Below the pieces are notes generated by a model. That model worked only from the letters and a program-made list of their open reading frames with translations. It made no database searches and was not told the DNA's origin. A stretch of 35,277 nt of DNA from Bdellovibrionales bacterium (GTDB taxonomy: Bacteria > Bdellovibrionota > Bdellovibrionia > Bdellovibrionales > UBA1609), in the NCBI GenBank assembly GCA_050246815.1, contig JBFWVI010000034.1:1-35277 (forward strand). Direction: 5' to 3'. This document shows positions 1 to 35,277 of the stretch, piece after piece. How positions within the stretch are numbered: the first letter of the stretch is position 1; every line of letters begins with the position of its first letter. A program made the position numbers and the translations under genes.

Positions 1-1344
1 GAGCGGTTGCTGGGGGTCTCTGAAAAAGCCGCAGATCAAGCCCAGCGACTGATGGTCGCCGACGACAAACGTTTAATTGAAATACCGCCTGAGCTTGAAA
101 GCGCCATGGCTGAATTCCAAAAGTACGATTCTTCTTTGCGCCGTGCCGCGATCGAATCAGAGCACATCATCGATGCAGGCCTGCTGTCTTTGCTTAGCGC
201 AGGTCATATGTTGGTCGTTGGCGGACCCGGCAACGGCAAATCCTACATCGTACAAAAAATGCTCGAAAATATTCTGTTTACAAAAGATGATCCGGGCCTG
301 TCTGGCGCTGCGCCTCTGGTTTTAAGGCCCCACCGCGCGCATACAGAGCACATGACATCCTTGTTTAAGCTGCAGCTGACAAACAGCACGACGTTTTCGC
401 AATTGTTCGGGAATATTAACAACCGTCGCCTATTCCAAGAAGATGGTGACCACGAGCGCCGTTTGGGACAGGGCATTTTGACCCATGCCTTTGGTTTCTT
501 GGACGAATTTTTTGATGCGGAAGCCCGCCTGCTTCGCGCTCAATTGAACCTCTTGAACGAGCGCGAATTCTCTGAAGCCGGCATCACTCATTACGCGCAA
601 ACTCGAACTGTTTTTGCGACTTCCAACTATTATTTACCCGAAGTGTACTTGAATGCCGCACGCAAGCAGGTCAAGCTGGAAGCTGTTTTAGATCGCTTTC
701 GATACATTGTCTTCGCGGCCAAAGACTTCGCCAACACCGGTGATGTTGGCGGCGACAATACGTATCCAGACAACTACATGGCGCTTTTTGATATCGCGCT
801 TAATAGCAACAAGTACGCGATTTCACCGCTGCACGTCCAAAGCTTACGACTGTTGCAGCAAGTGGCCAGCCAAGTGGTGGTCCCTTCGACATTACTTGGC
901 TTTTGGAAGCGCGTTTCGAGTCGCGTGGACAGCCGTCTGGCCCTGCAACAAAAATCTGCGGCCGAAGAATATGCTCGTGCGATCAAAGACGGTGAGGATG
1001 CCGAGCCCCCCTATCGCGTGACCAAGTCGATGACCAAGCGAACGAAGGGTGCAGGCGCTGTGGAATTGCGGGCCCTTGTGGCCTTGGACTGGATTCGCCA
1101 AAATGGCCAGCGGCCCTTAGTCGCCAACTTCACCGATGTCTTGCGCCTGCAATATTTTTCAGGCCTGGTGGGTAACAAAAACCACGACTTGGATGTTTTG
1201 ATCGGCAAAGCCACCAACGACAAAGAAGAATTGGCCATGCTCCGCACAGTGAAAACAGAACGCGATACCTTTGTGACTTGCTGGGAAGAAGTTATTGACG
1301 AAGTGTTTACCGAGTTCAGCAAGCTGATGAATTCGATACAATAA
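1..1344 (+). CDS. MoxR/RavA-type AAA+ ATPase (5' partial; frame open from base 1)
   Basis: Walker A GGPGNGKS, Walker B GFLDEFF, LNLLNER, sensor ATSN and AVLDRF, as in RavA/MoxR ATPases. There is no upstream stop in the window. Confidence 0.8.
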   Translation, partial: ERLLGVSEKAADQAQRLMVADDKRLIEIPPELESAMAEFQKYDSSLRRAAIESEHIIDAGLLSLLSAGHMLVVGGPGNGKSYIVQKMLENILFTKDDPGLSGAAPLVLRPHRAHTEHMTSLFKLQLTNSTTFSQLFGNINNRRLFQEDGDHERRLGQGILTHAFGFLDEFFDAEARLLRAQLNLLNEREFSEAGITHYAQTRTVFATSNYYLPEVYLNAARKQVKLEAVLDRFRYIVFAAKDFANTGDVGGDNTYPDNYMALFDIALNSNKYAISPLHVQSLRLLQQVASQVVVPSTLLGFWKRVSSRVDSRLALQQKSAAEEYARAIKDGEDAEPPYRVTKSMTKRTKGAGAVELRALVALDWIRQNGQRPLVANFTDVLRLQYFSGLVGNKNHDLDVLIGKATNDKEELAMLRTVKTERDTFVTCWEEVIDEVFTEFSKLMNSIQ

Positions 1345-1358
1345 GCATTTTTAACGTC

Positions 1359-1391
1359 GCGACTTTTTATTTTAATCGAATAAAAAGTCGC
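1359..1391. terminator. Probable bidirectional terminator hairpin between convergent genes
   Basis: Perfect 13-bp inverted repeat GCGACTTTTTATT-N7-AATAAAAAGTCGC, overlapping the stop of the convergent hydrolase. Confidence 0.55.
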
Positions 1392-2175
1392 ACACTAAGT
1401 CCACAAACTTGGCAGGATTTTCGACATTGGTTGAATGCCCTTGGCCCTTTAGCTCGATGAACTTTCCATGCGGAAGTTCATCGGCGATCTGGCGTGACCC
1501 CGCAATCGGTAAAACCGCGTCGTGCTCCCCGTGCAAAACCAAAACCGGATGTTTGATTTGCTTGAGCTGCTTGCGCAAGTCGGTTTTTTTTAAAACATCA
1601 GGCACCCCATGCCATATTTTTTTATCAACATGAAATGCATCATCAAATAACTGCTGCACCAAAGGACTGTTCACATCGCAATGATAAATTGTACCCGACA
1701 TCACTGTGTCGCAGAACGTGCGGTTTTCGCTCATCTTGGTAAAGGTGTCGTACATCTCAGGGCCAAACTGCACGCCATCGGCGGCGACCGGGTCCAGTAA
1801 GACTGCGCGTTTGAACATCTCGGGTGCTTTGATCATCGCGCACAGGGCTATTAGGCCCCCGGTGGAATGGCCCACCAAATTCACATCGCTTAGCCCCAGG
1901 CCTTTGATCAAATGAATGTAATCATCTGCCAAAGACATCATTTCAAGATCTTCCGTACTTTCAGGCGCCGAAGATTGCCCGCATCCCAGCCACTCGGCCA
2001 TAGCCGCGCTGCCCGTGACCTCGCTGCCTTTGTAGCGATTTTTTAAAATCTGCACGGTGGGTTGCCACCAATGATTTGAAGCTAAGTTGCCATGGATAAA
2101 CAAAGTGTCTTCGGGGATCAATCCGGCATACAGGTCGTAGTGCATACGCTTATCACGATGTTGAAAAAACGCCAT
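1372..2175 (-). CDS. Alpha/beta hydrolase (esterase/lactonase/PhaZ-like)
   Basis: Oxyanion FIHGN, nucleophile GHSTGG, acid GEHD and catalytic GHS. Confidence 0.88.
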   Translation of the reverse strand: MAFFQHRDKRMHYDLYAGLIPEDTLFIHGNLASNHWWQPTVQILKNRYKGSEVTGSAAMAEWLGCGQSSAPESTEDLEMMSLADDYIHLIKGLGLSDVNLVGHSTGGLIALCAMIKAPEMFKRAVLLDPVAADGVQFGPEMYDTFTKMSENRTFCDTVMSGTIYHCDVNSPLVQQLFDDAFHVDKKIWHGVPDVLKKTDLRKQLKQIKHPVLVLHGEHDAVLPIAGSRQIADELPHGKFIELKGQGHSTNVENPAKFVDLVCDFLFD

Positions 2176-2195
2176 CCAGCCTTACCTTTGAGGAC

Positions 2196-3488
2196 TCACA
2201 GCATACCCCAAAATTTCAGAACGCGCTCGCTCATTTGCCGCATCGGGGCCGGCTTACTAGACAAAAAGGAGCGAACCATGATTTCGGCAGGATGACGCGC
2301 GATGCGGTCAATGGCCAGGTTCTTCTCAAAGGGCCCCTCTGGACTCAGTAAGAAGTTTTCACAAGCAAAAGTGCGCGGCAGCTCCAAGCGACCTTGACGC
2401 CCCCCCACTTCAACCATCAAACCCTTGCCCGGAAAGGCCTGCCACTGGCGCCCTTCGCTAAAACCACCACGCCCCTGAACCAGTGTCGCCAGCCATGCCC
2501 CCATAAAGGGCCCAACGCTCTCATTGATTTTGTGTTCAACTCCCTCAAACACTGTCAAGGAAGCCCGTACTTCCCGCGGCACTTTTTGCCAAAATCCGAA
2601 TAAAGTCGAACGTGGTATATAGCCGTCTGCGCCAGCAATCCCCAGATGCAAAACACTTGGCCGCAACTGCTCAGCAAGTTCGAGGCTTGGCATATGTCGA
2701 ATGCCTCGCGCCAGCTCTGAATTGGCATAAGGTTGCATCAAACCCCACTTTAAGATTGTTGGCTCAGACAAGTGATAGGTGCTCAGAATCAAGCCGCGCA
2801 GGAAAAAATCGTAAAGATCCACATCATTATGGCGGGCAAATGGAAATGTCTGTTTGTAAGTGCGGACCATTCCCTTGATCAATTGATCCTGTTCCGCCAG
2901 GGGCTCCACATAAGGGGCCATCGCCACCACTTTAAAAACACGGTCGGGATCCAGCACCGCGTACTGCAATGCCAAAGCCCCACCATAAGAAAGGCCGACC
3001 ACCATCACTTTATTCAATTCTAGACGGCGCACCAAAGATTTTAAATCTGCGGCTTGTTGCTCGATCGTTGCGGCTGGCAAAAGAGGCTCAAGATGCCCCA
3101 CCCCATTTTTTTCGGCTAACAGCGGCGGCAAGATCGGCCGCGTGCCTATTTTTGATAAAATGTTTCGGCTCTCTAAAAAATGTCCAAGAGTCCGCCCCTG
3201 GTGAAACATGTCGTACAATATCACGGTGGCCCCGGACTTCAGCAGCTCAGGTAAGGCCTTATTCCAATGTTCGGTATCCTGGGTCAGCCCATTCAGCAAA
3301 ACCACAGCCGGTAGATTCTTGTTGCCCCGATACACCCGCGCAAAAATCTCGCGCCCGGGGCTGACCTCGTAAATATCTTCCTGATAAAAATATCCTGGCG
3401 GCACCTGCTGATCCGCCTGCGCAAAAAATGAAAGTGGCAACGGCAAAAGTGACGCCAGTAATATAAAAATCACCGCGCGCAAATGCAT
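2196..3488 (-). CDS. Secreted alpha/beta hydrolase with C-terminal extension
   Basis: Signal peptide MHLRAVIFILLASLLPLPLSFFAQA, LLNGL oxyanion, GLSYGG nucleophile, D in GADG and H in VEHK. Start is ATG 3488 (alternative GTG 3497). Confidence 0.8.
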   Translation of the reverse strand: MHLRAVIFILLASLLPLPLSFFAQADQQVPPGYFYQEDIYEVSPGREIFARVYRGNKNLPAVVLLNGLTQDTEHWNKALPELLKSGATVILYDMFHQGRTLGHFLESRNILSKIGTRPILPPLLAEKNGVGHLEPLLPAATIEQQAADLKSLVRRLELNKVMVVGLSYGGALALQYAVLDPDRVFKVVAMAPYVEPLAEQDQLIKGMVRTYKQTFPFARHNDVDLYDFFLRGLILSTYHLSEPTILKWGLMQPYANSELARGIRHMPSLELAEQLRPSVLHLGIAGADGYIPRSTLFGFWQKVPREVRASLTVFEGVEHKINESVGPFMGAWLATLVQGRGGFSEGRQWQAFPGKGLMVEVGGRQGRLELPRTFACENFLLSPEGPFEKNLAIDRIARHPAEIMVRSFLSSKPAPMRQMSERVLKFWGML

Positions 3489-3522
3489 TTTCCCCACCCC
3501 TTTTTTATTTGATCAGGAACAT

Positions 3523-4269
3523 CTATTGGACTAAGCCGCCATCCACGCTCAGAACCGCACCATTCACATAGCCGGCTTCATCGCTTGCCAAAAACAAACA
3601 GGCATTGGCGATATCCGTCGTGGATCCCATACGTCGCACGGGTATTTTTTCTTCGATTGATTGTAGGACATCCATCGGCATTTTTTCGACCATGGCGGTG
3701 CGGGTGAAGCCGGGGGCCACCGCATTGACCGTGAAACCTTTGCGACCCAGCTCGCGAGCCCAAGTTTTGGTCATGCCGATCACACCGGCCTTGGCCGCCA
3801 CGTAATTAGTTTGACCAAAATTACCGTAAAGGGCGACCACACTAGCCATGTTGATAATGCGGTTTGTGGGTTCAGTGGAAAATTGAGCCAACAGACTTTT
3901 GGTCACATTAAAAAGCCCGGTCAAATTGGTGTCGATCACCGCCTGAAAATCAGAGTTTTCCATTTTACTGAAACTTTTATCGCGAGTGATACCGGCGTTG
4001 TTCACCAGAACGTGAATCGGGCCACTCAATTTTTGACTGGCGGCCGCACAGCTGTTCCAGTCTGCCACATTGACTTGCGCAAAATGAACTCGATCGGCAA
4101 ATTGCTTCAGTTCGGCTTCGGCGACTTTCAAGGCTTCGCCCGAATAGTCCCAAATCGTCACTTCGGCTCCGCTTTGCAAAAATTGGCGCGCGATTTCAAA
4201 CCCAATGCCCTGCCCACCGCCGGTGACCAAAGCATGCCTTTTTGAAAAACGAAATTCGATATTTTTCAT
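3523..4269 (-). CDS. fabG: SDR 3-oxoacyl-ACP / acetoacetyl-CoA reductase (FabG/PhaB-like)
   Basis: TGGGQGIG, NNAGITRD, catalytic YVAAK, NAVAPG and VDGG. Likely start is ATG 4269. Confidence 0.88.
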   Translation of the reverse strand: MKNIEFRFSKRHALVTGGGQGIGFEIARQFLQSGAEVTIWDYSGEALKVAEAELKQFADRVHFAQVNVADWNSCAAASQKLSGPIHVLVNNAGITRDKSFSKMENSDFQAVIDTNLTGLFNVTKSLLAQFSTEPTNRIINMASVVALYGNFGQTNYVAAKAGVIGMTKTWARELGRKGFTVNAVAPGFTRTAMVEKMPMDVLQSIEEKIPVRRMGSTTDIANACLFLASDEAGYVNGAVLSVDGGLVQ

Positions 4270-4376
4270 GGTGCGGTTTGTAATGACACGGCCCCTAGGG
4301 GTCAACAGATTTCGTTCGCCCCAAAGGCCGCCTTGTAGTAAGAACCCGACGACTCTCTATTTCGAAGGATAATGCG

Positions 4377-5375
4377 ATGGGCCGACAAGCAAAAATCTCT
4401 GGTGTAGGCATGTGCGTGCCAGAACGTTTGATTCCGAATTCCTATTTTGATGAGTTGCACAAACAAGACCTCGGCACTTTTTTGCGTGAAAAACGCAATA
4501 TTCATCAACGCTATTTTATGCGCGACGACCAGGCCACATCGGATCTGATCGTTCCGGCCGCTGAAAAAGCATTAAAGGCCGCAGGCATTAGCGCCAAAGA
4601 TTTGCAATTGATCATCGTGGCCACGGACACTCCCGATTTTATCTCGCCACCGACGGCCGCAGTTGTGCAACACCGCTTGCAAGCCACCAATGCGGGAGTC
4701 TTTGACTTGAACGCCGCTTGCGCAGGTTTTGTCACCGGCCTCGACACCGCGGCAAAGTTCATCAAAGCCGATGAGCGCTATCAAAATGTACTTGTGGTCG
4801 GCGCCTATGGCATGAGCAAACATTTGGATTTTGCGGATTACAAAATCGCTTCTCTTTTCGCCGATGGCGCCGGTGCGGCCGTATTGCAACCCACTGAAAA
4901 TCCACAAGAGGGAATCTTGGCCAGCTATTTGTGGGCCGACGGTCAATTTCATGATGCCATGGGAATTTACGCCGGCGGCACAGCCCGCCCGATCAATCAG
5001 GACGTCTTGCACAGCAAAATGCATCAATTGAAGTTCTTGCGCAAGATCCCGGCCCAGTTCAATGCCGAACACTGGCCCCGAATCGCCAATTTATTGCTGC
5101 AAAAAATCGGTGCGCGCGCCCAAGACGTAAATCACTATTTCTTGACCCAGATTAATATCGATTCGATTCACCAAACCATGGACCGACTCGAAGTCCCACG
5201 CCAACGCTCACACAACATCATGAACATTTATGGCTACACCGGCAGTGCTTGTTTGCCGATGGCCATGGCTGACGCTTTGGAGCAAGGCAAACTCAAAAAG
5301 GGCGATCTGGTGCTGATGATTGGCTCTGGCGGCGGAGTCGCCATGGGCGGCGCGGCCATTCGCTGGAGTTATTAA
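4377..5375 (+). CDS. FabH/KAS III-like condensing enzyme with a non-canonical active site
   Basis: DLNAACAGF (catalytic Cys), LFADGAGA and GSGGG. The HQAN position reads TQIN and the GNT position reads GYT. Confidence 0.85.
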   Translation: MGRQAKISGVGMCVPERLIPNSYFDELHKQDLGTFLREKRNIHQRYFMRDDQATSDLIVPAAEKALKAAGISAKDLQLIIVATDTPDFISPPTAAVVQHRLQATNAGVFDLNAACAGFVTGLDTAAKFIKADERYQNVLVVGAYGMSKHLDFADYKIASLFADGAGAAVLQPTENPQEGILASYLWADGQFHDAMGIYAGGTARPINQDVLHSKMHQLKFLRKIPAQFNAEHWPRIANLLLQKIGARAQDVNHYFLTQINIDSIHQTMDRLEVPRQRSHNIMNIYGYTGSACLPMAMADALEQGKLKKGDLVLMIGSGGGVAMGGAAIRWSY

Positions 5376-5378
5376 ATC

Positions 5379-6959
5379 GTGGCAAATTCAGCGAACAACT
5401 CCGAGTGGACCGAGCAAGACTGGCTGAAGCGTTGGGCCCAGTATGCCCCCAGCAAAATTCCGTTGAAAGACTTAGGCACAGGGCGCGAATTCAGCTACCA
5501 ACTGCTTTACCGCTGGTCCGTTCATTTGGCCCGTCACTTACAAAGCGCCCAAGTCAAAGCCGGCGATCGCGTCGCCATCCTCAGCAAAAACCACTGGGTC
5601 TTCTTGCCGCTGTTTTTTGCCTGTCAGCGTTTGGGCGCAGCCCTGGTGCCAATCAATTTTCGTCTTGCACCACGCGAAGTGGCCCACATCCTCAATGACT
5701 GCAAACCCGAACTATTCATCCACGCCGAAGAGTATACGGACCTGGTCGATCAACTTTTGATTCACCCCGACCTGGACACTTTGAATCCGACCTGCTGGAA
5801 GACCGATGAGATCATTCATTTCTTAGACAACCATCACGATGACGTTCAGCCGCTCGAAATGGTCGGCGATGAACACACCTTAGCAATGATCTTGTACACT
5901 TCGGGCACCACGGGCGCCCCCAAAGGAGCGATGATCGACCGGCGCATGTTGTTTTGGAATTCACTCAACACCACCTTGCGCTTGGACATTCGACAAAGCG
6001 ACGTGCACATTTCGTTTCTGCCATTTTTTCACACAGGCGGATGGAATGTTTTGGTGACCCCTTTCTTGCATTGGGGCGCTAAGACTTTGCTGCTTGATAA
6101 ATTTGAACCTGAAACCATTTTGTCGACCATCAACGACGAACGCGTCACCATTTTGTTTGGTGTGCCGACCATGCTGGACATGCTAGCACGCAGTCCAAAA
6201 TTCGCATCCAGCCAATTGTCTTCGCTTCGCTTTGCCATCGTCGGCGGTGAACCCATGCCCCTGCCTTTGATCCGTCAATGGCAAGCGCGCGGCGTGCCGA
6301 TCCGCCAGGGCTATGGCTTAACTGAATTTGGTCCCAATGTGTTTTCGCTGAATGAAGAGCACAGCGAAAGAAAACTGGGCTCTATTGGCTTTCCAAATTT
6401 CTACGTTGAAGCCAAGATTATCGGCAATGAGGGCCAAGAACTTGGCCCCGAACAAGTCGGTGAGTTGCTCTTACGCGGCCCCACCTGCATGCCCGGCTAT
6501 TGGCAAAATGCCCAGGCCACAGCCAGCACGATCCAAGAGGGCTGGTTGCACACCGGCGATCTGGTCCGCCGTGATGAAGAGGGCTTTTACTACGTCGTCG
6601 GCCGCAAAAAAGACATGTTCATTAGCGGCGGCGAAAATGTTTACCCCGCCGAAATCGAACAGTTTTTACGCCAACATCCGCTAATTCAAGAAGCCGCAGT
6701 CATTGGCGTGCCCGACGAACGCTGGGGCGAAAGCGGCAAAGCCTTCGTGGTCTTAAAAAAATCGGCACCCACGCTGACCCAAGAGGCCGTCTTGCAGTAC
6801 TGCCAAGGGCAAATGGCCAAATACAAAATTCCCCGCGAGGTCTGTTTCTTGACCGAATTGCCCAAAGGCGACAGCGGCAAAATTTTAAAACGCGTTTTGC
6901 TTGAAAAGAATCTCGGCGAACGGCCCCCCAAGACCGAGAGCCAAATTTCTATCACTTAA
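5379..6959 (+). CDS. Acyl-CoA synthetase (ANL adenylating enzyme, fatty-acid-CoA ligase type)
   Basis: YTSGTTGAPKG, GYGLTE, WLHTGD, GRKKDMFISGGENVYPAEIE and LPKGDSGKILK. Confidence 0.92.
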   Translation: MANSANNSEWTEQDWLKRWAQYAPSKIPLKDLGTGREFSYQLLYRWSVHLARHLQSAQVKAGDRVAILSKNHWVFLPLFFACQRLGAALVPINFRLAPREVAHILNDCKPELFIHAEEYTDLVDQLLIHPDLDTLNPTCWKTDEIIHFLDNHHDDVQPLEMVGDEHTLAMILYTSGTTGAPKGAMIDRRMLFWNSLNTTLRLDIRQSDVHISFLPFFHTGGWNVLVTPFLHWGAKTLLLDKFEPETILSTINDERVTILFGVPTMLDMLARSPKFASSQLSSLRFAIVGGEPMPLPLIRQWQARGVPIRQGYGLTEFGPNVFSLNEEHSERKLGSIGFPNFYVEAKIIGNEGQELGPEQVGELLLRGPTCMPGYWQNAQATASTIQEGWLHTGDLVRRDEEGFYYVVGRKKDMFISGGENVYPAEIEQFLRQHPLIQEAAVIGVPDERWGESGKAFVVLKKSAPTLTQEAVLQYCQGQMAKYKIPREVCFLTELPKGDSGKILKRVLLEKNLGERPPKTESQISIT

Positions 6960-7708
6960 GAAGAGCCTGGCTTAGCACCGCCCGATTGCAATCCAAGAAG
7001 ATTGTAAATCGGATAGCGAATGAGTCCGATGTACTCGTGAATGGCGATGTCCAACATTGCGAAGTTATGGGCCAACGGCAACACAGCCGATATCGCGCTT
7101 AAATAATCCGATGGCGCGCCCACAGCGATCACCCCAAAATGAGAAAAGTAAAGCAACCCACGCCGCAAGTGAGTGCCCGACGTCACTAAAATAATCTGAT
7201 CAAATTTTTCATTTTGAATGATTTCGCTCGAAAATTGCGCGTTTTGAAAGGTGTTGTTGCTTTTGCTTTCAACTAAAATACTTTCCGCGCTCACCCCCAG
7301 TTGAGTCAGCTCCAGCTTTAGCACTTCCGCCTCGGAAGTGCCGTATTTTCTGGGGTCTCCACCGGTCGACAAAATAAAACATTCGCCCTTCAGCTTTTTG
7401 CAATCTTGCCAAAGCCTCGCCGCTTCAAACACTCGCGAAAAGCCAAGGGAGTGAGTGCGCAAGACATCGGTCCCCGGCCACTTCACAGTGCCAATCCCAA
7501 GCAGAACAATCACATTTTTCGACTTCCAACTGGGGGTCGCCAGTGGGGGGGAGGACTGCAAATTGCTCAACACCAATGCCGGGATCCAGCCCTGCCCCAC
7601 TCCCAACAAAAGCGCCAACGAAAGGCTTAAACCAACCAAACCGAGTTTTCGCATATTGAAAATTACACCCAGCGACGACAACGCGAGCAACAAAAACAGC
7701 AGCAGCAT
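6956..7708 (-). CDS. YdcF/ElyC/SanA family (DUF218) membrane protein
   Basis: Two N-terminal TM helices, IVLLG, STGG, SEA, ESKSNNTFQNA, LVTSGTHLRR and HEYIG. Confidence 0.85.
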   Translation of the reverse strand: MLLLFLLLALSSLGVIFNMRKLGLVGLSLSLALLLGVGQGWIPALVLSNLQSSPPLATPSWKSKNVIVLLGIGTVKWPGTDVLRTHSLGFSRVFEAARLWQDCKKLKGECFILSTGGDPRKYGTSEAEVLKLELTQLGVSAESILVESKSNNTFQNAQFSSEIIQNEKFDQIILVTSGTHLRRGLLYFSHFGVIAVGAPSDYLSAISAVLPLAHNFAMLDIAIHEYIGLIRYPIYNLLGLQSGGAKPGSS

Positions 7709-7741
7709 GCACATTGGTCACTCCAAGTTTTGCGGCTAAAA

Positions 7742-7942
7742 TCAGGGTTTCATCAAAATGATTTGCACAATGTAACACCCCTCAGGCCAAGTTTCCAGCT
7801 GGTGAAATTCGAAGCCGTATCGGCACATACTGGATTTCATAAGCAACAGGACCTCTTCAAACCGCAATTTTTCACCAGTTGGAAACCCTTGAGCAAGGGC
7901 CATAAAAAATGTCGACCAAGGCAAATGACTTGGCAAATTCAT
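7742..7942 (-). CDS. Small hypothetical protein (66 aa)
   Basis: ATG-started ORF, co-oriented with and just upstream of the DUF218 gene. No recognisable motif. Confidence 0.3.
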   Translation of the reverse strand: MNLPSHLPWSTFFMALAQGFPTGEKLRFEEVLLLMKSSMCRYGFEFHQLETWPEGCYIVQIILMKP

Positions 7943-8194
7943 TCCAGCCCATTTAGAAATTCCCGATTTTTCCAACCGATCACTTAAATGACACCCTTTG
8001 CTTTTACTTAGCAATGGCCAGGTTCAAATTCAAAAGAGTGACCGCCTGCGAGCAAAGCCCTTCTCTGCCAAAGTCCAATTAACGCACCTGCGAAGAAACC
8101 CCGATCCCCCGCCGTTTTAGGTCATTTTATTTGCTTCACCGTCGCGCGTTTTTTACAACTGAAGTTCAATCAAACCGGCAACCATGAGGCCTTG

Positions 8195-9844
8195 ATGACC
8201 ACAAAAAATCAGCAAAAGTTCGTGCCCGCCAACTACCAGCCCAAACTGCCGGTGAACGAACTGATCCGACGCGAAACTCCCAGTGGCGAAAATGTGGTCC
8301 CGCTGGATGTGGTATTTGTCGGCGCCGGTCCTGCCGGATTGTCGGGGGCCATTGAATTGGCCCGACTTGTGAAAAAAGACGGCATGAACGTTGAAATCGG
8401 GGTTTTGGACAAAGCCGCATCCCTTGGCGGTCACAATCTTTCGGGTGCTGTGATCAATCCCATTGGCTTTCGCACTTTGTTCCCCGAAATGAAAGACTCG
8501 GACTTTCCCTTTCGCCGACCCGTCAGCAGTGAACGCGTCTACATGCTGACTGAAACCGGCACATTTCGCATTCCCGCGCCACCCACCATGCATAACAGCG
8601 GCAATTTTATAGGCTCGATCTGCGAGGCCGTTCGCTGGCTGGGTCAACAAGCCGAGGGTTTGGGCGTCAATATTCTGACCGGCTTCCCCGCCGATGCCTT
8701 GTACGTTGAGGACCAAAAAGTGATTGGCGTAAAAACCACAGCCATGGGCCTTGACCGCAGCGGACAGCCGGGCACGAATTTCACTCCACCAACGGACATC
8801 ACGGCGCGAATCACCGTGCTGAGCGAAGGCACGCGTGGAGCACTGTCACAAGCTTATTTGGATTGGCAAAATATTGGCTCGACCATGCCGCAAATTTATG
8901 CGCTGGGAGTAAAAGAAATCTGGCGCGTGAAAAAAGCCCCGCAAGAGATCATTCACACCCTGGGTTGGCCTTTGCCCAAAGATGCATTTGGCGGCAGCTT
9001 TTTGTATCCCATGGCCGATGACATCGTGGCTTTGGGTTTGGTGGTGGGCTTAGACTACCGCCAAAGTAATTTAGACGTGCATCACCAACTTCAGGTGATG
9101 AAAAAACATCCCCTGTTTGCCAGCATTCTGAATGGCGGTGAGTGCATCGAGTGGGGCGCCAAAACAATCCCCGAGGGTGGCTATCACTCGATTCCTGAAC
9201 GTTTGAGCGGTGACGGCCTGATGATTCTTGGAGATTCGGCAGGGCTTGTGAACGTGCCGGCTTTAAAGGGCATCCACTTCGCGATGATGTCGGGCATTTA
9301 TGCGGCCCGGGCCATTTTTAAAGCGCTGAAAGCGGGCGACACCAGCGTCAAAGCTTTGAAAGCCTATGATGATGAACTGCGCGCCAGCCACTTGATGAAA
9401 GATCTAAAAAAAGTCCGCAACATGCGCCACGCCTTTAAAAGTGGCTTTTACGCCGGTGGCATTAAAGCCAGTCTGATGACCATCACGGGCGGGGCCTTCC
9501 CGGGGGATGACACCCACGCTGTGGAAGACGCCGAAGAGTGGAAAGAATTTGGTTCGCTTGAAACCCCTCAAGCCAAAGCGGGCTTAAGCAAAGTGGACGC
9601 GGTTTATCTGTCCGGCAACAAAACCCGCGATGACATCCCCCAACACCTGTTGGTGGGCCAAGACATCACTCCAGAGCTTGCGGATTTTTATTCGCATCTG
9701 TGCCCCGCCGGTGTTTACGAACGCCAAGGCGACAAATTGGTGGTCAACGCCCCCAACTGCGTCGACTGCAAAGCCACCGACGTCTTGGGCCCCCGTTGGC
9801 GCCCGCGCGAAGGCGGCAGCGGCCCGAATTACGGCCAGATGTAG
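8195..9844 (+). CDS. Electron transfer flavoprotein:quinone oxidoreductase (ETF-QO/FixCX-like)
   Basis: FAD motif [37 protein letters not shown], and C-terminal Fe-S motif CPAGVYE...NCVDCK...EGGSGPNY. Confidence 0.93.
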
Positions 9845-9851
9845 CTGCCCC

Positions 9852-10190
9852 ATGTCAATTTTCACCAAAATCATCAATCGCGAAATCCCGGCCAAGATCG
9901 TCTTTGAAGATGATCTGTGCCTTGCCTTTCGAGACATCAGCCCCCAAGCACCTGAACATATTTTATTGATTCCAAAAAAAGAAATCCGTTCGCTGAACGA
10001 GGCCTCGAGTGAAGACCAAAAACTGCTGGGCCACATGCTGATTCAAGTCGCTGCCATCGCAAAAAAACTGGGCTTCGCCGAAGACGGTTACCGGGTGGTG
10101 ATCAACACCAACGGCGACGGCGGGCAAACGGTGTTTCACTTGCACCTTCATTTGCTGGCGGGCCGCCAGCTGACTTGGCCGCCGGGTTAA
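9852..10190 (+). CDS. hinT: Histidine triad (HIT/HinT) nucleotide-binding protein
   Basis: [36 protein letters not shown] and WPPG. The true start is ATG 9852. Confidence 0.93.
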
Positions 10191-10196
10191 GCCGAC

Positions 10197-10212
10197 TGGC
10201 CAAGCCCTTGCA
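10197..10212 (+). promoter_or_regulatory. Sigma54 -24/-12 promoter
   Basis: TGGCCAAGCCCTTGCA (GG-N10-GC with TTGCA) just upstream of the 10228 ORF. Confidence 0.6.
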
Positions 10213-10227
10213 ATTCTAGCTGCTTGG

Positions 10228-11079
10228 GTGTTTATGGCGGGTTTAAAAGAAATAGGTTTGAAACTGGCTTTTTGGTTGTGCCAATTGACGGCAGCTGTTC
10301 CATTTTTTACAATTGCTGAGACCTACACGCTCTTCCAAAACGGGCAGCCTCATCGGCAATACTCTCAAATTCTTTTGCGAATTCAACCTGGTGATCTGGT
10401 GCACTTTTCAAATGGCAAAGAGTTTGCGGTCACGCGCAATTACGTTCTTGAATCCGGTCGTTCAGACAAGGGCAGCAATGCTATTTTGGGAGTCCAAGGC
10501 GGGCACATCTTGCGACTACCCAAACACTGCGCAACGATTTGGGAATGCCGTCGTTCGCAGGAATCCCTGCAGCGCTACTTAGACGGCCACCGCCTCTTAG
10601 CATGGGCTAAAGTCCCCACCCCCGAGATTTATTTGGCAGAAAGCTATTTGCCTGAATATTTGCTGCAGGAGGAAGTCGAGATCCTGAGTCTTCTAAGCCA
10701 CCGGCTCAGTGCCGCAGATGAAGGCCTTCGACCGCTTGAAAAATTACTGATCGAGGCGTTGCGGAAATTCTTCCTAAAAACAGCCCCGTTCGTTAGCATC
10801 GGCGACTTTTATGCGGATCAGGTGGCTCTGACCTCAAAAGGGGTCATCTTACTGGATTGGCACGACGGCCACCAGCTTTACAGCCCGTCTTCGGGAGTCC
10901 CCGGCCTCACCGTCATCCGCAATTTGCGCCAGCATCAAAACTTAAAAACTCTTCTCGATTCTTTGGAATCCACCATTTTCACTGAACGCCAGTCCTTGCG
11001 TTGCCAACAATGGCTGGAGCGAACACAATATTTAGAAAAGATGTTTACCTATGCTCATGAACCCGTCACACCTAACTGA
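10228..11079 (+). CDS. Hypothetical protein with a degenerate protein-kinase-like (RIO/Kdo/APH-like) fold, possibly exported
   Basis: Hydrophobic N-terminus. VPTPEIY...YLLQEEV (hinge-like) and IGDFYADQV...VILLDW resemble the HGDLxxxN...hhDW motifs. The start may be ATG 10234. Confidence 0.5.
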   Translation: MFMAGLKEIGLKLAFWLCQLTAAVPFFTIAETYTLFQNGQPHRQYSQILLRIQPGDLVHFSNGKEFAVTRNYVLESGRSDKGSNAILGVQGGHILRLPKHCATIWECRRSQESLQRYLDGHRLLAWAKVPTPEIYLAESYLPEYLLQEEVEILSLLSHRLSAADEGLRPLEKLLIEALRKFFLKTAPFVSIGDFYADQVALTSKGVILLDWHDGHQLYSPSSGVPGLTVIRNLRQHQNLKTLLDSLESTIFTERQSLRCQQWLERTQYLEKMFTYAHEPVTPN

Positions 11080-11206
11080 GGACTGTCTTTGGGTTTTTCT
11101 GAATGCGTCCGTATGCTTTTGAGCAAAAAAGGGCGATACGACCAAATGTTCGACAAGGACTCCTTCGCAGAATCAAAGTGCAGAAGAAATGGTTCACTTT
11201 TGGGAT

Positions 11207-11222
11207 TGGCAAGGGGGTTGCA
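11207..11222 (+). promoter_or_regulatory. Sigma54 -24/-12 promoter
   Basis: TGGCAAGGGGGTTGCA in a 410-bp intergenic region. Confidence 0.55.
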
Positions 11223-11489
11223 AAACACTCTTCCGGTTTTTGACATTAAGCTGCAAGGCTTTTTTCATTCATAGGCAAAATGCCCTGGAATCGAAGAGTT
11301 ACGCAGACGAGGTCAATGATCCTTGTCCTTGTGTTGTGGGCAGGCTCACGGAAAGCGCGAAAAAATTTCGAGCAAACCGTGAAAAGATGTGATGGTTCAA
11401 TAAGTTGACGCGAAGCGATTGATTCTATTAAGGTCTGTCATTCGCGTCTGTAAGATTAAAAGGGTTAACGTAAACAGGAGAGGACAGAC

Positions 11490-12113
11490 ATGTTCAAACA
11501 AGTAATCGCAATCGTTGCAGCGGTCGGTATGATCGCGACCGTAAATGCAAATGCACAAGGCGCAGCCAAAGGCGCAGCTAAAGCCGCTGAAGAAGTTGGC
11601 GCAGCTGTTCGTGGCGGCAAAACCATTAAGCCTGGCCAAGCTGGAGCAAAAGTGAACAGCACGGGCGCAGTGAAGAGCACAAGCAGCGAAGCTGCCGGCG
11701 TTGTAACTCAAAAACAAGAAGCTGCAGCGGCGACTGGCGTTGATAGCCACGTGACCTGCCCGGCTGACTCTGTTTTGAGCAAACTTCCTCGCTCCGCACA
11801 AGCGACTGTTCAAGAATTCCAAGGCATGGGTGGCGGCGGCAGTGCTTGCATGGTGAACCTTAAGTCTGTCGAAGCAGCGAATGCAAAAGTTGCTGGCGAC
11901 GCTGAAGCCATTCAAGTTGCGAAACGTTTGGGCGTGACTGACATTGCCAGGGCAACCAAAGTTCAATTAGTTAAAATCGCTCAAGGTTGGACCAAAGGCA
12001 TCATGAATGCACTGGGAATCAAAGAGATCGCTGAAGGCGTTCGTCGCACTAAAGCTATCTGTGCAAACAACTGCGACCTCCTGTCGAAACAGTTGTGCGG
12101 CGCTATTCAGTAA
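11490..12113 (+). CDS. Secreted Ala/Lys/Gly-rich hypothetical protein with 5 Cys
   Basis: Strong RBS AGGAGAGG, signal peptide ending ANA, GCT/GCA/AAA-rich codons and its own terminator. Confidence 0.85.
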   Translation: MFKQVIAIVAAVGMIATVNANAQGAAKGAAKAAEEVGAAVRGGKTIKPGQAGAKVNSTGAVKSTSSEAAGVVTQKQEAAAATGVDSHVTCPADSVLSKLPRSAQATVQEFQGMGGGGSACMVNLKSVEAANAKVAGDAEAIQVAKRLGVTDIARATKVQLVKIAQGWTKGIMNALGIKEIAEGVRRTKAICANNCDLLSKQLCGAIQ

Positions 12114-12144
12114 TTCGTTACTGACCTAAATGTTTGCTCTTCTG

Positions 12145-12178
12145 AAGCGGAGATCTTGTGGTCTCCGCTTTTGTTTTT
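12145..12178 (+). terminator. Rho-independent terminator
   Basis: Stem AAGCGGAGATC-ttgt-GGTCTCCGCTT followed by TTGTTTTT. Confidence 0.85.
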
Positions 12179-12278
12179 CAGGGCCCAGTCGGCCTGTGCT
12201 GTTTAAAGCCCTGACAGGTCCTAGCCAAAATTGCGCCCTCTGCTGTTGCGATTCTTATAAGGCCTCATTGCTCCTGCG

Positions 12279-12342
12279 TAACCAATTGATTTTAAAAGAA
12301 TTTTTGTCGAATCAGAGCCTCTGCCATGGTGCCAAGATTGCA
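12279..12342 (+). promoter_or_regulatory. IHF site plus sigma54 promoter of the three-gene operon
   Basis: 12279-12291 reads AATCAATTGGTTA on the minus strand (perfect WATCAANNNNTTR). 12327-12342 is TGGTGCCAAGATTGCA (GG-N10-GC). Confidence 0.65.
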
Positions 12343-12353
12343 TATGAGCTTAG

Positions 12354-15300
12354 GTGATGAGATCGATCTACTCCACCCTTATTCTAAAGTCTTTTAAACG
12401 TAGCCTGCGTCGTACTGGCATTTTGGGGTTATCAGCCATAATGGCCGTTCAGCCTGTGTTCGCTCAGCCTGGCCCCAGCACTAATTCGAAGCTGACTCCG
12501 GCCCAACAGGCCTTCTTAAAAGCCCTGGCCGCTCAAGTTAAATCGACAAAACAAAGCGCCGCGACTCAGACCAAAGTGGTCGTTGAAAATGCCGCCGCGA
12601 ACTACTGTGTGACCGGCAAAGAGGGCACTGCGGTCCGCGAAGATTTATTGGCTTTGGAGCCTAAGCTCAAAGCCGAAACGCAGTCCTGGGCCGAGGCAGC
12701 CAAAAACCATAGTCAAACACTTCGTAACTTGCGACATGATCTGCTGACCAATGACGAAGCATATAGCCGTCTGGAGGCGGAGCTCAGCAAGTCAGAAGAT
12801 CTGGTTGTTTCTTTGCGCAATCGTTTGTTCGCCACGCTTGGGCAACTACCCCGGATCTATCGTGATCGTGGCCAATTGATGATTGAAAGCTACTTCAGAA
12901 TTCTGGGCTACCACATGGAACTGAAGCTTTTCGCTGAGCCCACCCGCTGGGGCTTGAATGAGCTACGTGAAAAGTACGCCTTAGAAATGTCGCCAGCTTC
13001 AGTGGAGCGCTTTTTCAACGATGGTGACTTTTCGATCGACGGAATTGAAATCCAACCGCATATTCGTGAAAACAAGATGCTTTATCGTTTGTCATTGAAC
13101 GAGCAAAATGTGTTTTTATCTTTTGTGCGAGCTGCGGCCCGCTCGCCGCATTTAAAAAAGCCCAGCCAAGCTTACGTGGAAACTGTACGCTGTGTTTTAG
13201 GCCGCGCCACTTTGGGAAAGTATGCCTTGAACAAAGCTTTGGTCGACCAAGGCGAATTGGGACAACCACTGAATCCCGAACAAAATTTTTGTTTGGGAGT
13301 GAAGGCCAAAGAATTTATGCAAGTGGTCCAACATGAGGTGGACATCACTCGCGAAATGTCTTTGCGCACGATTGTCGCCAAAGAATTACCGTCCGCCGTC
13401 CACGACTTTTCACGACACACGCAAGACTTTCTAACGCAGACTCAACTAGGTTCCGCAATCACCACTTTAATGGGCTTCCCGGAACTTCTGCCGTATGTTT
13501 TGCAGGACACGGTCGAGCAGCGCACAATTCCTGCAGCTGTTGCCGCCTTTATGGCGATTCATCGCGATATCGACGCCAGCATTGAAAAACAGTATAAAAA
13601 AACTCCCGCTCTTGAAGATCTGCGTTTTATTTGGAAAAGTCCCGCCATCCAAGCCAAGCTGGGTGGAGTCTTGAACAACTGCGCCGTCACGCTTAAAGAA
13701 CCCTCTGGCAAGGCCCTGACAGTAGATGATGTTTGGGAAAAAATCCTGCGCTCAGACGATTATTACTTCACCGTCATGCTGACAACTAATCTTAAGCAGA
13801 TTCCGGGCCGTTGGCTTGAGATGAAAAAATCCGAGTTGGCGTTGAGCCTGCGCAACTATATCCTGGCCACAAAAACTGCCGGATCATTGCGTGCAATCAC
13901 CTCTTTGTTTGGCGCCTATGCAGATCAGCAGTCCGCCGATGCCGATGCAATTGCGATGGCCATTCATGAAGACTTCTCAAATTTGCTAATGAAAGAGTAC
14001 ACCGCCTTGTGGAACAAAAATCCAGCTTTGCAAGCCTGGCTAGATGGTATCGTGGAAAAAGTTGAGGCTGGAAAAGCCGGAACAAAAAACTTTAAAAAGC
14101 CGCTTTTGGCCTACACTGAGGCGTTGATTCAAAAGGCACAAGAAGTCGCCAAAACTATGGATCCAAACACCTCGGTGGCGGATCTTCCCTACAAAGAAGA
14201 CTATGTCCTGATGGCATTGTCCGAGCCGATCTTGAAGCTGACACCTGACAATCGTCGCCGCTACGACCTGCTACTTGAACAATCCGCCCAAACCGCCCGT
14301 CAGGCAGTTTGGAAAAAGCTTTGGCCCATCATGCAACAAGAGGCGGCACAGAAAAACATGACCTGCGATGACCCGGGTCTGGGCCGACGACTGGGCGCGA
14401 TGGCCGCCAGCGGTCTTCGCCATATGACTTTCGGTCTTGTCGACATGAAAGACGTGGTCGATCAAAATGTTGTCAATCAAGATTGCCGGACAATGAAAAT
14501 GATTGCAGGTGTGACCGGAGTTGAGAGGGCAGAAGCTCCCACAGATCTATCACATGCCATCATTTATCTTACAAATGCTCAATTTGACGATGAGTTCATC
14601 AAAAACTTTGAACTGGCTTACCGAAAGCAAGTGGCGGCCGAGATCATGGATGAATTCCGCATCTTGGATCTGCCCACCTACACCCCGGGAAAATTTGATA
14701 AGTACATTCTGCGCAAAACAGAGCAGCGCTTCTGGCAAAAAGTCGTTCAGATCAAAAACGCCGAACTTTTACAGGCAGACGTCGTCGCCGCCTTGCGCTT
14801 AAGCATTGCCGACCTCGAAAGCCGACTAAAAACCGTGATCAACGCGCAAAGCGAAAAGGACTTGGAATTCTTTATCAAACGCACCAAATCCATCAACGTT
14901 CTGCTGGGCGAAAACACCCAACACAAAATGCTCGCCCGCTTGGGGGCTCAACAAAGCGGCGCCAAAGTAGCCATCGCGTTGTCTGCACCCGACCTTGGCT
15001 TCGTCTTTCCTTCTTTGTTGAAATATCATAAAGAGATACAAGATCGCTCAATTTTAGACGAAGAGTTTGATCATGAAATGTGGAGTGAGTTCGTTAATGC
15101 CAACACCGTCTTGGTGATGGCGGTGATCGGCGGCTGGGTGATCAAACATGCCGCGGGCTTGTTGCCTCGCTTCACCCTTGCACCAGCGATTGCCTCAAGA
15201 ATCGACCATGTTGGTAGCCGTATGTCCATGGTAATCGGCGCTCACGCCGATTACACTTTTATGATCTTAGCCGCGCATTTGGTAAATGCTCATTTGCGTG

Positions 15301-15959
15301 AAACTGAGTACAGCTCTACTCAAGAAAATATTGAAAGCCTTAATCGTGCTGAAGGCGCCGAAAACCGAGATGGTTCGATTTTCGAAGACTTCCCGCTAAG
15401 TCCATTCAGCTTGGTCGACAAAGAGAGCTTCTTAAAACAACAAGAGCTGTTCCGCTCTGAAGCGGCTAATCAGAATTCGCAATTCTGGCAAACTGCTGCT
15501 TTCTTGACCCTGCCCTTTTTGATCGGCCGGGGCACCAATGTCGTTGGCCATGTTGCAAACAAATTCCGCATCTCCATTGAGAAATCATTTGAAGGTATCG
15601 GATATTTCGGACGTCAGCGTCACGAAATGTGGATGCGGTTTGGAATTCGCAGCAAAATGCACTTGCTTCGACGTGACTTCAAAATTTTGGGTAATCCTTC
15701 GTCGGTGGAAGTCAGCTTGTTACGCTCGCATGCGGATCGCGCGAAAGTCGCAGCCACAACTGAACGTCAAAGAGAAAAAATCGAAGAAGCTTACCAGCGC
15801 ATCGTGAATCGATTTGGTAAAGATGTTCATCGCTACATGAATATGCCGCAACTGCAGCAGGCTTACGCCAATGCATTGTACGGAAAGGGTGGATCTGTTC
15901 AAAACCTAGTGAATCTGCAAAAAGAAGCCACCCGTTTGCGAGAGGCAGGTTTATTATGA
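12354..15959 (+). CDS. Large exported helical hypothetical protein (1201 aa) with C-proximal hydrophobic helices
   Basis: Long ORF, signal peptide ending VFA-Q, three hydrophobic segments near residues 910-1060, and ATGA overlap with the next gene. Confidence 0.85.
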   Translation: MMRSIYSTLILKSFKRSLRRTGILGLSAIMAVQPVFAQPGPSTNSKLTPAQQAFLKALAAQVKSTKQSAATQTKVVVENAAANYCVTGKEGTAVREDLLALEPKLKAETQSWAEAAKNHSQTLRNLRHDLLTNDEAYSRLEAELSKSEDLVVSLRNRLFATLGQLPRIYRDRGQLMIESYFRILGYHMELKLFAEPTRWGLNELREKYALEMSPASVERFFNDGDFSIDGIEIQPHIRENKMLYRLSLNEQNVFLSFVRAAARSPHLKKPSQAYVETVRCVLGRATLGKYALNKALVDQGELGQPLNPEQNFCLGVKAKEFMQVVQHEVDITREMSLRTIVAKELPSAVHDFSRHTQDFLTQTQLGSAITTLMGFPELLPYVLQDTVEQRTIPAAVAAFMAIHRDIDASIEKQYKKTPALEDLRFIWKSPAIQAKLGGVLNNCAVTLKEPSGKALTVDDVWEKILRSDDYYFTVMLTTNLKQIPGRWLEMKKSELALSLRNYILATKTAGSLRAITSLFGAYADQQSADADAIAMAIHEDFSNLLMKEYTALWNKNPALQAWLDGIVEKVEAGKAGTKNFKKPLLAYTEALIQKAQEVAKTMDPNTSVADLPYKEDYVLMALSEPILKLTPDNRRRYDLLLEQSAQTARQAVWKKLWPIMQQEAAQKNMTCDDPGLGRRLGAMAASGLRHMTFGLVDMKDVVDQNVVNQDCRTMKMIAGVTGVERAEAPTDLSHAIIYLTNAQFDDEFIKNFELAYRKQVAAEIMDEFRILDLPTYTPGKFDKYILRKTEQRFWQKVVQIKNAELLQADVVAALRLSIADLESRLKTVINAQSEKDLEFFIKRTKSINVLLGENTQHKMLARLGAQQSGAKVAIALSAPDLGFVFPSLLKYHKEIQDRSILDEEFDHEMWSEFVNANTVLVMAVIGGWVIKHAAGLLPRFTLAPAIASRIDHVGSRMSMVIGAHADYTFMILAAHLVNAHLRETEYSSTQENIESLNRAEGAENRDGSIFEDFPLSPFSLVDKESFLKQQELFRSEAANQNSQFWQTAAFLTLPFLIGRGTNVVGHVANKFRISIEKSFEGIGYFGRQRHEMWMRFGIRSKMHLLRRDFKILGNPSSVEVSLLRSHADRAKVAATTERQREKIEEAYQRIVNRFGKDVHRYMNMPQLQQAYANALYGKGGSVQNLVNLQKEATRLREAGLL

Positions 15960-17485
15960 TGCCTCGTCGTTGGCTCTACCTTTTCATGGCAACGGTCATC
16001 GCCACCACCAGCACACAAACTTTTGCTGAACCGCGCATACCGGCCGTCCCCGCCACAGCGACGCCAGCCTCTGCAGCTTCGGCGCCAGCCTCTGCAGCCT
16101 CGGCGGTGCCGCCACTGGTGATCAAAATTGATGCGAAAGCCTCTGTATTGGAAAAAATCGATCAATTCGTCAACGCTTTGCAAGACAGCAAGTACACCTA
16201 TGCTCTCAATGCGGAAATGCTGAACAAGATATTGGCGCGCAACAATGCTTCTCTTTTGCCCACCACCATCGAAGATCGCGCAGAATTGGCCAACCATGGC
16301 CCCGTTGAGGCCGAGGCCCAGTTTGAGTGGTCTGAAGAGCGCGCCCGCGTGTACAAAGTGGCGCATGACATTGTGACCGAACTGTTCGCCCAAGAAGCGA
16401 TCGAGATCAACGACAGCCTGTTGTCGATCTTGCATCGCTATTTGTTTGACGACCAAGCCCGCCTTCCGCTGACTATCTTGATGGAGCAAGTGATGGGCTA
16501 TCGTTTCAGCCCGGCGCAACTTCAGCACTTGAAGAAGGAAGCCTCGTGGCAGCGTCACTACACACAGGGTTCAATAGCTGGCATTTTGTTGGCAGCCGTA
16601 GGAGCCTTTTGGGGCGGGCGCAAGATTTTTTCAGGTAAAACTTGGATCGCGCTGAGAAGCGGTTTAACCCGTGCGGCCAAACGATCTGCCGCTCCTGCAG
16701 CCACAAAAGTGGATGAAACTGTCGCACATGCTCAGGCTCCATCAGTGGACGAACTATTGGCCATGCTTGATCGCATCGACGCCAATATGGGCTTGGGAAC
16801 TGCGGCCGCTAAAAATATGCCCAAACCAACCGCAAGCCAGAACGTGGCGAGACTTGGCAAAGTGCGTTTGTTCAGTCAATTCCCCGACATCTTTAGCCCC
16901 GCTGGATTTAAGGGAATGTTGCTGTTGATGGGTTTTTCAGCGGCTACTGGTGGTGGCTACGCGGGCGCCCATGAATTGATTAAAATTCTCTCCGCCGAAG
17001 ATCGCGACAATGGCGTCATCGACTTTGCTGTATTAAGCGACCAATATTACGATCGCCTGGCCGTGCAGCGCTTAATCTGCCTAAGCCATGATATGAAAAC
17101 TCAGGCCTTGGCGCTCAAAACACCAGAAAATTTACTGCCCATTCTGCAGCAGACCAATATGCTTTATTCTGAATTTGAATTGCTGAAGCGTATAAATCCG
17201 AGCTTGGTGGATCTGCTTCCCATGCCGCCTGAGGTCAGCCACAATCCGGAAACTGGTGAGGTTTCATTTGAACGTATGGCGCGGGGTAAACCCGTGACTG
17301 AAACCTTTCCTTGCAACAAATTGAAAGGGCGCCCCAAAAGCACCTTGCATGTCAGCGTGAACCAAGTCTTGAGGGACGTCTTAGAGAGCACGGATCACAT
17401 TACGGGGCTACAGAAAGCCGTGGCTGAAGAGGCCGAGAAAAAGGCGGCGGCGGCGAAAACCCTCGCCTCGCCGAAGAAGCCATGA
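15956..17485 (+). CDS. Exported hypothetical protein (509 aa) with two Gly-rich hydrophobic helices
   Basis: Signal peptide ending TFA-E, Pro/Ala/Ser linker, SIAGILLAAVGAFWGG and GMLLLMGFSAATGGGYAG. ATGA overlaps at both ends. Confidence 0.85.
   Translation: MMPRRWLYLFMATVIATTSTQTFAEPRIPAVPATATPASAASAPASAASAVPPLVIKIDAKASVLEKIDQFVNALQDSKYTYALNAEMLNKILARNNASLLPTTIEDRAELANHGPVEAEAQFEWSEERARVYKVAHDIVTELFAQEAIEINDSLLSILHRYLFDDQARLPLTILMEQVMGYRFSPAQLQHLKKEASWQRHYTQGSIAGILLAAVGAFWGGRKIFSGKTWIALRSGLTRAAKRSAAPAATKVDETVAHAQAPSVDELLAMLDRIDANMGLGTAAAKNMPKPTASQNVARLGKVRLFSQFPDIFSPAGFKGMLLLMGFSAATGGGYAGAHELIKILSAEDRDNGVIDFAVLSDQYYDRLAVQRLICLSHDMKTQALALKTPENLLPILQQTNMLYSEFELLKRINPSLVDLLPMPPEVSHNPETGEVSFERMARGKPVTETFPCNKLKGRPKSTLHVSVNQVLRDVLESTDHITGLQKAVAEEAEKKAAAAKTLASPKKP
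16062..16103 (+). repeat. 21-bp tandem duplication encoding (PASAASA)x2
   Basis: CGCCAGCCTCTGCAGCTTCGG / CGCCAGCCTCTGCAGCCTCGG, one mismatch. Confidence 0.85.
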
Positions 17486-19083
17486 CCCCACGTCGCCTTG
17501 TTTCATTCTGCTTAAGCTTTTTGTTGATACTGCCGCCAGTGACAGCCTCGGCTGCGGGGCCGACTTTGGGGCAGTTGTCATTTCAAAAGGCGTTTTTATT
17601 GGATCTTAAAGATTTGGTCGCAGCCTCGTATGACCTCAACTTGGTCCGCATTAAGTTTTTGGGCGAATGCTTAGCCCGCATGTCCGACCAGGATTTCAGT
17701 GCGGTGAAAATCAAAGAGGGAAACCACCGCCCTTGGCTTGACTGCAACGATGGTGTGGCGCAAATGCGCGAAAACACACGTATCAAATATCCGCGCGTAC
17801 GACGCTCGCTACTACTGTCTCAGCTGACAGAGGCTGGCAATCTGTACAGTCTGCTGGTCAATCTGCACAACAACATGCAATTGAAAGCCCTTAAGAAGCC
17901 CGAGCATGTTCTAAAAATTCGCATGGGTGGCATGGGCTGGGGTTTAGGTATTGAAAACCCTCTGGTCAGTTTTTTGAGCAGTGACTTGCTGCCCGCCCCG
18001 GCTTGGACTGAGGAAGAGCTTTCGGGGGTGGCTCGAAGTGCAGAAGAAGGCGCCGACAAATTTAATGTGGATAACTTGAACAAACTTTTGCATGAATCCT
18101 GCGCGCAAATCGCTGCAAAAATAAATGCGAATCCCTTTAAGCTTGATTACACCTTCTGCGGTCAAATGCGCTTGGTTTACTCCAAAGAGCAACACGGCTT
18201 AAGCCTCACTTACGATGGCTCGCTTGAAGATATTCGACAATTGACTGCGCAGGTGGAGCGCGCCAAGTCGTTTTTACCTGGCCAACTCCGCGGGCACCAC
18301 AACCGTTGGGAACAAGAGTACTTGGCGACGGTGCAGCTGAACCCCTATGTGGGCCTGGTCACTTCAGCCACCCCAAGCCGCCAAGACTTTATCGTGGCCC
18401 TTCGGATTATGGCGGGGCGAGCCCAACAAACGGTTGAGGAATTCACAAAAGTGCGAAAAGAGAAAAAACTGGATGACCCACATCTGGCGGATCCACAGGC
18501 TCTTTTAAAACTGATGCAGCACTTGCCCTTGGCGCAGAAACTGGTCGACAGCCCTGGAGTGGAACTTAAAAAAGCTTTGCACCTAAGACCGATGACCAAC
18601 TTACAAGAGATTTTTGACGAGCTGAGCAGCGAACACAACTTTGAAGAATTGAAGCGGGTCGGAAAAATCATCGCCGTTGGCGTGGCCGTCAATATGGCCT
18701 GCATGATCCCCTTTGCCCGCATCGGTAAATCGGCGGGCAGTTTCGCATTGAAACTCGCAAAACTTGAAAAAGTGTCCGACCTGCTGAAACTTAAAAAATG
18801 GGGTGAGATTTCATCTGCTGTCTTTACCCCAGTTTGTTTTTCAATCACAGGTATCGCGGTCAATATGGGCATGCTCTATGAAGCGCAGTATGAATATGCC
18901 GAAATTTACGACCAGGTTTTTGGCAGCATTTCCGATGAAACTTTGATGCGTCAAGTGAGTGAACTCAGCGACAAAGAACGCGAGGTCTTTTGGTCAGCCG
19001 CCACCGTCTTGATGGGAACAGGGGTGGTGAAGTTTGGTGTTGAACGACTGAAGAAAATGATCCTGGGCGCAAGGGGTCTTTAG
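17482..19083 (+). CDS. Exported hypothetical protein (533 aa) with three C-terminal hydrophobic helices
   Basis: Signal peptide ending ASA-A, IIAVGVAVNMACMIPF, AVFTPVCFSITGIAVNMGML and VFWSAATVLMGTGVV. Confidence 0.85.
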   Translation: MTPRRLVSFCLSFLLILPPVTASAAGPTLGQLSFQKAFLLDLKDLVAASYDLNLVRIKFLGECLARMSDQDFSAVKIKEGNHRPWLDCNDGVAQMRENTRIKYPRVRRSLLLSQLTEAGNLYSLLVNLHNNMQLKALKKPEHVLKIRMGGMGWGLGIENPLVSFLSSDLLPAPAWTEEELSGVARSAEEGADKFNVDNLNKLLHESCAQIAAKINANPFKLDYTFCGQMRLVYSKEQHGLSLTYDGSLEDIRQLTAQVERAKSFLPGQLRGHHNRWEQEYLATVQLNPYVGLVTSATPSRQDFIVALRIMAGRAQQTVEEFTKVRKEKKLDDPHLADPQALLKLMQHLPLAQKLVDSPGVELKKALHLRPMTNLQEIFDELSSEHNFEELKRVGKIIAVGVAVNMACMIPFARIGKSAGSFALKLAKLEKVSDLLKLKKWGEISSAVFTPVCFSITGIAVNMGMLYEAQYEYAEIYDQVFGSISDETLMRQVSELSDKEREVFWSAATVLMGTGVVKFGVERLKKMILGARGL

Positions 19084-19193
19084 ATTAAAAAGCCCAACTC
19101 GTATTCTGCGCTTTGCCCACACCATTTTTGAAGGTGCCGTTTTTTGCGTCCAGGTGCCTGAGAAATCGTCGAAAATGTCCTTGACCACCACGC

Positions 19194-19247
19194 TAACCCC
19201 CTGAAACCAGGTTAAAATTCGTCCTCCTGCTGAGAACGACCTTTGCA
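19194..19247 (+). promoter_or_regulatory. Possible degenerate IHF site and sigma54 promoter of the Clp-like gene
   Basis: IHF-like TTTCAGGGGGTTA on the minus strand (19194-19206). GAGAACGACCTTTGCA (19232-19247) has AG instead of the invariant GG. Confidence 0.3.
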
Positions 19248-19271
19248 ATCCTTCAGCTTGAAGGAGTTTTT

Positions 19272-21659
19272 ATGTCTAAAAACCGCCGTTTACTTTCGAC
19301 ACTGATGGTTTTGAGCCTGATTTTAGGCAACAGTCCGCCAGCCTTGGCGGCCGGTGTGCCTGAAGCTTTGAGGCGCGGTTGGACCTATCTTACCACCTTA
19401 GGCCGCAGAAGTGCCCCCCAAACAGAGAAGGCTGGGCAAGCAACAGCGACTACCAATTTGCCCCGTCAATCGATGCGCAAAATCTTGCAACATGTGGATG
19501 AATTAGAACAAGCGACCTCGGGGCTTTTTAAAAGCATTTATAGCCGCGTGGCTTCAGGCCATTACGTCCCCACCTTGGGGCGTGGGCAAAAAATCGACCA
19601 AGCGATGATTCACTTAAATAACCCCTCCATCGAGATGATTGCCATTGAAGGAAGCGAGGGCGTGGGCAAGACCCAAATCCTGATCGGCATACAAGAGCGC
19701 ATCCAGACAGGCCAAGTTCCTACAGCCCTGCAAAATGGCCGTGTGGTGCAATTGAACTCCAGCAACGTGATCCTGTCAGACGTTAAACAGGTTGAAAGCC
19801 AACTTGAAGTTTTGGCGAGCCAGTCAAAATTTGATGGTCCGATTATTCTTTCATTCTCTGAGATCTCTTATTTTTTAACCGAAACAGCAAGCAAGGCCCG
19901 CACCTTTGATATGGTTGTTGATGCAGCTGTTCGCAAGTTGGGTCGCGAACGCGTGCGCATCGTGGTGGAGGGCACCGACAATGAAATCTTAAGCCTTTCG
20001 AAAATTAGCAGTGCGGGCAAACGAATCGCCCGTGTCAAATTACAATCTCTGACCTCCTCAGATCGCCTTGCTTTAGCAAAAGACATCGCCCGCAGTATTA
20101 AGGCCGACGGCGCCAGCGGCAAAGCGGGTTTAGATATCACGGATGCAACACTGGAACAGGCCCTGCGTCTGGACGAATTGTATTTAGGTCATATCGGCTC
20201 ACCCAAATCGTTGGTCAATCTTTTGCTCGGTGCGAAGAGTCTTCGCGAAGTTTTGACTCATGCCACCGAATCACCCCTTTCTCTTGAATTGCGAGAAATT
20301 AAAAAAGAACTGACCCATGAGCTTGAGCGGGCAAAAGGGTTGGCCGGAACATATGCACAGCAGCGCCAGAAAGAAATTCCTGAAGCGATAAAAGGCATTG
20401 AGCTTAAAATTCAAAAATTAGACAAGCGCTTCAATGCATTAAAGGCTGCAATCAAAGAAACAAAAGAGCTACGAGCTAAATTAGGCGAATTCAAATTGAA
20501 TGGCAAAGCCACCGCAGAAGAGTTGACACGTCTTGAGGCACGCATAAAGGAATTAGACAAAGAGCTTAATCAAATCACCCCGGATGAATTGGCTATGTGG
20601 ATCCAGCAAGAGACCAACTTGCCGATTGATGAAATTCTGAAGAATGAACTGACCATGGCCGAAATTGTAAAAGAGTTTGACCAGAATGTTTTTGGTCAGC
20701 ACCTTGCCGTACGAGCGGCTTTAGATGCGGCAGAACGAGTGACTGCGGCTTATCGCACCAGCGATGCCCCCTCCAGTATTTTGCTCTTAGGTGGCCCGGG
20801 CACCGGTAAAACTGAAATTGCAAAAATTTTGGGCAAATTGATGGGACACTTGGAACGCTTCGATGGCTCGGCCTTTATGCAGGCCCACCAATCCGCCACT
20901 TTGCTGGGCGCACCCCCCGGGTACGTGGGCTACGACGCCGCCTCTCCTGGTTTAATTATTTCGGCTGTTCAAAAATTCAAAAGGATGACGCTGCTCTTGG
21001 ATGAAGTTAACTTCTTCCATAAAGACTTTTTAAAACTTCTATATCAACTTCTGAGTGATGGACGATTGACGGGCGGGACCGGTGTAGCCGGCAACTTCAA
21101 AGACACCATCGTCATAATGACGATGAATCCGACTGTTGAGATTCCAAAAGGCGCAACGCGGCAGCAGCTAGAAGATATCGTGATGGCTTCCGGAGATGGT
21201 TTTACAGGACCGATGTTGAATCGGATCACCGAAATCGTTGCCACTGAAAATCTAGATTACTCCGTTTTTGCAAAAATTTTGGGTAAAGAAATCGGACGCC
21301 TCAATGCCTCCATGGCCAAAGATTTGCGACACGTGAGATTAAGCCCCAGTGCCGAAGCTGCGCTGTTAAAGCCTTTCACCGAGGAAGGCAGTAACATTAC
21401 CGCCCGTGATATCAATCGCATCGTTCAGAAAATGGTCACCGATCCCGTCAACCGCCTGCGTAATCAGGGATTCTGGACAACCGCAGATGGTTTGACGCAA
21501 GAATTACGCTTTGCAGATGGCGATATGTTGGAACTGGGGCACACTGACGGCCTAGGATTTTTTTGGCGAGTGGCTCAACCCGGCGAACCTCCAGGCGTGC
21601 CTAGTTTGCGCCCATCGACTGGTGCTGCAACCCCACCCGCGCCGCCCCAAGCACGCTAA
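19272..21659 (+). CDS. ClpB-like double AAA+ (Hsp100) ATPase with an N-terminal signal peptide and degenerate NBD1
   Basis: RBS AAGGAG and signal MSKNRRLLSTLMVLSLILGNSPPALA. NBD1: PTLGR, GSEGVGKT. Coiled-coil middle domain. NBD2: VFGQ, GGPGTGKTE, GAPPGYVGYD, LLLDEV, DGRLT, IMTMN, LNRI. Confidence 0.88.
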   Translation: MSKNRRLLSTLMVLSLILGNSPPALAAGVPEALRRGWTYLTTLGRRSAPQTEKAGQATATTNLPRQSMRKILQHVDELEQATSGLFKSIYSRVASGHYVPTLGRGQKIDQAMIHLNNPSIEMIAIEGSEGVGKTQILIGIQERIQTGQVPTALQNGRVVQLNSSNVILSDVKQVESQLEVLASQSKFDGPIILSFSEISYFLTETASKARTFDMVVDAAVRKLGRERVRIVVEGTDNEILSLSKISSAGKRIARVKLQSLTSSDRLALAKDIARSIKADGASGKAGLDITDATLEQALRLDELYLGHIGSPKSLVNLLLGAKSLREVLTHATESPLSLELREIKKELTHELERAKGLAGTYAQQRQKEIPEAIKGIELKIQKLDKRFNALKAAIKETKELRAKLGEFKLNGKATAEELTRLEARIKELDKELNQITPDELAMWIQQETNLPIDEILKNELTMAEIVKEFDQNVFGQHLAVRAALDAAERVTAAYRTSDAPSSILLLGGPGTGKTEIAKILGKLMGHLERFDGSAFMQAHQSATLLGAPPGYVGYDAASPGLIISAVQKFKRMTLLLDEVNFFHKDFLKLLYQLLSDGRLTGGTGVAGNFKDTIVIMTMNPTVEIPKGATRQQLEDIVMASGDGFTGPMLNRITEIVATENLDYSVFAKILGKEIGRLNASMAKDLRHVRLSPSAEAALLKPFTEEGSNITARDINRIVQKMVTDPVNRLRNQGFWTTADGLTQELRFADGDMLELGHTDGLGFFWRVAQPGEPPGVPSLRPSTGAATPPAPPQAR

Positions 21660-22539
21660 GATCATCGCCCAGACGCGAGACCTGAACTTTGGGTAATAGA
21701 TCCACCCCTTCACGATAGCGCTTGAGCATTTCGGGCAGGCGCTTTTCCACGGTCGGCAAAAACCATTTTGCTGTGTGGGCAAAGCCGCCGGTCAAAGACA
21801 CTTGTTCGGGGCCATAAAGCACCGCCAAAGATCTGATCGTCTGCGCCAACCACTCGCCGTAATTCTTAAATGCCTCAAGGGCGCGCGCATCACCCTTGTC
21901 CGCCATGGCGACCAGCATTTCGCCGGTGAAGTCCTTAAGCCCCCAGGCCTCGCCCAAACGACGCACGAAATGCGGCACCCCCAGATAGGCTTCGACGCAG
22001 CCGTTATTGCCGCAACCGCATGTCATGTCTGGGGCCTCAAAGTTCAACGGGAAATGGCCAGCTTCCGGGTGCAGCTCACCCCGTGAACGCACCGGTCGGC
22101 CATCACGCAGGACGCCAATGCCCACGCCGGTGCCCAAAGTGATCACGGCCAAATTTTTTGTCGCTCCCCCACCCAACCAGGCCTCGCCCAAAACTGCAGC
22201 CGCGGCATCGTTGTCCAAATAAAATTGCCAGTTTTTGAATTGTGCCTGCAAAGGCTTCAGCAAGCTAAGGCGCCCCCAGCTTTTGCCGCCGGTGAAAAAA
22301 TTGGTGGGATCCAAAAGCTCACCCGTAACGCTATCCAATGGGCCAGCACAGCCGATGCCCACCCGATCGATGGGAAAACCGGCACTGAGGCGATTTAAAA
22401 TTTCACCCAGTTGCCTAAAAAAGGCGTCGGGGCCTTTTTGGATCAAAACCGGTTGGCGCTCTTGACGCAAAATCTTACCCTGTTCATCGACGATAGCGCC
22501 GTGAACTTTGGTACCACCGATGTCCAAGGCCGCTATCAT
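21601..22539 (-). CDS. ROK family sugar kinase (glucokinase/N-acetylglucosamine kinase-like)
   Basis: ALDIGGTK, DNDAAAAVLGE, ITLGTGVGIG, EAGH, CGCGNNGCVEAY and VLGAA. Confidence 0.92.
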   Translation of the reverse strand: MIAALDIGGTKVHGAIVDEQGKILRQERQPVLIQKGPDAFFRQLGEILNRLSAGFPIDRVGIGCAGPLDSVTGELLDPTNFFTGGKSWGRLSLLKPLQAQFKNWQFYLDNDAAAAVLGEAWLGGGATKNLAVITLGTGVGIGVLRDGRPVRSRGELHPEAGHFPLNFEAPDMTCGCGNNGCVEAYLGVPHFVRRLGEAWGLKDFTGEMLVAMADKGDARALEAFKNYGEWLAQTIRSLAVLYGPEQVSLTGGFAHTAKWFLPTVEKRLPEMLKRYREGVDLLPKVQVSRLGDDLSVLGAARVGLQHQSMGAN

Positions 22540-22543
22540 GCCT

Positions 22544-22813
22544 TTAGTGCCTGACGTTTAAGCGGGCTCGGATCAGCTCTGCCAACTCAAGGGTACGGCG
22601 GCGAGCAAATTCGATGTCGTCTTTGTTGTTGAAGATCACATCTTGTCGGATCTGGGCGATCACATCGCGCACGGCCCTTAGTTTTTCGGCATCCAGGGAC
22701 TTTTCTAGACGTGTCAGGTAAAGCCCCACTTTGCGTTTGAAATCGCCGTACTCGACTTCATGCAGCCAACGAATTTGATCGATAAAAGAGCCTAATTGAT
22801 TGGTATTGTCCAT
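22544..22813 (-). CDS. Small helical hypothetical protein (89 aa)
   Basis: ATG 22813 start avoids overlap with pdxH. It ends 4 bp before the ROK start and has a protein-like amphipathic composition. Confidence 0.65.
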   Translation of the reverse strand: MDNTNQLGSFIDQIRWLHEVEYGDFKRKVGLYLTRLEKSLDAEKLRAVRDVIAQIRQDVIFNNKDDIEFARRRTLELAELIRARLNVRH

Positions 22814-22875
22814 GGCGCCAGTATATCGGTTGGCCAGTCGTTGACAAGCCCCGATCCCTTTGCGACTTAAAGGGG

Positions 22876-23475
22876 ATGACCCTAGACGAGCTGCTAAAAA
22901 CCCGCGACCCGATGAGCCTGTTTGCACGCTGGTACGCAGAGGCGCAAAAAAACGCGAAGCTGCGCGAGCCCACCGCCATGGCCCTTGCCACAGCCAACAA
23001 GCAGGGGCTGCCGTCGCTGCGCACGGTGCTGCTAAAAAGTTTTTCGGCTGAACAAGGTTTTGTTTTTTACACCAACTATCAAAGCCACAAGGGCCAAGAC
23101 TTGACCGAAAATCCGCAAGCCGCTTTGCTGTTTTATTGGGATTCGCTCTTTCAGCAAATCCGTGTGCAAGGCCCGATCCAAAAGGTTTCCCGCGAAGAAT
23201 CTGAGGCCTATTGGAATTTGCGCCCTTTTGAATCCCAAGTGGCGGGTTGGCTTTCGCGGCAGTCACGCGCCGTGACGGGTTCACTGGATCAAATGTTCTT
23301 GGACGCGCAAAAAAAATGGCAGGGCAAAAAAGTTCCCTGCCCCGAGCACTGGGGCGGCTTCGCGCTTAAGCCCTCAGTGCTTGAGTTTTGGATCGGCCAC
23401 CCCAACCGCCTGCACACCTCGGTGCGCTTTGAGCTTAAGAATCAGACTTGGGTGCCTGAACAGCTTTACCCCTAG
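22876..23475 (+). CDS. pdxH: Pyridoxamine 5'-phosphate oxidase
   Basis: PTAMALAT, RTVLLK, FYTNYQSHKG, QIRVQG, PEHWGG and EFW...NRLH. Confidence 0.95.
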   Translation: MTLDELLKTRDPMSLFARWYAEAQKNAKLREPTAMALATANKQGLPSLRTVLLKSFSAEQGFVFYTNYQSHKGQDLTENPQAALLFYWDSLFQQIRVQGPIQKVSREESEAYWNLRPFESQVAGWLSRQSRAVTGSLDQMFLDAQKKWQGKKVPCPEHWGGFALKPSVLEFWIGHPNRLHTSVRFELKNQTWVPEQLYP

Positions 23476-23589
23476 ACCTTTGGGCCGTTTTTCGCCTACC
23501 TCTGATAACTCGAATCTATTTAGCCTTTGGTCCAGGACGTGTGGGCGATTGACATTGCGCAGTCAGGCTTGATCGTTTGTAATATTGAT

Positions 23590-26049
23590 GTGCCAAATGT
23601 CATTGCCATCGTTGATGACCCCAAAATGCGCAGTCAAATCGAATCTTATTTCAAAGAGATCGATGCGGAAGGCATTCGTCTGCGCTTTTTCACCACCGGC
23701 TACGAATTCGAACAAAAATACTTCGCCCATAAACGAGCCGGCAAAGTTCACCCCCTTAACCAACTGCCGGGCCTTGAGGACTTTAGCTACGAGCAAATGG
23801 AAGCAAGCCTCTTGCTGCCGCTCAGCGAGAAGTCGCCACTGCCCCATCATATTTTGCGCTTGAAGTGCAATGCCAAGACTCTCAAAGTCGACAGCCTGGA
23901 ACCGGTCGTGGATTCCAACATGGCCGTTTTCAATCGGTTTCCCGAAGACTTGCTGAAAGAAAACAACCCTTTTGCGCATTGGGTGCAGACCGAGTGGAAC
24001 GATCACTGGCAGAAATTCCTAAAAAAAGCGGCAACGGCCAGAACACAGACCCTTATGCCGATGAAGGCCACCGAAAAAGAGCTGGTTTGGCTTAAAATTG
24101 CCTGTGAAAAAAGCGGCGCGGATCATCTGATCTTCACCTTTGAGGATGTCACCAACACCTACCGTGAAGGGATTCAAAATGAACTCAAGCGCCGTGCCGC
24201 TCACCAAGAAGAAAGTGAAGAACTGCAGCTGTTAAGCGAAATCGACATGGTGATTTTTAAGATCGATTGCATCTCGGGCAAAGTGCCCAAGTGGATGGAT
24301 CAAACCTGGAAGCAGTTGCGTGAAGGCGGTTACTTTCCGGGTGAAAAAACACCTCGTTTTATTTTGTTGAAATACGAAGACGATGGCATCAGCAAGCTTG
24401 ATGTGCTTCATAACCGTTTGGATGATCTGATTTATCTACCCCTTGACCGGCTGATCTTTCTGCAAAAGATGGAAATCATTCTTTCTCTACCTAAAAAAAT
24501 CACGCCTTCTTATCTTTTTTCTCAAGAGTTAGGCATGGACATCGAAATTTCAAAGCTCAGCAAACTTGAAAAAATCTCGGATCTGGGTTTGGCAATCCGC
24601 AACCCCGTGCGTTTAACAGAAGGATTGCTTGCGCACTTTTACGTCACATTTCCGGGCGATGACCACCCCACTGATCTGTGGGGCAAGGTTATTCATTCGG
24701 ACCCCCACCCCGAACGCCAACACGAATTTTTAGTCTATTTTTCATTTTTCGGTATTCGTAAAAATGACAGCATGTCGCTGAAACGATACCTTGCAAAAGG
24801 TGCGCGCTTTCACACTTTTATCAACAGCGAGCGCGAAGATTTTTTATTTAACCCGGACGATCTGTTTGCCAGTGACGATGACAAACGCATGCAACAAATT
24901 GCAGTTTTAGACTTGGACGATACTCACGCCGCGCAGATCAAAACCAATCTTCCGAAGGACGTAGACCAAACTCGTGTCATCGTTGAATCCAGCTATTCGG
25001 CCTTCGTCAATCGCTACATGTCTGCCGGCAACACGCAGTTCGCAAAGCCCCCAGATGGCGCAACCGAAGCCGACTTGTTCGCGCCCACGGTCACCTTGAC
25101 CATCAAAAGTGAATCTCTTGAAATGGTGGCACTGCAAACGCCCCCAACCGAAGAGCAAACTTATTTTGGCCATAAAGGGGTAGAGGCCTTTTCAACTCCG
25201 ACGGGCTGGATGAAACCCCTGGCTACCGTCAACGGCAACAAAGAGCTGATTGCAGAACTGGTGAGTCTGGCACTGTCGGGCCACACCGTGAACCGCACTC
25301 TGGTTGGCTCCAACAGCAGCAACGAAGGCCGCATTTTCAATTTGGTCCTCAGCGCGACCGCAGACCCGACGATCATCAAGGTGGACTTGAATCTTCCCAC
25401 CAAAGAGGACCTGCAGCCCAAAACAACCAACGAAAAAATTTCGAGTTTAGATTTGATGGTGGTGGATTTGGCTCTGGTGCCAGGTGGCAACATCAGCGGC
25501 TTTATCGAAGCCGTGAATGAGCAAGCGGCCAAGGCCGGACTGATGAAACACCGAAAGCGCCTTAAGTTCATTTTAACTTGCGTGACTGAAAAGCAGCTTA
25601 AACACCGCGACTGGGCCCACCCGGATTTGATCGGCGTGATTGTGAAGCCCGCCGAAATGCGACACTTGAGTTTTTTAGTCGCGAACGCACTTGGAACCAA
25701 ACACAGCGTCTACCGCTTAAATAACCTGGGATGGATGCCCGCGCTGCTGCCGGTCCATGTGGCCAAAGATGTGCGCCTTGAAATGCTTTCAGAATTCGGC
25801 GCCGCCATTCGGCACAGCCGCCCCATCGCGCCCGGTGCGATCTTGTATTTGCGTGGCGGCATTTTTGACAATGCCCCCAACCGCTGTTTGGCCGCGCGCT
25901 TTTACCACTGCGAGGAACACCCAAAAGAAAAGGGCCAATACCTGTGCACCATGATTTACTTTGGCATCAATGACGGATTCATGAAATACGCCCGCCGCTG
26001 GTTTCGCGAAACCTACGCCCAGTCCAAGCAGGCAGAAGGCAGCGGGTAG
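23590..26049 (+). CDS. Tandem-duplicated signalling protein: two copies of (REC-like domain split by a PAS-like insert + degenerate PilZ-like domain)
   Basis: Internal repeats KISDLG...HPERQHEFLVYFSFFGI and MLSEFG...HPKEKGQYLCTMIYFGI. REC-like IAIVDD / DLMVVD / IVKP. PAS-end motif FEDVT. Start GTG 23590 is uncertain (the ORF is open from 23527). Confidence 0.65.
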   Translation: MPNVIAIVDDPKMRSQIESYFKEIDAEGIRLRFFTTGYEFEQKYFAHKRAGKVHPLNQLPGLEDFSYEQMEASLLLPLSEKSPLPHHILRLKCNAKTLKVDSLEPVVDSNMAVFNRFPEDLLKENNPFAHWVQTEWNDHWQKFLKKAATARTQTLMPMKATEKELVWLKIACEKSGADHLIFTFEDVTNTYREGIQNELKRRAAHQEESEELQLLSEIDMVIFKIDCISGKVPKWMDQTWKQLREGGYFPGEKTPRFILLKYEDDGISKLDVLHNRLDDLIYLPLDRLIFLQKMEIILSLPKKITPSYLFSQELGMDIEISKLSKLEKISDLGLAIRNPVRLTEGLLAHFYVTFPGDDHPTDLWGKVIHSDPHPERQHEFLVYFSFFGIRKNDSMSLKRYLAKGARFHTFINSEREDFLFNPDDLFASDDDKRMQQIAVLDLDDTHAAQIKTNLPKDVDQTRVIVESSYSAFVNRYMSAGNTQFAKPPDGATEADLFAPTVTLTIKSESLEMVALQTPPTEEQTYFGHKGVEAFSTPTGWMKPLATVNGNKELIAELVSLALSGHTVNRTLVGSNSSNEGRIFNLVLSATADPTIIKVDLNLPTKEDLQPKTTNEKISSLDLMVVDLALVPGGNISGFIEAVNEQAAKAGLMKHRKRLKFILTCVTEKQLKHRDWAHPDLIGVIVKPAEMRHLSFLVANALGTKHSVYRLNNLGWMPALLPVHVAKDVRLEMLSEFGAAIRHSRPIAPGAILYLRGGIFDNAPNRCLAARFYHCEEHPKEKGQYLCTMIYFGINDGFMKYARRWFRETYAQSKQAEGSG

Positions 26050-26053
26050 GATA

Positions 26054-26494
26054 TCAAATCGGCCAGGTCTCGGAAACATAGCGTTCCAGGCGACTGATCA
26101 TTGTCTCGCGCAGAGCCAAGACGGCATCCACCACTTCCAATATTGAGACAAAGCCAATGACTTCGCCCTGTTTCACCACAGGCAAATGTCGCACCCCACG
26201 GCGATTCATGCGCGATAAACACTCCTCAGCGCTGAGATCAGGCGTCACCGACACCACGTTGCTGGTCATGACTTCTTTTAATTGGGTTTGTTCAGGAGTA
26301 CGGTTGTTCAGCAAAACCTTGCGCGTGAAATCCCGTTCTGAGAAAACTCCCACAAGACGTCGCCCATCCGCGACCACAATTGCGCCCACATTGTGTTGAG
26401 CCATCGTATTCAATGCTTCGTAAACAGTGGCTTCCGGCCGCAAGGAAATAAAGCTGCCCTTTGCGGCGGAGAGAATATCGCCAACGGTCCTCAT
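26054..26494 (-). CDS. CBS-pair domain protein
   Basis: TVYEALNTM...VGAIVV...GVFSERD and VMTSNVVSV...RHLPVV...IGFVSI, with RBS GGAGG. Confidence 0.92.
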   Translation of the reverse strand: MRTVGDILSAAKGSFISLRPEATVYEALNTMAQHNVGAIVVADGRRLVGVFSERDFTRKVLLNNRTPEQTQLKEVMTSNVVSVTPDLSAEECLSRMNRRGVRHLPVVKQGEVIGFVSILEVVDAVLALRETMISRLERYVSETWPI

Positions 26495-26657
26495 GGATCC
26501 CTCCGTGCTTTAAGCTTTGAATAGTATAGGACAAAATTCCCCGGGATTTATGAGAATATTATAAGCTTCACACAAATCTCACATTCATACGGCCGGATCT
26601 AAACTAAGGGACTTTGACTCAAATGCAGCTGAGATCGAAATTAAAAAACGGTTCATT

Positions 26658-26687
26658 TAAAAACGGCCGCCGCAGCAAACCGCGGCC
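26658..26687 (-). terminator. Possible terminator of the cNMP-binding gene
   Basis: GGCCGC-N11-GCGGCC stem followed on the minus strand by GTTTTTA. Confidence 0.4.
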
Positions 26688-26689
26688 AA

Positions 26690-27838
26690 CTAGGCCGCAG
26701 CGTTCAATTTGTTACCGCAGTGAGGGCAGAATTTATGGGTGTTGTTGACCACGCCAGAGCATTGGGGGCAGGCCATCTCGCCTGCGGCAGGCGCCTTTAC
26801 CGGCGCCTCTTTTTCATGCATATCAACAAAGCCCTTGTCGTTCCATTTGTCGATCTCGTGGATAATCTGCCAAAACATTGCCATCTTTTGAAACTCGGTG
26901 CGATCGAACATTAAAACGGCCGGTTCTTTTTCGCGACTTTGACGCTTAACAAAGAGACCCTTTTTCTCTAGGGCGTCCAGGTGCGTGCCCTTAAGCTCAA
27001 TGCCCAAGCGCTTTTTCATGTCTTCTAAGACCTGATCCCAGACCAACGTCACGGCACCGCGGCGGTCAGGTTCTAAACCTTCGCTTAAAAGAACCAGCCC
27101 CTTTGCCACTCTCATAGCCAAAGTGTCGACGTGGATAGTTTCTGAATAAGAGCCTTTGTACAGATTGTACTGATAAAATTCAGCGAAGTCTTCGATCTGC
27201 TGGATGTTATGGATCAATGCGCCCTGCAGTTCCTCTTCACCTTCTTCGTTTTTACCCATCTGCAATTCACATAGGCCGATTTTGGCCAAAAGCTCCAAAA
27301 GGCTGCGCATCCGTTGTGGGGATTCGGCAAACATGCGTGTGGCATTCAATTTCAAAACGCCCCAGTCCACACGGATTTGTTCGGGCTTTTCGGGATTTTT
27401 TTTGCCGGTATGCCGACCAACCAGATTGAGCATGGCAAAAATGCGCGGGATCGCCGGCTGCGGACAAGGGCTTTTGTCACCTTCCATCTTCACAGAGCGC
27501 AGAGCCTGGCGGTTCACCTTGGCCTCATCAACCATGCTCTTGACGAGCACCTTCACGGCGGACTGAGCTGCGGCCAATTGCGTTTTCACGACTTCAACTG
27601 GTACTTCCATCAACTTGGTCTCTTGTAGTGCCTCGGCGGTGAACATGTGGCGAGCGTTGGCAAAAAGGGCCTGCTCGCCGAGCAGTTGCGACACGCCGGC
27701 CGTCATGACTTCGACCTTCTTGCCACCGCGCTCGACGTTCAGAGCGATCTTGCCGGATTGGACCACATACAGCATCCCGATCGGTTCATTTTCGCGAAAT
27801 AGAATTTCGCCTTTTTTCAGCTTTTTTTGATTATCCAC
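26690..27838 (-). CDS. Cyclic-nucleotide-binding (Crp-like) protein with a C-terminal zinc ribbon
   Basis: KKGEILFRENE...LYVVQSG...LGEQALF...RHMFTAEA and C-terminal CPQC...FCPHCG. RBS AAGGAG precedes the GTG start. Confidence 0.85.
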   Translation of the reverse strand: MDNQKKLKKGEILFRENEPIGMLYVVQSGKIALNVERGGKKVEVMTAGVSQLLGEQALFANARHMFTAEALQETKLMEVPVEVVKTQLAAAQSAVKVLVKSMVDEAKVNRQALRSVKMEGDKSPCPQPAIPRIFAMLNLVGRHTGKKNPEKPEQIRVDWGVLKLNATRMFAESPQRMRSLLELLAKIGLCELQMGKNEEGEEELQGALIHNIQQIEDFAEFYQYNLYKGSYSETIHVDTLAMRVAKGLVLLSEGLEPDRRGAVTLVWDQVLEDMKKRLGIELKGTHLDALEKKGLFVKRQSREKEPAVLMFDRTEFQKMAMFWQIIHEIDKWNDKGFVDMHEKEAPVKAPAAGEMACPQCSGVVNNTHKFCPHCGNKLNAAA

Positions 27839-27862
27839 GTCTCGCTCCTTATGGCCATATGC

Positions 27863-27890
27863 TTATCGGCTTATGAACCTGGTTAATTGA
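27863..27890 (-). promoter_or_regulatory. Sigma28 (FliA)-type promoter
   Basis: Minus strand reads TCAAT-N15-GCCGATAA, with a perfect sigma28 -10 element 24 bp upstream of the start. Confidence 0.6.
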
Positions 27891-27973
27891 CCGATTGTGC
27901 GGCGCATAAATCGACTTTACAGGCGACCACACAAGACGTGCGGGACCCGAGTGTGTTATGTTGAAACGCTCTT

Positions 27974-29563
27974 TTGAAGGAGATTCTGCATTTGACGGAG
28001 TTGTGGTGGGTTTTTGTTTTAGGTGGGGTTTTAGTCGGTGCCATCGCCGCATGGCTGGGCTTGCGCCTTCGCCGCCATCATGTGGTTGCCCAGGCTGAAG
28101 AGCAGGCCCACGAATGGGTCACCAATGCCGAAGAAAAACTGCGCACGATTGAAGCGGAACTCAAAGATCGCATGGACGAAATGCGCGAAGAGTCCATGGA
28201 ACGTTTTGAAAAGGAAACCTTCAAACACGTTCAACGCAACCAAGAACTCGCCGATAAAATAGAAGAGCGCGAAGATCAGCTCAAAGACAAGCTCCAAACT
28301 CAAGAACAAGCCCGCAATCGCCAAGAGCAAATTTTTAAATCACGGCAAGGTCGACTGCAAAGTCGTGAAGGTCAGGTGCGCGGGGTGACTGAAAAGCGCG
28401 ATCAGCTCGTCAAGACCTATCGTGCGGCCCTTGAAAGCCGCTCGCAGGCCGATCTAGAAAAAATGCGCCAAGAAATTTTAGCCCAGCTTGAAATTGAAGC
28501 CAGCCGCCACGCCACCAAACAAGCCCTGGCGATGGAAGAAGAAAATGACGTCAATCTGGAGCGCGACGCCAAACGCGTGCTGCATATTGCCCTGAACCGC
28601 TTTCCCCGCCCCTACTGCGCGGAGCGCGGTATCGGCAACGTCGAGTTCCCCTCGCCTGAAATCAAAGAACGCACGCTGGGTCCAGAGCGAAAGTTGTTAA
28701 AGGCCCTAGAAAAAACCTGTGGTGTCGATATCTCGATCAACGACGAATATCAAAGCGCTTCGGTGCTGGGGTACGATCCCGTGCGCCGTGAACTGGGACG
28801 ATTATCGCTTGAAAAACTGGTGGCCGATCGAAATCCCAGTGAAGCGCGCATTCCGGAAATCGTGCAGAATTGCAAAAAAGAGCTGTTCAAAAAAATTATC
28901 AATGATGGCAATCGAATTGCCCGCGAGCTGCGTCTTGACGGCTTTAGCGAAGAGATTCGTCATATGATGGGCGCGCTTCGCTATCGTTATTCTTTCGCGC
29001 AGAACCAGCATTTTCACTGCGCAGAAGTGGGATGGCTGTGTGGCTTGCTGTCCAGCGAGCTGGGCGTGGAAGTGAAAGACGGCCGCCGCGCCGGCCTTTT
29101 GCATGATATTGGCAAAGCGATGGATCACTCCAAAGAAGGTGGCCACGCCGTGATTGGCGCCGAGTTCATTGAGCAGCATGGTGAGAAGCCGCATATCGTA
29201 CACGCCGTTCGGGCCCACCATTTTGATGAAACACCGGCCACGGATTTGGCGTATTTGGTTATCGCGGCGGATGCGATTTCGGGGGCACGACCGGGAGCGC
29301 GACGTTCAACCGTGGATTCTTACACGCAGAAAATTGCGGACCTTGAAAAGATCAGTTCTAGCTTTGATGGCGTGATTGCGACTTATATTTTGAGCGCTGG
29401 CCGTGAGGTTCGGGTGATTGTGGACAGCCATCGTATTGATGATCATAAGGCACTTGAGCTGAGTAAGCAGATCGCGCGTAAGATTGAGGAAGAAGCGTCG
29501 TATCCTGGGTTGATCAAACTGACCGTTGTCAGAGAAACTCAGGCTATCGAAATGGCGAAGTAA
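27974..29563 (+). CDS. rny: Ribonuclease Y-family protein (TM anchor, coiled coil, divergent KH, HD domain)
   Basis: N-terminal TM, long coiled coil, DPVRRE, LHDIGK, AADAISGARPGARR, AGREVRV and YPGLIKLTVVRE. The start codon is uncertain. Confidence 0.88.
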   Translation: MKEILHLTELWWVFVLGGVLVGAIAAWLGLRLRRHHVVAQAEEQAHEWVTNAEEKLRTIEAELKDRMDEMREESMERFEKETFKHVQRNQELADKIEEREDQLKDKLQTQEQARNRQEQIFKSRQGRLQSREGQVRGVTEKRDQLVKTYRAALESRSQADLEKMRQEILAQLEIEASRHATKQALAMEEENDVNLERDAKRVLHIALNRFPRPYCAERGIGNVEFPSPEIKERTLGPERKLLKALEKTCGVDISINDEYQSASVLGYDPVRRELGRLSLEKLVADRNPSEARIPEIVQNCKKELFKKIINDGNRIARELRLDGFSEEIRHMMGALRYRYSFAQNQHFHCAEVGWLCGLLSSELGVEVKDGRRAGLLHDIGKAMDHSKEGGHAVIGAEFIEQHGEKPHIVHAVRAHHFDETPATDLAYLVIAADAISGARPGARRSTVDSYTQKIADLEKISSSFDGVIATYILSAGREVRVIVDSHRIDDHKALELSKQIARKIEEEASYPGLIKLTVVRETQAIEMAK

Positions 29564-29710
29564 CCGGGCATCCGGCTTCGGGCCTCAGGCCGCTGGCCCC
29601 GACCCTGGGTCTTTGAAAAACCGCACGTGGTCTTTACCGTCTTTGTTAAAAAATGGCCTAAAACTTCAGGTGTTGTTATCTTGCTGCGCGAATCCGCGGG
29701 CTTTGAAGTC

Positions 29711-30538
29711 TTAAGGATAAAATTTGCTGGTTTCTAAATGCTCCGGCGTTTGCCCACTTGGCAACCTGATCTTAAACGGAACTGTATGCCGATCGCTCTC
29801 AAAACCAGACGGCCGACTCACATCAAAGTGCAAATGCGGAATCTTCGCCGCCCCGGTCATTCCGGACTGCGCTAAAAATTGTCCCGCCCGCACCTGATCG
29901 CCCACGTTCACTTTGATGCCTTTTTGTCGCAAGTGCGAATAAACACTGATCGTGCCGTCTTCATGCAGCAGCCAAACTTGATTGGCTTGCCCACGTTCAG
30001 CGTCGCTGAGTGTGGTCTGCGTGAATTGATCTTTGATCAATATAACACGACCGTCGCGGGCGGCCCAGACCGAGGTTCCTTCGGTCATCGCAAAATCCAA
30101 AGCATGGAGGCGACGGCCTTGATGACTGCCTTTACCAAAAAATCCTTGAATCAACTGATAAGAATTTTTGTGATCAAACGGCAGTTGAAAGCTTTCCGAA
30201 GGCTGGCTGACAGAAAGTAAGCCCCAACGCCCCGAAAACTTGAGCGCCTTCAGATCCTGCGGCTGTGTGACGTTTTTCACAACAATGGCGGTGATGGTCT
30301 GCCCACCCTTTAACTCGACCACTTTGGGAAGGCTTTCAGAGGATGCCAGGTCACTGCTTTGTGACTCTATTTTCACCGAGACCGGGCGGCCGGCAGAGGC
30401 CGTCAACTTCACTTGAGTGCCCTCGGGGCCGGGCTCATAACGGACGCAAAACATTTTGTCGCAAGCCGCGGCCTGCCATGAAATCGCAAACAACGAAACC
30501 AGTCCCAGGGCAAATGCCCTTTTTTGCGTTGAATTCAT
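29711..30538 (-). CDS. Secreted M23 family metallopeptidase
   Basis: Signal peptide, HALDFAM (HxxxD-type region), YSHL, SGMTG and PHLHF (HxH). Confidence 0.88.
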   Translation of the reverse strand: MNSTQKRAFALGLVSLFAISWQAAACDKMFCVRYEPGPEGTQVKLTASAGRPVSVKIESQSSDLASSESLPKVVELKGGQTITAIVVKNVTQPQDLKALKFSGRWGLLSVSQPSESFQLPFDHKNSYQLIQGFFGKGSHQGRRLHALDFAMTEGTSVWAARDGRVILIKDQFTQTTLSDAERGQANQVWLLHEDGTISVYSHLRQKGIKVNVGDQVRAGQFLAQSGMTGAAKIPHLHFDVSRPSGFESDRHTVPFKIRLPSGQTPEHLETSKFYP

Positions 30539-30546
30539 CGTGAACC

Positions 30547-32094
30547 TCACGGGCTTCGACGTATTAATGCATCCGCGGTTTTCAGAACAACGGATTCGCG
30601 TTCGGCCAAGTTTTGTAGCTGACGAAACAACTCAGTGACCACCACCTGATCACTGGGCAGTGGTACGTTTTGATTTTGCAGCAACCATTTTACGTAACGG
30701 GTCGAGCGATCCACTAGCTTACCGTTGGTGGGCATGACATAAGTCATAAAATTGCTTTCAAAACGTTTCAGGCGTCCCATCAAAAGTGTGGAATGAATAT
30801 TTAAAACCATTTTGAGCAAGAGATGATCAAATAACAATCCTCGCCCAAAACGAGGTAACTTCAGTTGCTGATCGCGAAAATGAAGCTCGATATGATCTTG
30901 TTTTAAGTGAACCGCGAAAAAATGGTGGGTCCCGTTCGGCAGGACTTGCTGACGATAATGGGGAACCGTTGCGCCGAAGTCAAAACCCGTTAAATAATCG
31001 ATCGTGGTCTTTTGATTGCGATTTGGCCAATTTAAGACCCGAGGCTGGCGAAGCAGTAGTTTTTGCCAGCTTTGCGCGCCGTCCGCGGCGGAAGGGATCA
31101 TGATGTATGAGAGCGAATGCTCAGCACGCGGAAACTTTTGATTATTGAACGCCGGCAAACTAAAAGTTGGCGAGCGTTCGGTGGTGTCGGTGAAAACTGT
31201 GATCGCCAAATCTTCGGCCTGATAAATCACGAAATCGCCGGCTTGATAGGCGTCCGATTCCGCGATGATCAATGGGGCCAGTTGTGCCGCCGACCATTGG
31301 CGGTAGTGATCCAACCAGGCCCCGACTCGATTGGCGGCCTCCCCAGCCGAGGTCCAATCAAACAAAGTCAGACCAATGGCCAATTGCAAAACCGTTGAGG
31401 CTTGCATACGTGTGCTGCCCGCCAAGGCCATGGGACCGACAAAAAGACAAATGTTGTGAATCCGCGGGTTTTGCAAAACCCGTTTTGAGCGCTCAACGCT
31501 CTCAAGCAACACCTCTTTGGGGTTGCAGTATAAAAAGAAGGGTTTGCGCGAAGAAAGATTCAGCGCCGCTTCGGTTGCGCCAATCACAAATGGGGTCTCG
31601 CCCCCTTCAGTGGAACTAATCAAAAGATCACCTTCGCCAAAACCAAGATCGGCCAGCTGTTGAGCGCCGTATTCAGGAAAATCCTCAAAGCCCTCCAGGG
31701 AGTGAACCAAAGCCACATCGCCCCCGGCCATAAAGCCGATCACTTGATCCGCGCGGGCCGGCTGGCTTTGCCGCCACAAATACTCAAGGCTCAGGCTCAA
31801 GCGCCCGGTGGCACCGCAACCGCACAAAAAGACCCGACGTCCCGCCGCGAGCGTCTCCTTTATGGCCATTGCCATCGGTTGAAGACTGGGAATATAGCTT
31901 TGAAACTTCATCAGGGCCTGCACGTCGATCGTTTGCAGCAAGCGTGAGGCCTGTGGCAGATCATTTTTTAATAAGTCCGACAAATGCCGCGTCTGCGGAT
32001 GTGAAGATTCAGTTGGCAGTTTTCCTAAATGATAAAGCGATGCAGATTTTAAAAATTCTTCGGCTTTGGCTTCGGGCGTAAGTTCTGCTGTCAT
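30547..32094 (-). CDS. MurQ/glucokinase-regulator-like SIS protein (long form)
   Basis: LPTE, CGCGATGRL, AGG..AL...EGFED, GGETPFVIG, GPMALAGSTRMQA and KMVLNIHST...NFM...TNGKLVDR. Confidence 0.8.
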   Translation of the reverse strand: MTAELTPEAKAEEFLKSASLYHLGKLPTESSHPQTRHLSDLLKNDLPQASRLLQTIDVQALMKFQSYIPSLQPMAMAIKETLAAGRRVFLCGCGATGRLSLSLEYLWRQSQPARADQVIGFMAGGDVALVHSLEGFEDFPEYGAQQLADLGFGEGDLLISSTEGGETPFVIGATEAALNLSSRKPFFLYCNPKEVLLESVERSKRVLQNPRIHNICLFVGPMALAGSTRMQASTVLQLAIGLTLFDWTSAGEAANRVGAWLDHYRQWSAAQLAPLIIAESDAYQAGDFVIYQAEDLAITVFTDTTERSPTFSLPAFNNQKFPRAEHSLSYIMIPSAADGAQSWQKLLLRQPRVLNWPNRNQKTTIDYLTGFDFGATVPHYRQQVLPNGTHHFFAVHLKQDHIELHFRDQQLKLPRFGRGLLFDHLLLKMVLNIHSTLLMGRLKRFESNFMTYVMPTNGKLVDRSTRYVKWLLQNQNVPLPSDQVVVTELFRQLQNLAERESVVLKTADALIRRSP

Positions 32095-32137
32095 AATGAT
32101 GCACTCAGGTTAAGATAATGACCCGGATGGAGGCAAT

Positions 32138-32545
32138 ATGGTTTGGTTGATCGCGCTCGGGGCCGGACTGGCCAGCGTCATTCAAGGCGGTTTGAACCGC
32201 CAGTTGGGGCGTAACTGGGACCTGGCCAGTGTTGTTTTTTTAAATGGCGCAGTCTTCGTGATTTGCGCCGGCCTTTATTGGCTGTGGCAGCGGGAGCAAG
32301 TGAATGCTGGATCTTGGTCGTGGTGGGCGGTTATCCCGGGGATGCTGGGGTTTTTGTTTGTCTTGGCCGTGCCCTTCGCTATCTCGCGTTTGGGCGCCAT
32401 GTCAGTTTTTATCTGTCTGATTGCCGCCCAGATCGTCGGCGGATTAGTTTGGGATTTGATGGTTGAAGGTCTGTCACCCAGTCCTTATAAATGGGCTGGT
32501 GCCGCTTTGGCGGCGATGGGTGCTTTGATCATGAGCCGTAGTTAA
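32138..32545 (+). CDS. DMT/YdcZ-family small membrane transporter
   Basis: Five hydrophobic helices, QGGLN, WW..PG.LG and Q......D, with RBS GGAGG. Confidence 0.85.
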   Translation: MVWLIALGAGLASVIQGGLNRQLGRNWDLASVVFLNGAVFVICAGLYWLWQREQVNAGSWSWWAVIPGMLGFLFVLAVPFAISRLGAMSVFICLIAAQIVGGLVWDLMVEGLSPSPYKWAGAALAAMGALIMSRS

Positions 32546-32603
32546 AACAACACGAGTGCCGCCTAAGCGGGGCTCGCAATATCAATCAACTTTGAGGTCA
32601 CAC

Positions 32604-33869
32604 ATGCGTCGTGTAGCAATTGTCGGTGGTTCTAGAGTTCCCTTTGCCCGTTCATTTGGCCCCTATATGGGCGTCAACATTCAAACCATGATGGCCGCCG
32701 CCGTCGAAGGTGTCGCCAAGAAATACAACTTAAGCGGCATGACCATAGGCGAGCTGGCTGTGGGCGCGGTGCTCAAACACTCACGCGATTGGAACTTTGC
32801 TCGCGAAGTTCTGCTTTCAACTTCGCTCGCCCCCCAAACTCCCGCGTTTGATGTGGTTCAGGCCTGCGGCACTAGCCTTGAGGCCTCGATTCTAATCGCC
32901 AATAAAATCGCTGTTGGGCAAATGGAATGCGGTATCGCCGGCGGTGTCGACACCAACAGCGACATCCCGTTTGTATTTCCGACCCGTTTCAATCATCTGA
33001 TGCTGGAGCTGGCAAAAGCCAAAAGCTTTGGCCAGCGCCTTGGTATTTTGTCGCGCTTTCGCCCCAAAGATCTAAAACCACAAAGCCCAATGGTGGTGGA
33101 GCCTCGCACCGGATTGAGTATGGGCCAAAGTTGCGAACTGATGGCCAAAGAGTGGAAGCTGACACGCACAGAGCAAGACGAGCTGGCGTTGGCCAGTCAC
33201 AAAAATGCGGTGAAAGCCTATGAAGAGGGTTTCTACAGCGATTTGGTTGTGCCCTTTCATGGCTTGGAAAAAGACCAGGTCCCACGCGCTGACAGCAGTC
33301 TTGAAAAATTGGCTAAACTGCGCCCCGCCTTCGACACTTCTGGGCAAGGCACTCTGACTGCTGGCAACAGCTCGGCGTTGACGGATGGGGCCGCAGCGGT
33401 TTTGTTGGCCAGCGAGGATTGGGCCAAATCACGCGGCCTACCGATCTTGGCCTATCTGAAAGACGCACAAACGTCCGCCGTTGATTTTGTCAAAGCCGAA
33501 GGCCTACTGATGGCCCCCACTTATGCTGTTTCACAATTGCTTGAGCGCAACAAAATGAAGTTACAGGATTTTGATGTCTACGAAATCCATGAGGCTTTTG
33601 CCGCACAGGTTCTTTGCACACTAAAAGCCTGGGAGTCGCCGGAGTTCAATAAAAAACGATTGGGCCGTAACGACCCCTTGGGAGCGATTGATCGCAGTAA
33701 GATGAATTTGAAAGGCGGCTCGATTGCCATTGGCCATCCCTTCGCGGCCACCGGCGCACGCATCGTCGCAAGCCTTGCCAAGATGCTGCAACAGCGTGGT
33801 TCAGGACGCGGCTTGATTTCAATTTGCACGGGCGGCGGCATGGGCGTGACCGCTATCTTAGAAAGATAA
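32604..33869 (+). CDS. Acetyl-CoA C-acyltransferase (thiolase, FadI-like)
   Basis: RVPFARS, QACGTS (catalytic Cys), HEAFAAQ, GHPFAATG and CTGGG. ATG 32604 follows GAGG. Confidence 0.93.
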   Translation: MRRVAIVGGSRVPFARSFGPYMGVNIQTMMAAAVEGVAKKYNLSGMTIGELAVGAVLKHSRDWNFAREVLLSTSLAPQTPAFDVVQACGTSLEASILIANKIAVGQMECGIAGGVDTNSDIPFVFPTRFNHLMLELAKAKSFGQRLGILSRFRPKDLKPQSPMVVEPRTGLSMGQSCELMAKEWKLTRTEQDELALASHKNAVKAYEEGFYSDLVVPFHGLEKDQVPRADSSLEKLAKLRPAFDTSGQGTLTAGNSSALTDGAAAVLLASEDWAKSRGLPILAYLKDAQTSAVDFVKAEGLLMAPTYAVSQLLERNKMKLQDFDVYEIHEAFAAQVLCTLKAWESPEFNKKRLGRNDPLGAIDRSKMNLKGGSIAIGHPFAATGARIVASLAKMLQQRGSGRGLISICTGGGMGVTAILER

Positions 33870-33880
33870 GAGGTTCATCC

Positions 33881-34834
33881 ATGACTTACTCGACATACCC
33901 TATAACCGAGCCCTACAACACCGGCCGTTTGAAAGTGTCTTCGCTGCATGAACTTTACTACGAAGAAGTGGGCAACCCCAAAGGTGCACCGATTGTGTTT
34001 TTACACGGTGGCCCCGGCGGCGGGGTGGCGCCGAAGTATCGACAATTTTTTGATCCGCGCCACTATCGCGTGATTTTATTCGACCAGCGTGGCGCGGGTT
34101 TAAGCACGCCCTATGCCGATCTTCGCGAAAACACCACCTGGGATCTGGTCGCAGACATTGAAAAACTGCGCACTCACTTGAAAATCGATCAATGGATCGT
34201 TTTTGGCGGCAGTTGGGGCAGCACTCTGGCCTTAGCCTATGCAGAAACTCACCCCACCAGCGTCAAAGGTTTGGTCTTGCGCGGAATTTTCTTGTGCCGC
34301 AAAAAAGAAATCGACTGGTTTTATCAAGATGGCGCCAGCAAGATCTTCCCCGACTTTTGGGACCACTACTTGGCCGCGATTCCCGAAAGCGAACGCCACG
34401 ATTTGGTGACGGCTTATCACAAACGTCTCACTCATCCGGATAAAAAAATCCAGCTGGAAGCTGCTCGCGCCTGGAGCATTTGGGAAGGCTCCACTTCGAT
34501 GCTTTTCCCCAGCGATGATTTGATCGGTCGCTTCGCCGGGGATGAGTTTGCCCTGGCCTTTGCGCGCATCGAATGCCATTATTTCGTCAATCGCGCATTC
34601 TTCCCCACCGATAACTATTTGATTGAGAATGTTCATAAGATCCGCCACATCCCAGCCGAAATTGTTCACGGACGCTACGATGTGGTGTGTCCAATTGAGA
34701 ATGCGTGGGAACTGCATCGCGCTTGGCCCGAATCACTTTTGCACATGATCCCCGATTGCGGTCATTCGGCATTAGAGCCTGGCATTTCTCGCAAACTTGT
34801 GGAAGTCACCGAGCGATTTAAGAATTTGGGTTAG
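33881..34834 (+). CDS. pip: Proline iminopeptidase
   Basis: HGGPGGG, FDQRG, NTTWDLV, GGSWGS, LRGIFL, GRYD and GHSA. ATG 33881 follows GAGG. Confidence 0.95.
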   Translation: MTYSTYPITEPYNTGRLKVSSLHELYYEEVGNPKGAPIVFLHGGPGGGVAPKYRQFFDPRHYRVILFDQRGAGLSTPYADLRENTTWDLVADIEKLRTHLKIDQWIVFGGSWGSTLALAYAETHPTSVKGLVLRGIFLCRKKEIDWFYQDGASKIFPDFWDHYLAAIPESERHDLVTAYHKRLTHPDKKIQLEAARAWSIWEGSTSMLFPSDDLIGRFAGDEFALAFARIECHYFVNRAFFPTDNYLIENVHKIRHIPAEIVHGRYDVVCPIENAWELHRAWPESLLHMIPDCGHSALEPGISRKLVEVTERFKNLG

Positions 34835-35027
34835 TCGAGAGCCCAAGATTTTGTTGAAGTGTTCGACACTCTATTCGAAGTCCGCAAGCGCCACGCCCAC
34901 AAGCTGATCATTTTTTTTGAAATCTATTTCACCAACGTTACGAAACACGACGCTGAGCATTTTCGCAAACTGTTCAGTGACTAAACGCAGCGCACACTTT
35001 GAGCACTTTTTCGCGAATTTTTGTGTC

Positions 35028-35118
35028 ATCTCAAAATGAGATTGCCGAGATTAATCAACAAATTGCCTTCGAGCCTGTCACCTTTTGAAGCACACACAGC
35101 TTAGGCACCGCGCTTGCT
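35028..35118 (+). promoter_or_regulatory. Palindromic site, IHF site and sigma54 promoter
   Basis: ATCTCA-AAA-TGAGAT (35028-35042), AATCAACAAATTG perfect IHF site (35053-35065) and AGGCACCGCGCTTGCT GG-N10-GC (35103-35118). Confidence 0.65.
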
Positions 35119-35146
35119 ACCTTGTACCTGTGGGTGGGAGGCTCTT

Positions 35147-35277
35147 ATGGGCACATGGAAGGTCACAAATAAAATCCTGGGATTGATCCTGATCGGTCTA
35201 TCAGGCGTGGCATGCTCGGAAGTCGCCTTTACTCCTGCACCCATTGAACAGGCACAACAGGGCCCTATCGACAATGG
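35147..35277 (+). CDS. Lipoprotein, N-terminal fragment (3' partial)
   Basis: RBS GGGAGG, then MGTWKVTNKILGLILIGLSGVA-CSEVAFTPAP with a lipobox Cys. Not in the ORF track because it is truncated by the window end. Confidence 0.75.
   Translation, partial: MGTWKVTNKILGLILIGLSGVACSEVAFTPAPIEQAQQGPIDN

Follow-up and report, generated by a model that had tools for sequence, protein, structure and literature searches.

Between hinT and the ROK gene, six ORFs of the same orientation were called in the window, i.e. the whole stretch of 35,277 nucleotides analysed here, running on the forward strand from g1 (10228–11079) through g6 (19272–21659), in agreement with the preliminary description. The GC content of this region is similar to that of the rest of the window. 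The genes g2 to g6 encode one small protein (g2), three membrane proteins (g3, g4 and g5) whose genes are joined by 4-nt overlaps, and a ClpB-like ATPase of the protein-threading type (g6). No published description of such a module was found in literature searches, and word-index protein searches with g5, g3 and g1 returned only the query itself. The conserved unit was largely confirmed by sequence comparison as the five genes g2 to g6 (11490–21659) and not six; the additional member originally proposed, g1 (281–283 aa, + strand), was found in none of five cluster-bearing genomes with the g1 query and, judged by these comparisons, is a separate insertion. Its product is an orphan without a match in Pfam or NCBIfam, and a possible kinase-like character, noted by eye only, was not confirmed. 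A paralogue with 28% identity lies unlinked on another contig of the same genome. We tentatively regard g2 to g6 as a single functional unit with exported products, belonging to a lineage of Bdellovibrionales.

The product of g2 (11490–12113, +) is a soluble, predicted exported protein of 207 aa with an Ala/Gly-rich N-terminal part and four conserved cysteines. The gene has its own promoter and is followed by an intrinsic terminator-like hairpin of 12 pairs (12144–12181, +). Its codon bias lies at the 96th percentile among 3045 gene proxies and the protein is probably abundant. Strict matches to the sigma54-type −24/−12 motif are located on the + strand upstream of g1 (10197–10212), g2 (11207–11222) and g3-g4-g5 (12327–12342), while the sequence of a degenerate site upstream of g6 (19232–19247, +) retains the −12 half and is missing the GG; a motif had indeed been claimed for each transcription unit, the last one being degenerate. 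One further strict site is present on this strand of the window. Strict motifs were found upstream of 10 of 18 g2 or g2-like genes (reverse strand 0/18), of 7 of 12 g3 homologues (loose matches in 12/12) and of 3 of 9 g6 homologues (loose in 7/9). With rpoN present in the genome, both features expected of a sigma54 regulon were found. These sigma54-type motifs are, by such recurrence, real and conserved. However, many other secreted genes are likewise preceded by them, and the motif is not specific to the island.

Signal peptides were scored with our own heuristic script and not with SignalP. Positive scores were obtained for g2 to g6, in line with the five Sec-type signal peptides proposed among the six genes, and negative scores for g1 and for 9 of 9 cytoplasmic proteins of the window. 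By the same heuristic, signal peptides are conserved, Clp homologues linked to the module being positive in 19/20 cases versus 1/19 for canonical ClpA/ClpB. The predicted cleavage site of g6 is of the AxA type, its Ala26 being conserved in at least 90%, and in the h-region the Clps (median 13) are similar to the soluble exported proteins of this genome (median 14). Mature residues 1–18 of the Clps are comparatively basic (mean +0.9 versus −0.3 in the genome's exported set; p 0.003, kin not independent). Since a basic early mature region can hinder Sec export, this counts against the Clp being an exported motor. Export-type N-termini recur in several unrelated AAA+ families of these genomes; two other, unlinked AAA+ proteins of the same genome, a 909-aa Clp-like protein and a 1116-aa AAA+M41 protein, have export-like N-termini. 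GspD (type II secretion) scored above cut-off in the genome.

The product of g6 (19272–21659, +) is a ClpB-like Hsp100 of 795 aa with a predicted signal peptide, a degenerate NBD1, a coiled-coil middle domain and an intact NBD2. Hsp100 motors are usually cytoplasmic, where ATP is; this genome has genes for a canonical ClpB and ClpA at other loci. In the AlphaFold model, residues 1–80 comprise a cleavable-type signal peptide, a helix of amphipathic character and a linker modelled with low confidence, and the Clp N-domain is absent (no Clp_N match). Two AAA+ domains and the coiled-coil middle domain are arranged as in ClpB, the best Foldseek matches being ClpC, Hsp104 and ClpB. TIGR03346 (ClpB) matched at E 3e-55 with 187.8 bits, far under its curated cut-off of 1232.1. 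The earlier assignment as a signal-peptide-bearing ClpB-like ATPase is upheld by these matches and by the heuristic. In NBD1, Walker B reads SFSE and pore loop 1 is replaced; in NBD2, the substrate-gripping GYVG pore loop is present. The degenerate first ATPase ring had not been mentioned in the preliminary description. Among full-length linked homologues, 15 of 16 have at least one ring in which both the Walker A Lys and the Walker B Asp-Glu are retained. Which ring survives varies by lineage, NBD2 being alive in one group, and NBD1 alive and NBD2 dead in another, and a GYxG-like pore loop is kept in four of five NBD2-dead proteins. This pattern suggests that ATP use is under selection, and conservation of the catalytic motifs supports the use of ATP by the predicted exported ATPase. 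The Clps contain no conserved cysteine.

The other three proteins are membrane-inserting candidates. g3 (12354–15959, +; 1200–1201 aa) has a signal peptide, an exported domain of ~880 aa with six conserved cysteines, three hydrophobic segments at ~928, 970 and 1054, and then a basic C-tail of 145 aa. g4 (15956–17485, +; 509 aa) carries a signal peptide, central hydrophobic segments at ~212 and 325 with a basic 94-aa loop between them, and invariant C375 and C453. g5 (17482–19083, +; 533 aa), which belongs to an unnamed phylum-wide family, consists of a signal peptide, a helical exported domain, six near-invariant cysteines and three C-terminal hydrophobic helices (~403, 456 and 511). The picture of a coupled trio with C-proximal hydrophobic helices is thus accurate for the overlaps and for g3 and g5 but not for g4. 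No significant match was obtained for g3, g4 or g5 in Pfam/NCBIfam, nor by sequence among solved chains. A weak hit of g4, over 74 positions of a glucosyltransferase domain from clostridia (E 0.023), was taken as chance, and ESM Atlas searches with g3 and g4 gave nothing over its lead threshold. The g5 model (pLDDT 86.5) had no fold match at E ≤ 0.001 in PDB or BFVD and a best Z of 4.9 among 48,161 chains, which says nothing for a new fold. Mutual homology of g3, g4 and g5 was not detected (hhalign probability at most 0.9%), and common ancestry of these with gX (below) was not supported by comparisons.

Conserved hydrophobic hairpins, cysteine pairs and a positive-inside charge pattern are common to all three. 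A net positive charge was counted for loop 1 of g5 in 33/33 proteins and for loop 2 in 0/39 (median −4), and 97% of 39 g5 C-tails carry a positive charge, as do 12/12 of those of g3. A conserved N-out membrane topology is shown by sequence for g3, g4 and g5. The cysteines C407 and C452 of g5, invariant in 66/66 proteins, lie on either side of the loop predicted to be inside; should a disulfide join them, the hairpin must cross an oxidising compartment prior to insertion. At their most hydrophobic windows, g5 (1.94) and g3 (1.86) match the median of the genome's membrane proteins (1.91), and a signal peptide followed by two to three positive-inside hydrophobic helices is also the look of ordinary inner-membrane proteins.

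Of the refuting conditions proposed earlier, the two that could be computed did not hold: signal peptides were predicted, and homologues of the trio lie together with the Clp gene elsewhere. In nine of the 14 genomes with g3, genes g3 to g6 are found on a single contig, in four or more orders and orientations; in G115 and G116 the loci are split. g5 is present in 12 of the 14, G041 and G051 having g3 and no g5 match; three genomes of the same genus matched neither. In a second version of the module an unrelated large protein, gX, takes the place of g3/g4. No genome contained both g3 and gX (0/14; chance probability 0.016, kin not independent), as would be the case for alternative occupants of a single subunit slot. 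The neighbourhood of g5 and Clp is preserved in either type of module and across inversions, and motor and partners are exchanged jointly at one chromosomal slot, between ETF-QO and ROK/pdxH. What stays constant is g5, the Clp, one large partner and a small protein resembling g2. As a unit, the trio is accordingly linked with Clp elsewhere but not obligate, g3/g4 being replaceable and g5 often solo: an adjacent exported Clp is absent at 32 of 52 g5 loci examined, and outside the family it is present at 1 of 18. These mostly Clp-free loci imply that in most lineages g5 acts independently of the motor. L071 was not counted among the Clp-linked loci, as the large protein next to it is of the ABC1-kinase/M48 kind. 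A TLC ATP/ADP-transporter-like gene adjoins another exported-Clp module (L133) and prompted the idea of a dedicated ATP supply; this was rejected, TLC members having been detected in 1 of 109 genomes of this bacterial family and not in the source genome (no positive control gave a signal).

In its NBD1, coiled-coil middle domain and NBD2 fold, and in its GYVG pore loop, g6 resembles the class I Hsp100 disaggregases ClpB/Hsp104 (e.g. PDB 4ciu, 5zui, 1qvr), with ~21–24% identity to solved chains of this type; no ClpP-binding loop was seen. It differs in that a signal peptide replaces the N-domain and in the loss of Walker B and pore loop from NBD1. The match to ClpV/TssH from type VI secretion (TIGR03345, E 8e-45) was below cut-off, and a ClpB-like ATPase with a dedicated gene cluster is common to both; ClpV, however, is cytoplasmic and uses its N-domain, whereas g6 is predicted to be exported and has none. 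The sheath protein VipB/TssC was not found in the one genome searched (99.1% complete; E. coli control positive). Torsins, which are single-ring, eukaryotic, ER-lumenal ClpB-NBD2-like ATPases that need membrane partners, have the same order of signal peptide, hydrophobic/amphipathic helix and Clp-type ATPase, but g6 is two-ring and bacterial, and its Pfam Torsin match was below cut-off. Tripartite alpha-pore-forming toxins of the Hbl/Nhe/ClyA type and T3SS translocators are helical exported proteins with moderately hydrophobic hairpins, as are the three co-encoded products of g3 to g5. Unlike these, g3, g4 and g5 are not detectably inter-homologous and accompany an ATPase; no ClyA/Hbl-type or T3SS translocator family match was found for g3–g5 or among 66 g5 homologues. 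The best functional analogy may be drawn with Plasmodium PTEX (HSP101, PTEX150 and EXP2), where a ClpB-type ATPase outside the cytoplasm acts with orphan membrane/adaptor proteins; an exported Hsp100 with catalytic ring and pore loop was found here from sequence alone, its signal peptide being heuristic. HSP101 has two active NBDs and an N-domain (PMC7355975). g6 has one intact NBD and no N-domain, and its host is a bacterium.

Our main reading, to which we assign a probability of roughly 0.4, is that of an exported membrane-inserting module whose motor threads proteins with prey-derived ATP; we infer the existence of a pore and of a physical complex, the place where they act, and the predatory habit itself. 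sigma54 would switch on g2 to g6 together with other secreted genes, and their products would fold with disulfides in the periplasm and may exit by type II secretion into the compartment in contact with the prey. The hairpins of g5, g3 and g4 would then enter the prey inner membrane from its periplasmic face, where the Clp hexamer, on ATP of the breached prey, would thread polypeptides at this assembly in the membrane, with predator enzymes driven in or prey proteins drawn out to be digested; g2 may be an abundant soluble subunit or substrate. Linkage, the export signals, the retained catalytic ring, the charge topology and the presence of rpoN and GspD speak for this reading; against it stand the g5 loci with no Clp beside them, the unlinked exported Clp of L132, the genomes without a g5 match and the resemblance to ordinary inner-membrane proteins. 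A predicted complex of g6 residues 290–775 with g5 residues 28–530 scored 0.00, which is evidence neither way. It is doubtful whether this amounts to a bacterial PTEX counterpart, i.e. a predator-exported translocon including its motor, built in the prey inner membrane and run on prey ATP, moving folded effectors in or prey proteins out, for which membrane scaffolds of two interchangeable kinds (g3 plus g4, or gX) would have evolved, as would two versions of the motor, with either NBD2 or NBD1 live. In one review the structural basis of the epibiotic feeding junction is called unknown (PMC12428579), and in another, degradation is said to have to proceed behind an intact prey cytoplasmic membrane (PMC13689555). 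The module bears on how Bdellovibrio-type predators reach the prey cytoplasm, and names five testable genes. An exported Hsp100 with a kept catalytic ring would imply ATP-dependent work outside the predator cytoplasm, contrary to the textbook view that no ATP is available to exported bacterial proteins. Even under the weakest rival, several unnamed membrane-protein families are defined.

A somewhat unlikely alternative to the threading module is that g3, g4 and g5 (or gX) each damage membranes as effectors in their own right and that the Clp is an exported unfoldase acting alone, the genes being linked for co-regulation and co-inheritance. The solo g5 loci, the separate promoters of g2, g3, g5 and g6, the split loci of G115 and G116 and the two unlinked export-like AAA+ proteins would all fit such an arsenal; the persistence of g5–Clp adjacency across module types and inversions, and the mutual absence of g3 and gX, argue against it. 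The ATP problem disappears if g3, g4 and g5 are inner-membrane proteins of the bacterium itself with large periplasmic domains, and Clp, its signal peptide unused or serving as anchor, docks from the cytoplasmic side onto the basic loops and the tail of g3 and drives export or assembly of g2, like the ATPases of T6SS or T7SS. The positive-inside topology, the Clp with its basic early mature region and no conserved cysteine, and the seemingly abundant, separately transcribed g2 (codon bias, terminator-like hairpin) would agree with this. We nevertheless consider it unlikely, given the short h-region and conserved AxA-type site of Clp, the recurrence of the same N-terminus type in unrelated AAA+ families, and the invariant C407/C452 pair, which would sit on the reducing cytoplasmic side.

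Decidedly unlikely is a dedicated remodeller, an exported Clp working on its own partners to convert g5, g3 and g4 from soluble to inserted forms, or to dismantle g2 polymers as ClpV recycles the T6SS sheath. Solo g5 genes do not need the motor, VipB/TssC was not detected in the 99%-complete genome, and g2 polymers are hypothetical. The joint swapping of motor and partners at one slot would suit a remodeller, and the lost N-domain, lost ring and very long branches would fit narrowing to a single client. In the FastTree analysis, from which four truncated sequences were left out, the exported Clps group together (support 0.94), a grouping that may reflect long-branch attraction because the branches are very long. 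An exported Clp grouping with g6 in this tree occurs unlinked to g5 in one complete genome (L132).

All six co-oriented genes of the preliminary description (g1–g6; 10228-21659, plus strand) are present as described there. They are flanked by hinT on one side and a convergent ROK gene on the other; ETF-QO and pdxH lie immediately beyond. No significant match in Pfam or NCBIfam was obtained for g1–g5, and g6, a ClpB-like Hsp100 ATPase with a signal peptide, matches the ClpB, ClpA and TssH models far below their cut-offs. The genome (G000; 3.4 Mb, 99.1% complete) also encodes canonical ClpB and ClpA; it gave a GspD match above cut-off and none to VipB/TssC. From the database names of g5 homologues, the organism is taken to belong to the Bdellovibrionales, and it is presumably a predator. 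Elsewhere in the window, the first ORF (7-1344) is a cut MoxR-type AAA protein, and the sole family match of an 840-aa protein (23527-26049) is a weak one to PilZ (E 6e-4, below cut-off).

Sequence comparison indicates that g2 (a small exported protein), the membrane partners g3, g4 and g5, and g6 are a real, conserved five-gene module, putatively exported. The g3 profile matched 14/384 genomes of the order, all within the window's family, and the linkage of trio and Clp recurs: g3, g4, g5 and Clp lie on a single contig in nine of the 14 (G000, G004, G008, G012, G084, G117, G118, G120 and G121). They are spread over two contigs in G119, with the break inside g4; the two halves of the module lie at separate places in G115 and G116, and in G041 and G051, g3 occurs with a g4-like gene but with no g5 match. 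Gene order and orientation are variable, g5 and Clp often being divergent. In every locus whose contig extends that far, g3 has a small exported gene ahead of it; some of these genes match the g2 profile, and the others were identified only from their position, size and signal peptide. The proposed six-gene island is conserved as a five-gene module; g1 was found in none of five cluster-bearing genomes tested. G000 has a g1 paralogue (C28:10342-11160; L102:5343-6161) whose signal peptide is clearer and which is preceded by a separate sigma54-type motif. An additional exported orphan family, absent from the window, follows g4 in L050:4383-6170, L052:6155-7570 and L053:6575-8491. In the three genomes of the same genus, neither g3 nor g5 was matched.

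The most widespread part is g5 (139 representatives at 50% identity), found in 39/109 genomes of the family and 69/401 of the phylum; names among 20 homologues looked up include Bdellovibrionales bacterium, Bdellovibrio bacteriovorus, Halobacteriovoraceae bacterium and bacterium. An exported Clp adjoins g5 in 20 of 52 loci (19/34 within the family, 1/18 outside), these being a selection of matches, strongest first, in which contig ends cut some solo loci. In L071 (10834-16134), the gene flanked by a g2-like gene and a g5 homologue encodes an exported-looking protein of 1766 aa that combines M48 peptidase and ABC1-type kinase domains.

Other family members carry g2-like, g5 and Clp genes alongside one unrelated exported protein of 1200-1450 aa, gX, matched in 26/109 family genomes. 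gX was matched in 0/14 g3 genomes (kin not independent). The same-genus G002 has a related cluster of Clp, a 593 aa protein and a gX-like gene. Since both module types often adjoin pdxH, and since the modules of G084 and G042 occupy the window's slot between ETF-QO and ROK/pdxH, the evidence favours a locus that is old and diverges fast over a recently acquired island. Related modules that have diverged further, with a g2-like gene, an exported Clp, a 570-590-aa protein and a gX-like gene, were seen in L128:2055-10755, L129:475-7067 and L131:810-3473; those of L128 and L131 adjoin ETF-QO, as in the window.

The model of g6 (pLDDT 80.8) comprises the ATPase ring NBD1, a coiled-coil middle domain and the second ring NBD2, and ClpC, Hsp104 and ClpB were its top Foldseek matches. 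Where an N-domain would be expected, g6 has a predicted signal peptide, an amphipathic helix bearing Trp, and a linker. A custom heuristic script for Sec-type N-termini supports the signal peptide (19/20 linked homologues positive vs 1/19 canonical ClpA/B), although the early mature region is unusually basic compared with exported proteins of this genome. In g6, Walker A is retained in NBD1, where Walker B and pore loop 1 have been lost; NBD2 retains Walker A, Walker B, GYVG, sensor 1 and the Arg finger. Among 16 full-length linked homologues, NBD1 Walker B is degenerate in 10, five show the reverse (NBD1 intact, NBD2 without the Walker A lysine, a GYxG-like loop retained in four of these), and both Walker sets are present in one. 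Walker A Lys together with Walker B Asp-Glu survives in at least one ring of 15/16, the exception (L060) having Asp-Asp. Such reciprocal retention at 13-28% identity is not readily explained unless ATP hydrolysis is under selection.

Pairwise comparison detected no relationship among g3, g4 and g5. Conserved hydrophobic segments number three in g5, three in g3, and one clear and one weaker in g4; the latter are central, so that the C-proximal helices claimed for the trio do not extend to g4. The charge pattern is the alternating one expected from the positive-inside rule for an N-out topology. Conserved cysteines occur in even numbers (g2 4, g3 6, g4 2, g5 6) and are consistent with putative disulfides. 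In g5, C407 and C452, invariant in 66/66 proteins, flank a predicted inside loop, and would be easier to explain if the hairpin were exported first and inserted later.

Strict -24/-12 motifs lie upstream of g1, g2 and g3, and rpoN is present in the genome. They recur before homologues of g2 (10/18), g3 (7/12) and g6 (3/9), with reverse-strand controls of 0 and shuffle means <0.4; 7/16 g5 homologues have an upstream -24/-12 motif. A putative terminator of its own follows g2, whose codon bias ranks at the 96th percentile. Genome-wide, the motif precedes 55/804 signal-peptide-positive and 39/1888 other gene proxies (odds ratio, 3.5), against 14 and 40, respectively, in the reverse-strand control. 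Because of this approximately 3.5-fold enrichment, it appears to mark the wider secretome, suggesting a secretome regulon in the lineage; the conserved motifs are in keeping with the proposed sigma54 control of the island, but do not set it apart from many other secreted genes. In PMC3627812, attack-phase (FliA) promoters were mapped and growth-phase ones could not be.

On the features tested, the module fits neither ClpB nor T6SS nor any known tripartite pore family. It is apparently undescribed: the literature searched on Bdellovibrionota Clp/Hsp100, sigma54, prey-membrane pores and bdelloplast ATP, with few subscription papers covered, contained no description of it. We tentatively favour (probability about 0.4) a machine working on the prey side, either like PTEX, the HSP101-powered Plasmodium translocon, or as a motor for membrane extraction. 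A co-regulated effector arsenal we consider rather doubtful. An export system of the cell's own envelope is judged unlikely, and a dedicated remodeller more improbable still. Topology and cysteine features of g3–g5 would also fit ordinary inner-membrane proteins. For the favoured translocon or motor, novelty lies in the module's composition, the machine itself being what we infer.

Further AAA+ proteins of G000 bear export-like N-termini, so putative exported ATPases appear to recur in the lineage. A second Clp-like two-ring ATPase (C43:19969-22698; L096:9970-12699; 909 aa, signal-peptide-like N-terminus) lies immediately upstream of dnaJ- and dnaK-like genes; its NBD1 is intact and the NBD2 pore loop is absent from the alignment. 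A 1116-aa protein (C20:20931-24281; L097:8932-12282) with a signal-peptide-like N-terminus, an AAA domain and M41 peptidase may be an exported FtsH-like protease. Among several large AAA/MoxR-like proteins encoded at C35:1-7606, C73:4-4974 and C143:44-2572, some have export-like N-termini. By its title, one published study reportedly concerns an ATP transport system of B. bacteriovorus. A TLC ATP/ADP-transporter-like gene (PF03219; E 1.6e-9 in L133) adjoins a module that comprises two exported Clp-like ATPases, VWA and trypsin at L133:4479-13849 and L134:3360-12953; its product could supply ATP to exported ATPases in that lineage.

Follow-up and report, generated by a model that had tools for sequence, protein, structure and literature searches.

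A signal-bearing Hsp100 variant in a five-gene cassette of Bdellovibrionales, possibly part of a new bacterial translocation system

To our knowledge, the AAA+ unfoldases of bacteria are regarded as cytoplasmic proteins, since ATP is lacking in the periplasm. A gene found in a stretch of Bdellovibrionales DNA of 35,277 nucleotides, the whole of which is called the window below, appears to break this rule: it encodes a ClpB-like ATPase that begins with a secretion signal. This raises the question of whether the protein leaves the cytoplasm and, if it does, what it works with and where it would find ATP. The gene and its 5' end are laid out as follows.

19272..21659, plus strand: P0001, signal-bearing ClpB-like AAA+ ATPase of 795 amino acids, no internal stop
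19261..19266, plus strand: Shine-Dalgarno sequence AAGGAG, 5 nt before the ATG of the ATPase gene
19272..19349, plus strand: predicted signal peptide of the Sec/SPase I type, residues 1-26, with cleavage after ALA (heuristic)

P0001 opens with MSKNRR, followed by a hydrophobic core and then PPALA, with the predicted cut before the next Ala. Between codons 12 and 122 there are 13 other possible in-frame starts, all of them without a Shine-Dalgarno match; the first later start that has one, codon 131, lies within Walker A. A downstream start codon was therefore ruled out, and the start that the first-pass annotation had called secure, with a good ribosome-binding site, holds. A short perfect hairpin (19249-19265) overlaps the Shine-Dalgarno sequence and could mask it, hairpins in the region being present at chance level. 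Promoter and terminator scans likewise gave results at chance level only.

A search of 41 related genomes recovered an orthologue in G004 that outscored every ClpB and also starts with a signal peptide. Word-indexed protein searches returned almost no family members; a profile search of 1.84 billion representatives succeeded, with further members among its top-ranked matches. The set analyzed here comprised 32 family rows, sharing about 15-38% identity, and was compared with 25 canonical ClpA, ClpB and ClpC proteins. Left out of the 32 were P0068 (not a member), P0069 (a fragment), G012 and G148 (both partial), G238 (a mirror pattern, see below) and G099 (a near-copy of G133). When signals were scored with our own n/h/c heuristic for Sec signals, not SignalP, 29/32 family rows passed, compared to 0/25 canonical Clps; the three misses were a fragment, a row whose called start shows no signal and a row with a signal discernible by eye. 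Throughout this divergent family the signals share a positive n-region, a short h-region, a Pro turn and an A-x-A box. The signal peptide proposed for P0001 is thus borne out by its relatives, and a one-off artefact was rejected since the signal-bearing ATPase is conserved as a family. Twin arginines occur in 3/29 family signals (24/331 in the genome baseline); because RR is not conserved, the route would be Sec, and Tat export was rejected.

Past the cleavage site, most family members carry an aromatic, basic amphipathic helix. A Trp falls within the first 25 mature residues in 17/29 members, compared to 76/331 other signal-bearing proteins of the genome, and the net charge of the first 18 mature residues is +0.93 in the family against -0.31 in those other proteins. 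A basic mature N-terminus can hinder Sec export, and 13/29 family members have a net charge of +2 or more at this point (54/331 in the baseline). This charge, together with the lack of conserved cysteines in the ATPase, would suit a protein that is not exported at all, in which the peptide is an uncleaved anchor or targeting sequence and a cytoplasm-facing ATPase pushes the neighboring gene products or other cargo through the inner membrane. Such an arrangement would solve the ATP problem at once. The conserved layout, however, is that of a cleavable Sec signal and not of a reverse anchor, and 16/29 mature starts have a net charge of +1 or lower, so that we consider a non-exported ATPase distinctly unlikely. 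The first-pass annotation had allowed for either export or anchoring, with ATP met outside the cytoplasm in the first case; the sequences support export and the need for ATP, and the option of a tethered, cytoplasm-facing protein is the weaker one.

To see what kind of motor follows the signal, the remainder of P0001 was divided into domains.

19350..19493, plus strand: amphipathic helix with basic residues and Trp (about residues 29-42) and a linker modelled at low confidence and probably disordered; together they replace the Clp N-domain
19494..20261, plus strand: NBD1 (about residues 75-330), probably a non-hydrolysing scaffold ring, with losses in Walker B and the pore loop
20262..20576, plus strand: ClpB-type coiled-coil middle domain (about residues 331-435), without L-x-Y-G
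20577..21596, plus strand: NBD2 and C-terminal domain (about residues 436-775), motor residues present, no IGF/IGL loop

The top PDB match of P0001 is Thermus thermophilus ClpB (1qvr, E 8.7e-46, residues 91-726), and its NBD1 and middle region also match ClpB best. The AF2 model (pLDDT 73, with residues 1-74 under 50) shows the coiled coil as helices at 335-355, 360-410 and 415-432, and Foldseek led from this model to Clp/Hsp104 structures. The predicted order NBD1, middle domain, NBD2 therefore stands. As the first-pass annotation had noted, Clp-N repeats are missing: Pfam gave no Clp_N match in P0001, only NBD2-type AAA families, and an HMM of the canonical N-domain found nothing significant in the first 200 residues of family members (best E 0.017; P0001 E 2.4).

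The part of that annotation that did not hold is the treatment of NBD1 as a normal active domain. P0001 keeps the Walker A Lys133 there, but its Walker B reads ILSFSE, with Ser196 in place of the Asp; also lost are the Tyr of the pore loop and one arginine finger. Across the family, the NBD1 Walker A Lys is kept in 26/32 rows, the Walker B Asp in 9/32 and the Glu in 4/32 (both in 3/32), and a pore Tyr is found in 0/8 rows that have a residue at that position. In NBD2, by contrast, P0001 retains K513, Y551, D577-E578, N619, R651 and R712, and in the family the Walker A Lys is kept in 31/32 rows, the Walker B Asp in 31/32 and Glu in 30/32, the pore Tyr or Phe in 27/32, the sensor-1 Asn in 31/32, the arginine finger in 29/32 and the sensor-2 Arg in 27/32. 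This retention of the NBD2 catalytic residues while NBD1 decayed supports a need for ATP. By its residues, then, P0001 is a motor with one predicted active ring, NBD1 being degenerate and NBD2 intact. In G238, the cassette ATPase (L098:3199-5682) shows the mirror pattern, with NBD1 fully intact and NBD2 dead, so that one live ring would be retained there too; that cassette also carries two C-like genes (see below for partner C).

One might instead regard these proteins as exported scaffolds that are decaying or have no catalytic role, comparable to ClpB domains known elsewhere that have lost ATPase activity. The degenerate NBD1, the very long branches of the family and the loss of NBD2 residues in some members (G182, G159) would be in keeping with this. 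Seven functional positions of NBD2 are nevertheless kept in 27-31 of the 32 rows while NBD1 decays, and P0001 has all seven, which makes an inert scaffold highly improbable.

Two further motifs bear on the partners of the motor. The L-x-Y-G motif of the ClpB middle domain, which we take to be the contact with DnaK (E. coli Y503), was found neither in P0001 nor in the aligned family rows. The IGF/IGL loop for ClpP docking after NBD2 sensor 1 is present in the genome's own ClpA and in no family member, and a ClpP partner was rejected because this docking loop is missing. Since the genome also encodes an ordinary ClpB and ClpA, P0001 is an extra paralogue.

P0001 is most like ClpB/Hsp104 (TIGR03346; 1qvr, 4ciu). 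It shares with them the order and spacing of NBD1, long coiled-coil middle domain and NBD2, an intact NBD2 motor and the lack of a ClpP loop. The distance from Walker A to Walker A in the family is 355-523 residues, mostly 379-438, compared to about 400 in ClpB, 281 in ClpA and about 337 in ClpC. It differs in having a signal peptide and a low-confidence linker in place of an N-domain, and in the loss of the NBD1 Walker B, the pore loop and the middle-domain L-x-Y-G. Identity to ClpB is about 26-30%, and TIGR03346, although ranked first by NCBIfam, scores 187.8 bits, well under its cut-off of 1232. Judged by its sequence, P0001 departs from ClpB in four tested features and is not a ClpA, ClpC or ClpV.

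The comparison with ClpV/TssH (TIGR03345) is of interest in that ClpV is a dedicated Clp paralogue encoded beside the machine it serves. ClpV is, however, cytoplasmic and works via its N-domain, and P0001 scores 154 bits against a TIGR03345 cut-off of 885. The T6SS sheath gene VipB/TssC (PF05943) was not found in this genome (G000, 99.1% complete), with E. coli positive as a control, and a ClpV role was rejected for want of a sheath gene. Clp-like AAA+ proteins outside the cytosol are known from Torsin in the ER lumen and human CLPB/Skd3 in the mitochondrial intermembrane space, and CLPB/Skd3 is a PDB match of P0001. These proteins have one NBD2-type ring, no NBD1 or middle domain and different partners, and they sit in eukaryotic compartments with an ATP supply.

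The first-pass annotation had proposed that a phylogeny would tell whether signal-bearing forms make up a clade. FastTree placed all 32 signal-bearing rows on one side with support 99, on very long branches, and an NBD2-only IQ-TREE grouped 13/15 signal-bearing rows with support 87. Both trees, from which ClpV rows were left out, are open to long-branch attraction; the grouping is there, and a single origin is not proven by it.

Having established what the protein resembles, we looked at its surroundings. The ATPase gene is the last of five, A-B-C-D-ATPase, all on the plus strand.

11490..12113, plus strand: partner A, 207 aa with a signal peptide, rich in Ala and Gly, 5 Cys, of no known family
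12354..15959, plus strand: partner B, 1201 aa, signal peptide (by eye), no known family
15956..17485, plus strand: partner C, 509 aa, signal peptide, 4-nt overlap with B
17482..19083, plus strand: partner D, 533 aa, signal peptide, 4-nt overlap with C, constant neighbor of the ATPase

Partners A-D matched no family in Pfam or NCBIfam, and each is single-copy in the genome except for one weak D-like match. Conserved cysteines number 6 in B, 2 in C and 6 in D, and conserved uncharged, moderately hydrophobic 19-mers number 3, 2 and 3, respectively; neither feature was found in the ATPase family. The hydrophobic helices of B lie near its C-terminus and are followed by a basic tail, and those of D, three in number, are part of a C-terminal bundle. 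D is predicted to be helical (pLDDT 81, pTM 0.80). Its model gave no Foldseek match at E 0.001, only leads under 0.9 in an Atlas search and, in VIA, a best Z of 8.8 to a designed helical bundle that covers the C-terminal helices only and barely touches the N-terminal part. By eye, the C-terminal part of B (window 15576-15959) resembles a J-like domain without HPD; 12 members gave no Pfam DnaJ match at E 0.5 and the Atlas gave none, which leaves the J-domain-like tail as a lead with no support.

That all five cassette proteins are made with Sec-type signals is well supported by these predictions. Export of the ATPase by such a signal is likewise well supported, given a cleavable-type signal kept in a very divergent family, signal-bearing neighbors and conserved cysteines in three of them. 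The lone two-ring unfoldase of the first-pass annotation thus gives way to a protein with one predicted active ring and no DnaK-contact motif, encoded in a conserved five-gene cassette.

In 6 genomes (G000, G004, G008, G130, G252, G088), a single contig carries all five genes, with inversions. The ATPase gene adjoins D, in tandem or divergently, at 20/24 ATPase loci with flanking DNA, in genomes of 2 families and 10 genera; one genus accounts for 7 of these 20 genomes, which are therefore not independent. In 6 of these 20 genomes, protein E stands in for B and C. This second cassette type (L160, L161, L162, L165, L166, L168) consists of D, the ATPase and E, a signal-bearing protein of 1200-1480 aa with six conserved hydrophobic helices; homology of E to B or to C was not detected (hhalign probability 0.1-0.3%), nor was that of D to B. 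Some second-type cassettes also have a small exported protein 5' of D.

B occurs in 15/384 genomes of the order (one of them weakly), in 0/182 of the largest family and in 0/3 genomes of the same genus, and 12 of the 14 genomes with a strong B also have D and the ATPase. Given this patchy distribution, the cassette is not a core predation machine. D-like matches were found in 38/251 genomes, and D stands without the ATPase at 13/35 D loci inspected, two more ending at contig edges. Conversely, neither of the two ATPase copies of G009 has a partner gene in its vicinity. In G210 (81% complete) and G214 (100% complete, 350 contigs), B and C are present and no D or family ATPase was found, and G250 and G251 have the cassette split between two loci. 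From these lone, partial and split cases, it is clear that the association of the ATPase with its partners is not obligatory.

The GC content of the cassette, about 0.49-0.52, equals that of the genome (0.507) and so gives no sign of recent transfer. The cassette is flanked by genes for ETF-QO, a PdxH-like protein and an 840-aa PilZ-domain protein (window 8192-9844, 22876-26049). On inspection by eye, these flanking genes recur in several further genomes, with cassettes of either type, so that the cassette may occupy a chromosomal site fixed long ago. Elsewhere in the window, a 5'-truncated MoxR/RavA-like AAA ORF occupies the contig end (1-1344), and a 283-aa ORF (10228-11079) appears kinase-like by eye, has one weak paralogue on C28 and gave no match in Pfam or NCBIfam.

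Where, then, would an exported ATPase find ATP? Because a predicted secretion signal and an apparently working motor ring have been kept together over great divergence, the cells would have to meet ATP outside the cytoplasm. One answer is that the machine stays in the predator envelope, with B, C and D in the inner membrane, their disulfide-bonded domains in the periplasm, and a periplasmic ATPase drawing on a local nucleotide pool. Signal peptides by themselves lead only to the periplasm, no outer-membrane secretion signal was demonstrated for the cassette proteins, and the three hydrophobic helices of B with their basic tail make a plausible inner-membrane topology. On the other hand, the hydrophobic helices of B, C and D, with a column-mean hydropathy of 1.0-1.5, are weak for ordinary inner-membrane segments, and a TLC ATP/ADP translocase was not found in the genome, a weak result since the control also matched nowhere. 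An NBD2 under catalytic selection also sits poorly with a periplasm described in PMC7053576 as free of ATP. We therefore regard an envelope machine as unlikely.

If the periplasm has no ATP and the motor is nonetheless kept, the simplest source of ATP for a Bdellovibrionales cell would be its prey, the predatory lifestyle of these uncultured genomes being assumed from their order. The cassette thus suggests, as far as can be read from its genes, an undescribed machine that would work outside the cell on prey ATP. In our preferred but tentative reading, which we hold at somewhat under an even chance, the ATPase would be the motor of a prey-directed, membrane-docked unfoldase or translocase resembling Plasmodium PTEX. 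Sec would take the cassette proteins through the inner membrane, and a secretin route would lead them out of the predator. The target membrane in which B, C and D would then insert is most likely the inner membrane of the prey; there they would form a channel or a dock for the ATPase hexamer to settle on. Using ATP leaked from, or lying in, the prey cytoplasm, its NBD2 pore would thread polypeptides, which may be enzymes of the predator on their way in or prey proteins drawn out to be digested.

PTEX (HSP101/ClpB2, EXP2 and PTEX150; 6e10) is likewise a ClpB-type motor outside the cytoplasm with orphan partners, and HSP101 is among the sequence and fold matches of P0001. According to PMC7355975, the NBD2 pore loops of PTEX grip cargo and HSP101 docks via its C-terminal beta-sheet. 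P0001 has an extra beta-hairpin at about 733-745 in its C-terminal domain, as do most family members printed, and this falls where HSP101 docks. A signal that passes the heuristic and the NBD2 pore Tyr Y551 are PTEX-type features of P0001 at the level of sequence. The differences are that HSP101 has retained an N-domain and, as described, has both NBDs active, and that here bacterial Sec export is predicted into a compartment without ATP. Neither EXP2 nor PTEX150 was among the fold matches listed for D. The proposed machine would be PTEX-like in its working, with channel parts that would not be homologous. That it is an independently arisen bacterial counterpart of PTEX, in which a predator Hsp100 and three pore-forming subunits act at the prey inner membrane on prey ATP and carry proteins across it, is a more doubtful proposition, though one worth considering.

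Counted in favor of the threading machine are the four secretins of the genome, the host order Bdellovibrionales and the presence of other signal-bearing P-loop proteins, including one that joins AAA, AAA and peptidase M41. The order is seen in the RNase Y encoded in the window, whose best matches are records of Bdellovibrionales/Pseudobdellovibrionaceae. Counted against it are the basic mature N-terminus, the patchy cassette and the need of ClpB for both rings in disaggregation. On this last point, PMC6593972 reports that wild-type ClpB needs both rings for efficient disaggregation, that NBD2 is its main threading motor and that defects of the first ring are partly tolerated once the enzyme is derepressed. 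In B. exovorus, the inner membrane of the prey is described as rupturing early, and a fixed junction whose composition is unknown forms (PMC11055950).

The same evidence from signals, motifs and synteny would also fit an exported remodeller, rather than a translocon, working on prey-derived ATP. Its clients would be the co-encoded proteins, and it would activate, insert or dismantle a membrane-attack complex of A-B-C-D(-E), in the way that T6SS sheaths are recycled by ClpV. As a variant, it may unfold prey proteins freely for secreted proteases. Throughout the phylum D is often found by itself, which would suit an autonomous protein of the toxin kind; the large partner varies between B plus C and the unrelated E; and the genome also encodes a predicted secreted FtsH-like protease. 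Against this, client selection in ClpV, ClpA and ClpC is the task of an N-domain, which is missing here, and a constant D with exchangeable large partners fits D as a dock equally well. We consider a remodeller somewhat unlikely.

The protease just mentioned (G000:C20:20916-24281, L173) is a protein of 1116 aa with a signal-like N-terminus, two AAA stretches and peptidase M41, and from its sequence appears to be FtsH-like and exported. A signal-bearing, distantly Clp-like protein of 909 aa with two AAA domains (G000:C43:19960-22698, L172) adjoins dnaJ and dnaK. Three more P-loop proteins with signals, 834, over 1675 and 842 aa long, were also seen (G000:C35:1-7642, L174; C143:2-2572, L175), the first two encoded by adjacent genes. 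In related genomes, many divergent Clp-like ORFs of about 680-1430 aa (L032-L048) have signal-like N-termini by eye, and from these, several separate exported Clp-like families seem to exist.

We found no description of signal-bearing bacterial Clp ATPases in the open-access and preprint texts searched. The ATPase family described here is an Hsp100 variant and possibly marks a new bacterial translocation system. It touches the open question of how proteins are moved into and out of prey by Bdellovibrio-like predators, and the cassette provides five concrete genes with which to approach export, ATP use, membrane insertion and assembly. If the proposal is true, the cassette would stand for a new class of systems for protein translocation in bacteria, driven by energy from outside the producing cell, and would belong to a larger array of exported ATP-dependent machines in Bdellovibrionota.
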